From NCBI GenBank assembly GCA_964252035.1, contig OZ176201.1: 64,000 nt of DNA; one strand, given 5' to 3'. The translations under genes and the position numbers were made by a program. Positions 1 to 64,000 of this stretch are shown one piece after another. The stretch is from Podarcis erhardii. Its lineage: Eukaryota. Numbering within the stretch: the stretch's first letter is position 1; each line of letters begins with the position of its first letter. The notes beneath the pieces are model-generated. The model made no database searches, was not told where the DNA came from, and saw only the letters and a list, made by a program, of their open reading frames with translations.

Positions 1-101
1 GTAATATATGTTTTGTTAATTTTTTTGTTGTTTTCTTTTCTTCTTTTCTCTGTAATTTTTAAACTTCTAATAAACATCATTAAAAAAAACAAAAAACAAA
101 A
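1..101 (+). mobile_element. 3' UTR and A-rich tail of an L1-like LINE, truncated by the window edge
   Basis: T-rich tract, AATAAA at 69-74 and A-rich tail; same layout as the L1 3' ends at ~15470-15601 and ~48300-48441. Confidence 0.55.
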
Positions 102-3100
102 TTGTGTAGGAAATGGTCAAAAGATCATGGCAACGCTTGGGTACTATTGACTAACTTGTCTTCATTGCAGCTTACAGGTGGGGGACTCCTGTCCTTTGCC
201 ATCATGTTCCTATAGAGGAGCATTCTTGACAGCTGTGATTATCTCTACAGCTTTGTTAAAACTTCATGGCCATGTCAAGAAATTGACTGTCAACCTTATG
301 CCTGCCTCCCAACTTCTCACTTGAATCACCGAGTGTCAAAATGGGGCAACACATTGTCAGTATAGTTCATAATATTCTGGAAAGGTATTTGACCTGATTA
401 AAGGTTTCCTCCTCCCCATCTGCTGTCAAAGAAACAGGGAGGAGGGGAATCCTTTTCTATTGACAAGAATGAAGACTCCGTCTTGGGAAACTAGGGCTCC
501 ATAAGCACGATGCTTTAATACCATGCATACTTTATTGTTTGCATTAAGAATGCAATCTTAGGTGGACATAGCAGACTATAACCAGCCTCCTAGCATGCTT
601 TATCTAAAGGATGCCTGTGCCTTGAAAGGGATTATCCCTAACATTTCACTCTCCCCACTTGTGATTCTCAGCAGCTGATAATCAGAGGCATACTGCCCCC
701 AACAGTGAGGTAGAAAATAGCCCAAAGTACTGGCTGCTGAGATGGGGTGGTGCTTTCTTCCCAACACTGATGTTTCTGCAGCTTATCTGGTCAGGACTGG
801 AGCATAGCAGGTCAGGACTGCATGAATACACAGGTGCTTTAGCTGGTGCATCTGTGCGACTTGACAGTGCTCTGCCCCAGCCCTGTCTAGGTAAGCTGCA
901 ACAACATCTGTGTTGGGAGGGCAGCTCCATGGCTGCACACCACCACTCCAGACAGTACTGGCCCCAATGACAATGAACCTGCAGCAGAGAAGTCTACATA
1001 CCTATGCATGTAAGTTTCCATGCACTCTGGAGCACAGATTGCAAGGGATCCCTAGACATGTAGAGGTCCACATGCATAGACCTCTGCAGCTCTGATGTCC
1101 ACTCCTAATGCATGGAAATTGGGGCAGGGCAGGAGAAAATCTGCAATGTGAAAGAGCTACTGCCTCTGTCAAATTCACTGTGTTCATTCTCCTCACCTGC
1201 ATAAGAAGTGGTGTATTCCATTCAAGTAGTTAGATAGTCAAGAGCAACATCACTGCAGGAACTAACCTCTGATTTTCCCTAATGCCATGTTTGGTTGTGT
1301 GGTGCGCCCTTACTGTAATTGTAAAGATGCTTGATTGAATTAAACTCTCATTCTGGAAATGTTGCTGTGAGCTTTTTATGGGATGGCATGCAATAATTTA
1401 AGGGGATTGTTGGATGATATATCTCCTCCAAAATCAACGAACAGTTTCTACACTTGTAGGACTGCCAACTGGCCAAAAAAAAACAAAAAACAAAACCTGG
1501 ATGCTTTCTTTCTGTTTACCCATTTGCCAGAAAAGCAAGCTGCAAGGCTGTCTCCTTCTCTCCTCTCCTCTGCTTCCCACCAGCCATTCTGAACCAACAA
1601 ACTTTGCATCAGGCAGTGCTTACAGTCCTTGCAAAAACTGCTGCGTCTCACCCTAGAGCCCCTTCTAGGCTCTGCCCTTGAACATTCAAAAACTCACGAG
1701 CTCTCCTCAAACTGTTAAATACTGTTGAGCTTGGTTCTAAAGCACTCCTCTCCCCAAAAAGCATTTTTAAATTATCATCTCAAGAGTTGGGAACCCTATC
1801 TGCAATTATCCCTTGCTCACATTCCCACACAGTAAAACAAATTCAATTTGTTTGTCGACTGTGGGCCTGCAGAGAGCCCAGCTGCCTGACTTTGAGGAAC
1901 GCGTACACAGCTGATTGGGCCACGTTTCCTAGTTTGAAGTGGGTGGAAAAGAGGCTTCCTGAAGAAGCTGTTATTTACATCTGAAACCAACCAACAAACC
2001 TGTTAGAGGCAGTTGTAACTGATGATTTAATGCTGGTCCAAGTGTTGTAGCACCTGCTTCGTTTTGTATATATTTGCAGTTTTGAAATGTCTGTGATTCG
2101 AAAGGAAAAAATGGCATGTTTTGAAATAGTTTAATAAAAAATAAAGAAACTGCTAGAAAGGGAGGAGGGAAGCATGACAACTTAAATAGCAAACTAGCAT
2201 TCTGCTCTCACAGTGGGCAACTAGCTGCCCCAATGAGAAGGCACAAGCAGGACTTAAGTGCAGCCGTACTCTCAGCGCTTGTGGTTCTCAACAACTAGCA
2301 TTCAGAGCCATACTGTCACTGACTGTGGGTGAACATCAACACTTGAAAGACAAATTCAGAGGCGTCCTAGTTGGTGGCAATCATAACCTCTTGTGGGTGC
2401 GAATTGCATAGTTCAAACAGTAGTAGATGGGAGAGTGAGGCGCTGCCTCTCGCCTGGCCTCTGACTGGTTGCATTGCAGCTGCTTCCTGGGAGGCAGAGG
2501 ATGAACAGCAAGGCAGCAAGCAGGAGCACTAGATTGGCTCTGCTGGTGTGCTTGCACTGCACCACCCTTGCCACTGCCTCATCTGTATACCCCTCTATCC
2601 CACCAACTGGAGGCCAGGTGAGCAGCAGCTCCACGACAGGGGTTAATTATGTGTTGTGTGGAGAGGTCCTTTCTTTTGGCTGTCCTGAATCTGCATCTTC
2701 TGTGGTAGGCTTGATGGAATTGGTGGGGTCAAAGGCAAGGTTAAGACAGAAGTGGCAATGAGGATGAGAATTGACAGAAAGGCCCTTTGCACTATTTTAA
2801 ACTGCAGTCAGGGGACAGTATTAAATGGTATGATTCTGATTTCTGAGCCGGAGGCAAAAACCAGTTCTTGCAGCCATTCTGCTTTACAGAAATCACCCGC
2901 CTCTCATTTATCTGCCTTTGCATCACGACTTGGCCTGTGAAGGTGAAAAGTAGCAGCTGAAAAGACAAATCCACCGTGCTGTCAGGCTTGTGGTGTTAAG
3001 GGCTCCATTAAACATTTTGCTAAATGTGTAGTATGAAGCCCCGGTCAAATTGGGGCAGGGGTGTCTTGCTCAAGATGAAACATGTGTCTGCCTGGCTCCT

Positions 3101-3257
3101 TTTTAGACCCCTCTCTTGGTAGCTTGGTCGTTGCCCCAGCTATAGGAAAATTCTGTCGAACGCACTGCAGCTTCTGCTGCAGGTAGACAAAAAGAGTGGT
3201 GGAAATATGCTTGACTTCTGTCTGTTGCTGTATCTGTAGAGGCTCACCTATATAGGC

Positions 3258-3263
<6 letters not shown>

Positions 3264-3317
<54 letters not shown>
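3264..3317. repeat. (CT)n microsatellite
   Basis: Direct reading. Confidence 0.95.
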
Positions 3318-3319
<2 letters not shown>

Positions 3320-3644
3320 ATTATGCTTATGAATCAGAAGTTCAGGATTCCAGAGGTTTGTTTTTGCATTGGACCTTAAGGTTGTTTTGTCCTCTTTCTA
3401 TTTGCTGCTGCCATTCTCATGAATCTATTTCTATTATGAAATTAGAACAGTGATTCCATCCCCATTGATGCCCTCTAGTGATATGCTTGCAGAGATACTG
3501 TTGTTGTATCTCTTTATCATTTTTTTTTGAAACACTTATGCTTGAATGGATGCACCATTTAAAACTACATTTTAGAACATCAGGTAGGCACCAGCTTTCC
3601 CTCTAAGATACCTGATCTTTATTTCTGTTGGTCAGGGAAGAAAA

Positions 3645-3795
3645 ACCTATCAATGGTTACCAAACATGATGATTATGTATCACCCTCAATATCAGAGATA
3701 GTGTGCCTCCAAATGCCAGTTGCTAGGGAACACAAGCAGGAGAGGCTATTTTGCTCATGTCCTGCTTGCAGCCTTCCCATAGGCTTCTATGGGAA
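3645..3795 (+). mobile_element. Old CR1-type LINE 3' UTR fragment
   Basis: Resembles the reverse complement of the old CR1 3' region at ~45050-45330 and the fragment at ~41910-42010. Confidence 0.45.
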
Positions 3796-4053
3796 TAGAG
3801 ACTTTTGTTTGATCCAGTCGAGATTTTGTTACGTTCTCAACATAATGACGTCTTTACTCAGACCCAGATATTTCAGTCTGCAGGCCTGCAAGGTTCTTCT
3901 GCCCGAAGAACCTTGTGGATTCCAGAGGCTTGCTAAGTCTTATGCTCATGAAGAAAACCTAGCGCCTTACACACCAGGAGCAAATTTTCAAATGTCTGCC
4001 ACAGCCAAAAGCACCAGCTTTGCTGCCAGTTACAGTTTGTGAATATGCAATGT

Positions 4054-4189
4054 TGTTGTTGTTTAGTCGTTTAGTCGTGTCCGACTCTTCGTGACCCCAT
4101 GGACCAGAGAACGCCAGGCAGTCCTGTCTTCCACTGCCTCCCGCAGTTTGGTCAGACTCATGTTTGTAGCTTCGAGAACACTGTCCAAC
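4054..4189 (-). mobile_element. 5'-truncated Bov-B (RTE) LINE 3' end
   Basis: Reverse complement of ...catggggtcacgaagagtcggacacgactaaacgactaaacaacaac, homologous to 7130-7267; TSD tgcaatgt at 4046-4053 and 4190-4197. Confidence 0.85.
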
Positions 4190-4347
4190 TGCAATGTACG
4201 TATGTAAAAAAACAGTTCTCAGCATGCTGTCCCAGTCTCCCAACATTCCACCACATCGAAATGTGACCAAAGCCCTCAACGATTGTAAGAAAGGGGAAGT
4301 GAATGTTCTCAACAGCTTCACTTCCGTGTTCCTGCACAGTTCAGAGC

Positions 4348-4488
4348 ATGGGTAGGCAAACTAAGGCCCTGGGCCCAGATCTGGTCCAATCGCCTTCTAA
4401 ATCAGGCCCACAGACGGTCCAGGAATCAGTGTGTTTTTACATGAGTAGAATGTGTGCTTTTATTTAAAGTGCATCTCTGGGTTATTTA
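4348..4488 (+). mobile_element. Left part of a hAT-like MITE, interrupted by a Sauria SINE
   Basis: Begins catgggtaggcaaactaaggcc, a terminus type typical of squamate hAT MITEs; no right TIR found downstream. Confidence 0.5.
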
Positions 4489-4777
4489 GGGACACGGGTG
4501 GCGCTGTAGGTTAAACCACAGAGCCTAGGACTTGCCGATCAGAAGGTTGGCGGTTCGAATCCCTGTGATGGGGTGAGCTCCCATTGCTTGGTCCCTGCTC
4601 CTGCCAACCTAGTAGTTTGAAAGCACATCAAAGTGCAAGTACATAAATAGGTACCGCTCTGGCGGGAAGGTAAACGGTGTTTCCGTGCGCTGCTCTGGTT
4701 CGCCAGAAGCAGCTTAGTCATGCTGGCCACATGACCCGGAAGCTGTACGCCGGCTCCCTCGGCCAATAAAGCGAGAT
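4489..4777 (+). mobile_element. Sauria SINE, 3'-truncated at a CR1 insertion
   Basis: tRNA-like head (gggacacgggtggcgctg...ggttcgaatccc); aligns with the complete copy at 60772-61115 up to gcgagat. Confidence 0.9.
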
Positions 4778-7027
4778 CATAGAATCATAGAATCATAGAG
4801 TTGGAAGAGACCACAAGGGCCATCGAGTCCAACCCCCTGCCAAGCAGGAAACACCATCAGAGCACTCCTGACATATGGTTGTCAAGCCTCTGCTTAAAGA
4901 CCTCCAAAGAAGGAGACTCCACCACACTCCTTGGCAGCAAATTCCACTGTCAAACAGCTCTTACTGTCAGGAAGTTCTTCCTAATGTTTAGGTGGAATCT
5001 TCTTTCTTGTAGTTTGGAACCATTGCTCCGTGTCCGCTTCTCTGGAGCAGCAGAAAACAACCTTTCTCCCTCCTCTATGTGACATCCTTTTATATATTTG
5101 AACATGGCTATCATATCACCCCTTAACCTCCTCTTCTCCAGGCTAAACATGCCCAGCTCCCTTAGCCGTTCCTCATAAGGCATCGTTTCCAGGCCTTTGA
5201 CCATTTTGGTTCCAGTTTGTCAGTGTTCTTCTTGAACTGTGGTGCCCAGAACTGGACACAGTACTCCAGGTGAGGTCTGACCAGAGCAGAATACAGTGGC
5301 ACTATTACTTCCCTTGATCTAGATGCTATATTCCTATTGATGCAGCCCAGAATTGCATTGGCTTTTTTAGCTGCCGCGTCACACTGTTGGCTCATGTCAT
5401 GTTTGTGGTCAACCAAGACTCCTAGATCCTTTTCACATGTACTGCTCTCAAGCCAGGTGTCACCCATCTTGTATTTGTGCCTCTCATTTTTTTTGCCCAA
5501 GTGCAATACTTTACATTTCTCCCTGTTAAAATTCATCTTGTTTGTTCTGACCCAGTTCTCTAATCTGTCAAGGTCATTTTGAAGTGTGATCCTGTCCTCT
5601 GGGGTGTTAGCCACCCCTCCCAGTTTGGTGTCATCTGCAAATTTGATCAGGATGCCCTTGAGTCCATCATCCAAGTCGTTGATAAAGATGTTGAATAAGA
5701 CCGGGTCCAAGACAGAACCCTGTGGCACCCCACTAGTCACTCTTCTCCAGGATGAAGAGGAACCATTGAAGAGCACCCTTTGGGTTCGGTCAGTCAGCCA
5801 GTTACAAATCCACTGAGTGGTAGCATAGTCAAGTCCGCATTTTACCAGCTTCTTTACAAGAATATCATGGGGCACCTTGTCAAATGCCTTGCTGAAATCA
5901 AGGTAGGCTACATCCACTGCGTTCCCTTCATCTACCAGGCTTGTAATTCTGTCAAAAAACGAGATCAGGTTAGTCTGACATGACTTATTTTTCAGAAATC
6001 CATGCTGACTATTGGTGATCACAGTATTCCTTTCTAGGTGCTCACAGACTGTTTGCTTAATGATCTGCTCCAGAATCTTCCCTGGTATTGATGTCAGACT
6101 GACTGGGCGGTAATTATTTGGGTCCTCTCTTTTCCCCTTTTTGAAAATAGGGACAACATTTGCCCTCCTCCAGTCTACCGGGATTTCGCCTGTTCTCCAG
6201 GAATTCTCAAAGATGACTGCCAGTGGCTCTGAGATCACATCTGCTAGTTCTTTTAATACTCTTGGATGCAGTTCATCTGGCCCTGGAGACTTGAATACAT
6301 CTAAACTAGCCAAGTATTCTTGTACTATCTCCTTAGTTATTCTTTGCTGTGTTTCCTCTGCTGAATCATTTGCTCCAAATTCTTCAGGTCGGGCATTGTT
6401 TTCTTTATCGGAGAAGACTGAAGCAAAGAAGGCATTGAGGAGTTCAGCCCTTTCTGTGTCCCCTGTTTGCATTTCACCATCTTCTCCTCTGAGTGACCCC
6501 ACTGTTTCTTTGTTCTTCCTTTTGCTACGAACATACCCATAAAAGCCTTTTTTGTTGCTTTTAACCTCTCTAGCAAGCCTGAGTTCATTCTGTGCTTTAG
6601 CTTTTCTGACTTTGTGTCTACACGTGCTGACTATTTGTTTGAATTCCTCTTTGGTGGTTTCCCCCCTTTTCCATTTTTTGTACACATCCCTTTTTAATGT
6701 TAACTCAGTTAAAAGTTCTTTAGATAGCCACCCTGGCTTCTTTAGGCACCTTCCATGTTTCCGTCTCATTGGTATTGCCTGAAGTTGTGCTTTTACTATC
6801 TCCCTCTTAACAAACTCCCAGCCATCATGAACTCCCTTTCCTTTTAGTATTACTGTCCATGGGATCTCACCCAGCACTTCCCTAAGTTTTATGAAGTCGG
6901 CTTTCTTAAAGTCAAGAAATTGAGTCCTAGTATGCTTGGCTGCTCCTTTCCGCTGTATAGTAAACTTCAGAAGAGCATGATCGCTCGCGCCTAATGATCC
7001 TTCCACTTCTACCCCACTAACCAGGTC
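4778..7027 (-). mobile_element. Young 5'-truncated CR1 LINE (~2.25 kb)
   Basis: (ATTCTATG)n tail at 4778-4799 on the minus strand, CR1 3' UTR, ORF2 with endonuclease C-terminus and complete RT; 3' 370 bp nearly identical to 51029-51401. Confidence 0.95.
4950..7027 (-). pseudogene. CR1 ORF2 remnant (APE endonuclease end plus reverse transcriptase), frameshifted by a ~20 bp deletion near 5210
   Basis: Motifs DLVSGVEVEGSLGASDH, YRPVSLTS, YLDFSKAFD, GVPQGSVL, KFADD, RPHLEYCVQFW, continuing as [18 protein letters not shown] in ORF 4950-5204; the expected RVQRRAT peptide is missing at the frame switch. Confidence 0.92.
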
Positions 7028-7267
7028 CAATACTTTGGCCACCTCATGAGAAGAGAAGACTCCCTGGAAAAGACCCTGATGCTGGGAAAGATGGAGGGCA
7101 CAAGGAGAAGGGGACGACAGACGACGAGATGGTTGGACAGTGTTTTTGAAGCTACCAACTTGAGTTTGACCAAACTCTGGGAGGCAGTGGAAGACAGGAG
7201 CGCCTGGCATACTCTGGTCCATGGGGTCACAAAGAGTCGGACATGACTAAATGACTAAACAACAACA
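7026..7267 (+). mobile_element. Bov-B (RTE) LINE 3' fragment
   Basis: Encodes YFGHLMRREDSLEKTLMLGKMEGTRRRGRQTTRWLD (Bov-B ORF C-terminus) and ends gagtcggacatgactaaatgactaaacaacaac. Confidence 0.9.
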
Positions 7268-8321
7268 GGTACGCCTCCATGAATCACTTGGCAGAGATCA
7301 GGCTTAACCTCCACCCTTATAGGTTGAACTGCTGCTACTCATTCCTATGAGGAAAAGAAAAGATGCACATTGCAAAGCTGTGGCGAGGGCGAATCCTGTC
7401 TTCACTCCAGGGGGGTGGTGGTCACAGGGAATCTCATCTTGTTTCCCGGTCCCTTCAATGCAACGAGTCCTTCCTCCTCGCACCCTTCTCATTTTTATGG
7501 GGACTTTGCTAGAGTTTAAACAGGAACTGATCTTTCTTGCAAATCTGTCTCAGAACACCTTAAAATACCATGGCATGCTGTAGCAGCCTGTCTGGGTCCC
7601 CCTTTGAAGTGAAGCAGCAGCGTTTCCAACAAAAGGCAACCCATCTGCCTCGCATTACTTTCCATGCCTCTCAAGCAGTGCCAATGCCTTTTTTTGTTCC
7701 GTCAGTATCCCCTTGCTAAATTGGGCTCACGCAAAAAATAAAAAATAAAAATAAAAATGAGAAACATTTTGAAGTTTAGGACAAAGAGCCCTCCCTAAGT
7801 GTTCACATTCCTTAGTCCGGTCGTTGTGGGGCTTTAGGGTACCGATTGTTTCATCTGCACTCTTTCTCTACCTCCCTAACATACCCTTTGAGCTGTTCTT
7901 TAATTGAAGTAAATGTAACAGCTGCTACTTTGTGTGTTGTTTTTCCCATTTTCCCCTGTGAGTCACACATTTCCTTCCTTAATGTCTCTATCTTCTATCG
8001 TCCTGTGCTAATGAAGCCCCAGACTTTCAGCTGCCGATGTTTCTGAAGTTGTATGCCTGGAATCTTTAAAGCCATCAAAATTAATTTCCTACTTTCTCCC
8101 TAGTTCTTCTTAATTTTTTTTTGGGGGGGGGGGCTGTAAAAACATCTTGGAAAAAGGCAGTGTCAGACCTGACGGATGTCGTGTCTCTCTAAGTGGCAAA
8201 ATGATTGGAAATGCAGAAGAGGCAAATGGAGCAATCCTGGCTGGTGGTTATCTTAATCAAAAGCCAAACCAAGAAATAAGTCAATGGTCTGATGCAGGTA
8301 GGTGAATGTCCTGCAGCAGGG

Positions 8322-8488
8322 GACATAGGCAGCTGCCTTATTAAACCACTGGTCCATCCAGCTCAGTATTGTCTATAGTGACAGACAGCAGTTCCCAGGT
8401 TTCCACACAAGGGACCTCTCCCAGCCCTACTTGAAGATGTCAGTGGCTGAGCCTGGGACCTTCTACCTGTGATGCTCTACCAGTAGGT
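8322..8488 (-). mobile_element. tRNA-derived SINE with CR1-like tail (Squam2-like), degenerate
   Basis: Shares ctgggagagg...actgagctggatggacc...aaggcagctgcctatg core with copies at ~18185, ~37170, ~43045 and ~63800. Confidence 0.55.
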
Positions 8489-8959
8489 TGACAATCTTTT
8501 TTTCCCCTCAAGGGCCGTGCTCCCTCAAGAGTAATCTGTTGGGGTGGTGGTGTGGAGGATGCTGCAGAGTGCAGAATCGGAGACAAAGGTGTTTTGGATT
8601 AACTAATCTAAAATAAAGTTTGCCCTGCACCATAGCTACCTCAGATTAGAATTCCCATTTCTATGCAGGTCTTATCAGAAATAAGCCCCGCTGTCTCTCT
8701 TGGGATGAATAAGTATACAGGGCATTTTCCCCCCAGCACAACAGACCAATATGGTAACTGTGCTGGAAAACAAATGAAAGCATTTCCTTCTTGACTTCTC
8801 TCTCTCTTTCTCTCTCTCTCCCTCCCTCTCTCCAAAAGCATACCAGTTTGTTGTCAGGCTGCTGGAGCCAACTTTCTACCAAACCATACATTCATGATGG
8901 GGAGAGGCTTAAAAATTATCTTTGGATGAAGGGTGGTATACAGATTTAATAAATAGCAC

Positions 8960-9034
8960 CTTCTTCTTCTTCTTCTTCTTCTTCTTCTTCTTCTTCTTCT
9001 TCTTCTTCTTCTTCTTCTTCTTCTTCTTCTTCTT
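8960..9034. repeat. (CTT)n microsatellite
   Basis: Direct reading; explains the poly-R, poly-K and poly-F ORFs here. Confidence 0.95.
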
Positions 9035-9138
9035 GCTGTTTCTTCCAGTTGTTCTGATCGCACGTATCCAAATTTTGCAATGTAGCTTTCTAGCCAAGTA
9101 TTGTATACAAAAAAGGCATAAACAAGGGTAACGTTTGC

Positions 9139-9185
9139 ATAAATAAATAAATAAATAAATAAGTAAATAAATAAATAAATAAATT
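9139..9185. repeat. (TAAA)n microsatellite
   Basis: Direct reading. Confidence 0.9.
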
Positions 9186-10474
9186 AGTGAAGATAACATA
9201 TGAAAATACTATATTTCAAGGTAAATTACTTTGCAGAAAGCTATATATTAGGAAGAAATTGTGTACAAAAATGTGTATATTATGAGACGTTTGCACTAAA
9301 ATGCTGGTGAATTTTCATGGGAACTTTGCAAAATAAATCCTCATAAGCTGATGTGGAAATGTGGAGAGCTGAGCTTAAACTGAAAAATAGAGAAACTGAG
9401 AGGACCCAAGAGGGACAGTTTTGCCCATCCCTAGCTACATCCTCCTATTCCGGTTGCATTTTTGCTGTGATCTTTGATGGCCCCAGAGCCCACACAATAT
9501 GACCCAGGGACCGAGAAAGAGAAACATCCCAACATGCTGACAAGCTTAACTCTTCTTTTCCACACGAAACTCATTTTGTCTCCCTTCTGAGAGAAGCATG
9601 CTTAACACAGAGCTTGTAAGGAAAAGCATTTACATGTGGGTGACATTTCTGTATTTAGCTTCTGTTGATCTGTGTCAATCTCTCTGTGTTACTTTTTCCT
9701 GCCCGATATGCAGAGCTTGCTTGCTAAAAGCATGCATACACCCCCCACCCCGTGTCTCAATTCATCAGGTGCAAATCAGGTGTGTACAAATCAAGATTTT
9801 TGTGTGTGAACACATAACCAGTTTAATGCTTCTTAGCCATTACTATAAATGCTAATTTCCAAGAAGAAATTGCAGAAATATGCAGGGAGAGGCACAAACA
9901 GCGCACCAAATTTTCCAGGTCATCAAGTCCCGTTTATGACTTTTTAAAAAGCAGTTGCGATTCTTCCATCCAAACACTTATTGAAAAATAATTTTTTTTA
10001 AAAGCTTTCTATCTTTTCCACTGGAGTGCAAATTAGTTGATACAAAGCAATTCTTTCCCCCCTTTTTTTCTTGAGAATGCTTCAGAATACCTTTTAACAA
10101 AATGTTCTGTTGCATAACTTTGAGGAAATGTTGTTGAGGATGGCTTTGAAATGTTTTGTAATTGTATAAAAATTAAAATGGGACAAAATGCCTGTAAGAA
10201 GCAATATGGTGAATTTGGCCATGTTATTTAGTAAAAAGGTTTTCTGGTCTGGATTTTATCTTACTCCATTCCTGTCCTGACGAGAACAGCACTGCCTCTG
10301 CCTTCATGAGCCATCCCTGACTGAACCTATGCAATGCTAAGCACCAATGATTTCAGTGGACATAATATAGGACACATAAGACTGTATTGGATTTGGTGAT
10401 GCTAATCCTAATGAATTAGGTGTTATGCTAAGTACTGTTGTGTGCATGCGTGTGTGTGTGTGTGTGTGCGCGTG

Positions 10475-10772
10475 TGTACCAGAACTTCGAAAGATCATCT
10501 TTAAAAGGAGCTAGTCCAAGTTCGACATCCGAACAGGAAGACATCCCAGTTCTACAAAATTAACTAGTTCAGGTCATGTTCAGGTCACAGTTCAATTCAA
10601 GTTCATCCAAATGATCTTCAGCAGTCCCCCCCCCCCCAAGCATTCACAATGCTCCAAGCTGCTGTTCTGCACTATATACTTAAGAGGACTAAGAAAACAC
10701 CAAAGCACACACACAGTGAATTGTTTCTTTTCACCAGCAATTAAAGTCCCACCACCAAAGTCTACAGAAACA
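10475..10772 (+). mobile_element. Candidate solo LTR (~298 bp)
   Basis: TGT...ACA termini, TATATA at 10673-10678, ATTAAA at 10740-10745, 4-bp flanks cgtg/catg differing by a CpG-type transition. Confidence 0.45.
10571..10605 (+). promoter_or_regulatory. Compound nuclear-receptor element (DR5-DR1-DR5 of RGKTCA half-sites)
   Basis: AGGTCA 10571-76, AGGTCA 10582-87, AGTTCA 10589-94, AGTTCA 10600-05; motif match only. Confidence 0.4.
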
Positions 10773-12021
10773 CATGTAAGAGAATGAAGCTGAAGATCAA
10801 CTAGAAATTGTTCAAATTTCTACCACAGAATGAACTCAATTCACTGTTCAGTTCACCCAGCAGTTAAGGGAACTACTCTCAAGTGTAGTTCAGGGACCTA
10901 TCTCAGAGAACTTCATGAAACCAAACCAGTTCATTCGAAGCACTGGAATATATTGCATTTCAAAATGTACCACTTCACAACTGGTTTCCAAGAAAGAAGA
11001 TCCCTGTTGGGGGAGGTGATTTGGAGCCAGTGAAATATGGTGGGGCATACAAATTGGGAGTCCTGGGGAGTCTTCACTGGCATGTTTTCATTTTTGTGCA
11101 GTTGGACTACAGTGATGGCACAATAAAAGTGGGTCCTGAAATTGGGACTGGGTCTAGGCAAGTCTTTGACTTGACTGACTGCTAGCACTGGCCATATTGT
11201 GTACTGGTGCAAGTCTACATCTGTACCTTTCTAAGGCTGCCTATGATTCTGTTTTGAAATAATGAAAATGTCAGCACTAATGAAAAGGCTTCTTGGAAGA
11301 GATATCTAATTGATTTCCCTGCTGCCCTGAAATATAAAGGCTACCAGAAGAATCAGTGTCTCAGTGCATGATCCTTGTAAATGACTGTGTTATCAACAGA
11401 GGGCGGGCTGTCCATTCCCAGAGGGATTTTCTTTTTGCTTTTAATTGCTGTGGGCTCCTTTCTTCAAAAACACACATAAAAGCTCAAAGCAAACAATAAA
11501 CAAAACATTTCCTCCTTCGTTGTGAGGCCTCCCATAGATGTCCCTTCATCACCATAGAGATATGGCTGTTTGCAAAGAAGAAAAGAGCTATTGGAATTCA
11601 AACTGGACCAAAATGTTGAAAAAGAGCCTAACAACAAACAAACCTATTATAAATCTTCAATTACTTTCAAACTGTTGGGGCTGATTAAAAAATGTAAATG
11701 CCCCGTTCACACTGGCAACACTTCTATAAAAATGCATGAAGCTAAAAGGCAGAAGCTGGAAAAAGCCTGCCTCGGAGCCAGTCATAATTTTTCTGCTCTT
11801 TTAGGGTTTCACCACCACCCACACAGAAATTCGCTAAGTTCAAAGGCAATTCAAGCACATAATTTCAAGCATGACATATACCGCCTCCCCCTACTAAATG
11901 TTTAACAGGTAACTGGGTAGATTAAGCTGTGGATTTGGATGTGTATACTATATAATGCATTATAAATATTTCAAATGTGAAATAAAGCATAGTCCAATAC
12001 ACGAGCTTTTCTGTAACAGGA

Positions 12022-12030
<9 letters not shown>

Positions 12031-12090
<60 letters not shown>
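12031..12090. repeat. (CT)n(CA)n compound microsatellite
   Basis: Direct reading. Confidence 0.95.
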
Positions 12091-12093
<3 letters not shown>

Positions 12094-12963
12094 CACCCCT
12101 CTATGCTGCTGCTGGAGGGTGTGTGTGAATGAACCAATCATGTAGGCTGAGCCAATTGTCTGGGTCTTTCCCAACTCATCAGTATCTTCTCTCCTGACAG
12201 AGTGATGGGAGAGACTCACCAAATTGGCCACAGCTGCACAGGTCTCATATCCACATCATACATTTAAAGCACATCACTTTCCCCCCAAGAACTCTGGAAG
12301 CTGTAGTTTACCACCTCACAGAGCTACAGTTTTCAGTAGCCTTAAACTACATTTCCCAGGATTCTTTGGGCAAAGTCATGCGATTTGAATGTATGGTGAT
12401 GACATGGCCACAACTGCTTAATTTGTACTTCTTATAGTGTGGCATTGTAAGCCACTTCCATGCCGCTGTGTGAAGCAAGGGTGAGACGTATTCTCCTTGC
12501 CTTATCAAACTCAAAGCTGAAGGCCTTGCTTTTTCCAAGCTCAGAATGCCAAGACAGGGGCCTGCAGCTTCTTTATTCTCATTGGAGCCAACAAAAAGAC
12601 TTCATCGAAGCAGACACCCCTTCCAGCCTACCCTTCTCCCTCACTGCTGGCTCACTGCCCTTCACTGCCATGCACTAATAGGCCACTTATTTAATATACA
12701 GTTTTAGGCTGAGCCTCAATTGTTTCTGAGAGACAGGTAGGCTCACAGGGTGGAACGCTGGAATAAATTTATCCTAGCTGGTGTTGCAAGTCAGATTCCA
12801 ATTCTAGGCAGCTGAATGCATCTTGCGCTTTTCAATATTTACTGTTCATCTCAATGGAACCATTTTTCTATTAATGTTTTTCTTCACCTTTCTCCCTTCC
12901 CCTCATCTTTTCTCTCTCTCCGATTTTTCTCTCGCCTTCTTTCCTGCTCAACTATCTTATTGC

Positions 12964-12965
<2 letters not shown>

Positions 12966-12997
<32 letters not shown>
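12966..12997. repeat. (TG)n microsatellite
   Basis: Direct reading. Confidence 0.95.
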
Positions 12998-13000
<3 letters not shown>

Positions 13001-13654
13001 ACAGGCAAGGGTGGCTTGCCGTGACTCTTCTGTTGAAGCTTGGTCCTTGCTGGTCTCTCCTGTTGAAAGGAAAATAGAATAGAAAGCGTGAAGCAGCAGA
13101 TGAACAGCACCAAGAATATCATAAGCTGAGGCACATTAAACAATCGCTGTATAATGCCCCCATGCTCAAAAACTACCACCACTCTCATCTTATTATTCTC
13201 ATTTATTTCACAGAGCTAATAATCAAGCCCCACCTTAAAAGCTAGTGAAACCTGTTTGTCCAGGACAAAATCAGTGAGCATGTATGGTGGAAATACCACT
13301 ATCATATAACATTCTTTCTTTCTTTCATTTATCAATCAATCAATCAATCAATCAATGATTTAAAAAACCTACTTCACCAGTTTAAGACCACAGGCTTTCT
13401 CACGTTGACTCAATTTCCACAAAACTGGGAAATTGGGAGCTAAGGCTGATGCTTTAGCAGACATACCCTGTGATCAGCAATGATGTTGTGCAATGTCACA
13501 AACTGTGCTTACTCACAACTTAGTCTCCAGAAACCACCACTTTTCCTTAGTCCTTCAAACACTGAATGAAGTTCCTGGGACCAGAAGAAATGCCACACTT
13601 TGTCCTGGTTCTATGTTGCCCTTTGTATCACTGATCCATATTGTATTATTAGAG

Positions 13655-13662
<8 letters not shown>

Positions 13663-13718
<56 letters not shown>

Positions 13719-13724
13719 TGTGTG
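13663..13724. repeat. (CT)n(GT)n compound microsatellite
   Basis: Direct reading. Confidence 0.95.
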
Positions 13725-14930
13725 TACTTTCAGTATGGGTTTCAGTATGAGGCATTTATGTAGGGGGTCAGGATGAGCTGTTGGGCTATTGTTTGATAAT
13801 GTACCTGGCACATTCTCTCTAATCCCCTTCGTGTGAGATCTCTCTCTGGAAGTTACCCAAATCTTTTGCACTTGATTTCAGAATTCAGCTCCATGTGTAA
13901 TAATGCTTTCCTGGCGGATGTCTTCTGAGCCCAGCCATGCTAGCGGAACACGCGGTGGAGAGATGTGGCAGCAGTGGCAGCAAGACTCCGCTTCTTTCCT
14001 TTTTCAAGAACTTCAGTGATGCATTTCCAGAGTGAAAGGACAACCAGAGTTGACTTGGTGTTAATGCCAAACTTTAAATGTTTTGACTACAGAACTAAAA
14101 CACCATTACCAATTCCCTGCAGAGTGCCATTCTCACTCTCCTCTCCCCTCCTCCCCCTCCCCCTTTCCACATTGTAGCCTTTTGTATGTCTCAGGTATTA
14201 ATCCCTCACTGCCGGGGTGTGTAAATTAAAGAATAATAGAGCTGCAGAGGCATAAGCTTGCAATGATGGGGAAGGTGTTTGTCCGCTAAGAAGCAATTTC
14301 AGCGAAAATTAACTCAATTTCATCTGAAATAGTGAAGACTGGTATAAGCTGGCAGATCCCTGAGGACAGTAAAATTACTTCGTCAAAGCTCTGCTTGCTA
14401 AAATTAACCAAGCAAGCACTCCAGGTTATTGGCGAGATGGTGGTAGTAACTAGGTTTTAATGAACAAAAATAGCTTTTTGGATAAATAAGGAAAGTGCAA
14501 AATGTCTTCTGCATTCTGCTGATGCTTGCAGTCATGTGCTCTTGATAGCAAGACCTTCCTTGTCCCATTGTCTACTGTGTCCTCCAAACATCTTGGTCCT
14601 TGCTCGTAGGGCTTGCAAAGACATTTCTGATCTAGAAAATGACGGCATGTGAATAAGCACGATACAACACCACATTTTATTTTTATTATTTTCTTACTCC
14701 TAGGCTCCATCTGAGTGATACTACAGAATAAACAAATGTTTGTTTGTTTGTTTGTTTGTTTGTTTTAGAGGTACCAATACCCTACAAAGTGTTGCCTTAC
14801 ACAGCATGGAGCTCACTGCATAATAGTGTAGGCTCCCTCTGAAATGTTAAGTAGCTGCCCAGGGCAGCACTTCATCAGGTGGAAGGCAGCACTTGGGACC
14901 TGTATGCTTGCTCAGTCTGCTCACTGTTGA

Positions 14931-15601
14931 GAAACCAGAGGCCTTTCTCCTGGGCATGGTCGGCCAATTGGTGTCAAAGAAGGATAGAACTTTCTTTATG
15001 TATGCCACTACAGCAGCAAGGATTCTTTTAGCAAAGTATTGGAAGACACAAGAACTACCCACCCAGGAAGAATGGCAGATGAAAGTGATGGACCACATGG
15101 AACTGGCAGAAATGATTGGCAGAATCCGAGACCAGGGAGAAGAGTCGGTGGAGGAAGATTGGAAGAAATTTAAAGACTATCTACAGAAACATTGTAAAAT
15201 TAATGAATGTTAGAAGGATGTTGGAATGAAGTTATGTGGTTTTAGCAGAAATGTTATAAGGGTTTAGGAAAAAATAGACTGTTAATTGGTGAAAGGAGGG
15301 AAAGTCAAGTTACATTATATTAAGATAAATTACAGAACAAAAGTGGAAAAGATGGAAAGGATTTGCTGAAATAGTTAACTGAACTAGAATACAAAAAAGG
15401 GAGGTGTGAGGAGGTCAAGGAAACAAGCAAATGAAAGACAAGTTATGGGAAGATTAGCTGTGTTTTTTGTGTTTTTTTTCTTCTTCTTCTTCTTTCCTAT
15501 TGTGATGTGTTGTTTTGTTCTTGTTTGATATGGTGTTTTTACTCTTTCTTTTTGTAACCTTTAAAATTTTAATAAATATTATTTATTAAAAAAACAAAAA
15601 C
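14931..15601 (+). mobile_element. 5'-truncated L1-clade LINE: last ~94 codons of ORF2 plus 3' UTR and A tail
   Basis: Perfect 18-bp TSD cagtctgctcactgttga (14913-14930; 15602-15619); ORF2-like C-terminus ARILLAKYWK...WKKFKDYL ending at 15213; AATAAA and A-rich tail. Confidence 0.85.
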
Positions 15602-15961
15602 CAGTCTGCTCACTGTTGATGGGCAGCTTCAAGGCCCTTGCAGTGATCTCCCTTTTCATGGTTCATGGACTGGACACCCCTTCAAATACAAAATGCATTC
15701 AACTAGAGTACTGTCCTCTGACAGCTTTCATCTGACAAGAAGGACCCATGGCCACCCAGTGAGAGAGGGATGAAATTGCTGTGCTTTTGGCCTTGTGACA
15801 GGTTCTGTCAAAACCATGCAAAGTGAAAGCTAGTGGTCCTACTCGCTCCATTACAAGTTGTGAAGGGCACAGGTCTGGCTTGCAAGTGATTGTTGTTAAA
15901 CGTCCTTTGCATTTAGTGGGCAGCACTAATAGAGCAAATCCAAAAACACATGACATATAGG

Positions 15962-16460
15962 TGTCAGGGCCTGGGCAGAGGAGGAATGGTGGAGACCGCC
16001 TCCCCATCCTGACTCTTCCAGGGAGGGGGAGGAAGGAGACAGTATAGATTTACAACAGGGGTTTGTGGGAGATCACAGCTCAGAGGCAGATGAGGGGAAA
16101 AGTTGGGAAATCACGGGAGAGCCAGAACAGCTGGCTGACATGTTGTCATTAGAAAGCATTCCAGACCCACCATCTCCCAGAACCCGGCGAGCCTTAAAAG
16201 TAGGAGAGCAAAAAGACAGAGGGCACTTAGCAGCACCCATAGAGGAGGTGATGATGATGACAAATGAGGAGGTGGGAGAGATGGGTGTGTATGTGTGGAG
16301 ATTCACTCAGGACAACACCATTATCCAAGAGGCTGGGTTCTATAGCCTCTCTCTGTAAAGTTTGAAATAAAAAAGAACTGTAAGAAACTTTTCCTTGTCT
16401 TTCCACTTTCCTGGGCAACCAGCCGGGGGGGGGGGGGGGGCTGCTGACAGCATCCTGACA
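15962..16460 (+). mobile_element. Solo LTR (499 bp), probably Ty3/Gypsy type
   Basis: Inverted termini TGTCAGG...CCTGACA, AATAAA near 16366, 5-bp flanks atagg/acagg; homologous to 38482-38988. Confidence 0.75.
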
Positions 16461-16744
16461 ACAGGCTACACCCAAGTTATGGGCATCTAAACCCATGGAA
16501 ACCTCGATCAACTTGAACTCTGAATTAGAACTTCAGGTGCCCAGGCTATACTGAATATGGACAATTTTATATATTAGAGAGGAGGCAAACGTATCAAAAG
16601 GTGAAAGATGACTCTTCAGTCTATTTATTTATCACAAGAATAAGTGGTTCTGTGAGCAGTGATTAGGAAGGCTACTGCCTGTACCACTGTATGGATAAAA
16701 AGAGTTTTCCTTGTGCCAGCACCCTGATGATGATAATGATAATA

Positions 16745-16973
16745 CAGTGGTACCTTGGGCTAAGTACTTAAATCGTTCCGGAGGTCCGTTCTTAACCTGA
16801 AACTGTTCTTAACCTGAAGCACCACTTTAGCTAATGGGGCCTCCTGCTGCTGCTGCCCCGCCGTCGGAGCACAATTTCTGTTCTCATCCTGAAGCAATGT
16901 TCTTAACCCGAGGTACTATTTCTGGGTTATCGGAGTCTGTAACCTGAAGCGTATGTAACCCAAGGTACCACTG
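16745..16973. mobile_element. Tc1/mariner-type MITE
   Basis: TIRs cagtggtaccttgggc / acccaaggtaccactg with TA TSD; inverted homologue at 58739-58980. Confidence 0.9.
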
Positions 16974-16984
16974 TAATGATAATA

Positions 16985-17110
16985 ATAATACTATTTTATT
17001 ATTATTTATACCCAGCCCATCTGGCTGGGTTTCCCCAGCCACTCTGGGCAACTTCCAACAAAATATTAAAAATACAATAAAACATCAGACATAAAAAAAC
17101 TTCCCTATAC
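16985..17110 (-). mobile_element. L2-type LINE 3' end
   Basis: Reverse complement of an L2-like tail (gcccagagtggctggggaaacccagccagatgggc...ataaataataataa). Confidence 0.55.
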
Positions 17111-17800
17111 ATTGCATTGTGGACCACAATTATTTATGGGCACACTTGGAACCCAAGCTATAAAACGTCCAACTGGCCAAGCATCAAAAATGGAATGAGA
17201 TGAATAAGCAAAATATTTATTTCTGCATAATTTATATTCTTTTATTGTTGTGGTGTGCCCTTGTGTCTTCTTCTTGAAGAAGAGGGAAAAGCCACTGTGC
17301 AAGACTTTTTACTAACTATAGTGTTTCACTGGCAAAGAAACATTCCCTTGTGCTGATCCATCTATATTATTCAGCTTTCACTTGTTAGGATAGACAAGGG
17401 GTTATATTTTCTTCGTTGCTGTCAGACCCAAATGTCAGGAGGAGAAACTCAGGGAATAACCTGCTGACCACTGCGGCAAAATTAAGGTGGCCTCCCTAAG
17501 GAACGAGTCACCAGCCTCTCTGCTCATAAACAAAAGCACAGGGCAATAAATTCAGACCCAGCTCTCATTCCCCTTTGATAGAATTAATTGCAGAGATGAC
17601 TCCAGTTGTCATTAAAACCGGCAAATGCATTCAGCGCAGGAAATAAATTGCCGGCCAGCCGGCAGATCATCAGGGCTAGCATGCTCCACTGAGACCTTTT
17701 ATCACAGTGTTCCTCTATCTGGTGGTTGTTTTTCATGTGAACTCTCCTTCCCTATTAGTGTGGTGGTTATGGCCAGAAGGGGTAGCTCTGTTTTTAAAAA

Positions 17801-17801
<1 letters not shown>

Positions 17802-17831
<30 letters not shown>
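17802..17831. repeat. (CAG)n microsatellite
   Basis: Direct reading. Confidence 0.9.
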
Positions 17832-17834
<3 letters not shown>

Positions 17835-18184
17835 CAGAACAGTCCCTTGATAGTTCTCTTATTTGGTCACAGTGGGCAGCCTGCCCCTTTTATCTGCTTA
17901 GTTAAAACCCTTATATCTGGCTTGATTCAAGCAAACTCAGTGCAATGGAGTGAGCCAAAGGAACTCTGACCACGTGTTCTCTCTTGAGATGCTTTGTCAG
18001 AGGAGTTGTCTGGAACCAGGGGTGGACTTTGGTAATATGGCACCCTGAACAATGACAAAAATTGGTGTCCCCCCATATTTCTTATTTTCACAATAATTCC
18101 TTTTGGTACCGTTGCTTTTTTATGGATCTTCTAAGTGGTACCTGTATAAATATAGGGTTTTTATTGCTATATTTATTATTACTA

Positions 18185-18355
18185 TGCTGCCTTATATCAT
18201 GTCAGATCATTGGTCTACCTAGCTGAGTATTGTCTGCACCAATTGGCAACGGATGTCCAGGATTTCGGACAGGAGATATTCCCAGCCCTATCTGGAGATG
18301 CTTGGAGTAGAACTTTGGACCTTTTGCATGCAGAGCAGAAGCTCTACCACTGAGT
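18185..18355 (-). mobile_element. tRNA-derived SINE with CR1-like tail (Squam2-like)
   Basis: tRNA head (cagtggtagagc...gcatgcaaaaggtcc) and shared body with the ~37170 copy. Confidence 0.6.
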
Positions 18356-20739
18356 TTTGGTTCTTCACCTAACCTGCTCTAGCATCAGAAGGCCTCTGTG
18401 GCTGGTAAGGCTTGCTCCCACAGTTCTCTCCTTTGATCCAAGTTGGATGATGGTGGCACACAGCTTATGTTCTTGCATTATATCTTTTGGCTCACCAATC
18501 TATGGGCTTGAGCCCTGACAGTTTGCATGAGTGTTTGTGTGCTTGTATCCTTATGAATCTAATATTTCACTGTATTAATTGACATTTAAATTGTTCATCA
18601 TTAGCAACACCTATCCTAAATGTCAGGGTTATTACAATCGTATTACAAGGAAGCAAAAAAGAAAGAAAAATTAAATAACTCCCACCCGCAATTGCTTCTG
18701 AAAAACTGGAAAGAGTTTATGCAGGAAAGAACTACAAGGATGATCAAGAATTTTGAAGATAAGTCATATAACATAAGGAAGAGGCATTCGAGCCAGAAGA
18801 AAAGGAGATTTAAAGACATGAATATATACTATTTTCAAACACTGTTCTCAGAGTGGCCATCATGGTCAAGGATCCAATCTGAAGGATAGCTCACAGCTTT
18901 ACTTCAGAGCAATTACTGATATGCTATCATGTATATGGTGTAGCCAATTGTCCTGATAAGGATGGTTATAATTAGCCCAATTGGATGAGCTTTTTAAAAA
19001 TAGAATTTAAACACATTGCTATTTTTTCAACTAATTTGTATTATTCTAAATTACTATTTTTATTTTCAGGTGTTGTTACTTCTGATCTCTGCATCTTTTC
19101 TAATAACCTGGGTTTCATTGTTGGAAATATTACAGCATTCATTATTTGAATGTATGCGCACATTTATACATTAATACTACTGAAGGAGACCTTTTGATCA
19201 AAACACTTTTTGGTTTTTTAAAAAAATAAAAATATAATATTTAGGTTTTTTGGGGGGGGTTTGTGTGTGAGGGAGATAAATCTTATTCGTGTGGGTGTTA
19301 CAGCATTTGATTTCTTTCTTTTCTGATTCCAGTTTTCTTGCTGTCATTGTGTATATTGTGTTGGGACACACTTCCTTTGCTTAGCCTGAAGGAATCAGTG
19401 GAACAGAGGAAAGTGGAAAAGTACAAAAATAACACCAGAGGAAGATGGACTAAAGATTAAGACTGCAATTCTATGTAGTGACAGTACCAAGGTTTATCAT
19501 GGGGGTTGGTGGAGGAGAAATGCAAGCTTGCTTCTACACCCTGTCCCCAAACCAGCAACAAATTTGGCCCAGATCCTCTTGCTATTGTGCCCTTCCCTTT
19601 CCCCCCTACTTACTGGTAGGAAAGTGCTCATGGGCAGTTGTTAGGGAAGAGAAGGTGCTTTGAACCTGGGTAGCATTGTCTTGAATGCTCTCTTGCAGCC
19701 GGCAGAGTCCTAGTAATTTGTATAAGCAAGCAGCAATTTGAGCGAGAATGGTTTTCCTCTGGTAGCTGCTGCAGGTTAAATTGGAACCAGTGACCTTGAA
19801 GTACCAGGCTCCATAACCCATTTCACCAGCATCCAGTCTGCTTTTTAGGTCATCCTTCCTTTCCTTTCTTCCTTTCTTCCTTTCGTAATGATGCCATTCA
19901 AAGGATGGCATGCCAGGGGTGATTGGGGAGAATGTTCCTGTGATCTCTCCTCTCTTGGAGGAAGATTTGGAACATTTTAATAAAGTGGATTATAAGGACT
20001 TGGGCACAAAAGCAACCTGTTTCCTTCTGACAGGAGCTTTAATCTTCTCCCTGGGTTGCTGACAAAGGCTTTTCTTAAAGAAAACCCATGAGCACAAAGG
20101 GTGGGGGGACAGAAGAGAAAAAGAATGGATACAGAGAGAGGTGCAAGATGTTGAAAGACACCCACGAATTGAAGCTGCTCAGGCGTTAATTGTGTCCTCT
20201 TTCCCAGGGTCCTCTCTCCCCTCCTTTCCCTCCCCCTGTTCCAATTCTGGATCAATGGTGGAGGCAGGTGAGCCAGATGGAGGAAGGAAGAGGCTTTGAT
20301 TAGACAATCTTAGTGGTAAGAATGGGTATTGAACAAGAAAGCGGAGTCGATGCAACAATTAAAAGGTGAAGCATCTGCCTTCTCTTTGAAAGCAAAAGAC
20401 CTCAGTGTTGCAGAGGGAGAATCACCTTCCCACCCCAGCACCCAATTTTCTTTTGAGTCTATTCATAGCTAGAAGAAAGTGTGTGACCTACAAAAGTGTC
20501 CCACTTTAATGCAGCTACCTAACTTACACGGAGTGATTACCTAGACTGTGTATTTAAAGGGACAAGAGCAGCCCAAGACCAGCTAAATCAAGCTGGTTTA
20601 GGAAGGGATCCTTAGGGAAAACTTTGTTGGAGAGCGTGTTCATAACACCACCTCATGCAGGTTGGTCTTTTTTAAATAAATAAAAGACTTCTAGCCTGCC
20701 TTTCTGGGGCAACTGCTTTCACAAGGTGGGTCACTAAGG

Positions 20740-21130
20740 CTTAAAGCACACAACAACAACTCCTCCACTAATTTATAAAGCAATGGCAATAAAAAATGTT
20801 AAAGCGTGGCACAGTCAAATTAACCTAGTGCACACTGGATGAAAGAAAGTCTTCAAGGTCCTTTTGAAGGCTGGCAATAATGGCACCATGAATATTTCCC
20901 TAGGGGAGGAGTTCCAGCGGTTCAGGGCCACCACTGAAAAGGTGCTGTACCTGATACCTACCAAGCTAAGAACTCTCACTGGTGGGTCATAAAGCAGATC
21001 TTACCCTTTGATGCAACTGAACCCCCAAACTGATGGGCTTATCAGTGTCACACCTGCAATGAGTAGCCAAATCCTGGTATCAGAACAATGGAACAACAAA
21101 TGCAGTGGACTTTTTGCTATAAAAACCTGT
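20740..21130 (-). mobile_element. Degenerate L2 LINE 3' fragment
   Basis: Minus strand reads AFSVVALNRWNS...AFKRTLKTFF, matching the L2 ORF2 C-terminal pattern. Confidence 0.6.
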
Positions 21131-23749
21131 AAAAAAATAACAGAGGAATACTTATATAAAGGTTTATATTGTGCTCCTCTCCAGCTGAATGCCTGTGTTG
21201 CCATTCAGAAAATTGAGAATTGCTCATATTAAATTGGGCTGGTGGAGGGAGGCCAGGTCCAGCCTCTGTTTTCTCCTTTGCTAAGAGTTGTTGTTGTTAT
21301 TGTTGTTGTTGTTCACATTATTATTCACATTATTTATGTTATTTGCTGCAGGGAGCTCAAAGAAGTTTTCATAGTTCTTCCCTCATTGTATCCCCACAAC
21401 AATGCTGTGAGGTGTGGGAGGAAATTAAATATATGAATCTCTGTGGCCCATGTATGTGGGGTAAATAACAAAAGAATTGGCTGGGCACCTGGATTCAAAA
21501 TGAGGAGCTTGCACACAGACCCTCAGTAGCAGAGTATTAGACTCACAAAAATAAGTAGCGCAGTGAAGTGTCGGGAGTATAGGTTGTTAAATCTTTTTAT
21601 CCTGTTCAGCTGCACACAGCAGCTGTTCTCTTTGCACCCTTCTTGCCATGAGCAGACCACATACTGTTAAGTAAGTTTAAAATGATTTACTTGCAGATTC
21701 AAGGTCTCAGTTATGCATTGTTCCATGCAGCATCAGGGATCATACAGGCAAAATAGTCTTGGGTAGAAAAGACAGCAAAGAAGCTTCAAACATGCAGTCT
21801 GTGCTTGGGAGCAGGCACATGGCTTCTCATGGCTTCCATGATGCAGAGAGATGAAGGAACTAGAAAGGCTTCACTTCCTCTCCAGGGGGGAAGGTGTGTG
21901 ACCTGAGTTTATCTAGCAATACATCTCTGTGGTCCATCACCCCTTCATATGCTAACTTGCAATGCGCATCGTTGTGTTTAACGGCAGTCTCCAACACGAG
22001 GTAGGTTAGGCTAAGAGAGAGAGAAGCCAAACAGTGACCTTCATGGCTGAGCTGGGACTGATTGGCAGTACTGCAGCTTCTCTGAAAGCCAAGATGCACG
22101 TGCATCTCTGACAATGAGAGCAGCACATGTGTGTTTTCTCATCAACCTAGGGATAACCATGTGGCAACTGGTGACCTTGAGTATATTTGTGGCTTGTGCT
22201 GAGTATCTTTTAGCGCAAATACCACATTTTGATGCCTAGCCATTTGCATGGTAACCTAGCCTCTCAACTTCATGACCCCCAAATTTTTGACTTTAACCCC
22301 TGTCTTCTTCATCACCACCCCTCAGAAAAGCCACTGCAGCATACCGAACCTGCCATTCTCGACAGAAGCATTTCCTTTTGTTGGTTATGAGCCTGCCACC
22401 TCTCATTGTCATTGAATGCCCCCTTATTCTTTTGTTATGGTTGAGTGGCAAAAAGTAAATTAATTTTTAATGTACTTTTAATTTTAATATCCTCGGGTGT
22501 TACTGTGTAAATGTTAAGCACTCAGATACGACGGTGAGGAGAGAACATAAACGCATCTGAACAGATAGAAGCTTTCGACGGGAATAAGTTTTTTTAAAAA
22601 AAACATCTCCACAATGACTTTGAAATGCAGATCCCACTCACCCAGTTTGTGACAGAATTGATTGTATCCCCTGGCACTGGAAATGAATGCTGAGTGAGTT
22701 GTGTGATGTTTAAATTAAAGCAAGCAAATATTTTGGTATATGTTTTGGTAAGCGGTTTTTTTCTTAATTGAAGGCTGTATTTTTCCCTGGTGTAACCATA
22801 GAGACTCCAGTGAAACAGAGCAAGGCCACAATTCCTTTCAGTTCACTTTCCAGTAATGAGGATGATGATAATAATAATCCTATTAAAGTGATATTTTCTC
22901 CTGAAGGAAGAAAACACCCATCCTTTATTATTATTTATTATAGAGATTTATGTCTTGCCCTTCAGATAAGTTTATTTTTCTTTTTTCTTTCTATTATTTT
23001 TCTTTGTTTTGTTACATATATGTAAACACACTTATTTGTTTATGGAAAGTTAAATAAAAAGAATTTTAAAAACAGATTAAAAGCATCACTCCTTGAGTCA
23101 CATCTTTGAGTACCAAACTAGGTATCCAAAATCCACCCTTTTCTCTCTTCATTTGCATCTGGTCACTCAATCCACTAGGGAGCCATCTTGTTGTTATTTT
23201 TTTACCTCAGAATGTCCTTGGGAATGATGGTATGCCATCACATAGCATTGTTCCCATGGGTTTCTTGGGCCAGGATATATGGCCAGGGGGCTGCATCAGC
23301 ACTACAATAACCAGTTAAGGATTTTAAAAGAAAAACTGAAAATAGAAAAATAAAAAACCTACCTAAATTTGTTAAAAGTTTGCTAGTCCTTGAAAGCAGC
23401 TGAATAACGTCCCCTTCTTTGCTAGGTGGGACAAATGGCCTCAAAAAAAGGGGGAGAAATATTCAATTTATAGAGAAGTCGATCAAAGGCTATGAGCTTT
23501 GAAAACTTAATCAATCAATCAATCAATCAATCAAAATGTTTGGCATGCTGCCTTTGTACAACAAATGGCAGTCACTAGTTCTTGAAGGGATCAAAACAAA
23601 TCATAGCACAAGAACAGTGGCAAACCCAACAAATCAAAACACACCAAATGCATGGTTAGTAAAACAGTGCAAGTTTATTTATTACATATATGCCAAGTCT
23701 TTTCTTCAAGGAGCTCAAGGCTGCACCTCCCCTTTCTACCTTCTCAACA

Positions 23750-23870
23750 ACTTTGTGAGATAGGTGAGGCTGACTGATAGTGATAGGCCTAAGGCCACCC
23801 AGTGAGTTTCATGGCTTACTGAGGATTTGAATGTGTGTCTTACTGGTCCTAGTCTAGCACTCTGATGACT
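23750..23870 (-). mobile_element. MIR/CORE-type SINE fragment
   Basis: CORE-like gtggccttaggcc...cagcctcacctatctcac on the minus strand; similar plus-strand copy at ~50575-50760. Confidence 0.5.
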
Positions 23871-24544
23871 GAGGCATCCCAGCTCTCCGAGAGAGATTAT
23901 TTGGTCCGACAGATGGAAGCAGAAAGAAAGTGGGTACTGTATGTCACAGTACACTGTATTCCACGTTTCTCTTCCCTTTGTTCTTGTGCTGTTGTTATAG
24001 TTCAATACCTCACACAAAGGAATATGGATTGTCTGTGCTCGCCTTGGTTTTCCAGGCAAAGGGGGAGAAAAACAGATACAAGCCCCCCCCCATTGGTTTA
24101 ATAGACCAGCTATAAAAGAGGAAGCATGAAGAAAAAGGAGCGCAGCCATCATAAATAGATTAGCCATCAGTGGGCAACACCGCACAGCCTGCCTACAGCC
24201 TTGTTTTGCTTGCCCTTCAGTGACCGCCATGCTGAGCCCCCTAATGTCCCTTTCCTCGCTCCTCTTGTAAGCGCTGTGCAACCCTTTGTCTTGAGCTGTG
24301 TAGTACCGGTGCAACTCTGCTTAATGTGCTGATGCAGCAGAAAACAGACCAGGATGTGGCTGCTGCATCTTTTACTAAAGACCATCATGGACAAGGCATG
24401 CGTTGGTATGCATGTCTCCACCTTGCCTTTAATGGTGCACATGGAACATTGCATGTGGGGGGCAATCTTTTCATAAAGCCACTTCCGGGCCTGCCCCAGG
24501 AGGTGGGGTTGCGGGCCTCACGGGAGTCTCCCCCGATATAAGGT

Positions 24545-24720
24545 TAACCCTTCCCTGTGTCTCCAGCAAATGGGCTGGAGCCGGATAGTTGTTAGGATCA
24601 ATGCCTATGCCAATGCCTCTCATTCCTGAATTCAATAAAGTTGTGGCCTAATTCGCCCAATTAACCTTACATTACAGTGTCTTGTGTCTTTATTTATCCT
24701 GGTGGGGGGCGGGAACTCGC
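24545..24720 (+). mobile_element. 3'-terminal fragment of a related Ngaro/DIRS-type element
   Basis: Co-linear with the minus-strand 3' end of the large element: ggatag..caatgcct..aataaagttgtggcc (15 bp identical, 24634-24648 vs 26066-26080)..aacctta..tggggggc. Confidence 0.65.
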
Positions 24721-26431
24721 CATGCAAACTGCTTCTCATCCTGGGCCTGAAATGCCCTATTAAAAATTTATCAGCATTGTCTCAGTGTGAGTTGTTTTTC
24801 TGAAATTCATAGGACCACCTAGCAGTGTGTTGAGGGCAGAGCTTTGTGGGCAGAGGTCCAGGGCCCCCCATTCAACAGCTTGATCAGGAAGATCCACAAA
24901 TGCAGCAGGTTTTGTTTACCACATTTTGAAGAAAGTGAAATAATATACTTTCTCATTTAAAGTGGGGAGAGGTTGAAACATTTAAGTCAAAAATTGCCTT
25001 ACTTCACTATGATAACACGTGGCATGTCGCTATTTTGTAGTGTCCACTATCATGCTTTCTGGATAGCAAAACAATAGGTATAAAAATTGGGTTGATGGTA
25101 CACATTCAATAATTGCATGAGGGGGTAGCAGTGGCAATACATAATGCACTAGTGAGAAGGGGGACTTAAACACATCCAACAACACACATATAAGGGTCTT
25201 CTACTCCACTGGGAACTCTGATTTCCTAGTGTTCCTGATTTTCTGTAGGAATATTTCATATGCATGGCTGTACATATATATGGCTCCTTTCTCAATAACA
25301 CCACTGGGGAACAGTTAGTAGGTACATTGGCCCCACCACACATTCACTGAACATTTGAACGGGTTTGTGTGAACACCCTTTGCTGTTTATGCATGTAGGA
25401 ACAGAATCAACACATGGATCAGTCTGGAATTTAAATCTCTAACATCCAAATACAGGCAACCTGGTCCTCTTCTCTTGGCACCAGCAGATATGCCTGCTCA
25501 AAGCCTACTAGCCAAATAAAGAGGCTGCTCTCAGATGAGTTTATTGCTCCAAAACAATGTGCAACAGAGACACTCAAGGACATGTATCATGGGTGCAGGA
25601 TAGCCTTTCCTGACAGTGATGCAATGAATACCAAGGCGCATGTGTAAAACCGGCAGCTGAGCAAAGCTAATAAGTATAATAGGACATGGTAGAAACCCTT
25701 TATTGGATTTGTGTGTACTTTGCATCGATCCCTGCTGTGAGCCAGCCTGTTCATAGTTTCAATAAAGACTAATTGGTTAATGCTGATAAGTATTCTATTT
25801 TAGGCCCATCTCCTAAGTACTGTTTGGCAGCTTTAGACCTATGGGAAGCAGTAGCTGTGAAAACCAGTGACTTCAGTGCATGTGCGCTCATTATTTAGAT
25901 GGCCACTTCACACATTCTGAGAAGCAACAAAGAGCAGATGAGGAGATGCACTTTTCACACGTCTGGGATATTAATATTGTTTGCGTGTTGAGTCCCACAG
26001 TGCCCCCCATCAAAAATTCACACATCACACATAAATTTTTGTTTAAGGTTTTTTGGCATAATTTTGGCCACAACTTTATTCAAATACAAAAATGTGAGTG
26101 GTTGCTTAGGCATTGGTTATGACTATCTATCCTTGCCCTCAAGGACAGAGCTGGCCCTTCTGGACACCAACGGAAGCCAGTGTGGGAAACAAGTATTGGG
26201 TGAGAAAATGAGGCCGGGGAACAGTCCGTCACCTCTCACCCTCATGTTCCGGTGGGGCTTGCACGGCCCAAGTCCGACTCCGGGGACAAGGACGAAATGA
26301 ATGGCAAGCCCCTGGATTCCTTTAACGGAATTCCCTTCGCATCATTTGGAGGGATAGGCACTTACCCCTCCAAGCACCAATTTAACCAATGCCCAACCGC
26401 CAATGGAGCCCTCAGCTCACCGCCAAACCAC

Positions 26432-27006
26432 TCACAAACCCAACCAAGACCTCAGCTTGGTTACCACCGCACCAATCCAAGCCTCATTCCCTGAAGCGGA
26501 AAGGTGCATGCCATCGTCCCTAAAAAAGGATGGCCTCTGAAAAAGAATCTCAGGGTGGGAAATCACATCACCTCCAAGCTCCAAAACCTTCTTGCCCACA
26601 GCAGCATTGATGCGTCTTTTGGCTCTTTCGGTAGCGGCCGGGCAGCGACTGCCCCTCCAGATGCAGCGTGGCAAAAGGCTTGACCAAAAGATCTTCGCTG
26701 TGGGCACCATTGCCCGCAGCGTCTCCAGGTCACCCAAAATTGCAACACGTAATGACAAACAGCCCATAGTCACCACATCATTCTCGCCCAGCTGTACCAC
26801 AATAGCAGCTGGCGGCCCCTCCAGGAGCAACTGCCTACGGATACTAGGCAAGAACTCTGACCAACGCATTCCTCGTCTGGAGAGCCAAGACAATCACACG
26901 TGTGGAGGAAGGCCGAGATCTGGACCCCATCCGGATTGCCGTGCTGCGACACTGGCCCAATGGACGATACTGTGCCCCACCATCCAAATGCGGACCACCG
27001 CTAAAC
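26432..27006 (-). pseudogene. SGNH/GDSL-type hydrolase ORF of the element, with one in-frame TGA at 26894-26896
   Basis: Reading through the stop: VRIWMVGHSIVHWA (block I Ser), RRGMRW (II), QLGEND (III), DDGMHLS (V). Confidence 0.85.
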
Positions 27007-27047
27007 CTAATGAAAATGTAAAACAAAAGGAGTGTAAGGCACCAAAG

Positions 27048-27987
27048 TCAGCGAACATAACCTCTGAACGCATTTGATTTCCAGCGACCCAAATCCTTTA
27101 TCCTGGCGGCTGACAAGCCCCAATGGGCAGCTGTTGTGGCCGCCCCTATCCTAAAAGAATGGGGGGCAAAATCTTGGGCTGTGCCGCCACAAGCCATAAT
27201 CGCCTTACGCATCACCTTTGCAAACTGATGTCTTGACAGGGGCAAACCATTCTCATGCCTTAGCAACGGCCCCTCCCCTGGGGTGCGTACCGCCAGGTAT
27301 TTAGTAAGATCCTTCACGGGGCAGGGGCCTGCTTCCCCCGTGGCCGGGAGACGAATGAGGGCCCCCTTACCCCTCTGATCCGTCTTAGAATGTCGAATCG
27401 TGATACGCAATTCCATAGGGGATAGCTGCACATCCTGAATGAGGAGGCCTCTAAAATTGCCATCTCTGTAGACCTCCACGACCAATTCACCCACTCTTAA
27501 TGCTCCAAAAAAATGCAATAGAAAAGGCCACCGTAAAAAGGCGAGCCTCATATCGCGACCAACACACCACCCGCAACTTGTTGCACATCTTGCTCAATAA
27601 ATCAAATGAAATGGGATGCCTATTTTTTGGCTGGGTTGGACAAATCCTACTCCATCCTTCTATGGCTTTGCGAACAACAAACTTCGCACAAGGATCTTTA
27701 TCGTAAAATGTTTTACAGAAAAATGCTATAGCAGCTGCCTGTACCCTAATTGTCTTAGCTGCCTGTCCCAACTGAAATAAGTGCGCCAGGTATCTTAAAA
27801 CCTGCAAAGAAGAAGGTGGGACCCCCTTCAGCACATCAGCAGATTGCCGCATAAAAGCCAAAAAATCATCCCAGGCTTTCAAATACGATCTCATGGTAGA
27901 AGGGGAAACTGAAGCCGCTACTCCCTGAAAAACTAATTGCTGCCAAGGTTCCAGAGATGATCCGGGAAATATTCCGGACGTATCCAC
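27048..27987 (-). pseudogene. Tyrosine recombinase (N-terminal SAM-like domain plus catalytic domain), split by +1 in an A7 run at 27507-27513
   Basis: ALRVGEL, HSKTDQ, HSFRIGAAT, GRWKS, GYVR (R-K-HxxR-W-Y intact); removing one base gives AFSIAFFGALRVGEL. Confidence 0.93.
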
Positions 27988-29942
27988 GCCTCTGGAACCA
28001 GAAGTCTGAACCGCTCCATCTGAAAACGGGACAGAGCATCAGCAATCTCGTTAGACACCCCAGGAATAAAACGTGCCGAAAATACTATATTATAACGTAA
28101 ACAATGCAATACGAAGGACCGCAAGAGGGCCGACACCCTAGAGGAGCGTGACGACAATTTGGCCAGCACGGTCACCACTGCCTGGTTATCGGTCCAGAAG
28201 CAGACACGACGGTTCCTGAACTCCTCGACCCACAAATGCACTGCCACTGCAATGGGAAAAAACTCGAGAAAAGTTAGGTCCCGCGTAATCTCAGCTCCCT
28301 GCCACTCCCTCGGCCAACGCTGTGCACACCAACGGCCCTTCCAATAAAGGCCGAAGCCAAGGGAGCCTGCAGCATCTGACTGCACCTGGAAGTCGTTGTG
28401 CAAGTTCAACGTATCTTGCCACAACGACACCCCGTTGAATTCCTCTAGGAACTCCAGCCAGACGCCGAGATCACCCTTCACCCCATTAGAGAGGCGCACA
28501 CGATGATGAGGGGCCTTCAACCCTGCCGTGAGCCATGCCAAGTGCGAACAAAAGGGGCGCCCAGGAGCCACCACCCTGCACGCAAAGTTCAGGTGTCCCA
28601 AAAGCGATTGTAGCTGCCTAAGAGACACCTTTTTCAGAGGAAGAATTTCCTCTATTATCCCTTTGAGGGCCGCCAGCTTGTCACTTGGCAGGCTTGAAGT
28701 TTGAGAAACCGTATCCAAAAGGATACCCAGATATGTGAGCTGGGTAGACGGCCCTTCCGTCTTATCTGCGGCAAGCGGAACCCCTAGCTCCTGTGTAAGG
28801 TCAGCAAAGGCCTGCAACAGCACCGAGCAGTTGCCAGTGTCAAAAGCCGAGGCCCATAAAAAATCATCCAAATAATGCGTAACTCCGCCCAGTCCAGTCT
28901 TGGACTTGAGGGCCCATTCCAAAAAAGTGCTAAAGGATTTGAAAGCGGCACACGCGATTGAACAGCCCATAGGCATGGCTTTGTCAAAATAGTATTTGCC
29001 CTCAAACTGAAAACCTAAGAGCCAAAAATCATCGGGATGAATTGGCAAAAGGCGAAATGCCGATTCAACGTCACATTTTGCCAATAAAGCCGCATGGCCG
29101 AAGTGCCGAATCATCTTGATCGCCTGATCAAGAGAGGCGTATCGTACCGAGCACAGCTCTGGAGGAATAACATCATTGACCGATGTACCCCTGGGATGGG
29201 ACAAATTATGAATCAAACGAAATTCACCTGGGGCCTTCTTTGGCACGATACCCAAAGGGGAAACGTGCAAATTGGGAAATGGGGGAGTAGCAAACGGACC
29301 AGCCATGCGCTGCAAAGCCACTTCCTTCGCTATCTTCTTCCGAGCAACCAAAGGTAGCTCCCGAACTGATTTTTGGTTAGCTGGATTCCGTGCCACGGGT
29401 GGCGTGGCCACCGGAATCCGAAAACCAAAAGAAAAACCATCACTCAAATAACCCGCAGCCGCCCTATCAGGGTAAGACTGCAACCACCATTGAAGGGCCT
29501 GTAACTTAACAGGAGTATGGGCCATTGAAGTGAGTACACTATTTTCCTGTACCTGGAGCAGGCGTGGGAGGAGCTGACTTGGGGGGTTGCTGGGAACCCC
29601 CCCTTCCACCTCGAAAGGGCCGCCGACCGCCAAAACAAGAGGAGGCAGCATGCACACCATTGCACCTTTCACACCGGTGCGCGTACTTGCACCCTTGACG
29701 CTGACAGGACCCTTTATTGAAATCCCAGCAAAACAGGCGACGCCCAGGTTTAAAACCTCCTGAACTCGGCTTTGCCTGCTCCTGCGTCTTTTTGTCGATG
29801 AGCGGGGCCACGTAAGTGGTCCACACATCAAGATCTTTACGATCCCAACGGGCTGAGGGGATCTTGGCCGCGCGGCACCTGAAGTTCTCATCATATTTGA
29901 TCGCGGCCTTCTCACCAGCTTTGGTGAAGGCAGAGCGAACAA
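27933..29942 (-). CDS. Reverse transcriptase/RNase H of the YR retrotransposon (open frame; conserved part starts near ATG 29525)
   Basis: SPLGIVPKK, FRLIHNLS, DVESAFRLLP, PMGCS, YLDDF; RNase H SDAAG, FLEFFP, TDNQAV, ADALSR. Confidence 0.93.
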   Translation of the reverse strand: MFALPSPKLVRRPRSNMMRTSGAARPRSPQPVGIVKILMCGPLTWPRSSTKRRRSRQSRVQEVLNLGVACFAGISIKGPVSVKGASTRTGVKGAMVCMLPPLVLAVGGPFEVEGGVPSNPPSQLLPRLLQVQENSVLTSMAHTPVKLQALQWWLQSYPDRAAAGYLSDGFSFGFRIPVATPPVARNPANQKSVRELPLVARKKIAKEVALQRMAGPFATPPFPNLHVSPLGIVPKKAPGEFRLIHNLSHPRGTSVNDVIPPELCSVRYASLDQAIKMIRHFGHAALLAKCDVESAFRLLPIHPDDFWLLGFQFEGKYYFDKAMPMGCSIACAAFKSFSTFLEWALKSKTGLGGVTHYLDDFLWASAFDTGNCSVLLQAFADLTQELGVPLAADKTEGPSTQLTYLGILLDTVSQTSSLPSDKLAALKGIIEEILPLKKVSLRQLQSLLGHLNFACRVVAPGRPFCSHLAWLTAGLKAPHHRVRLSNGVKGDLGVWLEFLEEFNGVSLWQDTLNLHNDFQVQSDAAGSLGFGLYWKGRWCAQRWPREWQGAEITRDLTFLEFFPIAVAVHLWVEEFRNRRVCFWTDNQAVVTVLAKLSSRSSRVSALLRSFVLHCLRYNIVFSARFIPGVSNEIADALSRFQMERFRLLVPEAWIRPEYFPDHLWNLGSN

Positions 29943-31061
29943 TAGATAGATAAACGATCAAGTGGAGAGATCTCCGAGGATAAGCCGCCGTGACTACGCC
30001 AGCAAATACTTGGAAACCATCAAGCCAGTTTTCGAATGTCCTGTCTATGGAGAAAGAGGCAGAATGCTTCTTGGAAGAGTTCCCTTTCTCCTGATCCTCA
30101 GAAGGCGGGACAAGTTTAAACATGTCAACGTAACGACTGTTCAATATCCTGGACCGTAGTTTAGATGCCAAGTGCGTACCTGGAATGATGTCTCGAGCCG
30201 AATTAGTAGATACCTTGACATCAGGTACCAAGACACCATCCCTGCACTCCTGTACCGCACCATACTTAGCCCTGTGTGTGTTGGCCCTTCGTTCCCAAGC
30301 CCACCGTGGGAGCCCAGAGGCCGTTTCTCCAAAGCCCCAGTAAAGTTCATTCGAATTACCTGACTCATCGTCAGAATCCGAAGACGACGTACCTGTATAT
30401 GAAGAAGAAGTATCGTCCCTCCTTCGCTTTGCGCGCTTCCAGGAAGACCTCCTGCGGCGACGCTTCCCGCCTGAGGACCTCTTGGCAGGAACAGGTAAGC
30501 TGTCCTCAATAGAAGACTCAGAGTCAGGATTCGGCAGAACCACAGCTGGAGCTGATGGAGAAGAAACGACACGTGAGGGCCAGGAACCGACACAACCTCA
30601 TCAGGAGGTTGGGCAATCCTGCCCCGGCGGTTGGAAGATATCGAGGGGTTCCCCCTCGCCAAGGTCCTTCTCGACGCAAGGCTTGACCTCCGCAAGCGGC
30701 CACGAGCGACAGGTAAGTAATGGGGCTGGGCTGCCTGTGACTCAACTCCCACACCCCCAGCCAATAACCCTTCTCTCTCATTTTCGCTAGATGCGGATGA
30801 CACTGGGGAAGATGCCCCCACTGGATGAAAACGGCTTGCAGACGTGGAAGGCTGACTGGCGCATTGCTGAAGAAAGCTGTCCAGATCCTCAGCGAAACGA
30901 GACAAGGCTGCTGGATCACCGGCCATGCTTGCCACCAAGGATTGAACCCGCCCCAGCGGCTGGCTTGGGGTTGGTGAACGCAGCGCCTGTGATGGACCTC
31001 TAATAGGCCGCTTTGCAGTGGTTGAAGAGGCAGGACGAGCTGCGACTTTCTTTGGAGCCAT
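29539..31061 (-). pseudogene. Gag-like ORF1 with C-terminal zinc finger, frameshifted near 30540-30597
   Basis: ATG 31061 (MAPKK) frame joins ORF 29539-30543; C-x7-C-x4-C-x3-H plus C-x2-C-x3-H-x4-C (CWDFNKGSCQRQGCKYAHRCERCNGVHAASSC). Confidence 0.85.
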
Positions 31062-31811
31062 ACCTGCTAGTTCAAAACAAATGAAAAGTCAATAAAATTC
31101 CACCAATCAAACCAGAAATATAAAACACCAAAGGAATTAACAATGTCTGGCACACGCCTTTTTCCAAAGCACCACTAATATTCCAACTAGCAGACTGACG
31201 CAGAACCAAATTAAATCAGAATGCGTCAAACAAAACAAACTAAAAAACAAAACCACTTCGGTTGGGATCAAGGAGCAAATCAAATTCAATTAAATGATTC
31301 CCTTCCTGTTGTAGAATCAAAGCCCCCCCCCCTCAGGCCGGGGGCGGTGGATGCAGACAATGCAAGCCCAAGGGCTCAGATAGTACCCACCAGTAAACAG
31401 ATTAAGGCGCTAGAAAAGAAAATTAAACTATGAATTAATAACGCGTGCACCACTAGATCACCACCCTGAAAGCCTTAAATTAAAGGAAACTGCAATGCGT
31501 GGGCACAGAGGGAGATGTACACTAAATAAGGCCCTGGGCAGGACTCACCAGCGAGCCGCAGTAACCACTAGTGAACACAAGAGGGCCAGCTAGAACCAGA
31601 AAGCAAAATTGCTGATCCAAAATGGCGGCCAATGAATCAGCACCTCCTATGCTGACTAACACAGGCCGCGACAAGGCCTCAAAGGCCTACTGAGGCCTCG
31701 ATTACGTTGGCGAGGCTGGTGGGAAACGCCGTTGCCCCGCCAACAATCCTAGGAGCCGGGCGAAACGATGCGCCCCCCCGCGCTCCCCCGCGCTCCCCTC
31801 CCCACCCACCA

Positions 31812-32043
31812 GGTGCTCCACGGGGCGGGAGGAGCCGCAACGACCCCCAGATGCTGGGCCGCGAACGCGCCCAGCGGAGCCGGAAGGCGAAAGGGCCCCG
31901 GCGCGCCTCGCGCCTATAGGCTGCGGTGCTCTACGGGGCGGGAGGAGCAGCAACGATCCTCAGATGCTGGGCCGCGAACGCGCCCAGTGGAGCCGGAAGG
32001 CGAAAGGGGCCCCGGCGCGCCTCGCGCCTATAGGCCGCGGTGC
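31812..32043. repeat. Two-copy 113/114-bp GC-rich tandem duplication in the element leader
   Basis: Units 31812-31924 and 31925-32038, then a partial ggtgc; few substitutions. Confidence 0.95.
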
Positions 32044-32559
32044 GACAAGAAAGAGGATCGGCCCGCTCCCGGCCCAAGCAAACCGCCGCCGCTCGCGCCC
32101 CGCAAGGAAACCAGGGCCCACTCTGCTGCCGGACCCGGCCCAAGGGAGCAGGTAGGGTAGGGGAGGAGACCCGGCAGCTCCGCAGCTGCGGAGCCGCGAT
32201 TAAAACCGTGCAAGAGGGGAGATGGGGGGGCCGCGCCCACGCGGCGCGATGTCGCAAGGTTGCTCCCAGGCCTCCCCCGGGCTGGGGAGGGGGGGGCCGC
32301 CGACAGCCCCTTAGCTACTGCCGATTAAATTACCGAAGATAAATGAAACAGTTTGGGAATAGGGAAAAGAAAGGGGGGGTGGAACCGAAGAAAATGAAAG
32401 AAAGGGGGGGTAACAGAAGCTAGGTAATAAAAAAGGGGGTAGGAAAAGATGATTAAATCAGAAGAATTGAGAATATAGCCAGCAATACAACCGTCTCCAG
32501 GCACAGCTGTTCCTTGATCCGGTCCAAAATGGCCAAGAGAACGTCCCACGTCTGTCCCT

Positions 32560-32594
32560 AGTATTTAAATACTCTGACCCCTCCTCCAAATTGG
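32560..32594 (-). promoter_or_regulatory. Putative element promoter (palindromic TATA-like box with upstream CCAAT)
   Basis: 14-bp palindrome AGTATTTAAATACT at 32560-32573; CCAAT on the minus strand at 32590-32594; position upstream of the leader. Confidence 0.45.
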
Positions 32595-35202
32595 CAACAA
32601 TCAAGTTCCCCCAGCAACCCAATTTAACCATTTAACTGCTTGGGTACTCCATCCAAAATTTGCCTAGTCACTCCAGGGTGGCCTGTTTTTCCCAACCGCA
32701 ACACGTGTTCTCTGCTATGGAGAACACGCTTTATACTGCAACTTCAATATATATGGTGTTTTACTAAGTCTTTTTTGTTGGAAAAAAGGGAACTTCTTTT
32801 CCCCAAAGATATTATAATCTGAAAATGACTGAGAGTGCAGGGGACAGAAGGAGTGCAGGTTTCGGATTAATAGGGAATTTGTGTGGACAGTGTCATTACG
32901 TTGTTTAGTCAGCTAGATGGGACTGGACTTGGCTGTATCTAGATGGAAACAGGAGTACCCTGATAGAGAGAGATTAGCTCTGTACCTGTATTAACTCTTG
33001 CACAGGGCATAAAAGAACAATAGAAGCCAATTCAGATACCTGTACCTAACAGTTGTAGGCTTAAAACCAAGCTAGCCCATTTTGAGGCCTACTTAGAAAT
33101 AAGTCCCACTGACTCACATAAGAGGAGAGATTCACAAAGATTAAACACTAGTACACTACCCCTTAAGTGTGTTATGTTTGCTTCATGCTGCGGCTTTTCA
33201 GGTTATGAATGTGGCAAACCCAGGAGTGTTTACTTCGCGCATGCACAGAAGCGCTCTATCGCGCACACACAGTAGTGGCACTCTACTTACGGACTTTTGG
33301 GGTGCGAACAGCACTCCAAAATGCATCATGTTCGAAAGTAGAGGTACCACTGTATAATTCTTTTCTGTGAACATAGTCATACATTCCAAACAAGCATCGT
33401 TTTCTGTGTGTGATAATGTTGGTACTGTGGCTGTAAACACTCCATATGATTGAAAGCCTATTTAAAACACGCGACTGCCACCAGAGAATCCTAGTGTAAG
33501 CCTCCCCCCAAAAGGAATTGTAGTTTACCCCTCACAGAGCTACAATTCCTAATGCTCTTCTCAAACTACAGTTCCCAGAATGCTTGTGGAGAAGTTATGG
33601 GCTTTAAATGCATGCTGTGTACACAACTTGTGGTTTTTACCAACACAGATTCACAATCAAACCATTATCTTGCCCAACATCCCACACCTCCCTTCTTACA
33701 GCCCCCATCTCTTCAATTTGTGGCCACCCTTTCACACTTTTTCTCTTGGGGCCCGTATTTGTGTTCTGTAAATAAAGCAATTGTAGGAATGCTGGGATTT
33801 CCCCCACCCCTCTAAGCACACATTTTGTTTTGATAAACTACAGTGTTTTGTCTGCAGAAAAGTATTAACCGCTTACATCTATTTTCTCAAAGACCATGCA
33901 TGAATATTAAAAGGGATTTATTCCTACAGTGGCTTCGGGCAGTTGAGTAATCCATTATATGCTGTCATATCACACTGTGGTAATGTGAAAAGCTGGGAGT
34001 CCCTCCAGTAATCTTGATTAGCAATATGGGGACCATTTTTATTTTTTATTTTTTTTTAGCTGTAAACACATTTTCCTCCCCAGTGTGCTGAGTTCACATT
34101 AAAAATTATGATGTGGCTCTTAATCCATTGTTTTGTTTTAATTACAATAATGGTAACAATAATTGTTATTTCTTTTTTAAGATAATAATTGCTAATAAGT
34201 GCATTTCCTGCTGCTAAAAGATGCCAAGTTACATTTAATCAATTAATGAATTAATTTTGGTGAGTAATATGAGCCTCTCCTAGGCTCATGTATATTTCAG
34301 TCCTATACAAACCCATGTAAAACTTTCCTTCTTAATCCATGTTAACAATTAACACATTTCCAGACAATCAAGCATCAAAGCAGAGCAGAAGCTTGGCATG
34401 CCACCCACAATTTCCAGCCACAGTAAGGCGATTCAACCCACACTGAGGAGTGAAATTTCAGCCCTTGTTCCCGGTAAAAAGGGTTGCTCGTGTTCTGGCT
34501 GGAATCTCTATAGTCCCCCTTTTTTGTTCAACGGATCCCAAAGGCTGATTTGCCTTTTAACAGGTACAGGTCCAGGTCCAGGGTGGGTGGGGGAAGAAAC
34601 CACCAACAGATGAAACACCGCCCCCCACTCAAGTAAGATGCAGTTATAGAGAAAAGAAGTTTCACACACTGATTTCCTTTGCTAGTTATGAAAAATGCAC
34701 TTGGGACATTTTCTTCTCTCTACAGAGTTAAGATGCAGTCAATAGCTACACACTCATGACATCATATTGCAGAGAAGGAAGACATTGTGTGAACTGTGAA
34801 AGTGAAAAATGGTCATAGATAATTTTATATCCACAGAAAATGGTCCTAAATTACATGTAAATAAAGAAAATAATATTACTTGATGTTGTCAGAATTTTCA
34901 TATGAAGAAGTCTTAGCAAGTCTCTCAGCACTCCCCTTGAGCAGGATGATGGCAATCCCTGCAGCGCAAACTTTTAAGATGTCAAAAGAACGCTACAGAA
35001 ACTTTTTATTAATGCAACTATTCATCAGGAGTTATTGATTTTTGTTTTGCTTTGTAAAGTTTTCCCCACAGTATTATTATTAAAACGTTCTAGCTGCAGA
35101 TTGCATTTTTGTCTAGTTATTGATCCTTGTATTATCTACTCTGAAGAGACCTTCATGTACTTTGATAGATGGAAGGGAAAAGCTGATTATGTTTCCTTAC
35201 AG

Positions 35203-35345
35203 TAGGGATGGGGAAGTTGTGGCCCTCCAGATGTTCTTGGACTACAACTCTCTTCATCCCTGGCTATCAGCCACGCTGGCTAGGGCTGATGGGAGTTGGA
35301 GTCCAACAATATATAGAGGGCTCCAGGTTTCTCACCGCTCCCCTA
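35203..35345. mobile_element. Palindromic hAT-like MITE
   Basis: Core ccagatgt..ggactacaact..catcc..gatgggagttggagtcc..gagggc shared with 55221-55349. Confidence 0.65.
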
Positions 35346-36029
35346 CAGTCTGTTAGTTACTTTGCCCTCTGTACCACGATGGTCTATCTTGGCCAGCATT
35401 GTCTATCCTGACTTACTGTTAAGTTACACTTCCTCCCGTAATCAATGTTTTATGCCCTGGGCTTTCCTAGTGGGTTGTCATTACAAAGAGTTCATAGAAT
35501 TGCAGAATCTGCCATATTTGCCGTATTCTTGATACAACAAGTAAAAATATTAAAATATCTATTGTCTTAACAGTCTTATTAGAGCGAAAAGTTAACATAA
35601 CGAGAGAAAGCTAACACAGCTGTAGGGTAAAAAAATTTCTTCCCATATAGTATTAGTTTTTCCCACCCCAAATTTGTATTGTTGGGCAGCTCCACCATAG
35701 GTGGTGGTATGCCCCACTATGAATGCAACCTCTCTAATGCATTGGCTCTGTTTCAGAAGTTATGTGGAACTATTGTATTTGTGTCTATACCACCTAGCTA
35801 TTACCTTAATAGAAATTTCCCTAACACACACTGAGATGGATTTCATTGGCTTGGCTGTGCAGAGAGACTTTCAGTCTTGTTCCGTTATGTTGTGACCAAA
35901 GTCCATGGCTCAACCCTTCCTCAACCCTTCCAGGGAGCCCTCCATATTTCCATCAAGTTCTCTATTTATTAAATATACCATTCCCTTATAGGTTGTGTCA
36001 ACAAACTCTCAAACCACATTAGAGGCCTA

Positions 36030-36235
36030 TGCACTTGCATTTTCTCCACCTCCACCACTTTGAGAAAAGCCTGACAAAAGCCTTCAGCTGTTGCTGAAAT
36101 GAATTCACTGTAAAGGCAAGATGCACATCAGTGGGGAGATTATTCCACAGCCACAGAGCCACTACCAAATAGGCTCTTCCATGGGCCTCTGCATTACACA
36201 TCTTATTCAGAGCACGGACCACCAAGAGAGCTTCA
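36030..36235 (-). mobile_element. Degenerate L2 LINE ORF2 C-terminal fragment
   Basis: RAYLVVALWLWNNLP...FQQQLKAF matches the L2 end motif. Confidence 0.6.
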
Positions 36236-37169
36236 CCTGCTGATTGTAATGAATGAGGAGACTGACACAGGAGAAGGTGCTGACATTTGGGCCCAGATCA
36301 TTCATGGTTGCTTGTTGGACTCCAACTCACATCAGCTAGCATGGCTAATGGTCAAAGATTATTCTTCAACATCTAGAGGCCTATAGCTTCCCAGGGCCTA
36401 CTTAAGGTTTACATGGGGTGCATGTTTTGTAATGAAAAGGGCCCAGGTTCATTTCCTGGTGTCTCTAGGTGGAACTGCCAGAAACCTCAAAGAGATTACT
36501 GCAAGACAGCTTTTTATGTCCCTGTTTGGACATGGCTCAGAAGGATCAGATTTCTTTTGGAAGCTGCTATTTGTTTTGCAACCTATGTTAAGAGAGAGAT
36601 AACACCTAGGCTGCACAGAGACAGAGCAGCCTTGGCAATGATCTTCTGGTTGCATCATTTTATAGATCTGCACATCCACACTGTTTCGGCTGGGCTGCCC
36701 CATAGTCTGTTGGATTAGAGGTGATGGTTGATTAGCAAGAAGCTCTTCAGGCAATAGCAGAGGCAATCAGCACTGCAGTCACTCTCTGCTGGAGAAGGCT
36801 GATTTGCAGCAGCCCGCTCTCCACACTGAGTGCACTGCTCAGGAATATAAATACTGTTAATCCCTCACATTAATATCATCAGCTTTGATCGTCCTTCCCC
36901 ATTATCATCTCCTTGCTGTTAATGAAACAGATAGCCATAGGGGACAGGAGAGGGGGAACTAGCCTAATCAGTATATGGTGGTTGGAAATAGTGCAACTAA
37001 ACTGACAGGTCTGGGAGATTAGGGAGTTGAGGAAACCCAGAAGAGCCGATGCAAAATAAGCACTCCCTAATTTTTTGTTCATGTTGAAGCCAGGATCATA
37101 TGCCTGGTTTTCTGATGAAAGTAAAGCTTGGCTCCATTCACGACCTGATTTTGCCCATTTTAGAGGAAA

Positions 37170-37310
37170 TACCATACCTTAGTTACAGAGTAGGTGCTTT
37201 GCATGCAGAAGGTTCAGTCCCTGGTGCCTTCAGGCCAGGCTGGGAAAGACTCCTGACTGAAAACTTGGAGAGATGTTATTAGCTGGTATTGAAAATACTG
37301 AGCTGGATAG
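37170..37310 (+). mobile_element. tRNA-derived SINE with CR1-like tail (Squam2-like)
   Basis: gcatgcagaaggttcagtccctgg...ctgggaaagactcctg...aatactgagctggat. Confidence 0.6.
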
Positions 37311-38481
37311 CAATTCCATCACCCACTCGCCTGATAGAGAGGGAATGGCCTTTGCAGATATGGTTTTTGGGGTGACCAGTGAACTGTTTGTTCATCCCTA
37401 GGGTTTTTTTTCTGTTCAGGAAAGGAGGTCTCATTCTAACATGAGGGAGATCCAGGGGTCTCCTGGTAGTTGCTGTGTGAGACTAAAATATACAGCTTTC
37501 AAGGATGAGCGTGTGTGTAGATGAGGTGTTCCACTCACTTTTCCATTCCCTCATTCTTCAGAAAGTAAGCTTTTCCCAAAAATGGAAAAAGAGGTATAAA
37601 TCTCCATGCTTTCTGCAGTTTGTGAATATAAAAATGAATGGTGCAAACAATAATGCAACAATAGCTGTGGGAGACCTACAAACAGCACAAATTGCATCAC
37701 TCTAACAGAATCCAGTGCAGTTGTCTTTCACCCCAGCACTCATCACCAAATAATATTGAGGGATGGTTGATATTGGTCCACCATTCACAGAGGGAGATTC
37801 TTAAACCTCTGTTGCTTGGAAAGATGGCTTATTTACCATGGATTCATCTTCATACTCTTCTCCAAGAAGCATCCCTCTCTGCAGCAAAAGACATTAACAG
37901 GATTAGGCTTCATTTTTAACTTCAAGAAGGAGCCTGTAAGAACAACACAAAGTTTTGGGCAGGTCAGATAGGTCTTTTGCTGCACAGCAGCTCATCAAAG
38001 AGAGAGAGAGAGAGAGCAGGATCAGCCTGGAGCTCCAGTAATTAGATTCTCTGCTGCTGGAGGGTTGGTTGGCTGGCTGGTTGCCCAGGGGAAAAATGGC
38101 TCCCATGCATTTGTGTGGGGTCAGAGTGACATCAGATAGTTGGTTAAGCTCATCAGACTAGATGTTCACTTGGGCTATCTGAGTAGATATAGCCTAAGAA
38201 GGTATTATTTGCCAGTGCAAATATTTTGAAGCACCAGCAAGTTGGGAGCATGTTCCTTGTTATGAAGACCATTTCCCTTCAACTGTTGTGACACTGCACA
38301 AAGGGAGATCTAGAGGAGCATGACTGGTTTGGTAGCACCAGGTGAGGCGCTTCTGGGGCACTGCAGCAGGCACCACAGCTGTGACCTCTAATGGAAGGCA
38401 AGAGGTGGTGGGTGGGTGGGGGTGCACTGGATTTTGGCATCACACAAGGCACCACTGAAATTTGAGACACCAAGGTCTACC

Positions 38482-38988
38482 TGTCAGGCTTCGGGGAATC
38501 TGCTTCCTCCTCTGTGGCCAAAAATGAGCAGATCAAATCAAAAGAATTCTTACCAGTTAGTTTTTTAAATAAACACAGCAAAGGACAAAAGAAAGTGTCA
38601 ACCCAGAATGGTGGTGCTCCCAATTAAGGCTTACACCCCCTCTGTCCCTATTAATCTACGTCACACCTACATCTTGTAATCTGAGCTTGTACCTGCTGTG
38701 CTTTCTGATATGTGACTTTTTGAGCTCTTCTTGACCTTGGGCTGGGCAGAGGAATGCTGTCCAGACTGTGAATCTGTTAACCCTCTCTCTTCCAGTGTTT
38801 CTTTTCCTTGCTGTTCCACACCCTGTATTTCCCAGCTTCTGCCTTCTGAACTATGCCCCTCTGCAAACCACTGTTCCAAATCTATACTGTCCTCCTGCTC
38901 CTGGGAAGATTCAGGAGCAGGAGCAAGGGGAGGCAGTGGCTCCCACCATTCCTCCTCAGTACAGCCCTCCTCAGCACAGTCCCTGACA
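38482..38988 (-). mobile_element. Solo LTR (507 bp), related to 15962-16460
   Basis: TGTCAGG...CCTGACA termini; shared 5' sequence gaggaggaatggtgg...gacagtatagattt and 3' taaaaaa..aactg.taagaa; flanks ctacc/tcacc only partly match. Confidence 0.7.
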
Positions 38989-39512
38989 TCACCACTGCAT
39001 TGCACTACTCATTTCATTGGCTATGCTATTCATTTTTGTGTTAATAACTGAGGGTGGGATTCAACTAATGAGTCCTGGTAGTGGAAAGCAGCACAAGGGC
39101 TCCTGCTAGTGCAATGGTGTTATCTCCTCCTAGTCCCCTCACCCCTGAAACTAGCTTAGGGGATTCAGGAGAACCTCCAGAACAGTGCATGGGGGAAGGA
39201 GAGGGGAGATTGCTCCATGTGGCAAGCTGAAACATTTGCCCTGATGGAATGATCAACTTAGGGCTACTTGGAATTCCTCCCCAACTCTTACTTGTGGCTG
39301 GGACTAAAACATGGAGGCTGAGCTGTAAGTGAGCACAATGAATGTATGTGGAATGTTTTCACTTCTTACATAGTGAAAAACTTACAATCTCCATGTTTTT
39401 GGGTGCACAAGTGAATTTGTAAACACCTTAACTCTTAAAGCAAAGCATTATTGATCCTTGTAGGTGTTCAAATGTTCTTCATAAATTAATCCAGTTTAAA
39501 GCACTATGGGTT

Positions 39513-39577
39513 CTCCCTCCCTCCCTCCCTCCCTCCCTCCCTTCCTTCCTTCCTTCCTTCCTTCCTTCCTTCCTTCC
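39513..39577. repeat. (CCCT)n(CCTT)n microsatellite
   Basis: Direct reading. Confidence 0.95.
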
Positions 39578-42500
39578 CAACAGCTCCAGGAACATTTTTA
39601 AATCCCAGGCTCCCAGAGAGGTTTATGGTATGATAACACCCCCATCTTATAGTCATAGCTCAAAGTCTTTATCTTGTTTCAAATCCCACCCCAAATTTAT
39701 TATATTATGACCAGTTTGTAAACCATTACTGCTTGTGCCCATTGTCTTCTTTGTACTGAAAAGCTGCCTCCGCTACTTTTCCCTTTGATATATTTATAGT
39801 GCCTTCTCATATCCCAGCTCAATCTCCTCCTTTTCACTGTGAAGTGCTTACCTTGCCTCTCAGTCATTGTCCTCACAAGCTGCTACTAATTTTGTTCTTT
39901 TGAGGTGGAATGCCACCATTTTATTTTCCCTGAGAAGTCCCTGAACAAGCTTAAGCATAAAGAATGACCAGAAAACCCTGACCTTCCACCAGCACGTTCC
40001 CTTGGCAACAGCCAATTTGCTATTATGGAACTGAAAGTGGAATTCTGGTCTGTTCATAGAAAATAACAGCTACCTATTCAGACTAGGTCACAAGGAATTC
40101 ACATATGGATCTATTTCCTCGGAAACAAGAACAAATACAATTCTGTTGGGAACTTGCAGTCTTCCATGACTCCAGGTAATGTGACCTGTGATGGATCCTC
40201 CATTTTTTTATTTAGGACTGGGGCAGGATTGAAAATAGATTATGATCAGTCTTCAGTGTGGTTAACTATCCTTCTGGACTTTTTGGTACCAAGACAATGT
40301 TTTGGTGCCAAAAAGTCCAGAAGGATAGTTCCAAGCAAATTGCCCTGGGAAGGCAATTCCATAACTGGGTGCGGTCACTAGGAGCAGCCATTCTTTCTGC
40401 TAAGCTGGTCCCAAGTCATATTGGGCTTTAAAACAGGGATCAGAAACTTCATACCGTGGGGCTGAATGTGCCTCTCCAGGAGTTTCTCTTTGGCCCCGAG
40501 GATTCACACTTACTCCTCACTAGCTCTGCTTCATGTACTTCTTGAGTGTGCCTAGCTGGAATATGCCCTTGAAACGTGACCACGCCTCTTGCTTTCCTAG
40601 GTGGGGTGTGAAATGTAGCCTACCAAACGAGGGTAATAGACCCACATTTTGTCACTTACCCACCCACCACTGGCACGTGCCTCCCTGACAAGTCTCTCAT
40701 TAGGGAACTGCATTGCATTTGCATTTATATCCCACCTTTACTCCAAGGAGCAAAAGGTGGCATACATAGTTCTCCTCCCCATTTCATCCTCACAACATTT
40801 AATTTCACATTTAATTAGAATAGTATTGAAACTCCTCTTAGTTGGTCATTTTTTAAATTTTATTTTTTATTTTGCTATTTGCAAAAATGTCTCTTGATTC
40901 TCCAAAACTTCTGTTGATCCTCTGAACAATCTTTTGTTCTTCTGGCTCAGAACTTTTGTCAGCAGTCTTCAGAAGACATAACATGCTGCCATTGCACGAT
41001 GATGTCCCTACACTGTGCCAAACATCACTGGCCAATAGCACATACAGTGACAACACTATATTTTGATGAATGTGATTGTCTGAACTTTTCTAATCACAAC
41101 TGACAGTGAGTTGGCGGTGGTGGGACACCCAACAGCAATTGTGTTGGCAGTGGCTATTCAAGTGACAGAGAGGTATGAAAAATAGCACCAAACCAGTGCA
41201 GATGGAACCTCAGACGATCAGAAAATTATGTAAGCATTCTACTCTGCTGAACGTTCATTTTACTTTGAAACCTGGTTTTATAACAACATGCAAACCATGC
41301 ATAAGCCTTCATAAGTTCATATCAGACATTTACAAAAATCTACGCCTACATTTATTTATTATGCTCATGTGTTGTTGTTGTTTTTCTAGTAAACAGCTCT
41401 TACAGCATCCCTCTTACCCAGGGCTTGGAAATAGGTTACAACCAAGGCTGTGGTGATTGCAATGCCTTGACAGAGGACAATTTGGGGGTCACAAATGACC
41501 CAGTAAATTCAAGCCAAGATGTATGGAAGAACCAATAATCACAGTGACTTCAGTCAATCATTCAGTCAGTCGGAGTTTTACGGGATTTCAGTCAATTATT
41601 AAGAAAACATGCTGTTCATTCCTATAATGATGTAATAAAAAGATAAACGTTGGAGGATTCTTTGAGGCAAGGACACACAGCGAATCATTGTCAGAGTTGT
41701 TGTTCATAAAGTGGATAGCGACAATCATAGCTATGTGTTAATGTGCACATGTATTGCATGCTAACTAGAACGCTTGGACATTCAATAAAGCTGAAGCTGT
41801 GTACACATTACTGTATCAGCTTAAAACAGAGCGAGTCCCCCTACAGTATTTCCATTCAACTTAGCATATTGTTGTACATATCCCTGCCCTTTGATGTGCT
41901 CAGTGTGTTTGTGCTCAGGTCCTGCTTGCAGGGTTCCCACAGGGACCTGGCTGGCTACTGTGAGAATAGGATGCTAGACTAGATGGACCACTGGTCTGAT
42001 CCGACAGGACTTTTCTTCTGTTTTTAAAATCAACAAAGAAGTACATGGTTTAGAGGTGTAGCACTAAAGGCACCTGAAAATCAGAAGCATAGAAGTGTGT
42101 CAGAACTTAACACTTTTCTCTGAGCACAGAACTCCAGTGCAATGCTCAGATTCTCACTTTCAGCTAATCCATTTACTGCTCGCAACTCTTTGCAGAGACG
42201 CTGGATGATTTATGGTTCCGCATCAGAAACATACAAAATTCATGGGTGCAGATCCTCACGCCATTTGTCATTTGAAGTTGCAGCATGGGATTTTGCTTAT
42301 AGACACTCAGCGGCTGTTTGATCACTCAGGCCGACTTGCTTAATTTGTATCCAGCAAGGGAGGTAATATGAGGGCTTCTTTAAATTTCCTCAAAGTCTAG
42401 TAAAAACGCCTCGTCCAATCCTGGTTTGTACTCACAGTTATCGCCATGTCCAGATGGCTGTTGTAAACAAGGCTGGATATATATCCAGAAGACACCTGTC

Positions 42501-42699
42501 CCCCGCAGACCATATGCGCTAGCAAGTCCGCCCCATGCTGATCCTCCACTCTTTCTCGCCCATATACACTGTGGGCAGCAGTAAACATTCATTAGTGCAA
42601 CCGTGCAACCCACATGGCTGGAGTTCTGCTGCAGTAGTATAAGAAAGTCATCCATATGACCCAGCTTGTAGGTTTCCAGGTTAGCGGATATACTGCACC

Positions 42700-42980
42700 G
42701 AAGAAGAAGAAGAAGAAGAAGAAGAAGAAGAAGAAGAGGAGGAGGAGGAGTTTGGATTTGATATCCCACCTTTCACTCCCCTTCAGGAGTCTCAAAGTGG
42801 CTAACAATCTCCTTTCCCTTCCTCCCCCACAACAAACACTCTGTGAGGTGAGTGGGGCTGAGAGACTTCAAAGAAGTGTGACTGGCCCAAGGTCACCCAG
42901 CAGCTGCATGTGGAGGAGCGGAGACGCGAACCCGGTTCCCCAGATTACGTGACTACCAGTCTTAACCACTACACCACACT
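42700..42980 (-). mobile_element. MIR/Ther1-derived SINE (Squam3-like) with (TTC)n/(TCC)n tail
   Basis: A box tggtgtagtgg, B box ggttcgcgtc, CORE gtgaccttgggccagtcac, L2-like tail; second copy at 57153-57394. Confidence 0.85.
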
Positions 42981-43044
42981 GTAGCCACAATGAGGTTGGA
43001 GCCATGACATTAGGTAACACCAGACTTCAGACAAGTTCTGGTGT

Positions 43045-43235
43045 GACCGAAAGCAGGAGAGAAGCTCTAGCTCAGTGATAAAGTGTATATGAGGTCCTAA
43101 CATCCAATGTTTGCACTTTTAGTTATAGGATCTCAGGGATTAGAGAGGCGTTGGCCTGAGACCATAGGCAGCTATTGTGGCTAGGCTAGATGCACTAGTG
43201 GTTTGGCACAGAATAAAGCAACTTCATATGTTCAT
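43045..43235 (+). mobile_element. Degenerate Squam2-like SINE
   Basis: tagctcagtgataaag head and ctagatgcactagtggtttggc..aaagcaacttcatatgttc tail. Confidence 0.45.
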
Positions 43236-45049
43236 TTTATTACATCCCTGCTGAGAGGAAGCATGTTTCCAGGGGTTCCAGGCACTCACCCAGGGTCGTG
43301 TTTCCTTTGGGAGTCCAGACACTGCAGAGGCTGTAAGTTTTAAGTTTAATGGTTTACCATATTTTACATTTTAAGTTTAATGGTTTACTATATACGTCTT
43401 CCATGGAAAGGGAGAGAGTTCACAGCATTGCATCCCAAGCAGGGCTTGTTCCCTGCAGCAGCACAGCATTACAGTCTGAGGCATCTTGTATGCCATCCCT
43501 GTACATCTCTCCCAGCCTCCCAAGATGGTTCTCCCCTTCACCGCACCATACAGAGTTCCACCTGCTTCCTTTCTTCTTCCCAGCAAACCCTTTGCCTCCT
43601 TCCTGCCACCTCACACCCCTCCCCATCACTTTGGTAACCTCTGCTTTGCACAGACCTCAGCTTTGAAAAGTTTTGAGGTGATAAGATAACAACTGCTTAT
43701 TGTTTCATATTGACTTGCATTCAACTAGCTCAACCAGGCTAGTTTGCGTAGGCTACACCCAGGAGAACTGCTGCAGCCTGTAATATTCCAAATATTAGCT
43801 GGATTCTGACATTCATTAATTTCTTGGGTTTAGCTCCCCGCCCCCCCAACCTTACAACATCATATTTTCCTGGTTTATCTGATGGAGCCAGTCAGTGGGT
43901 GAGCACCATGCCTTCTGCTCATGCAAATTTGTTCCCTATTTGGTTAAAAACACTTTTGTTTTTTTTTCTGTTTCTACATTCATGTCTCCTCCTGCTTTGC
44001 CACCACCTGTGGCAGCAGCAGAAGTCTGCTTGGTGGCTGCCACTTGGTGGCTGCCATTTTATTTTCCCAGAATGCTCCAGTCATTGCATTGTTCTATAAC
44101 ATCCTGGGGAGAGAAGATAGCAACCTCCAACTCCCATAATGATGGCCTCACTGGCAACTGCCCCTTGTTTGTTGCCCACGGGTTCCCTAAGGGTTAGTGC
44201 TTGTAGGAAATGTTTCCTATCCCTTTCATCTTAGGCTGCATGTCAACCTTCGATTATAGCAGATATTCTTTCAAAAAAGTCAGACGAATCCCAGATTACA
44301 TTGTGGGGCGGGGGCAGAGGAGAAGGATCTACATAGGCTTAGCGTCCAATGTTTGGCAAAGCTCATTTCCGCTGTCATAAATTTTACTCATCAGAAGCAA
44401 GTTATTCAGCTTTGAAAAGTTTCCTTGCAGATCCTGGATTTTCCTTTGGAGCTGAAACCTGCTGAGAGAACAGAAGAGATCTGAGAAGTGAGAGAAGGGA
44501 GCCTTTTTCTAAACTACAACAGATGATAAGCCTGATAAATCTATTCCACACACGCTGAAAAAACAGTCGTGACCTTTCAGCTTCCAAAAGGCATGGTTGC
44601 TGGATGTCTCGGCGCAGACAGGACAAGGAGAGGGAAATAACCGAGGAGCTGCTGAAAGAAAAACAGCCCCAGTCTCCTCATTCCTTCTTAGACAGCCTGG
44701 CATCTCAGACTGGATTGCTTTTGCCGCACAAGGGAAGAAAGCCCAGTGAAGCATGAAAAGAGAGTGTGATAAAGATACACTAGCTGCCATTCTCCCTCCA
44801 GAAGAAACCAAGTAAGCTCTCAGGTGCAGGTCATTTTTCTCAAAAAGTATTGCTACAGGAAGAGCAGAACTAGAAGCCAGCTCTTCCTTTTGCCTCACCC
44901 CTTCTCTATCCACCTTCCCTTTTCATTTGTATTTACTTTTCACACAACAGCAGCTGCTTGCCAATGCATTCCACTTGGTTTGGGGCAACTTGTCACCAGG
45001 GGCCCCTAGGCAGCTAAGCACACACAAATCCTGAAAGGTATGAGACAGT

Positions 45050-46135
45050 CATAAGAAGAGCCCTATTGATTCAGATCAATGGCCCATCAAATCCTGTTCT
45101 TACAGTGGCCAACCAGAGGCCCATGGGAAGAAGCCCACAAGAAGGACTGACCTGACTGCAGCAGCACCCTCCCCAATTGTGATTCTCAGCAATTGGTATT
45201 CAGATATATACTGCCTTCGACAGTGGAGGCAGAGCATAGTTATCACGGCTAGTAGCCAATTGATAGCCTTACCATCCATGGATTTGTCTAATCCTCTTTT
45301 AAAGCCACCCAAGTTGGTGGCCATCACTTCCTCATGGGGAAGTGAGTTCCATTAAATATGCACTGTGTGAATAAGTATTTTATCTGCCTTGAATCTTCCA
45401 ACATTCAGCTTCATTGGTTGTCCATGATTTCTAGTGTTAGGAAAGAAGAAGGAAAACTTTTCTCTATCCACTTTTTCCATGCCGTGCACAGTATTTATAA
45501 GAAACCTACCAGGTTGCACACCTTTTCTCCAAACTAAAAACTCTCGAACCTAAAAAGTCACCAAACCAAAAAGTCACCCGACCCCTTGATCATTCTGGTT
45601 GCTCTTGGACTCAGCTACATTAGGCAAAATAGTGTTTTGAATGTATTATAAACATGCAACACTAGATGGCGGTGGAGAGGGAAAAAAATCCTTGTGATTT
45701 TCCATAGCGTTTCCCCCCCTTTTGTTCCCTTTTGTTTTTTTCCCTTTTGTTATAACCAGTGCTTTTTTTTCTTTAAAAGTGTTTAGGGGTATTCTCATTT
45801 TGACTTAAGAAAATCACCATTTTATGGTTCAAATTGGGGAAAATAAATATAGTAAATGGACAAAAGTACAAAGATTCACAAAATGCTTAGGGGTATGTAT
45901 CCCCCTGAGTCCCCACAGAAAAAAGCACTGGTTATAACAATTTAATTTCTGACTTACTGTTTTTATAGTGGTTTCCCCCCCTGTGTGTAGATGCACCCCT
46001 TTTCTGAACATTTTCCTTTATGAGGTGAAGTGACCAGAGCTGTACGCTGCATTGCAAATGCGGCCATACCATCATGGCATTATGATGTCAGCAGTTTTAT
46101 TTTCCTAATGATCCTTAGCATGACATTTGCCTCCC
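45050..46135 (-). mobile_element. Old CR1-type LINE 3' portion, interrupted by a MITE
   Basis: cataagaa tail end; minus-strand peptide MMATNLGGFKRGLDK; RT C-terminal similarity at ~46000-46135. Confidence 0.7.
45757..45930. mobile_element. hAT MITE
   Basis: TIR cagtgctttttt / aaaaaagcactg; 8-bp TSD gttataac (45749-45756; 45931-45938). Confidence 0.88.
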
Positions 46136-46227
46136 TGCCCCCAGCAGTTGCCTCACTCTGTCCATCCTTGGGGCTCTTCTACTTCATTACACTCTCCTCT
46201 TTCCTTTGAGCCATATGATTTCACTCA

Positions 46228-46308
46228 TTTTGGATTGTGGTGGTGAACCACTTAGAGCTCAGCTTGATATTTGTATGTCGGGAAAGCGGCATAGAAATAT
46301 CCAATCCA
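46228..46308 (+). mobile_element. L2-type 3' end with (ATCCA)n tail, split by the L1 derivative
   Basis: ggtgaaccacttagag..gaaagcggcatagaaat then atcca repeats resuming at 48442. Confidence 0.55.
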
Positions 46309-48441
46309 GGACTTCTGGGTTAGCGCCTCTGGCAATGGCGGAGCTCCTCCGATTGGGAGGAACTTGCTCCGTGAAAAGTAGGGTCTGATCCGCCACGGCG
46401 AAGGCGGAGACCCACTGAAATCACAGGCGGAAGAAGCCTATGAACTTGGGATTCGGCTGGCACCCTTTGTGCCTCCCCTACTTGCGGGGAAACCCTGTTT
46501 TGGGGATCCGGAGCGGCGGGGGGTGAGCGGCGCGGTGCTTTGAATCGACTGCTTCTTTCACGGAGTGAAGCCACATTGCTGCTGCCGGAGAGCGCTGACT
46601 TTTTCCTGTGGACAATTGGACTTTAAACAACAACCCGTGAGTAGTACGGAAAATTGGATCTTTAAATACCTTAATTTGACATCGAATGGGGAAGGTTCAA
46701 AACAGGAAGTCCGCCTTCCCCTTTTGTAAATAGACTGAAGCAAAGAGCTTACAAGTTAAGGTCTTGGAAAGCCTTATGTAAAGGATTAAATTTCAATCGA
46801 TTGAAATTAGTAGACCCCCCTTGGAAGCAGGAGAAGAGGGGGAAAATTTTGGACCGTGTATCCTGCAGGAGAGAGTGATTAGAATTAAATTGCCACTGCT
46901 CTGAACCTGGGAACGGACTGACAGTGATTGACGTTTTGGGAGAGTTCATTGACAGCGAAGAGAACGGATGTTGACAGTCGGTTGAATAAGAGAAATATAT
47001 TGTTTCCATTGTCCGCTTCTGTGTCTAAAAGGGAGGAAAAGTAACTGAAAATTGAAACCAACTTTACTTTTTGAACTTTCTTTGAAAGGATTGATACAAG
47101 TGGAGACTGTGCCCCTCTAGAGGGAGCTTTTGAAACTGTTACAAGAGTGGAGCTGGGAAATCTCCAGCTGCTTGATAAGAAGTGTGGGAACTAGAGATTG
47201 ACCTTGGACATTCGAGAATGTCAACAGGAGAAGCCTTAGTAACTGCATTTTGCAAGATAAACTATTTGCTGGAACAGCTTCATAAAAAAATGGATGTTAT
47301 GATTACTAAAACTGACATTTTGGGACCAAAAGTGAGCACCAATACAGAAATTATTCAGGATTTGGCACAGGAATCTATTTTAACAGGACAAATTGTTGAA
47401 AAGGAGAAGGAGAAAGTTGCTGTTGTCGAACCTAAAGCAATACAAGGGGAAGCCTTAGTCTTACAGAGGCAAATCGAAGACTATAAGTTGAGGCCCTTTA
47501 TGATTGAAACTAGAAAAAGTCAGACTCTGAAGATCGGAGCCTGGCCTGGACTGGAAAAGGAAAGTTGGAAAGATCCCTCTATGCAGGGATTAACTGACTT
47601 TTGGAATATGGACTTGGGTCAGGAGGAGATTGGAGCTCGGGAGACCTTTGGAGTTGGAGGAATTTTGAAATATGCCCTGAAATACTTTATGAATCCTAGC
47701 TTTAATTGTGGAAATTTGGCTGACCTGTCGAGAGGGAGTGGAGGTGTCGTTGGATTGGAGTTTCCTCGAGATCTGCTCTTTAGCATCAAAGAATATGAAG
47801 AAGAACTGCAGAAGGGACGTGGAAAAGAGTTAAGAGCCTCGGACATAAGATCTCCAGGTTGATGGACTGTATGGAGTGGACGGAAGTGTCTGGCAGAGCC
47901 CGAGACCGGGGAGAGGAGATGGTGGAAGAAGACTGGAAGATTTAAAGTCTATATATAGAAATATTGTAAAATTAATGAGTGACAGGAAAATGTTGGAATG
48001 AATTTTTATGGCCTTAGTAGACATGGTATAAGGAGTTAAGCTTAAATAAGTATACTAATTTTAATGGAAATAAGATTAAAAATATGTTAAGACATTTATA
48101 TGATAGAAAATGGAGAAAGTTGGAAAGGAATTGCTGAAACAATTAATGGAAGTGGAATACAAAGAGGGAGGTGAGAGGAGGTCGATGATATAAGGGAATG
48201 AAAGTTAGAATATGGAAAAGGTATGATGTATGTTTTTAAAATGTTTTTGTTTTGTTTTGCTTAGTTCAATGTGTTAGATAATGTGTTAAGGTTGTGTTTT
48301 GTATGGTTTATATATTGTATTGTATTGTTTTATTTTTTCTTGTTTCTTGTTTCTTGTTCTTGTTCTTTCCCCCCCCTCTCTTGTCTCTTTTTCCTTTTTA
48401 AAAAGTAATAAATACTATTTTTTTAAAAAAATAAAATACAG
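46309..48441 (+). mobile_element. Non-autonomous L1 derivative (5' UTR, ORF1-like, last ~40 codons of ORF2, 3' UTR; HAL1-like)
   Basis: 12-bp TSD atatccaatcca (46297-46308; 48442-48453); CpG-rich 5' end with YY1-like aatggcgg at 46334; 47857-48000 homologous to 15080-15230; AATAAA and A-rich tail. Confidence 0.8.
47182..47862 (+). CDS. L1 ORF1p-like protein (coiled-coil-like region then degenerate RRM start); likely ATG at 47218
   Basis: 226-codon open frame; heptad-like KINYLLEQLHKKMDVMITK; TLKIGAWPGLE at the position expected for NLRIxGxPE. Confidence 0.55.
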   Translation: MWELEIDLGHSRMSTGEALVTAFCKINYLLEQLHKKMDVMITKTDILGPKVSTNTEIIQDLAQESILTGQIVEKEKEKVAVVEPKAIQGEALVLQRQIEDYKLRPFMIETRKSQTLKIGAWPGLEKESWKDPSMQGLTDFWNMDLGQEEIGARETFGVGGILKYALKYFMNPSFNCGNLADLSRGSGGVVGLEFPRDLLFSIKEYEEELQKGRGKELRASDIRSPG

Positions 48442-49376
48442 ATATCCAATCCAATCCAAAGGAATTCCATAAGGAATTCGGCCTGTGTGAGTTCCTCTGC
48501 TAGCATGGACACCTGCCAGGACTGCAGCCTAGAGTTTCTGAGGATTGCTTCTCCTCTCAACAAGGAGCACATCTTTTGATTTACATATTATACAGAGCAG
48601 TGTGCAGCTGGCAAACATAGGAACGAATCAGAAACAGGTTTTCATTTTTTTCAAAGAAGGGAAAATGTTTTCTCCCCTTCCTTCAAACTCCTTCCTGAAT
48701 CCCCAGCATGCCAGCCTTTGGGCTGTAATATGAGTTCTCTGGTGTATTGCTCTTATTATCTTGAATATGAACAATAGCAGAGAAGCAAGAGAGGGGCGGG
48801 GGAAGGAAGGGGAATTACTTGTTGGGGAACAGGCACTGAAGACAACTGGAGCACTTTGTGTGAAAAGTAGTTCGCTCCTTTCTCAGCTCCTTAATAAGTT
48901 AATAATTTATCAGAGATTAACGTTAACACCTTGAGGCATAGAAGACATTGCCTGGTTCTTACATTACCACAGCTCTATTGTAATTCCTTTATCTTCCCTC
49001 CCTCCCCTCCCCCCCACCTCAGCCATTGCATAACCACCTGGGGCCATACTAATATAACAACATAAGATTCAATTACAGAAGACTACAATAGGAGGACAAA
49101 CTACTCTTCTAGTGCATTAAATTGGTGCTCATCAGCATTAATTATTGAGTGACCATCAGAAATTGCATTTCTTAAATAGCAAGGGATAAAAAGCAATCAT
49201 GCCACCACCATGCAAATCTCTCTCTCTATGTGTGTGTGTCTGAGTTTTATGTGTGTGTGTGTGTGTGTTCTTAATGAAGACATCTGGAATGATATGGGGT
49301 AGTGCTTAAGGCTTTAAAAGGATGGGGAATAGCACAAAGTAGCTTTTTCTCATGCTATTTTTTCTATTTATTGGTG

Positions 49377-49613
49377 CAGTGAAACCTTGGTTCTCGAACT
49401 TAATCCATTCTGGAAGTCTGTTAGACTCCCAAAACTGTTCAAAAACCAACACGTGGCTTCTGATTGGCTGCAAGAGCTTCCTGCACTCAAGCGGAAGCTG
49501 TGTCAGACGTTTGGCTTCTGAAAAACATTTGAAAATTGAACACTTCCGTGTTTTCGGCGTTCAGGAACTGATTTGTTCAACGACTAAGCCATTCAAGAAC
49601 CAAGGTTCCACTG
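49377..49613. mobile_element. Tc1/mariner-type MITE (second family)
   Basis: TIRs cagtgaaaccttggttc / gaaccaaggttccactg; TA on the right, tg on the left. Confidence 0.8.
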
Positions 49614-51028
49614 TATACACAAATGTAATATATTCTCATGAACATAAAAGCACATTGGTCAAGGAGCCTGGAAACATGTCTTCCATGCTACCAGAAAGTG
49701 TGTGAAGCAGCTCTGAAACCAGAAGGAGCAACCTATTTGTAGTCTCTGGACCAACTAGTGTTCTCTGCTAGGTTCTCCTCACTGGGAACAGGGGGCAAAA
49801 CCAGTTTTGATGGCCGGCATCCAACAGTATTTAATATTTGACTGTAATTTATAGTTGACGTATCATTTTTCTTTATTCTTTTAACCTGAGACTGTTATCA
49901 TTTATCTGATAGATAACAAGCAATGATATTCAGTACCTGACATTCCATATTTCAGCACCTTGCGTTACTTTCGCTTTCCCAGATTCACAGTGGCTCAGAT
50001 TTTTGTTATACCGAGGTTTCATAAACATGGTTAAAGTGTGAGCACATTTCATTCTTCAGCCAGCTTTTGAGCTACCTTTCCACAGCTGTGCAATACAAAG
50101 GTGGTGAAAATGATGAATGATTATGTCATTTAGGAACTCCAGAGGGCAGGGACTCTCTGCCTTTTACCAACTTTGAAATTCACACAACATATTGTATGTC
50201 TGTGTGACTCAGAGCAGATCAAAAGAGCAAAGGACCTAAATAAGAAACTGGCAGTCATTTCTCACCACTCTGCATCTTGGGCTAAAGAAAACAGAAAAGT
50301 TTATGGCTTAATTGAAAGCACCTTGGAACTAGAATTCAAGAACAATGTATTTGCATTTTCATATGCCAAGAAGAAGAAAATCTATACAAATGGATAAGTC
50401 CAAAGCAACAAAACCTGGAGAACACTGCCTAGTTTTGAGAACTGCAGAGAAAGGCATACTAGTAAGTGTGGATCACAATGCACTAAGCAGCGAAGAGGAA
50501 ATCAGTCTTCAACTTGGTGCCCTTAAATTGTTGGACATGGCCAGTGGCTGAGGATGATGGGAATGAGTACCACCCTGGGAAAAGGCTGATGAAGATGATT
50601 CAGAGTATTGGACTAGGACTGCATGGCTTTAGGTCTCAGTCCACATCCAACCATGAAGCTCATTAAGTGATTTTGGGCCAACCACTACCTCTTGGCCTAA
50701 CCTATCTCACGGGGTTGCTATGAATAATAATAGGGAGGGCAAAGTAGACATGCCACTTGATTATCTTGGAGGTAAAAACTAGAAATGAATACATGAAATG
50801 CAAATCTCTGGTCTGATGCTGTTGCGTGATAAAGGTCTGTACCATTTTGGATCACATTTTGACAAACACTTTGCATTAAAGGCACGGGGAAAGTGTGACT
50901 ATGTTTGAAAATGCTTAGGCTCCAGCTAGAAAGCTGTGTCAGTTTCTGACCACCCTGATTTAGGAAATTAAGGAACAGAATTTGGAACTCCAATTGGGCA
51001 GAGTTCCAGAATGCATGGGAAGCCTGAA

Positions 51029-51401
51029 TCACAGAATCATAGAATCATAGAGTTGGAAGAGACCACAAGGGCCATCGAGTCCAACCCCCTGCCAAGCAGG
51101 AAACACCATCAGAGCATTCCTGACATATGGTTGTCAAGCCTCTGCTTAAAGACCTCCAAAGAAGGAGACTCCACTACACTCCTTGGCAGCAAATTCCATT
51201 GTCGAACAGCTCTTACTGTCAGGAAGTTCTTCCTAATGTTTAGGTGGAATCTTTTTCTTGTATTTTGGAACCATTGCTCCGTGTCCGCTTCTCTGGAGCA
51301 GCAGAAAACAACCTTTCTCCCTCCTCTATGTGACATCCTTTTATATATTTGAACATGGCTATCATATCACCCCTTAACCTCCTCTTCTTCAGGCTAAACA
51401 T
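51029..51401 (-). mobile_element. Young CR1 3' fragment
   Basis: Near-identical (about 7 substitutions seen) to 4778-5150. Confidence 0.93.
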
Positions 51402-51714
51402 AGAGATCTGTGCACACAGGCTTCTTTTGCAAGTCTCCACCACGTTAAATAGAAATGAGTGGCTGCTGGGGCAGGGCCAAGGAGCTGTGTGAACTCAGGG
51501 GTGGGCCAGAAGCTCAGCCCCACAGCTGCTTTGTGCAATTCATGCATGAAGTGGGCTACAACAGTCTGGATCTCCTAACTCCCCATAGGAACCCAATGAT
51601 CTGCCACAGGGGCAAAGGAAAGGCAACCTGTCATGGTGCGAAGTAAGTTCTCCTAGCTGGTAATGGAGGAGGAGGGTAAATTGGATGTATGACTACCACT
51701 GTTGGAAGCCGAGC

Positions 51715-53000
51715 TGCATGTTGGACTAAATGGCCCTTGGGGTCCTTTCCAACTCTATGATTCTATGTGTACCGTCATGTCTTGTTTGGCCTTGAGTTGT
51801 TGCTATACTGGGCATGGTTAGCTGAAATAAGATGGAGAGCTTATGGTGGAAGTTTTTCAAATGTCTAAAAGACTACCATAAAAAAGATGGAGGATAATTG
51901 TTTCCGAGAGACCCTAATAGAAGGACAAGAAACAATGGCTTCATGTTCCAGCAACACAGATTTAGTCTGGGTAACAGGAAACTCTTAACTGTAAAAACAA
52001 TTTAGCAATGAAAAATGTTGCTCAAGGAAGTGATGGAAGCCCCAGAGGCGATGAAAGAGAAACCAGAGAAGCATCTGACGGGAAGGATTTAATTCTGAAG
52101 AATTTAGCTATTTCAGGGTGTTGGATTCAATGACTCTTGCGGAATCTTTCCAATTCAGTGGCCATATAGTTCTATGAAAATGAAAAAGAACAATAATCTA
52201 TACAACAGAGGCTACACTTGAAATATGCTATCGAGACTAAACTTGATATATGATTTCATAGAATCGTAGAATCTTAGAACTGGAAGGGACCCAAGGGTTA
52301 TCCAGCCCAGCCCCCTGCAATGCAGGAATCTTCGAGTCCCTGAAAGCACTTATTACTATTTCAGATAAAAAAATTAAGGGGAGTTATCTTTTGAGGGGGC
52401 AAGGTGTTTGCCAGTGTCTGTTGCACTGGCATCCTGTGAACAGCATCTAAAATGCACATATCCCATACGATAATTCCATGTGTTTTCTGATGTATGCACA
52501 TGTATTCTGCATTTCTGAAGAACTCATGTCAATGCAACCACAGGGCAAAAAAGGAATGAGCGGGAAAACTGAGATAATGGGAAAGCTGTCCTGGGAGAAA
52601 GAGTTCAGCATGCTTTGAAGCTTCCACTCATTGAACCCACTACTAGCTCAAAATGATGGATTACAGGCAAGTGGAAGGAAGTCCTTTACAATATGTGCAA
52701 TGACTTGCAGTGAATTACAAAAGTCGTTGACAATATGGTGCAGGATGCTGCCTTAGGAAACTAAAAGGAACATTTATTTATTTATTATTAGCATTTATTC
52801 ATCACTTTCTGCAAAGATGGTTCAAAACATCTTAAAAGGCCTTGCTTACCCCATATTAAGAAAGCATGACCTAGAATACCAATGGCTAATCCGGATGGTT
52901 TTAAAAGGGGATTAGATGGATTCATGGTGGATAAGGCTGTCAATGGCCTCAGGTCATGATGGATATATTATCTCCAATATCCCAGCCCCTATGCCTCTGA
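51715..53000. mobile_element. Cluster of older CR1 3' fragments in both orientations
   Basis: CR1 ends at ~51768 (+), 51820-52177 (+), 52257-52335 (-) and ~52640-52990 (+). Confidence 0.6.
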
Positions 53001-53469
53001 ATCTCCAACAACATTCAGATACAATATCAGTTGTAAGCACAGGAGTCAACTCCAGGGGGCTGTGGGTACTTGGGCACTCGCAATATTATAATTGTGGCAG
53101 CCGGGCACCCACAAAGTCAATTAACAAAGCCAGAAGAGAGAGGCAGGCAGCCAACCTCTGTATTGCTGCCTCCGAGAGAGAAGCAGTTTAGCTCTTCCCT
53201 CTGCAACTAGCAAGTGAGGCACCCTTTTCCAGATGCGGAGGCAGACGCAGAAAATGGTGCCTTGCTGGCTGTACAGAAGGAGGAAGAGGAGCTGCTGGCA
53301 TTGCCCCATGGATGTGAAACACAATGTGTGCGATGTCACACACACACTACATGCAGGTGTGTGCGTGTGACGTCTTACGTCCATGTTATGTCAGTGGGCA
53401 CCCACACTCCTGAGGGCAAGATAGCACCCCTGGTTGTAAACATTTGTACAAGCAATGGGTTTTAATTCC

Positions 53470-53700
53470 TGGGGAAAGGGTCTTCTCAGTGGTGGCACCC
53501 TGCCCTCTCTAGAAAGGTTCACCTGATACCTACCTTGATGTCCTTTTGGCAACAGGCAAAGGCGGTATTGGGGTTTTTTTGGTAACTTTCCTAGGCCTTC
53601 GGTCTGCTCCAGTTCTCACCAGTTTTATCTGTGCCACTTGTTTTTATGGTGAGCCTATTTGATTGTATGTATTTTAAATTAATTTGCTTCTATTTTGTGT
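53470..53700 (+). mobile_element. Degenerate L2 3' fragment
   Basis: gggtcttctcagtggtggcaccc L2 end motif followed by a T-rich UTR. Confidence 0.45.
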
Positions 53701-55220
53701 TAAGAAAGGACATTGGCCTTACATGCCATTCATTCCATGGCATGTTGAGGACTTGCAATCTATAATACCATGGAGTTGCCATGTGTGGTATTGTCGTATC
53801 TTTAGTGTCCTGTGGTCCATCTGCCAAGACAAGCTGAAGTTGCCCCCAGAAGCTGAAAGCATCTCACCTTTCCCCTTCTATCCATTCTGATTCCTCCCTC
53901 CCGTCACGTCTGTTACAAGGCTTTGTGTCTAATTAAGGCACATTGTCCAGCCAATTGGGAAGAAGGAACTAGCTGGAGCTGTTTTACAAATAGAAACAAT
54001 CCTTGTTCATTATCCCTTAATTGAGGCAACAAAAAGGTGCTGGAAAACATCCATCAGAGGCACATTCATGTACATCGTTGGAGGGGATTGGATTTAGGAA
54101 CTCACAAAAGGAACATCAAATGTTCCAATCAAGAGTTATACAGGCAACAGCGAAACAAAGACTTGGAGACACAAATACATCAGAATTAGCCCAATTACAG
54201 ATTATATGTTTCCGGAAAACACATTCTTTGGCTTTCATCCAAGATTTTTAAAGCATACTTTCTTTCTTCCTTTTATAGTCACAGCACAAAAAGTTGATGC
54301 TGTTTGTTTCTCCTTCATTACCTCCAGATGCGTTTTCATTGGGCAAATATGTAAACCAGCCTCAAAGATAGCTAAGAATGAGGTAACATAATGCCAACCA
54401 GAAAATTCTTGCTCTGATTTGAACTACAGCTATTTTGAGGAATAGGAAATTCGGTTTATCTTTTCTTTCCCATCATTTTGTTGTTGGCTTTGTTTTCCAT
54501 TCTAAAATAAAATGAAATATTTTAAGAGTGTTTACGTTTCAGCTACAAGCAGGCACCACAAGAATGAGCTGATTTGTGGAGAATGTTGAGGAAGATTGCC
54601 AGCAGTAGAAGTATAGGAAGAATCAATTCAAATGTAAAAGAAAAAAGAAAACAAGTCCTTACAGGATCTGATTTGGCTGTTCTTCATCCTGGAGTAATTC
54701 TATTGATTTAGCCTTTTGCTCATTCCGCGGGCAAAGGTGGCAATTGTTTGTGTTATGTCTGGAGAAAATATCACCCCGCAGTTCAATCACTAGGTGGTGC
54801 TATCATTAATTGTTGTTGTAGGTTGGACAAAGCTGGAATTCCCTTCTGATCTGTATTTCCCGTTATTTAAGACAGCCTTCCCCAACTTAGTGCCCTCCAG
54901 ACTGCAACTCCCATCACCTCTGTTCATTGGCCACATTGGCTGGAAGTTGTAGTCCAAAATAACTGGACAGCACCAGCACTTGTTCTCAAAGATTTCCAGT
55001 ATGAATATACATATTCATGTTGCTTTCCCTAATAAAAAGCAAGTAGCCCTCCTGGTCTGTGAGAAAAGTTTGAAAGTATGCAGACTTTTACTACTAATGG
55101 ATCAGAATTTAAAATATCAAGAAAATGGGGAGCAGGGGTACCTTCCTGCTTCCTGTAGTTTGCTTATCTTCCTGCTTTTCCCACTGAAATAAGTTCCTGT
55201 ATCCTTTCCTCTATCTGCCT

Positions 55221-55349
55221 CAGGCTTCCTCAACCTCCAGATGTTTTGAGACTACAATTCCCATCATCCCTGACCACTGGTCCTGCTAGCTAGGGATCAT
55301 GGGAGTTGTAGGCCACAAGCATCTGGAGGGCTGAGGTTGAGGAAGCCTG
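55221..55349. mobile_element. Palindromic hAT MITE (129 bp)
   Basis: 16-bp TIR caggcttcctcaacct / aggttgaggaagcctg; 8-bp TSD atctgcct (55213-55220; 55350-55357). Confidence 0.92.
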
Positions 55350-57063
55350 ATCTGCCTGGGTTCCAGTTCCTCAGTTCCCTTTATTTTCCCCCCTACACTA
55401 TGCCAAAATGTATTCAAATATATTTGTGTTTGCTTTCACTATCCCATTTTCAGGCCATTTTTGCAGGGTGGGGGGGTAAGGAATAATGTTTTCCCCTTCT
55501 GCCGCTCCTGCCACATGTGCACTGGGAGGTAGCAGGGGGTCCATCAAACCCCTATCCCCTCCTTGAGCAAGGTATGTGCCTACCACCTATCAGCTGTTCT
55601 TGGCCCAGCTAGTTTGCACACTGCCTACACGCAGTGGGCTTCGTGGTGAGCTTGGCATGGATGGGAAGGCAGTGGTGGCGGTAGCAGCAGCTCCAGCCAT
55701 TAGGGTAACAAGGCGGGTGATGGAAGTGGGGAGTTGAGTTGAGGGGGAAACCCACATGCTTATGTCAACTGTCCTGCTTGGCTAAGATGCTCCTGCCTCC
55801 TTCTCCTCATGGAAATGAACAAGTTTAAAAAGGTGGCGGGGAGGCTGATTCAAAGAGTGGTTTGCATTGCATTGCTATTTTGCTTGCTGTTATGCTATGT
55901 ATTTTTTGTGTTTTTATATTGTAAACTGACCTGTGATCCTTGGATGAAGGGCAGTATAGAAATTTAATAAATAAATGACTGAGGTGTCATCTTAGTGAGC
56001 TGAGCTGGGGAGCCCAGTAATGCAAGAGTAACATCTGGCAATGGGCAGAGCGGATTTTGGTCTTTCAAATTCCAGCGGCACCCTATGTGAGCCCAAAATT
56101 TGTTGCCCTGCTCTCTGCCTCTCGCCTTCCATTCTGCGCATGTAAAATATTAATAGTCCACAAGTTCTACCTTTCTTTTTCCTAAAAAAAAAAAGCTTTA
56201 AAGAGAAGAGTAATTTCTCATGATCCAGCAACTCAAGCTGTACTGGTAATAATGTGCTGTATATAAATACTTTGGTAAATAAAAATATATTTATAATGAA
56301 ATGTTAACATATGACTTTTCAGTTGGAGAAGGAATTAACACTGAATCATATTTAGCAATGGACACTTGCTCTTTTTCCGAATACTTATTAAAAGAGAAGA
56401 TTAAAATATGTAATGGTATGCATAAAATTCATTTTTTTAAATTAAAAAATGCCACTGTTATCAACATTATCAGCTGCAGTAGCGCTGTGATAAGCTGAAG
56501 TGTAACTATTTAGCATATTATAATCACGACCTTTTTGCACATGTTTCATATTTTACAGCAGAACTACGCATTGTACAATTAACAAAAGCCAGAAGGTTGG
56601 TCCTCCTATGGAAAAGGTGCTTCTGGAAGGAGTGATTTGGTGTAAGAAAGAAGCACTCATCCTCTCCGCCCCCCTTCTTGGTGTGTAGACTAAGTGTGCG
56701 GTACCCTTGGTCCTCCAGATGCTGCTGAACTACAACTCCCAACAGCCCCAGCAAGCATGGCAACACCTGGAGGGCCAAAGGTTCCCAATACCTGGTGTAG
56801 AATGAACTGATGTTTAACCCAGACTGCCCTCCTAGCTGTTTGCACCATGTTAGAACTGCATTGGGAGAAGAATTGTGGGAAGTGCAATTTGGAAAGAAGT
56901 GATAGTATTTAAAGGTTTAAATACTTTTTCAGTCCTGTTTTCTATACCCCTGCTGAAGCTGCTTCCCTCTACGAATAGCAGACTCCTGGATACCCGTTGT
57001 GAAGATAAGCCCTGTAACTCTGCTGTAACATGAGTTCTGAGGGGACTTATTAACAGTTACATG

Positions 57064-57445
57064 CAGGGCTTTTTCCCCCCAGCCAGAACTTGCTGGAACT
57101 CAGTTCCGGCACCTCTTAGGTGAGCACCATTGCCATTATAAGAGAACAAGAGAGAAGAAGAAGAAGAGTTTGGATTTGATATCCTGCTTTATCACTACCC
57201 GAAGGAGTCTCAAAGCGGCTAACATTCTCCTTTCCCTTCCTCCCCCACAACAAACACTCTGTGTGAGTGAGGCTGAGAGACTTCAGAGAAGTGTGACTAG
57301 CCCAAGGTCACCTAGCAGCTGCATGTGGAGGAGCGGGGAAGCGAACCCGGTTCACCAGATTACGAGACTACCGCTCTTAAAAACTACACCACACAGAGGT
57401 GTTCATGGTGAGTTCCAGCACCTCTTTCTCTAGAAAAATGGCACA
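57064..57445. mobile_element. Short hAT-like element hosting a SINE insertion
   Basis: Left end cagggcttttt; internal direct repeat gttcc(g/a)gcacctct on both sides of the SINE. Confidence 0.5.
57153..57394 (-). mobile_element. Squam3-like SINE
   Basis: Aligns along its length with 42700-42980. Confidence 0.85.
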
Positions 57446-58738
57446 TGCTCATATGTGCAACAAGAGACTGAGGAGGGGCCACATCCCAGGCATCTCCGAG
57501 GAGATCCAGCGCTAGTCAGCAAAGACAATACCTCAGTAGATGAGCCAGCTTTCAAAGCAATTAGTCAACTGCAAGTTAAACGCGTAGCCACCCGGTGTTC
57601 TTTAATGTGGTTGAATGAGTCTATTCCTGAATTATTTAGATTAACTAAATGTAAAAATCAAGTTCCACACAAGCCATTGGGTCACTGAAAAGAAATGCTC
57701 CAAAGGGACTGAATTCAGAGCCACACTCCTTCTCTCTCCTCTGCATTTGAAATGGAATAGTCTCCGGATAACAACCAGAGAGGTTCAGTTCGGTGGAATT
57801 CAGGCACATCCTTTCACCTCTCTCTTAAGGACTCCAAAGTTAAGAGCTAGTTGATGCAGTACATCTGTTGCTGCAGCCTCCCACGTGCAACTGACTCAGG
57901 TCTGTGGGGAAGGATCCCCTCAAGGCTTCTCTCAGCCGTTCCTGCCACAGTTGTGACTTTGACATTTCCCACCCCCCTCCCCGTGCTGTTCCTTGTTTGA
58001 AAATCCTTCATGTCTGCTATGGAAAGTTTGCATTGTGGCTGGAAGTTTGTTGGTTTTCTTTGGGTGGCGGAGACCTGCAGGCTGTTCTCATTACTTTTTT
58101 ATTAGCCAATTTGAATACTCATTTAGCCCCACCAAGCGTGCTGTGGGTTTTAAATTCTTCCTTCGGAGGTGTTTGCGAAGAGTCTGCCCTTGTCGCTCCA
58201 TGGAAGAGGCCCCATGCAACGTGACTGAAGGTCTTGCTGTGATGCAAGAATTCATGCTGGAACAAAACTGAGAGGGGAAATCGGCATAAGGGTCTGCAGC
58301 AAATTTAAGGGGCTTTGTGGACAAAACATGGAAGGGAAGCTTTGCTGATTAGTGCTAGAGTGGAAGTAGATCCTGAGCAGAAATGAATGGAAGGGCCTAA
58401 AATCAGATATTGCAAGGGATATGTGCCCTTGTAAACATATATCTTCCTATGTGTTTCTCTAACAATGTCTTAGCAAAACAAACACATACCATGACGCCAT
58501 CACACATAGCAATTTTTACTCCCAGCTCTGTTTCACTGGCTACTGCTTGGAAGGACAGAGAACTGCTAAACATGATGTTGATACATGGGAGATGTGGGAG
58601 CCCTAATGTATAATGAGGCCCTCAGTCACAAGGCACCAGTTGGTAAACATGGGGGAAATAAATACAGGCACATTTATCACAAAACACTGTCTAGCTGTTG
58701 GTTATGTGTGGGCTAAAGCAGCCTGTGCATCTGGAATA

Positions 58739-58980
58739 CAGTGGTACCTCAGGTTACAAACACCTTGGGTTACAAACACTTTGGGTTACAGACTACACTA
58801 ATCCGGAAGTAGTACCTTGGGTTAAGAACTTTACCTCAGAATGAGAACAGAAATCGTGTGGCGGCAGTGCGGCGGCATTGGGTGGCCCCATTAGCTAAAG
58901 TGGTACCTCAAGTTAAGAACAGTTCCAGGTTAAGAACGGACCTCCAGAATGAATTAAGTTACTAACCAAAGGTACCACTG
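58739..58980. mobile_element. Tc1/mariner-type MITE
   Basis: TIRs cagtggtacct / aggtaccactg, TA TSD; inverted homologue of 16745-16973. Confidence 0.9.
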
Positions 58981-60771
58981 TACAGGGGTCACAACATATC
59001 TGGTCTCCTAATGAAAGTAGTACATTTCAGTGGGGAGAATTCCGATTTTGGAAAGATATGTGGTGGCTTCTTGGGACAGAGGATAATTTTGTTCCTTCTG
59101 CATTTTTAAGCAAACTGATCCAATTTGCGCACTCCCAGATTATTGCACAGATTGGATTGTGTACTTCTCCAAATTTTACAATACAGTTCTTGGTTCCAAA
59201 ATCCTACCAAAATGATTTAAAATGTGCCACAGGTCCCCTCATATCTCTCCATTACATTTCTTGTTGGAAAGGTTGTAGAATGGAATGACTAAGCCTTTTC
59301 AGGTGCAAGTGTTACAACTGACACATAGGCCAACCCTAGGTCAAAGCTGGTGTGGCCAAAGTAGAAGAGTATTGTTCTCAGTACTGTATTCCTATGCAAA
59401 CAGTCAGCAAAATTACTTTAAACCACAAAAGAACAAGAAAATGAGCACATTTGAAGGGGGTGGGGGGGTTCCAAAAACCCTTTTGGAACTGCAATATTAC
59501 AGCTGGATACTCACGAGAGCAGCCAGTAACTAACACACAAACCATGAACACACAAGCTTCTGGCATCAAAGTATCACAGCAGGGAAGCTATGTGAGCAGT
59601 CAGAAATTTGTGTTTTATATATATATATGGATATGGTTATATGGGAGTGGGTGGGTTTGGAGGCTATAAAAATCCTTTTAGCATCATGACATCACATTGA
59701 GGGGCCATAAGAGCGGTCAATAAAAATAAAATAAACACACACAGAGAGACAAATAGGTTTAATAAGAATTTTAAAACTACCACTGGTATTGACAAAACTA
59801 TGTCACTGTGCAATATTAGCTGATTAGCTGATTTCCAGATCGGCTGACCTCCAGATAAGATATAGCCAACTTAACACAATCCGATAGGTAAACAAACTCT
59901 GATCTGCATGCTAATCTGGACAGCTCAGATTAAGGCACTTCAAATACAAATTTACAAAGATTTAATTCCCCAAGCATTCAAAATTCTCTCTAATCGGTTA
60001 TAAAAAACAAAAACAAACCCTGACGATTGGCTCATCCGAGTAACTCACCAGAAGGACTAATGAACAACAAAGGGGATGTAGATAAAGAGGAATATAAAAG
60101 GCAACTGTGAAGATCCACTGATTTTGAGTTTATTCCCCCAGTATTTAAGGAACCCCTTCTGCAGGATAGCCCCACAGCAATCCTCTGGATAGGGGTCAAG
60201 GCACATCCAATTCTGTAAATTATTCTGTGGTCACTCAGTATTTTATTTCCTTGGGGTAGCAGTCTAACTGCTTTCAGGCTAGCTGAGCTGACTGTCCTTT
60301 TCCCTCTCCACAAATGCACACACACACATGCACACACACACAGAGAAAATTGCTCCAATCCGTCCTCAAGTATATTGGTTGCTATTGTACACTCATTTAC
60401 CAATGAAATGCCTGACTATAGACTAATGCTTTAGCCTGTGGTCTAGGTAAGAGCTTGTTTATTTGTTGGGCCCTTCAAAGATAAGATGATGTTGTATTTG
60501 TACATTCTTTCAGCGCTCACATTAGAGGCAGGTTAACAAGCATTTGCCCATTTTGCCAGGTTCAAAGAAGGGAGACAGCAGGACATTGCAGCAGACAAAG
60601 GATACAGGTCCCACAGTCTCTTATAGCAGGAAGGGCACTCATTTTGTAAACTTTCAGCCTGGCTGTGTGTAGCCAAGGTGAAGATTCTATTTGTCTTCAG
60701 AGCCTCCATGGTTCCCACTAACAGCCATGTTAGAACTAAGTGTGTAATTTGCCCACCTATAAAGAAGGGAT

Positions 60772-61115
60772 GGGACGCGGGTGGCACTGTGGTCTAAACC
60801 ACAGAGCCTAGGGCTTGCCGATCAGAAGGTCAGCGGTTTGAATCTCCACGATGGGGTGAGCTCTCATTGCTCGGTCCCTGCTCCTGCCCACCTAGCAGTT
60901 CGAAAGCACATCAAAGTGGTAGTAAATAAATAGGTTCCACTCTGGCGGGAAGGTAAATGGCGTTTCCGTGCACTGCTCTGGTTCGCCATGCTGGTCACAT
61001 GACCTGGAAGCTGTCTGCGGACAAATGCCGGTTCCCTCGGCCTATAGAGCGAGATGAGCGCGCAACCCCAGAGTTGTCTGCGACTGGACCTAATGGTCAG
61101 GGGTACCTTTACCTT
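60772..61115 (+). mobile_element. Full-length Sauria SINE
   Basis: tRNA head, Bov-B-related 3' part, (ACCTTT)n tail; 12-bp TSD taaagaagggat / taaagcagggat. Confidence 0.92.
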
Positions 61116-63799
61116 TAAAGCAGGGATAAGAGCACACAAAGCCTGTTTATTTTTACTGGAGAATCAGCCTTATAACCTTATAACCAACATGCTTAAATCT
61201 AATTAATGCATGAAGGGGTTAAGACCATAGAGTAAGCTGTCCTGTCAGGCTTAGTTAGGAAGAGGTATCAAGATTTATTCTTCACATTCCCCCATGTGAA
61301 CCCTACCTAGAAGGAGGTCTGGGCTGGTTGCTCCAAGTCCAGACCATGTGGCTTAAGCAAGCCATCCTTGTGTTTCTATACAAATAATTTAGAAACATCT
61401 ACCACTTTGGAACCTTAGTTATACTGCCTGTGTTCTTACTGCTGTATGGTAAAGCACATGAATCTGACTTTTGAAGAGTTTGTAAGTAAACCATTTTTAA
61501 CTTTTCTACGCTTAGAGAAGTGGGGAACTTTGGAAGTAACTTAGAAGGGGATGTTTTAAAGGTCTAACAGCCTATATTTCCACACTTGGTTTTTAAAATT
61601 TGTTTAAAGTAAAAAATACTAACAATTTTCACAGCATTGTGGTAAGGGGAGCCTGTGTGCTCTTATCCCTACTTTTATCATTATTATTAAAAGTATATTT
61701 ATTCAAAAGTTACACTTCACCTTTGTCCACTGCCATAATACCACAGAACGATCACTCCAATCCTCAATCCCTCATCCCTCTCATGTTGGCTCATCAAATA
61801 CCCTCAATAGGAACCAAAGTACACAACCAAATTGAACAATTTCTACATAAATCATTCTAAGATCTAAAACACACACACATATACATACAAATATATGGCT
61901 TTGCTTAGAGTTCCTCTGGTGTTTAACCTGGGGAGGAACCTCCAACTGTGCTTCAGGTATCACTTCAGGCAAAAATTTGGTGAAAAGAAGTTCACCTGGT
62001 CAGAGCAATTATTTCCTTGAGTGAGCCACTTGATAGATTGCCTGAACCAGCTATATGAGACAGCAAAGAGTACAGTATCATGAGTCCTTTGTCTTCCCAA
62101 GCTCGAGAAGAAAAGTCAGAAGTAATTGTGGGGTCACCTTACACATCTAAGGCTTATCAGATTTATCCTAATTGTTAAAGGGAGGGGGGAAAAAGAAGGG
62201 CTACTGGAATGATTTCCGCTATTTTGCATTTCAGCAGAACAGAACAAGATGGGGTGCTTCCCCCCCCCTTTTTAGGTAGCTACTCATATGAGGACATTTA
62301 CAATGTTTTTTTAAAGTCTCTGTCATTTTTGGAAACAGTTCTCCATAAGACGCTCTTGAGTCTAGTTTGAGTATAATTTAGATTTGAATGTCTCCTGGCA
62401 GATTTGTGGCACACATAAGAACATCAGGAGTGGCTGCTGGAACAGGTAAACAGTCCATCTAGTTCCACGTCCTGGCCAACCAGAAACATGTAGGAAACCG
62501 GCAAGTAAGACCTATCATTAATCCCACCAGTAGCACTTATAGCTTAGTGGTGAACAGGCAGATGGGAGGAAAGAATCACATTCTATGGAGGTGAGTGCCA
62601 GTGGACAATTGCATGACTCATAGCCCCTTATAGTCCCACAATGAGAGCTACTGGCCACATTCTAATGTGGCATGTGTTTGACTGCTTGGCAAAAGAAGAC
62701 AGGGATAGGCTGGCAGCAGGACTGAGAATGACTTGCTTTTGTTTGTGTTTGTTTGTTTCCTCCCTCATATCAAGAGCGTATTGTTCCCCAGAGGCACTTC
62801 CTAGCCTTTGAGGAGGCCTGAACTAAGTGCCTTTGGGGCCTTGATTAGTATTTATCTGCATTCCCAAAGCATGGTGTCATCACAATTAAGGCCACGAGAA
62901 AGCAGCCAATTTGGGGCATGTACCAGGAGCAGAGATTGCTGGCTGTGTGTACGGAAAGGAGCAAAGGGCCTGTTATTGAGCCCTGTGGGACTTTAACCAT
63001 CCACCCTTCCAGAACATGCTTCAGAATCCAATCAACATTTGCTCTCCTTTAAGTGGTTTACAGCTATCTGTAAGCAGCGTGTGTGCTGATGCCTGTTAAT
63101 TAATATACCGGAGTCAACAGAAGCACATGCTGCATTGCAATTGAGCAAGATGGCAGGCTGAAGGACTCCTGCCTTGAGTAGTGAAGACAGTGTGTGTGAT
63201 GGTGCTGTCGGGCAGGAGCTCTAGGAGCCCAGTTTGAAAAGAGGAGGGAAGGAGGAATGAAAAGGGCTGAAGCTTACCTGAAAGCTAGCATTGCCTGCCT
63301 GCGGTTGAGAAATATGAACTGCATGTAATCATATCTTGACTTAGAAAGCTGGGATGTGGATAGGATTTTGGCTGCACATTTAGCTCTTTTGCTCCCTTCC
63401 TTTGCGTGAGTGGCTGTGTGAGCAAGCAAACAAAGCAGGAAGTTTTCTACTAGCGATAGTTTACTGTTTCATCCATACCGGGAAAATATGGTTGGAAGCA
63501 AGCCAGGATATTAAACCGTGGGTTTGAAATTGATGCCATGCTCCATTTTTCATTCACAATGGCTGCTAGGCTATAACAACTCTAAGTATGAAGTCATAAG
63601 AGAAAAGCATCAATAAACCTCACTAGGAATCAAAGCTTAAGAGGAATAAAAGATGCAATGCAATTATCTTAAAAACAACAACAACACCCTATAGTTTTTA
63701 AAAGAAAACTTTTTACAACACATATGGAGATTATTACACTTAAGAACTGTTCAAGGAAGTGTCATACCGTAGTTTATGCTGTTTATGCAGATGTTCACT

Positions 63800-63892
63800 C
63801 TCCAGGTGGGCTGGGAAAGACTCCTGTATGAACCTCGGAGAGTCATTGCCAGCCCAATGATCTAACTTGTTAAGGCAGCTTCATAAGTTCAT
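63800..63892 (+). mobile_element. Squam2-like SINE 3' fragment
   Basis: gggctgggaaagactcctg...aaggcagcttcataagttc. Confidence 0.5.
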
Positions 63893-64000
63893 GCCGCACA
63901 CTCCATCCCAGACTCCCCGCCATGCTGATCATCTGCCTAACAACAGAACTAGTGCACATTTTGGAGACTGGATTGTGAGGTTCCTCCTTTTGCAATGGAT

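What the first reader, a model, noticed from the sequence alone, without database searches (positions are those of the whole stretch)
25983..32729. Near-complete Ngaro-like retrotransposon with a catalytically complete SGNH hydrolase
Seen: gag with zinc finger, RT (YLDD), RNase H (D-E-D-D), YR (R-K-HxxR-W-Y) and a fourth ORF retaining all SGNH blocks (GHS, G, GEND, DGMH); no methyltransferase. Known: DIRS1-type elements carry a methyltransferase, while a hydrolase has been reported in some vertebrate Ngaro elements, with no established function. Inference: retained catalytic residues imply selection on esterase activity in this lineage, possibly for lipid or membrane association of the RNP.
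Basis: partly seen in the sequence, partly recalled or inferred. Interest (0 to 1): 0.7.

Follow-up and report, generated by a model that had tools for sequence, protein, structure and literature searches.

The report
Dead Ngaro retrotransposon carrying an esterase
This is a broken copy of a known kind of jumping gene (a Ngaro retrotransposon) in a lizard-type genome; its extra esterase gene is real and is kept by selection in sister copies, where it appears to be made as a spliced fusion to the front part of the element's Gag protein.

Summary
The element is real. It lies on the minus strand at 32732..25980 and reads gag (CCCH finger), RT/RNase H, tyrosine recombinase, then an SGNH hydrolase, with no methyltransferase.

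This copy is dead:
- gag has a frameshift.
- The recombinase has a frameshift.
- The hydrolase has an in-frame TGA (26896-26894) between blocks I and II.
- The copy lacks the 3' A2-spacer-B2 repeat unit.

Sister copies in Podarcis muralis carry the Ngaro split direct repeats and four intact ORFs.

The hydrolase evolves under purifying selection. Pairwise dN/dS has a median of 0.17, against 0.09 for RT and 0.12 for the recombinase. Its catalytic residues are near-invariant from lizards to molluscs.

Ngaro elements with an SGNH ORF were already described, so this is a new member of a known kind.

One thing I did not find in the held papers. The hydrolase is preceded in all 12 copies by a conserved branch point, pyrimidine tract and AG. 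A conserved donor lies in gag. Of 22 NCBI gene models from four lacertid species, 18 join about 222 N-terminal Gag residues to the hydrolase across a 3.4-kb intron.

The closest solved relative by sequence is weak: the esterase of a zebrafish LINE ORF1 protein.

The scan noted a fossil Ngaro-type element elsewhere in this genome (s1-229686).

The parts
25980..32732 (-). Whole element copy in the form A1 - internal region - B1. The A2-spacer-B2 unit of full copies is absent.
   Evidence: blastn against sister copies L001-L006. No internal direct or inverted terminal repeat is found in the window.
32515..32732 (-). A repeat (A1), the 5' end of the element. It starts AAAGCGTG and holds a TATA-like TATTTAAATA.
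   Evidence: It matches both A1 and A2 of L002, L003, L004 and L001 at 75-83% identity. A1 equals A2 at 100% in L002 and L003.
31812..32043 (-). 113-114-nt tandem duplication inside the GC-rich 5' leader.
   Evidence: the repeat finder D1/D2 and blastn give 93-95% identity. GC is 0.61-0.65.
29539..31061 (-). gag. ATG at 31061. It has a variable N-part with a predicted helical hairpin and an Arg-rich motif, then a conserved core with a CCCH finger and a CCHC-like knuckle. It is frameshifted between 30579 and 30531.
   Evidence: ORFs; tblastn against intact 506-564-aa gag ORFs of L003-L006; alignment A3; zf-CCCH hits.
30386..30398 (-). Conserved 5' splice site in gag, phase 1. The exon ends at 30393 and GT is at 30392-30391 (acag|GTACGT).
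   Evidence: The GT is conserved in all seven copies that carry gag (five, plus L012 and L013). G|GTNCGT is kept while the encoded residue changes T/A/S. This is the exon 1 end of the NCBI models P0012 and P0014.
27933..29942 (-). RT/RNase H ORF, 669 aa, uninterrupted.
   Evidence: PF00078, E 3.5e-11. PDB relatives are foamy virus and Ty3 RT. 80% identical over 664 aa to the L003 RT.
27048..27987 (-). Tyrosine recombinase: a SAM-like N-domain and a catalytic domain in two frames, so frameshifted within 27551-27487.
   Evidence: PF13495 and PF02899 on the N-part, PF00589 on the C-part. Intact 329-aa ORFs occur in L003-L006. 39% identity to the recombinase part of a Haliotis protein.
27007..27040 (-). 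3' splice site: branch-point-like CTTAC (27038-27034), a pyrimidine tract without AG, and AG at 27008-27007. The exon starts at 27006, phase 1.
   Evidence: Conserved in all 12 copies at a fixed 24 nt before the W-M-V-G-H-S codons, while the sequence upstream carries indels. The models P0012, P0014 and P0004 use it.
26432..27006 (-). SGNH hydrolase exon with blocks I, II, III and V present. It is interrupted by TGA at 26896-26894. The stop codon is at 26434-26432.
   Evidence: Translation; PF13472; 75-84% identity to P. muralis proteins; the AF2 model of relative P0007 has pLDDT 84 and matches SGNH hydrolases by Foldseek at probability 1.0.
25980..26403 (-). B repeat (B1), the 3' end of the element. 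It holds AATAAA at 26080-26075 and a fully conserved GGG|GTAAGT at 26365.
   Evidence: 89-92% identical to both B1 and B2 of the sister copies. Jukes-Cantor distance is 0.094 against a synonymous distance of about 0.83.

Best explanation
Window 32732..25980 (minus strand) is a dead, 3'-shortened copy of a Ngaro-type tyrosine-recombinase retrotransposon family. The family is abundant, and apparently recently active, in lacertid lizards.

Shown:
- The family encodes gag, RT/RNase H, a tyrosine recombinase and an SGNH esterase.
- It has no methyltransferase.
- It is bounded by split direct repeats (A1 ... B1-A2-spacer-B2).
- The esterase is a constrained part of the element (dN/dS about 0.17).

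Inferred (about 0.7): the esterase is not translated as a free fourth ORF. A subgenomic mRNA removes a roughly 3.39-kb intron holding the gag core, RT/RNase H and the recombinase. It joins the first ~222 codons of gag in frame to the esterase exon, giving a ~413-aa protein. The retained gag part is predicted as a disordered N-terminus, a helical hairpin and an Arg-rich motif. In the window the donor is 30393|30392 and the acceptor 27007|27006. This copy could not make the protein because of the gag frameshift and the TGA.

Inferred by analogy (about 0.4): the fusion is an accessory Gag-related protein that brings a lipid- or membrane-directed esterase to the element's particle or RNP. This resembles the esterase-type ORF1 proteins of CR1/L2 LINEs.

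The missing A2-spacer-B2 unit is best explained by recombination between B1 and B2, the counterpart of solo-LTR formation.
For: Architecture and domains.

Family termini:
- L002 has A 212 nt and B 417 nt, each pair 100% identical, with a 182-nt spacer.
- L001, L003 and L004 have the same layout.
- The spacer is conserved at 89-91% and is unique.

Activity: L003-L006 have all four ORFs open, and L003 and L004 are near-identical copies at two loci.

Selection:
- Hydrolase omega has median 0.17 (0.12-0.27) over 45 pairs among the 10 distinct copies (64 pairs when the two duplicate copies are included).
- There are no indels over 187 codons.
- For comparison, RT/RNase H is 0.09, the recombinase 0.12, the gag core 0.08 and the gag N-part 0.31.
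- Catalytic Gly/Ser, Gly, Gly-x-Asn-Asp and Asp-Gly-x-His are invariant or at least 90% conserved in 30 relatives of 31-61% identity.

Splicing:
- The branch point, pyrimidine tract and YAG|G are conserved in 12 of 12 copies at a fixed distance from block I.
- There is no conserved start codon. The upstream ATGs are by-products of the recombinase's Tyr-Val codons, the frame is closed in L001, L006 and L011, and the Met next to block I is Leu or Ile in five copies.
- The donor G|GTNCGT is conserved across amino-acid changes and sits at the boundary between the variable gag N-part and the conserved core.
- Donor and acceptor are both phase 1.
- NCBI models XP_077785642.1 (P. muralis) and XP_060135029.1 (Zootoca) map to exactly these sites, with introns of 3386 and 3387 nt. 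The window's is 3386 nt.
- 18 of 22 lacertid models (P. muralis, P. raffonei, P. lilfordi, Zootoca) share the junction.
- In the AF2 model of the fusion the first strand of the SGNH fold starts 4 residues after the junction.

LINE link:
- The only PDB sequence hit below E 0.1 is 4c1b, the ZfL2-1 ORF1p esterase (E 0.044).
- It aligns block II Gly, block III Asn and the 'transposon-specific' Ser228 position.
- It has the highest identity (21%) among the top Foldseek hits.
- That esterase hydrolyses pNP-acetate and binds anionic liposomes (PMC3905857).
Against: - No RNA data were visible here. The gene models are automated, and I could not see whether RNA-seq supports them.
- Some models use other donors: one inside the recombinase (P0004, P0027), and one slightly downstream in gag (P0184).
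- Eight of 10 distinct copies do have an in-frame ATG upstream of the hydrolase.
- In mollusc and Xenopus models the hydrolase follows the recombinase in one protein, so the expression route may differ between lineages.
- The copies were found through intact annotated proteins, which biases dN/dS downwards. Distant pairs are saturated at synonymous sites.
- The LINE-esterase similarity is marginal, and His191 of ZfL2-1 is Gln here.
- RT and recombinase were not placed on a tree with reference Ngaro, DIRS1, PAT and VIPER sequences.
Confidence: 0.75

Rival explanations
1. The hydrolase is a free-standing fourth ORF. It would be translated from its own ATG, which overlaps the end of the recombinase ORF. 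Published consensus annotations of Ngaro elements draw it this way.
For: - Eight of 10 distinct copies, the window included, have an in-frame ATG 20-35 codons upstream of block I.
- The Xenopus paper describes four overlapping ORFs.
- Several database proteins of 201-213 aa are called this way.
Against: - The ATGs fall inside the conserved recombinase C-terminal Tyr-Val and Asn-Ala codons, so they are kept for another reason.
- The frame from them is closed in L001, L006 and L011.
- The stretch between them and block I has indels and no residue conservation. At DNA level it reads as branch point plus pyrimidine tract plus AG.
- AF2 gives this stretch pLDDT below 50.
- A fourth cistron on a 6-kb eukaryotic mRNA has no obvious route to translation.
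Confidence: 0.2
2. The hydrolase is a neutral passenger or a decaying relic. Its intact-looking motifs in this copy would be chance survival.
For: - The window copy itself is broken by a TGA.
- The function is unproven in the literature.
- Bdelloid retrotransposon GDSL ORFs showed no departure from neutrality within genomes.
Against: - dN/dS is 0.12-0.27 in all 45 pairs among the 10 distinct copies, at synonymous distances of 0.4-2.
- No indel occurs in 187 codons.
- Catalytic residues are conserved out to molluscs.
- The hydrolase is present in every copy.
Confidence: 0.03
3. The Gag-N-terminus-hydrolase genes annotated as LOC loci are domesticated host genes. The window copy would be a pseudogene of such a gene family rather than a transposon product.
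For: - NCBI annotates them as ordinary protein-coding loci in four lacertid species.
- They are under purifying selection.
Against: - Each examined locus lies inside a repeat-bounded element, with RT and recombinase ORFs in the 'intron'.
- There are many loci per genome and many subfamilies.
- Near-identical copies occur at two loci, with 100% identical terminal repeats.
Confidence: 0.03
4. The element belongs to another tyrosine-recombinase group (DIRS1-like or PAT-like) that has lost its methyltransferase. It would not be a Ngaro element.
For: RT and recombinase were not placed on a reference tree here. PAT-like elements also have split direct repeats.
Against: - There is no room for a methyltransferase between RNase H and the recombinase.
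- There are no inverted terminal repeats or internal complementary region.
- In the papers held here, the hydrolase ORF after the recombinase is described only for Ngaro.
- Homologous recombinase-plus-hydrolase proteins exist in Xenopus tropicalis, where the paper reports the SGNH domain only in the Ngaro-like families.
Confidence: 0.05

Closest known systems
Ngaro retrotransposons with a hydrolase ORF (Goodwin and Poulter 2004, as cited in PMC9210276; Xenopus DIRS-53_XT and DIRS-54_XT)
   Same: - The order gag, RT/RNase H, tyrosine recombinase, then an SGNH hydrolase.
- No methyltransferase.
- Split direct repeats A1 ... B1-A2-B2 in complete copies.
- No target-site duplication visible.
   Different: - The host is a lacertid-type lizard. 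The papers held here mention the hydrolase for amphibians and 'some Ngaro'.
- A conserved ~180-nt spacer lies between A2 and B2.
- Many copies, this one included, have the shortened A-internal-B form.
- The hydrolase appears to be expressed as a spliced Gag-N-terminus fusion. I did not find this in the held papers, and the two primary Ngaro papers are not held.
Esterase-type ORF1 proteins of CR1/L2/RTEX LINEs (ZfL2-1 ORF1p, PDB 4c1b; PMC3905857)
   Same: - A small SGNH esterase carried by a retroelement.
- It is the best and only sub-0.1 PDB sequence hit.
- Block II Gly, block III Asn and the Ser228 position align.
- In both, the esterase sits C-terminal to a helical, basic, non-enzymatic part of the element's structural protein.
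   Different: - Identity is only about 21%, E 0.044.
- His191 is Gln here.
- Block I is G-H-S here.
- The N-terminal partner is a piece of a Gag with zinc fingers joined by splicing. It is not a coiled-coil ORF1.
- Common descent is not shown.
Spliced subgenomic mRNAs of retroviruses whose product starts with gag codons (for example the avian leukosis virus env mRNA; from my own knowledge)
   Same: One genomic transcript gives a second, spliced mRNA. That mRNA borrows the gag start codon and skips pol-type genes to express a 3' accessory gene.
   Different: - About 222 gag codons are retained rather than a few.
- The product is an esterase, not an envelope glycoprotein.
- There is no signal peptide or transmembrane segment.
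GDSL esterase ORF3 of bdelloid Vesta LTR retrotransposons and Athena elements (PMC5408684)
   Same: An SGNH/GDSL esterase with intact catalytic residues, placed as an extra 3' ORF of a retroelement.
   Different: - A different element class.
- That paper reports independent capture.
- Those ORFs showed no departure from neutrality within genomes.

Membership tests
Ngaro (tyrosine-recombinase retrotransposons) | Encodes RT/RNase H and a tyrosine recombinase in the order gag - RT/RNase H - recombinase. | tested here: met
   PF00078, E 3.5e-11. PF00589, E 3.9e-6, plus SAM-like N-domain hits. The ORF order is seen on the minus strand.
Ngaro (tyrosine-recombinase retrotransposons) | Split direct repeats: A1 at the 5' end and B1-A2-B2 at the 3' end. 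| tested here: met
   Met for the family: L001-L004 have A1=A2 and B1=B2, 100% identical in L002. Not met by the window copy itself, which has only A1 and B1.
Ngaro (tyrosine-recombinase retrotransposons) | No methyltransferase domain. | tested here: met
   The RT/RNase H ORF ends at 27933 and the recombinase ORF starts at 27987. No methyltransferase family appears in the Pfam scans.
Ngaro (tyrosine-recombinase retrotransposons) | RT and recombinase cluster with reference Ngaro sequences in a phylogeny. | not testable with these tools
   No Repbase or Dfam reference sequences could be brought in by reference. There is only indirect support: homologous recombinase-plus-hydrolase proteins in Xenopus tropicalis and molluscs.
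Ngaro subgroup with hydrolase ORF | An SGNH hydrolase coding region downstream of the recombinase. | tested here: met
   It is present at the same place in the window and in all sister copies.
SGNH/GDSL hydrolase superfamily | Blocks I (Ser), II (Gly), III (Asn) and V (Asp-x-x-His) within the SGNH fold. | tested here: met
   The motifs are present in the window and conserved in 30 relatives. The AF2 model of the relative has pLDDT 84. Foldseek probability is 1.0 to TesA, PAF-AH and sialate O-acetylesterase. The Pfam score of 25.7 is below the cut-off of 32.9.
SGNH/GDSL hydrolase superfamily | An uninterrupted coding sequence in this copy, so that it could be an enzyme. | tested here: not met
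   In-frame TGA at 26896-26894.
SGNH/GDSL hydrolase superfamily | Hydrolytic activity. | not testable with these tools
The literature states the function is unproven.
DIRS1-like elements | Inverted terminal repeats with an internal complementary region, and a methyltransferase domain. | tested here: not met
   No inverted repeats at the ends and no methyltransferase.
Transposon-encoded esterases of LINE ORF1p type (ZfL2-1) | The transposon-specific His191 and Ser228 pair, plus sequence relatedness. | tested here: inconclusive
   The Ser228 position is conserved. His191 is replaced by an invariant Gln. E is 0.044.

The most novel reading that the evidence does not exclude
The long-unexplained Ngaro 'fourth ORF' is really the 3' exon of a conserved spliced subgenomic mRNA. 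Its product fuses the N-terminal ~220 residues of Gag (helical hairpin plus Arg-rich motif) to an SGNH esterase. A tyrosine-recombinase retrotransposon would then make a second, Gag-related accessory protein with the same layout as the esterase-type ORF1 proteins of CR1/L2 LINEs. That could be by shared descent of the esterase module or by convergence. It would point to a common lipid or membrane step in the life cycles of unrelated retroelements.
Probability: 0.55. Interest if true: 0.6.

Novelty: new member of a known kind. Interest (0 to 1): 0.42.

Why it matters
Ngaro elements with an SGNH hydrolase have been described since 2004, and this copy is dead.

The follow-up gives three useful things:
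- Quantitative evidence that the hydrolase is as much a constrained part of the element as its recombinase.
- A concrete, testable definition of the protein that is probably made. That is a ~413-aa Gag-N-terminus-esterase fusion, for which naturally intact genes exist in Podarcis and Zootoca. The literature calls the hydrolase's function 'not proven', and this turns that into an assayable question.
- An explanation for why this copy's ends looked wrong: it has the shortened A-internal-B form.

The weak link to the LINE ORF1 esterase suggests that the membrane and lipid hypothesis raised for LINEs can be tested in a second, unrelated class of retroelement.

Tried and rejected
1. Terminal repeats inside the window. 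The repeat finder and two blastn self-comparisons, down to word size 7, found only the 113-nt leader duplication. The repeats became visible only through sister copies.

2. It is in phase in this copy, but the GT is absent in L003-L006. Rejected.

3. Signal-peptide reading of the hydrophobic stretch before block I. Rejected. The hydrophobicity comes from a T-rich pyrimidine tract, the stretch is not conserved as protein, its frame is closed in three copies, and AF2 confidence is below 50.

4. Donors in RT (29228|29227) and in the recombinase K-box. They are in phase but not conserved in all copies.

5. Search for a LINE-type esterase in the window and the fetched loci with a family profile. 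Only Ngaro hydrolases were found.

6. The repeat fragment at 24542-24727 shares only 21 nt with B. It is unrelated.

7. The primary Ngaro papers (Mol Biol Evol 2004; Microbiol Spectrum 2015) are not held. I therefore cannot exclude that splicing of the hydrolase was discussed there. Full-text searches for Ngaro with esterase, splicing or SGNH found nothing relevant.

8. The joined (spliced) window protein was not built or searched.

9. No complex prediction was run, because no binding claim rests on it.

10. No contig that looked human was met.

Full report
**What is there**

The finding lies on the minus strand. Reading 5' to 3' on that strand:
- 31061 to 29539: gag, in two frames.
- 29942 to 27933: a 669-aa ORF.
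- 27987 to 27048: two overlapping ORFs.
- 26893 to 26432: a 153-aa ORF.

Pfam results:
- RVT_1 on the 669-aa ORF, E 3.5e-11.
- Phage_integrase, E 3.9e-6, on the C-terminal recombinase piece.
- SAM-like N-domain hits on the N-terminal recombinase piece.
- A ZAP-like CCCH finger in gag.
- Lipase_GDSL_2, E 1.9e-5 (25.7 bits, below the 32.9 cut-off), on the last ORF.

The RT matches foamy-virus and Ty3 RT among solved structures. The RNase H motifs can be read in the sequence, but Pfam gives only a sub-threshold hit. No methyltransferase is present. The recombinase ORF begins inside the end of the RT/RNase H ORF.

**State of this copy**

The hydrolase frame extended upstream shows block I (G-H-S, 26977-26969). 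An in-frame TGA follows at 26896-26894, and then blocks II, III (G-E-N-D) and V (D-G-M-H). All relatives have Arg or Gln at the TGA position.

gag changes frame between 30579 and 30531, and the recombinase changes frame within 27551-27487. 'Near-complete' is therefore fair, but 'catalytically complete' is not. The motifs survive, but the reading frame does not.

**Relatives and termini**

The hydrolase piece finds proteins of Podarcis muralis at 75-84% identity, and unnamed contigs at 59-63%. I fetched the loci.

L003, L004, L005 and L006 carry the same four genes in the same order, all open: gag 506-564 aa, RT/RNase H about 600-650 aa, recombinase 329 aa, hydrolase about 200-220 aa. L003 and L004 are near-identical copies at two places on one chromosome.

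blastn showed what the window alone could not. The first 218 nt of the element (A, 32732-32515) and the last 424 nt (B, 26403-25980) recur in L001-L004 as A1 ... B1-A2-spacer-B2.
- In L002, A1 equals A2 (212 nt) and B1 equals B2 (417 nt) at 100%.
- In L003, A1 equals A2 at 100%.

This is the Ngaro split-direct-repeat layout (PMC9210276), with a conserved and unique spacer of about 180 nt between A2 and B2.

The window copy, L005 and L006 stop at the end of B1. They are A-internal-B forms. Recombination between B1 and B2 would produce exactly this, as solo LTRs arise. This is an inference. It explains why a reader saw termini that fit no known pattern (s1-220719).

**Is the hydrolase kept by selection?**

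Over 187 codons, 10 distinct copies align without a single indel. Median pairwise dN/dS values:

| Region | Median dN/dS |
|---|---|
| Hydrolase | 0.17 (range 0.12-0.27) |
| RT/RNase H | 0.09 |
| Recombinase | 0.12 |
| gag core | 0.08 |
| gag N-part | 0.31 |

Caveats: the copies were found through intact annotated proteins, the pairs are not independent, and distant pairs are saturated at synonymous sites.

A profile search of 1.84 billion cluster representatives found:
- 2025 representatives at E up to 0.001.
- 181 at E up to 1e-30.

Named members come from lacertids, geckos, a snake, newts, frogs and two molluscs. In 30 members of 31-61% identity the following are invariant or at least 90% conserved:
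- Block I Gly and Ser.
- Block II Gly.
- Gly-x-Asn-Asp.
- Asp-Gly-x-His.

In Haliotis, Mytilus and Xenopus models the hydrolase follows a recombinase homologous to the window's (39% and 35% identity). The recombinase-hydrolase pairing is therefore old. It is not a feature of this lineage.

**Fold and nearest solved relative**

AF2 on an intact relative (P0007) gives pLDDT 84. Foldseek matches TesA, PAF acetylhydrolase, sialate O-acetylesterases and other SGNH enzymes at probability 1.0.

By sequence, the only PDB hit below E 0.1 is 4c1b, at E 0.044. This is the esterase domain of the zebrafish ZfL2-1 LINE ORF1 protein. The alignment places block II Gly on Gly165, block III Asn on Asn195, and a conserved Ser on the 'transposon-specific' Ser228. 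His191 is Gln here.

That esterase is active on pNP-acetate and binds anionic liposomes (PMC3905857). The link is suggestive and no more.

**How the hydrolase is probably expressed**

The DNA just upstream of block I is conserved in an unusual way in all 12 copies. It reads as a CTTAC-type branch point, a pyrimidine tract free of AG, and YAG|G. The AG lies exactly 24 nt before the Trp-Met-Val-Gly-His-Ser codons. The stretch further upstream carries indels and varies in frame.

The upstream ATGs that ORF callers use fall within the recombinase's conserved C-terminal codons. The frame from them is closed in three copies. The Met beside block I is Leu or Ile in five copies. The exon therefore needs a start codon from elsewhere.

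A donor inside gag is conserved. In the window it is 30393|30392, acag|GTACGT. G|GTNCGT is kept in all seven gag-bearing copies while the encoded residue varies Thr/Ala/Ser. That points to a constraint on the RNA, not the protein.

The donor sits at the boundary between the variable gag N-part and the conserved core. Donor and acceptor are both phase 1.

The large search returned many proteins of about 370-500 aa with the hydrolase at the C-terminus.
- P0012 (XP_077785642.1, P. muralis), P0014 (XP_060135029.1, Zootoca) and P0011 (P. lilfordi) consist of the gag N-part, ending just after the Arg-rich motif, joined to the hydrolase.
- Mapping P0012 and P0014 to their loci puts the exon ends exactly on these two sites. 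The introns are 3386 and 3387 nt, and the window's would be 3386 nt.
- A further search lists more than a dozen such models in P. muralis (two annotation releases), P. raffonei and Zootoca. Of the 22 I inspected, 18 share the junction.
- AF2 of P0012 shows a disordered start, a helical hairpin (residues 32-67), a long disordered linker with the Arg-rich motif, and then the SGNH domain. Its first strand begins four residues after the junction.

I did not build or search the joined window protein. The exons were treated apart, by reference.

I could not see RNA evidence. A few models use other donors. I put the splicing reading at about 0.7.

**Comparison with what is known**

Ngaro elements lacking a methyltransferase and, in some hosts, carrying an SGNH hydrolase ORF 'with no proven function' are established (PMC9210276, PMC6681497, PMC7192593, PMC3266345). 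The finding is therefore a new member of a known kind.

GDSL esterases as extra ORFs are also known in bdelloid LTR elements, and as ORF1 in LINEs (PMC5408684, PMC3905857). I found no held paper that describes splicing of the Ngaro hydrolase to gag. The two primary Ngaro papers are not held.

The scan had already noted a fossil Ngaro-type recombinase-plus-hydrolase element on another piece of this genome (s1-229686).

**Verdict**

- It is a real, correctly placed, dead Ngaro copy.
- The hydrolase motifs are real, but the gene is broken here.
- Family-level selection on the hydrolase is supported.
- The class is already known.
- The likely Gag-N-terminus-esterase fusion is the one point worth following up.

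Noticed in passing
window 25980-26403; L005 9634-10053; L006 10175-10599: Three of seven copies (the window, L005, L006) have the shortened form A-internal-B. They lack A2, the ~180-nt spacer and B2. L005 and L006 still have all four ORFs open. Recombination between B1 and B2 would explain this, but an alternative integration product is not excluded.
   Followed up: partly
window 25980-26403 (B repeat), conserved GT at 26365: The non-coding B repeat is far more conserved between subfamilies (Jukes-Cantor 0.094) than synonymous sites (about 0.83) or the A repeat (0.23). It holds a perfectly conserved GGG|GTAAGT donor-like site and an AATAAA (26080-26075). Its role (recombination site, priming, splicing) is unknown.
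   Followed up: partly
L002 3631-10896: A non-autonomous derivative. Its A and B pairs are 100% identical, so it is young. It has an intact recombinase C-part and an intact hydrolase. gag and RT are replaced by an older, more divergent RT/recombinase fragment and a 22-nt satellite array (5062-5848).
   Followed up: partly
window 31541-31550 and 31061-31070: A strong donor-like site, CTG|GTGAGT (exon end 31549), lies in the 5' leader. A pyrimidine-rich tAGcAG acceptor ends two bases before the gag ATG (31061). This suggests a leader intron, as another reader noted (s1-220738). The leader is too diverged between copies to test by alignment.
   Followed up: no
window 32726-32732 and 25983-25989: The element's ends carry a short perfect inverted repeat: 5' AAA-GCGTGTT ... 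AACACGC-AA 3'. The B1-A2 junction of full copies shares the AA. No target-site duplication is visible. This may be the recombinase crossover core.
   Followed up: no
L001 100818-103617: A second, much more divergent Ngaro lineage lies just upstream of the younger hydrolase-B-A-B end. Its RT is 45-59% identical, and it has recombinase and hydrolase fragments. Several deep Ngaro lineages therefore co-exist in Podarcis, and all carry the hydrolase.
   Followed up: no
P0010 (XP_048364950.1, Sphaerodactylus townsendi, 3112 aa): A gecko gene model holds six separate matches to the hydrolase profile. This may be a model that chains several element copies, or a tandem array.
   Followed up: no
P0058 (Haliotis), P0053 (Mytilus): In the mollusc gene models the recombinase runs into the hydrolase within one protein, and block I reads G-S-S instead of G-H-S. 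The expression route of the hydrolase may differ between animal groups.
   Followed up: no
window 31812-32043: Two 113-114-nt tandem units (93-95% identical) in a 61-65% GC leader segment. This segment did not align to the sister copies.
   Followed up: no
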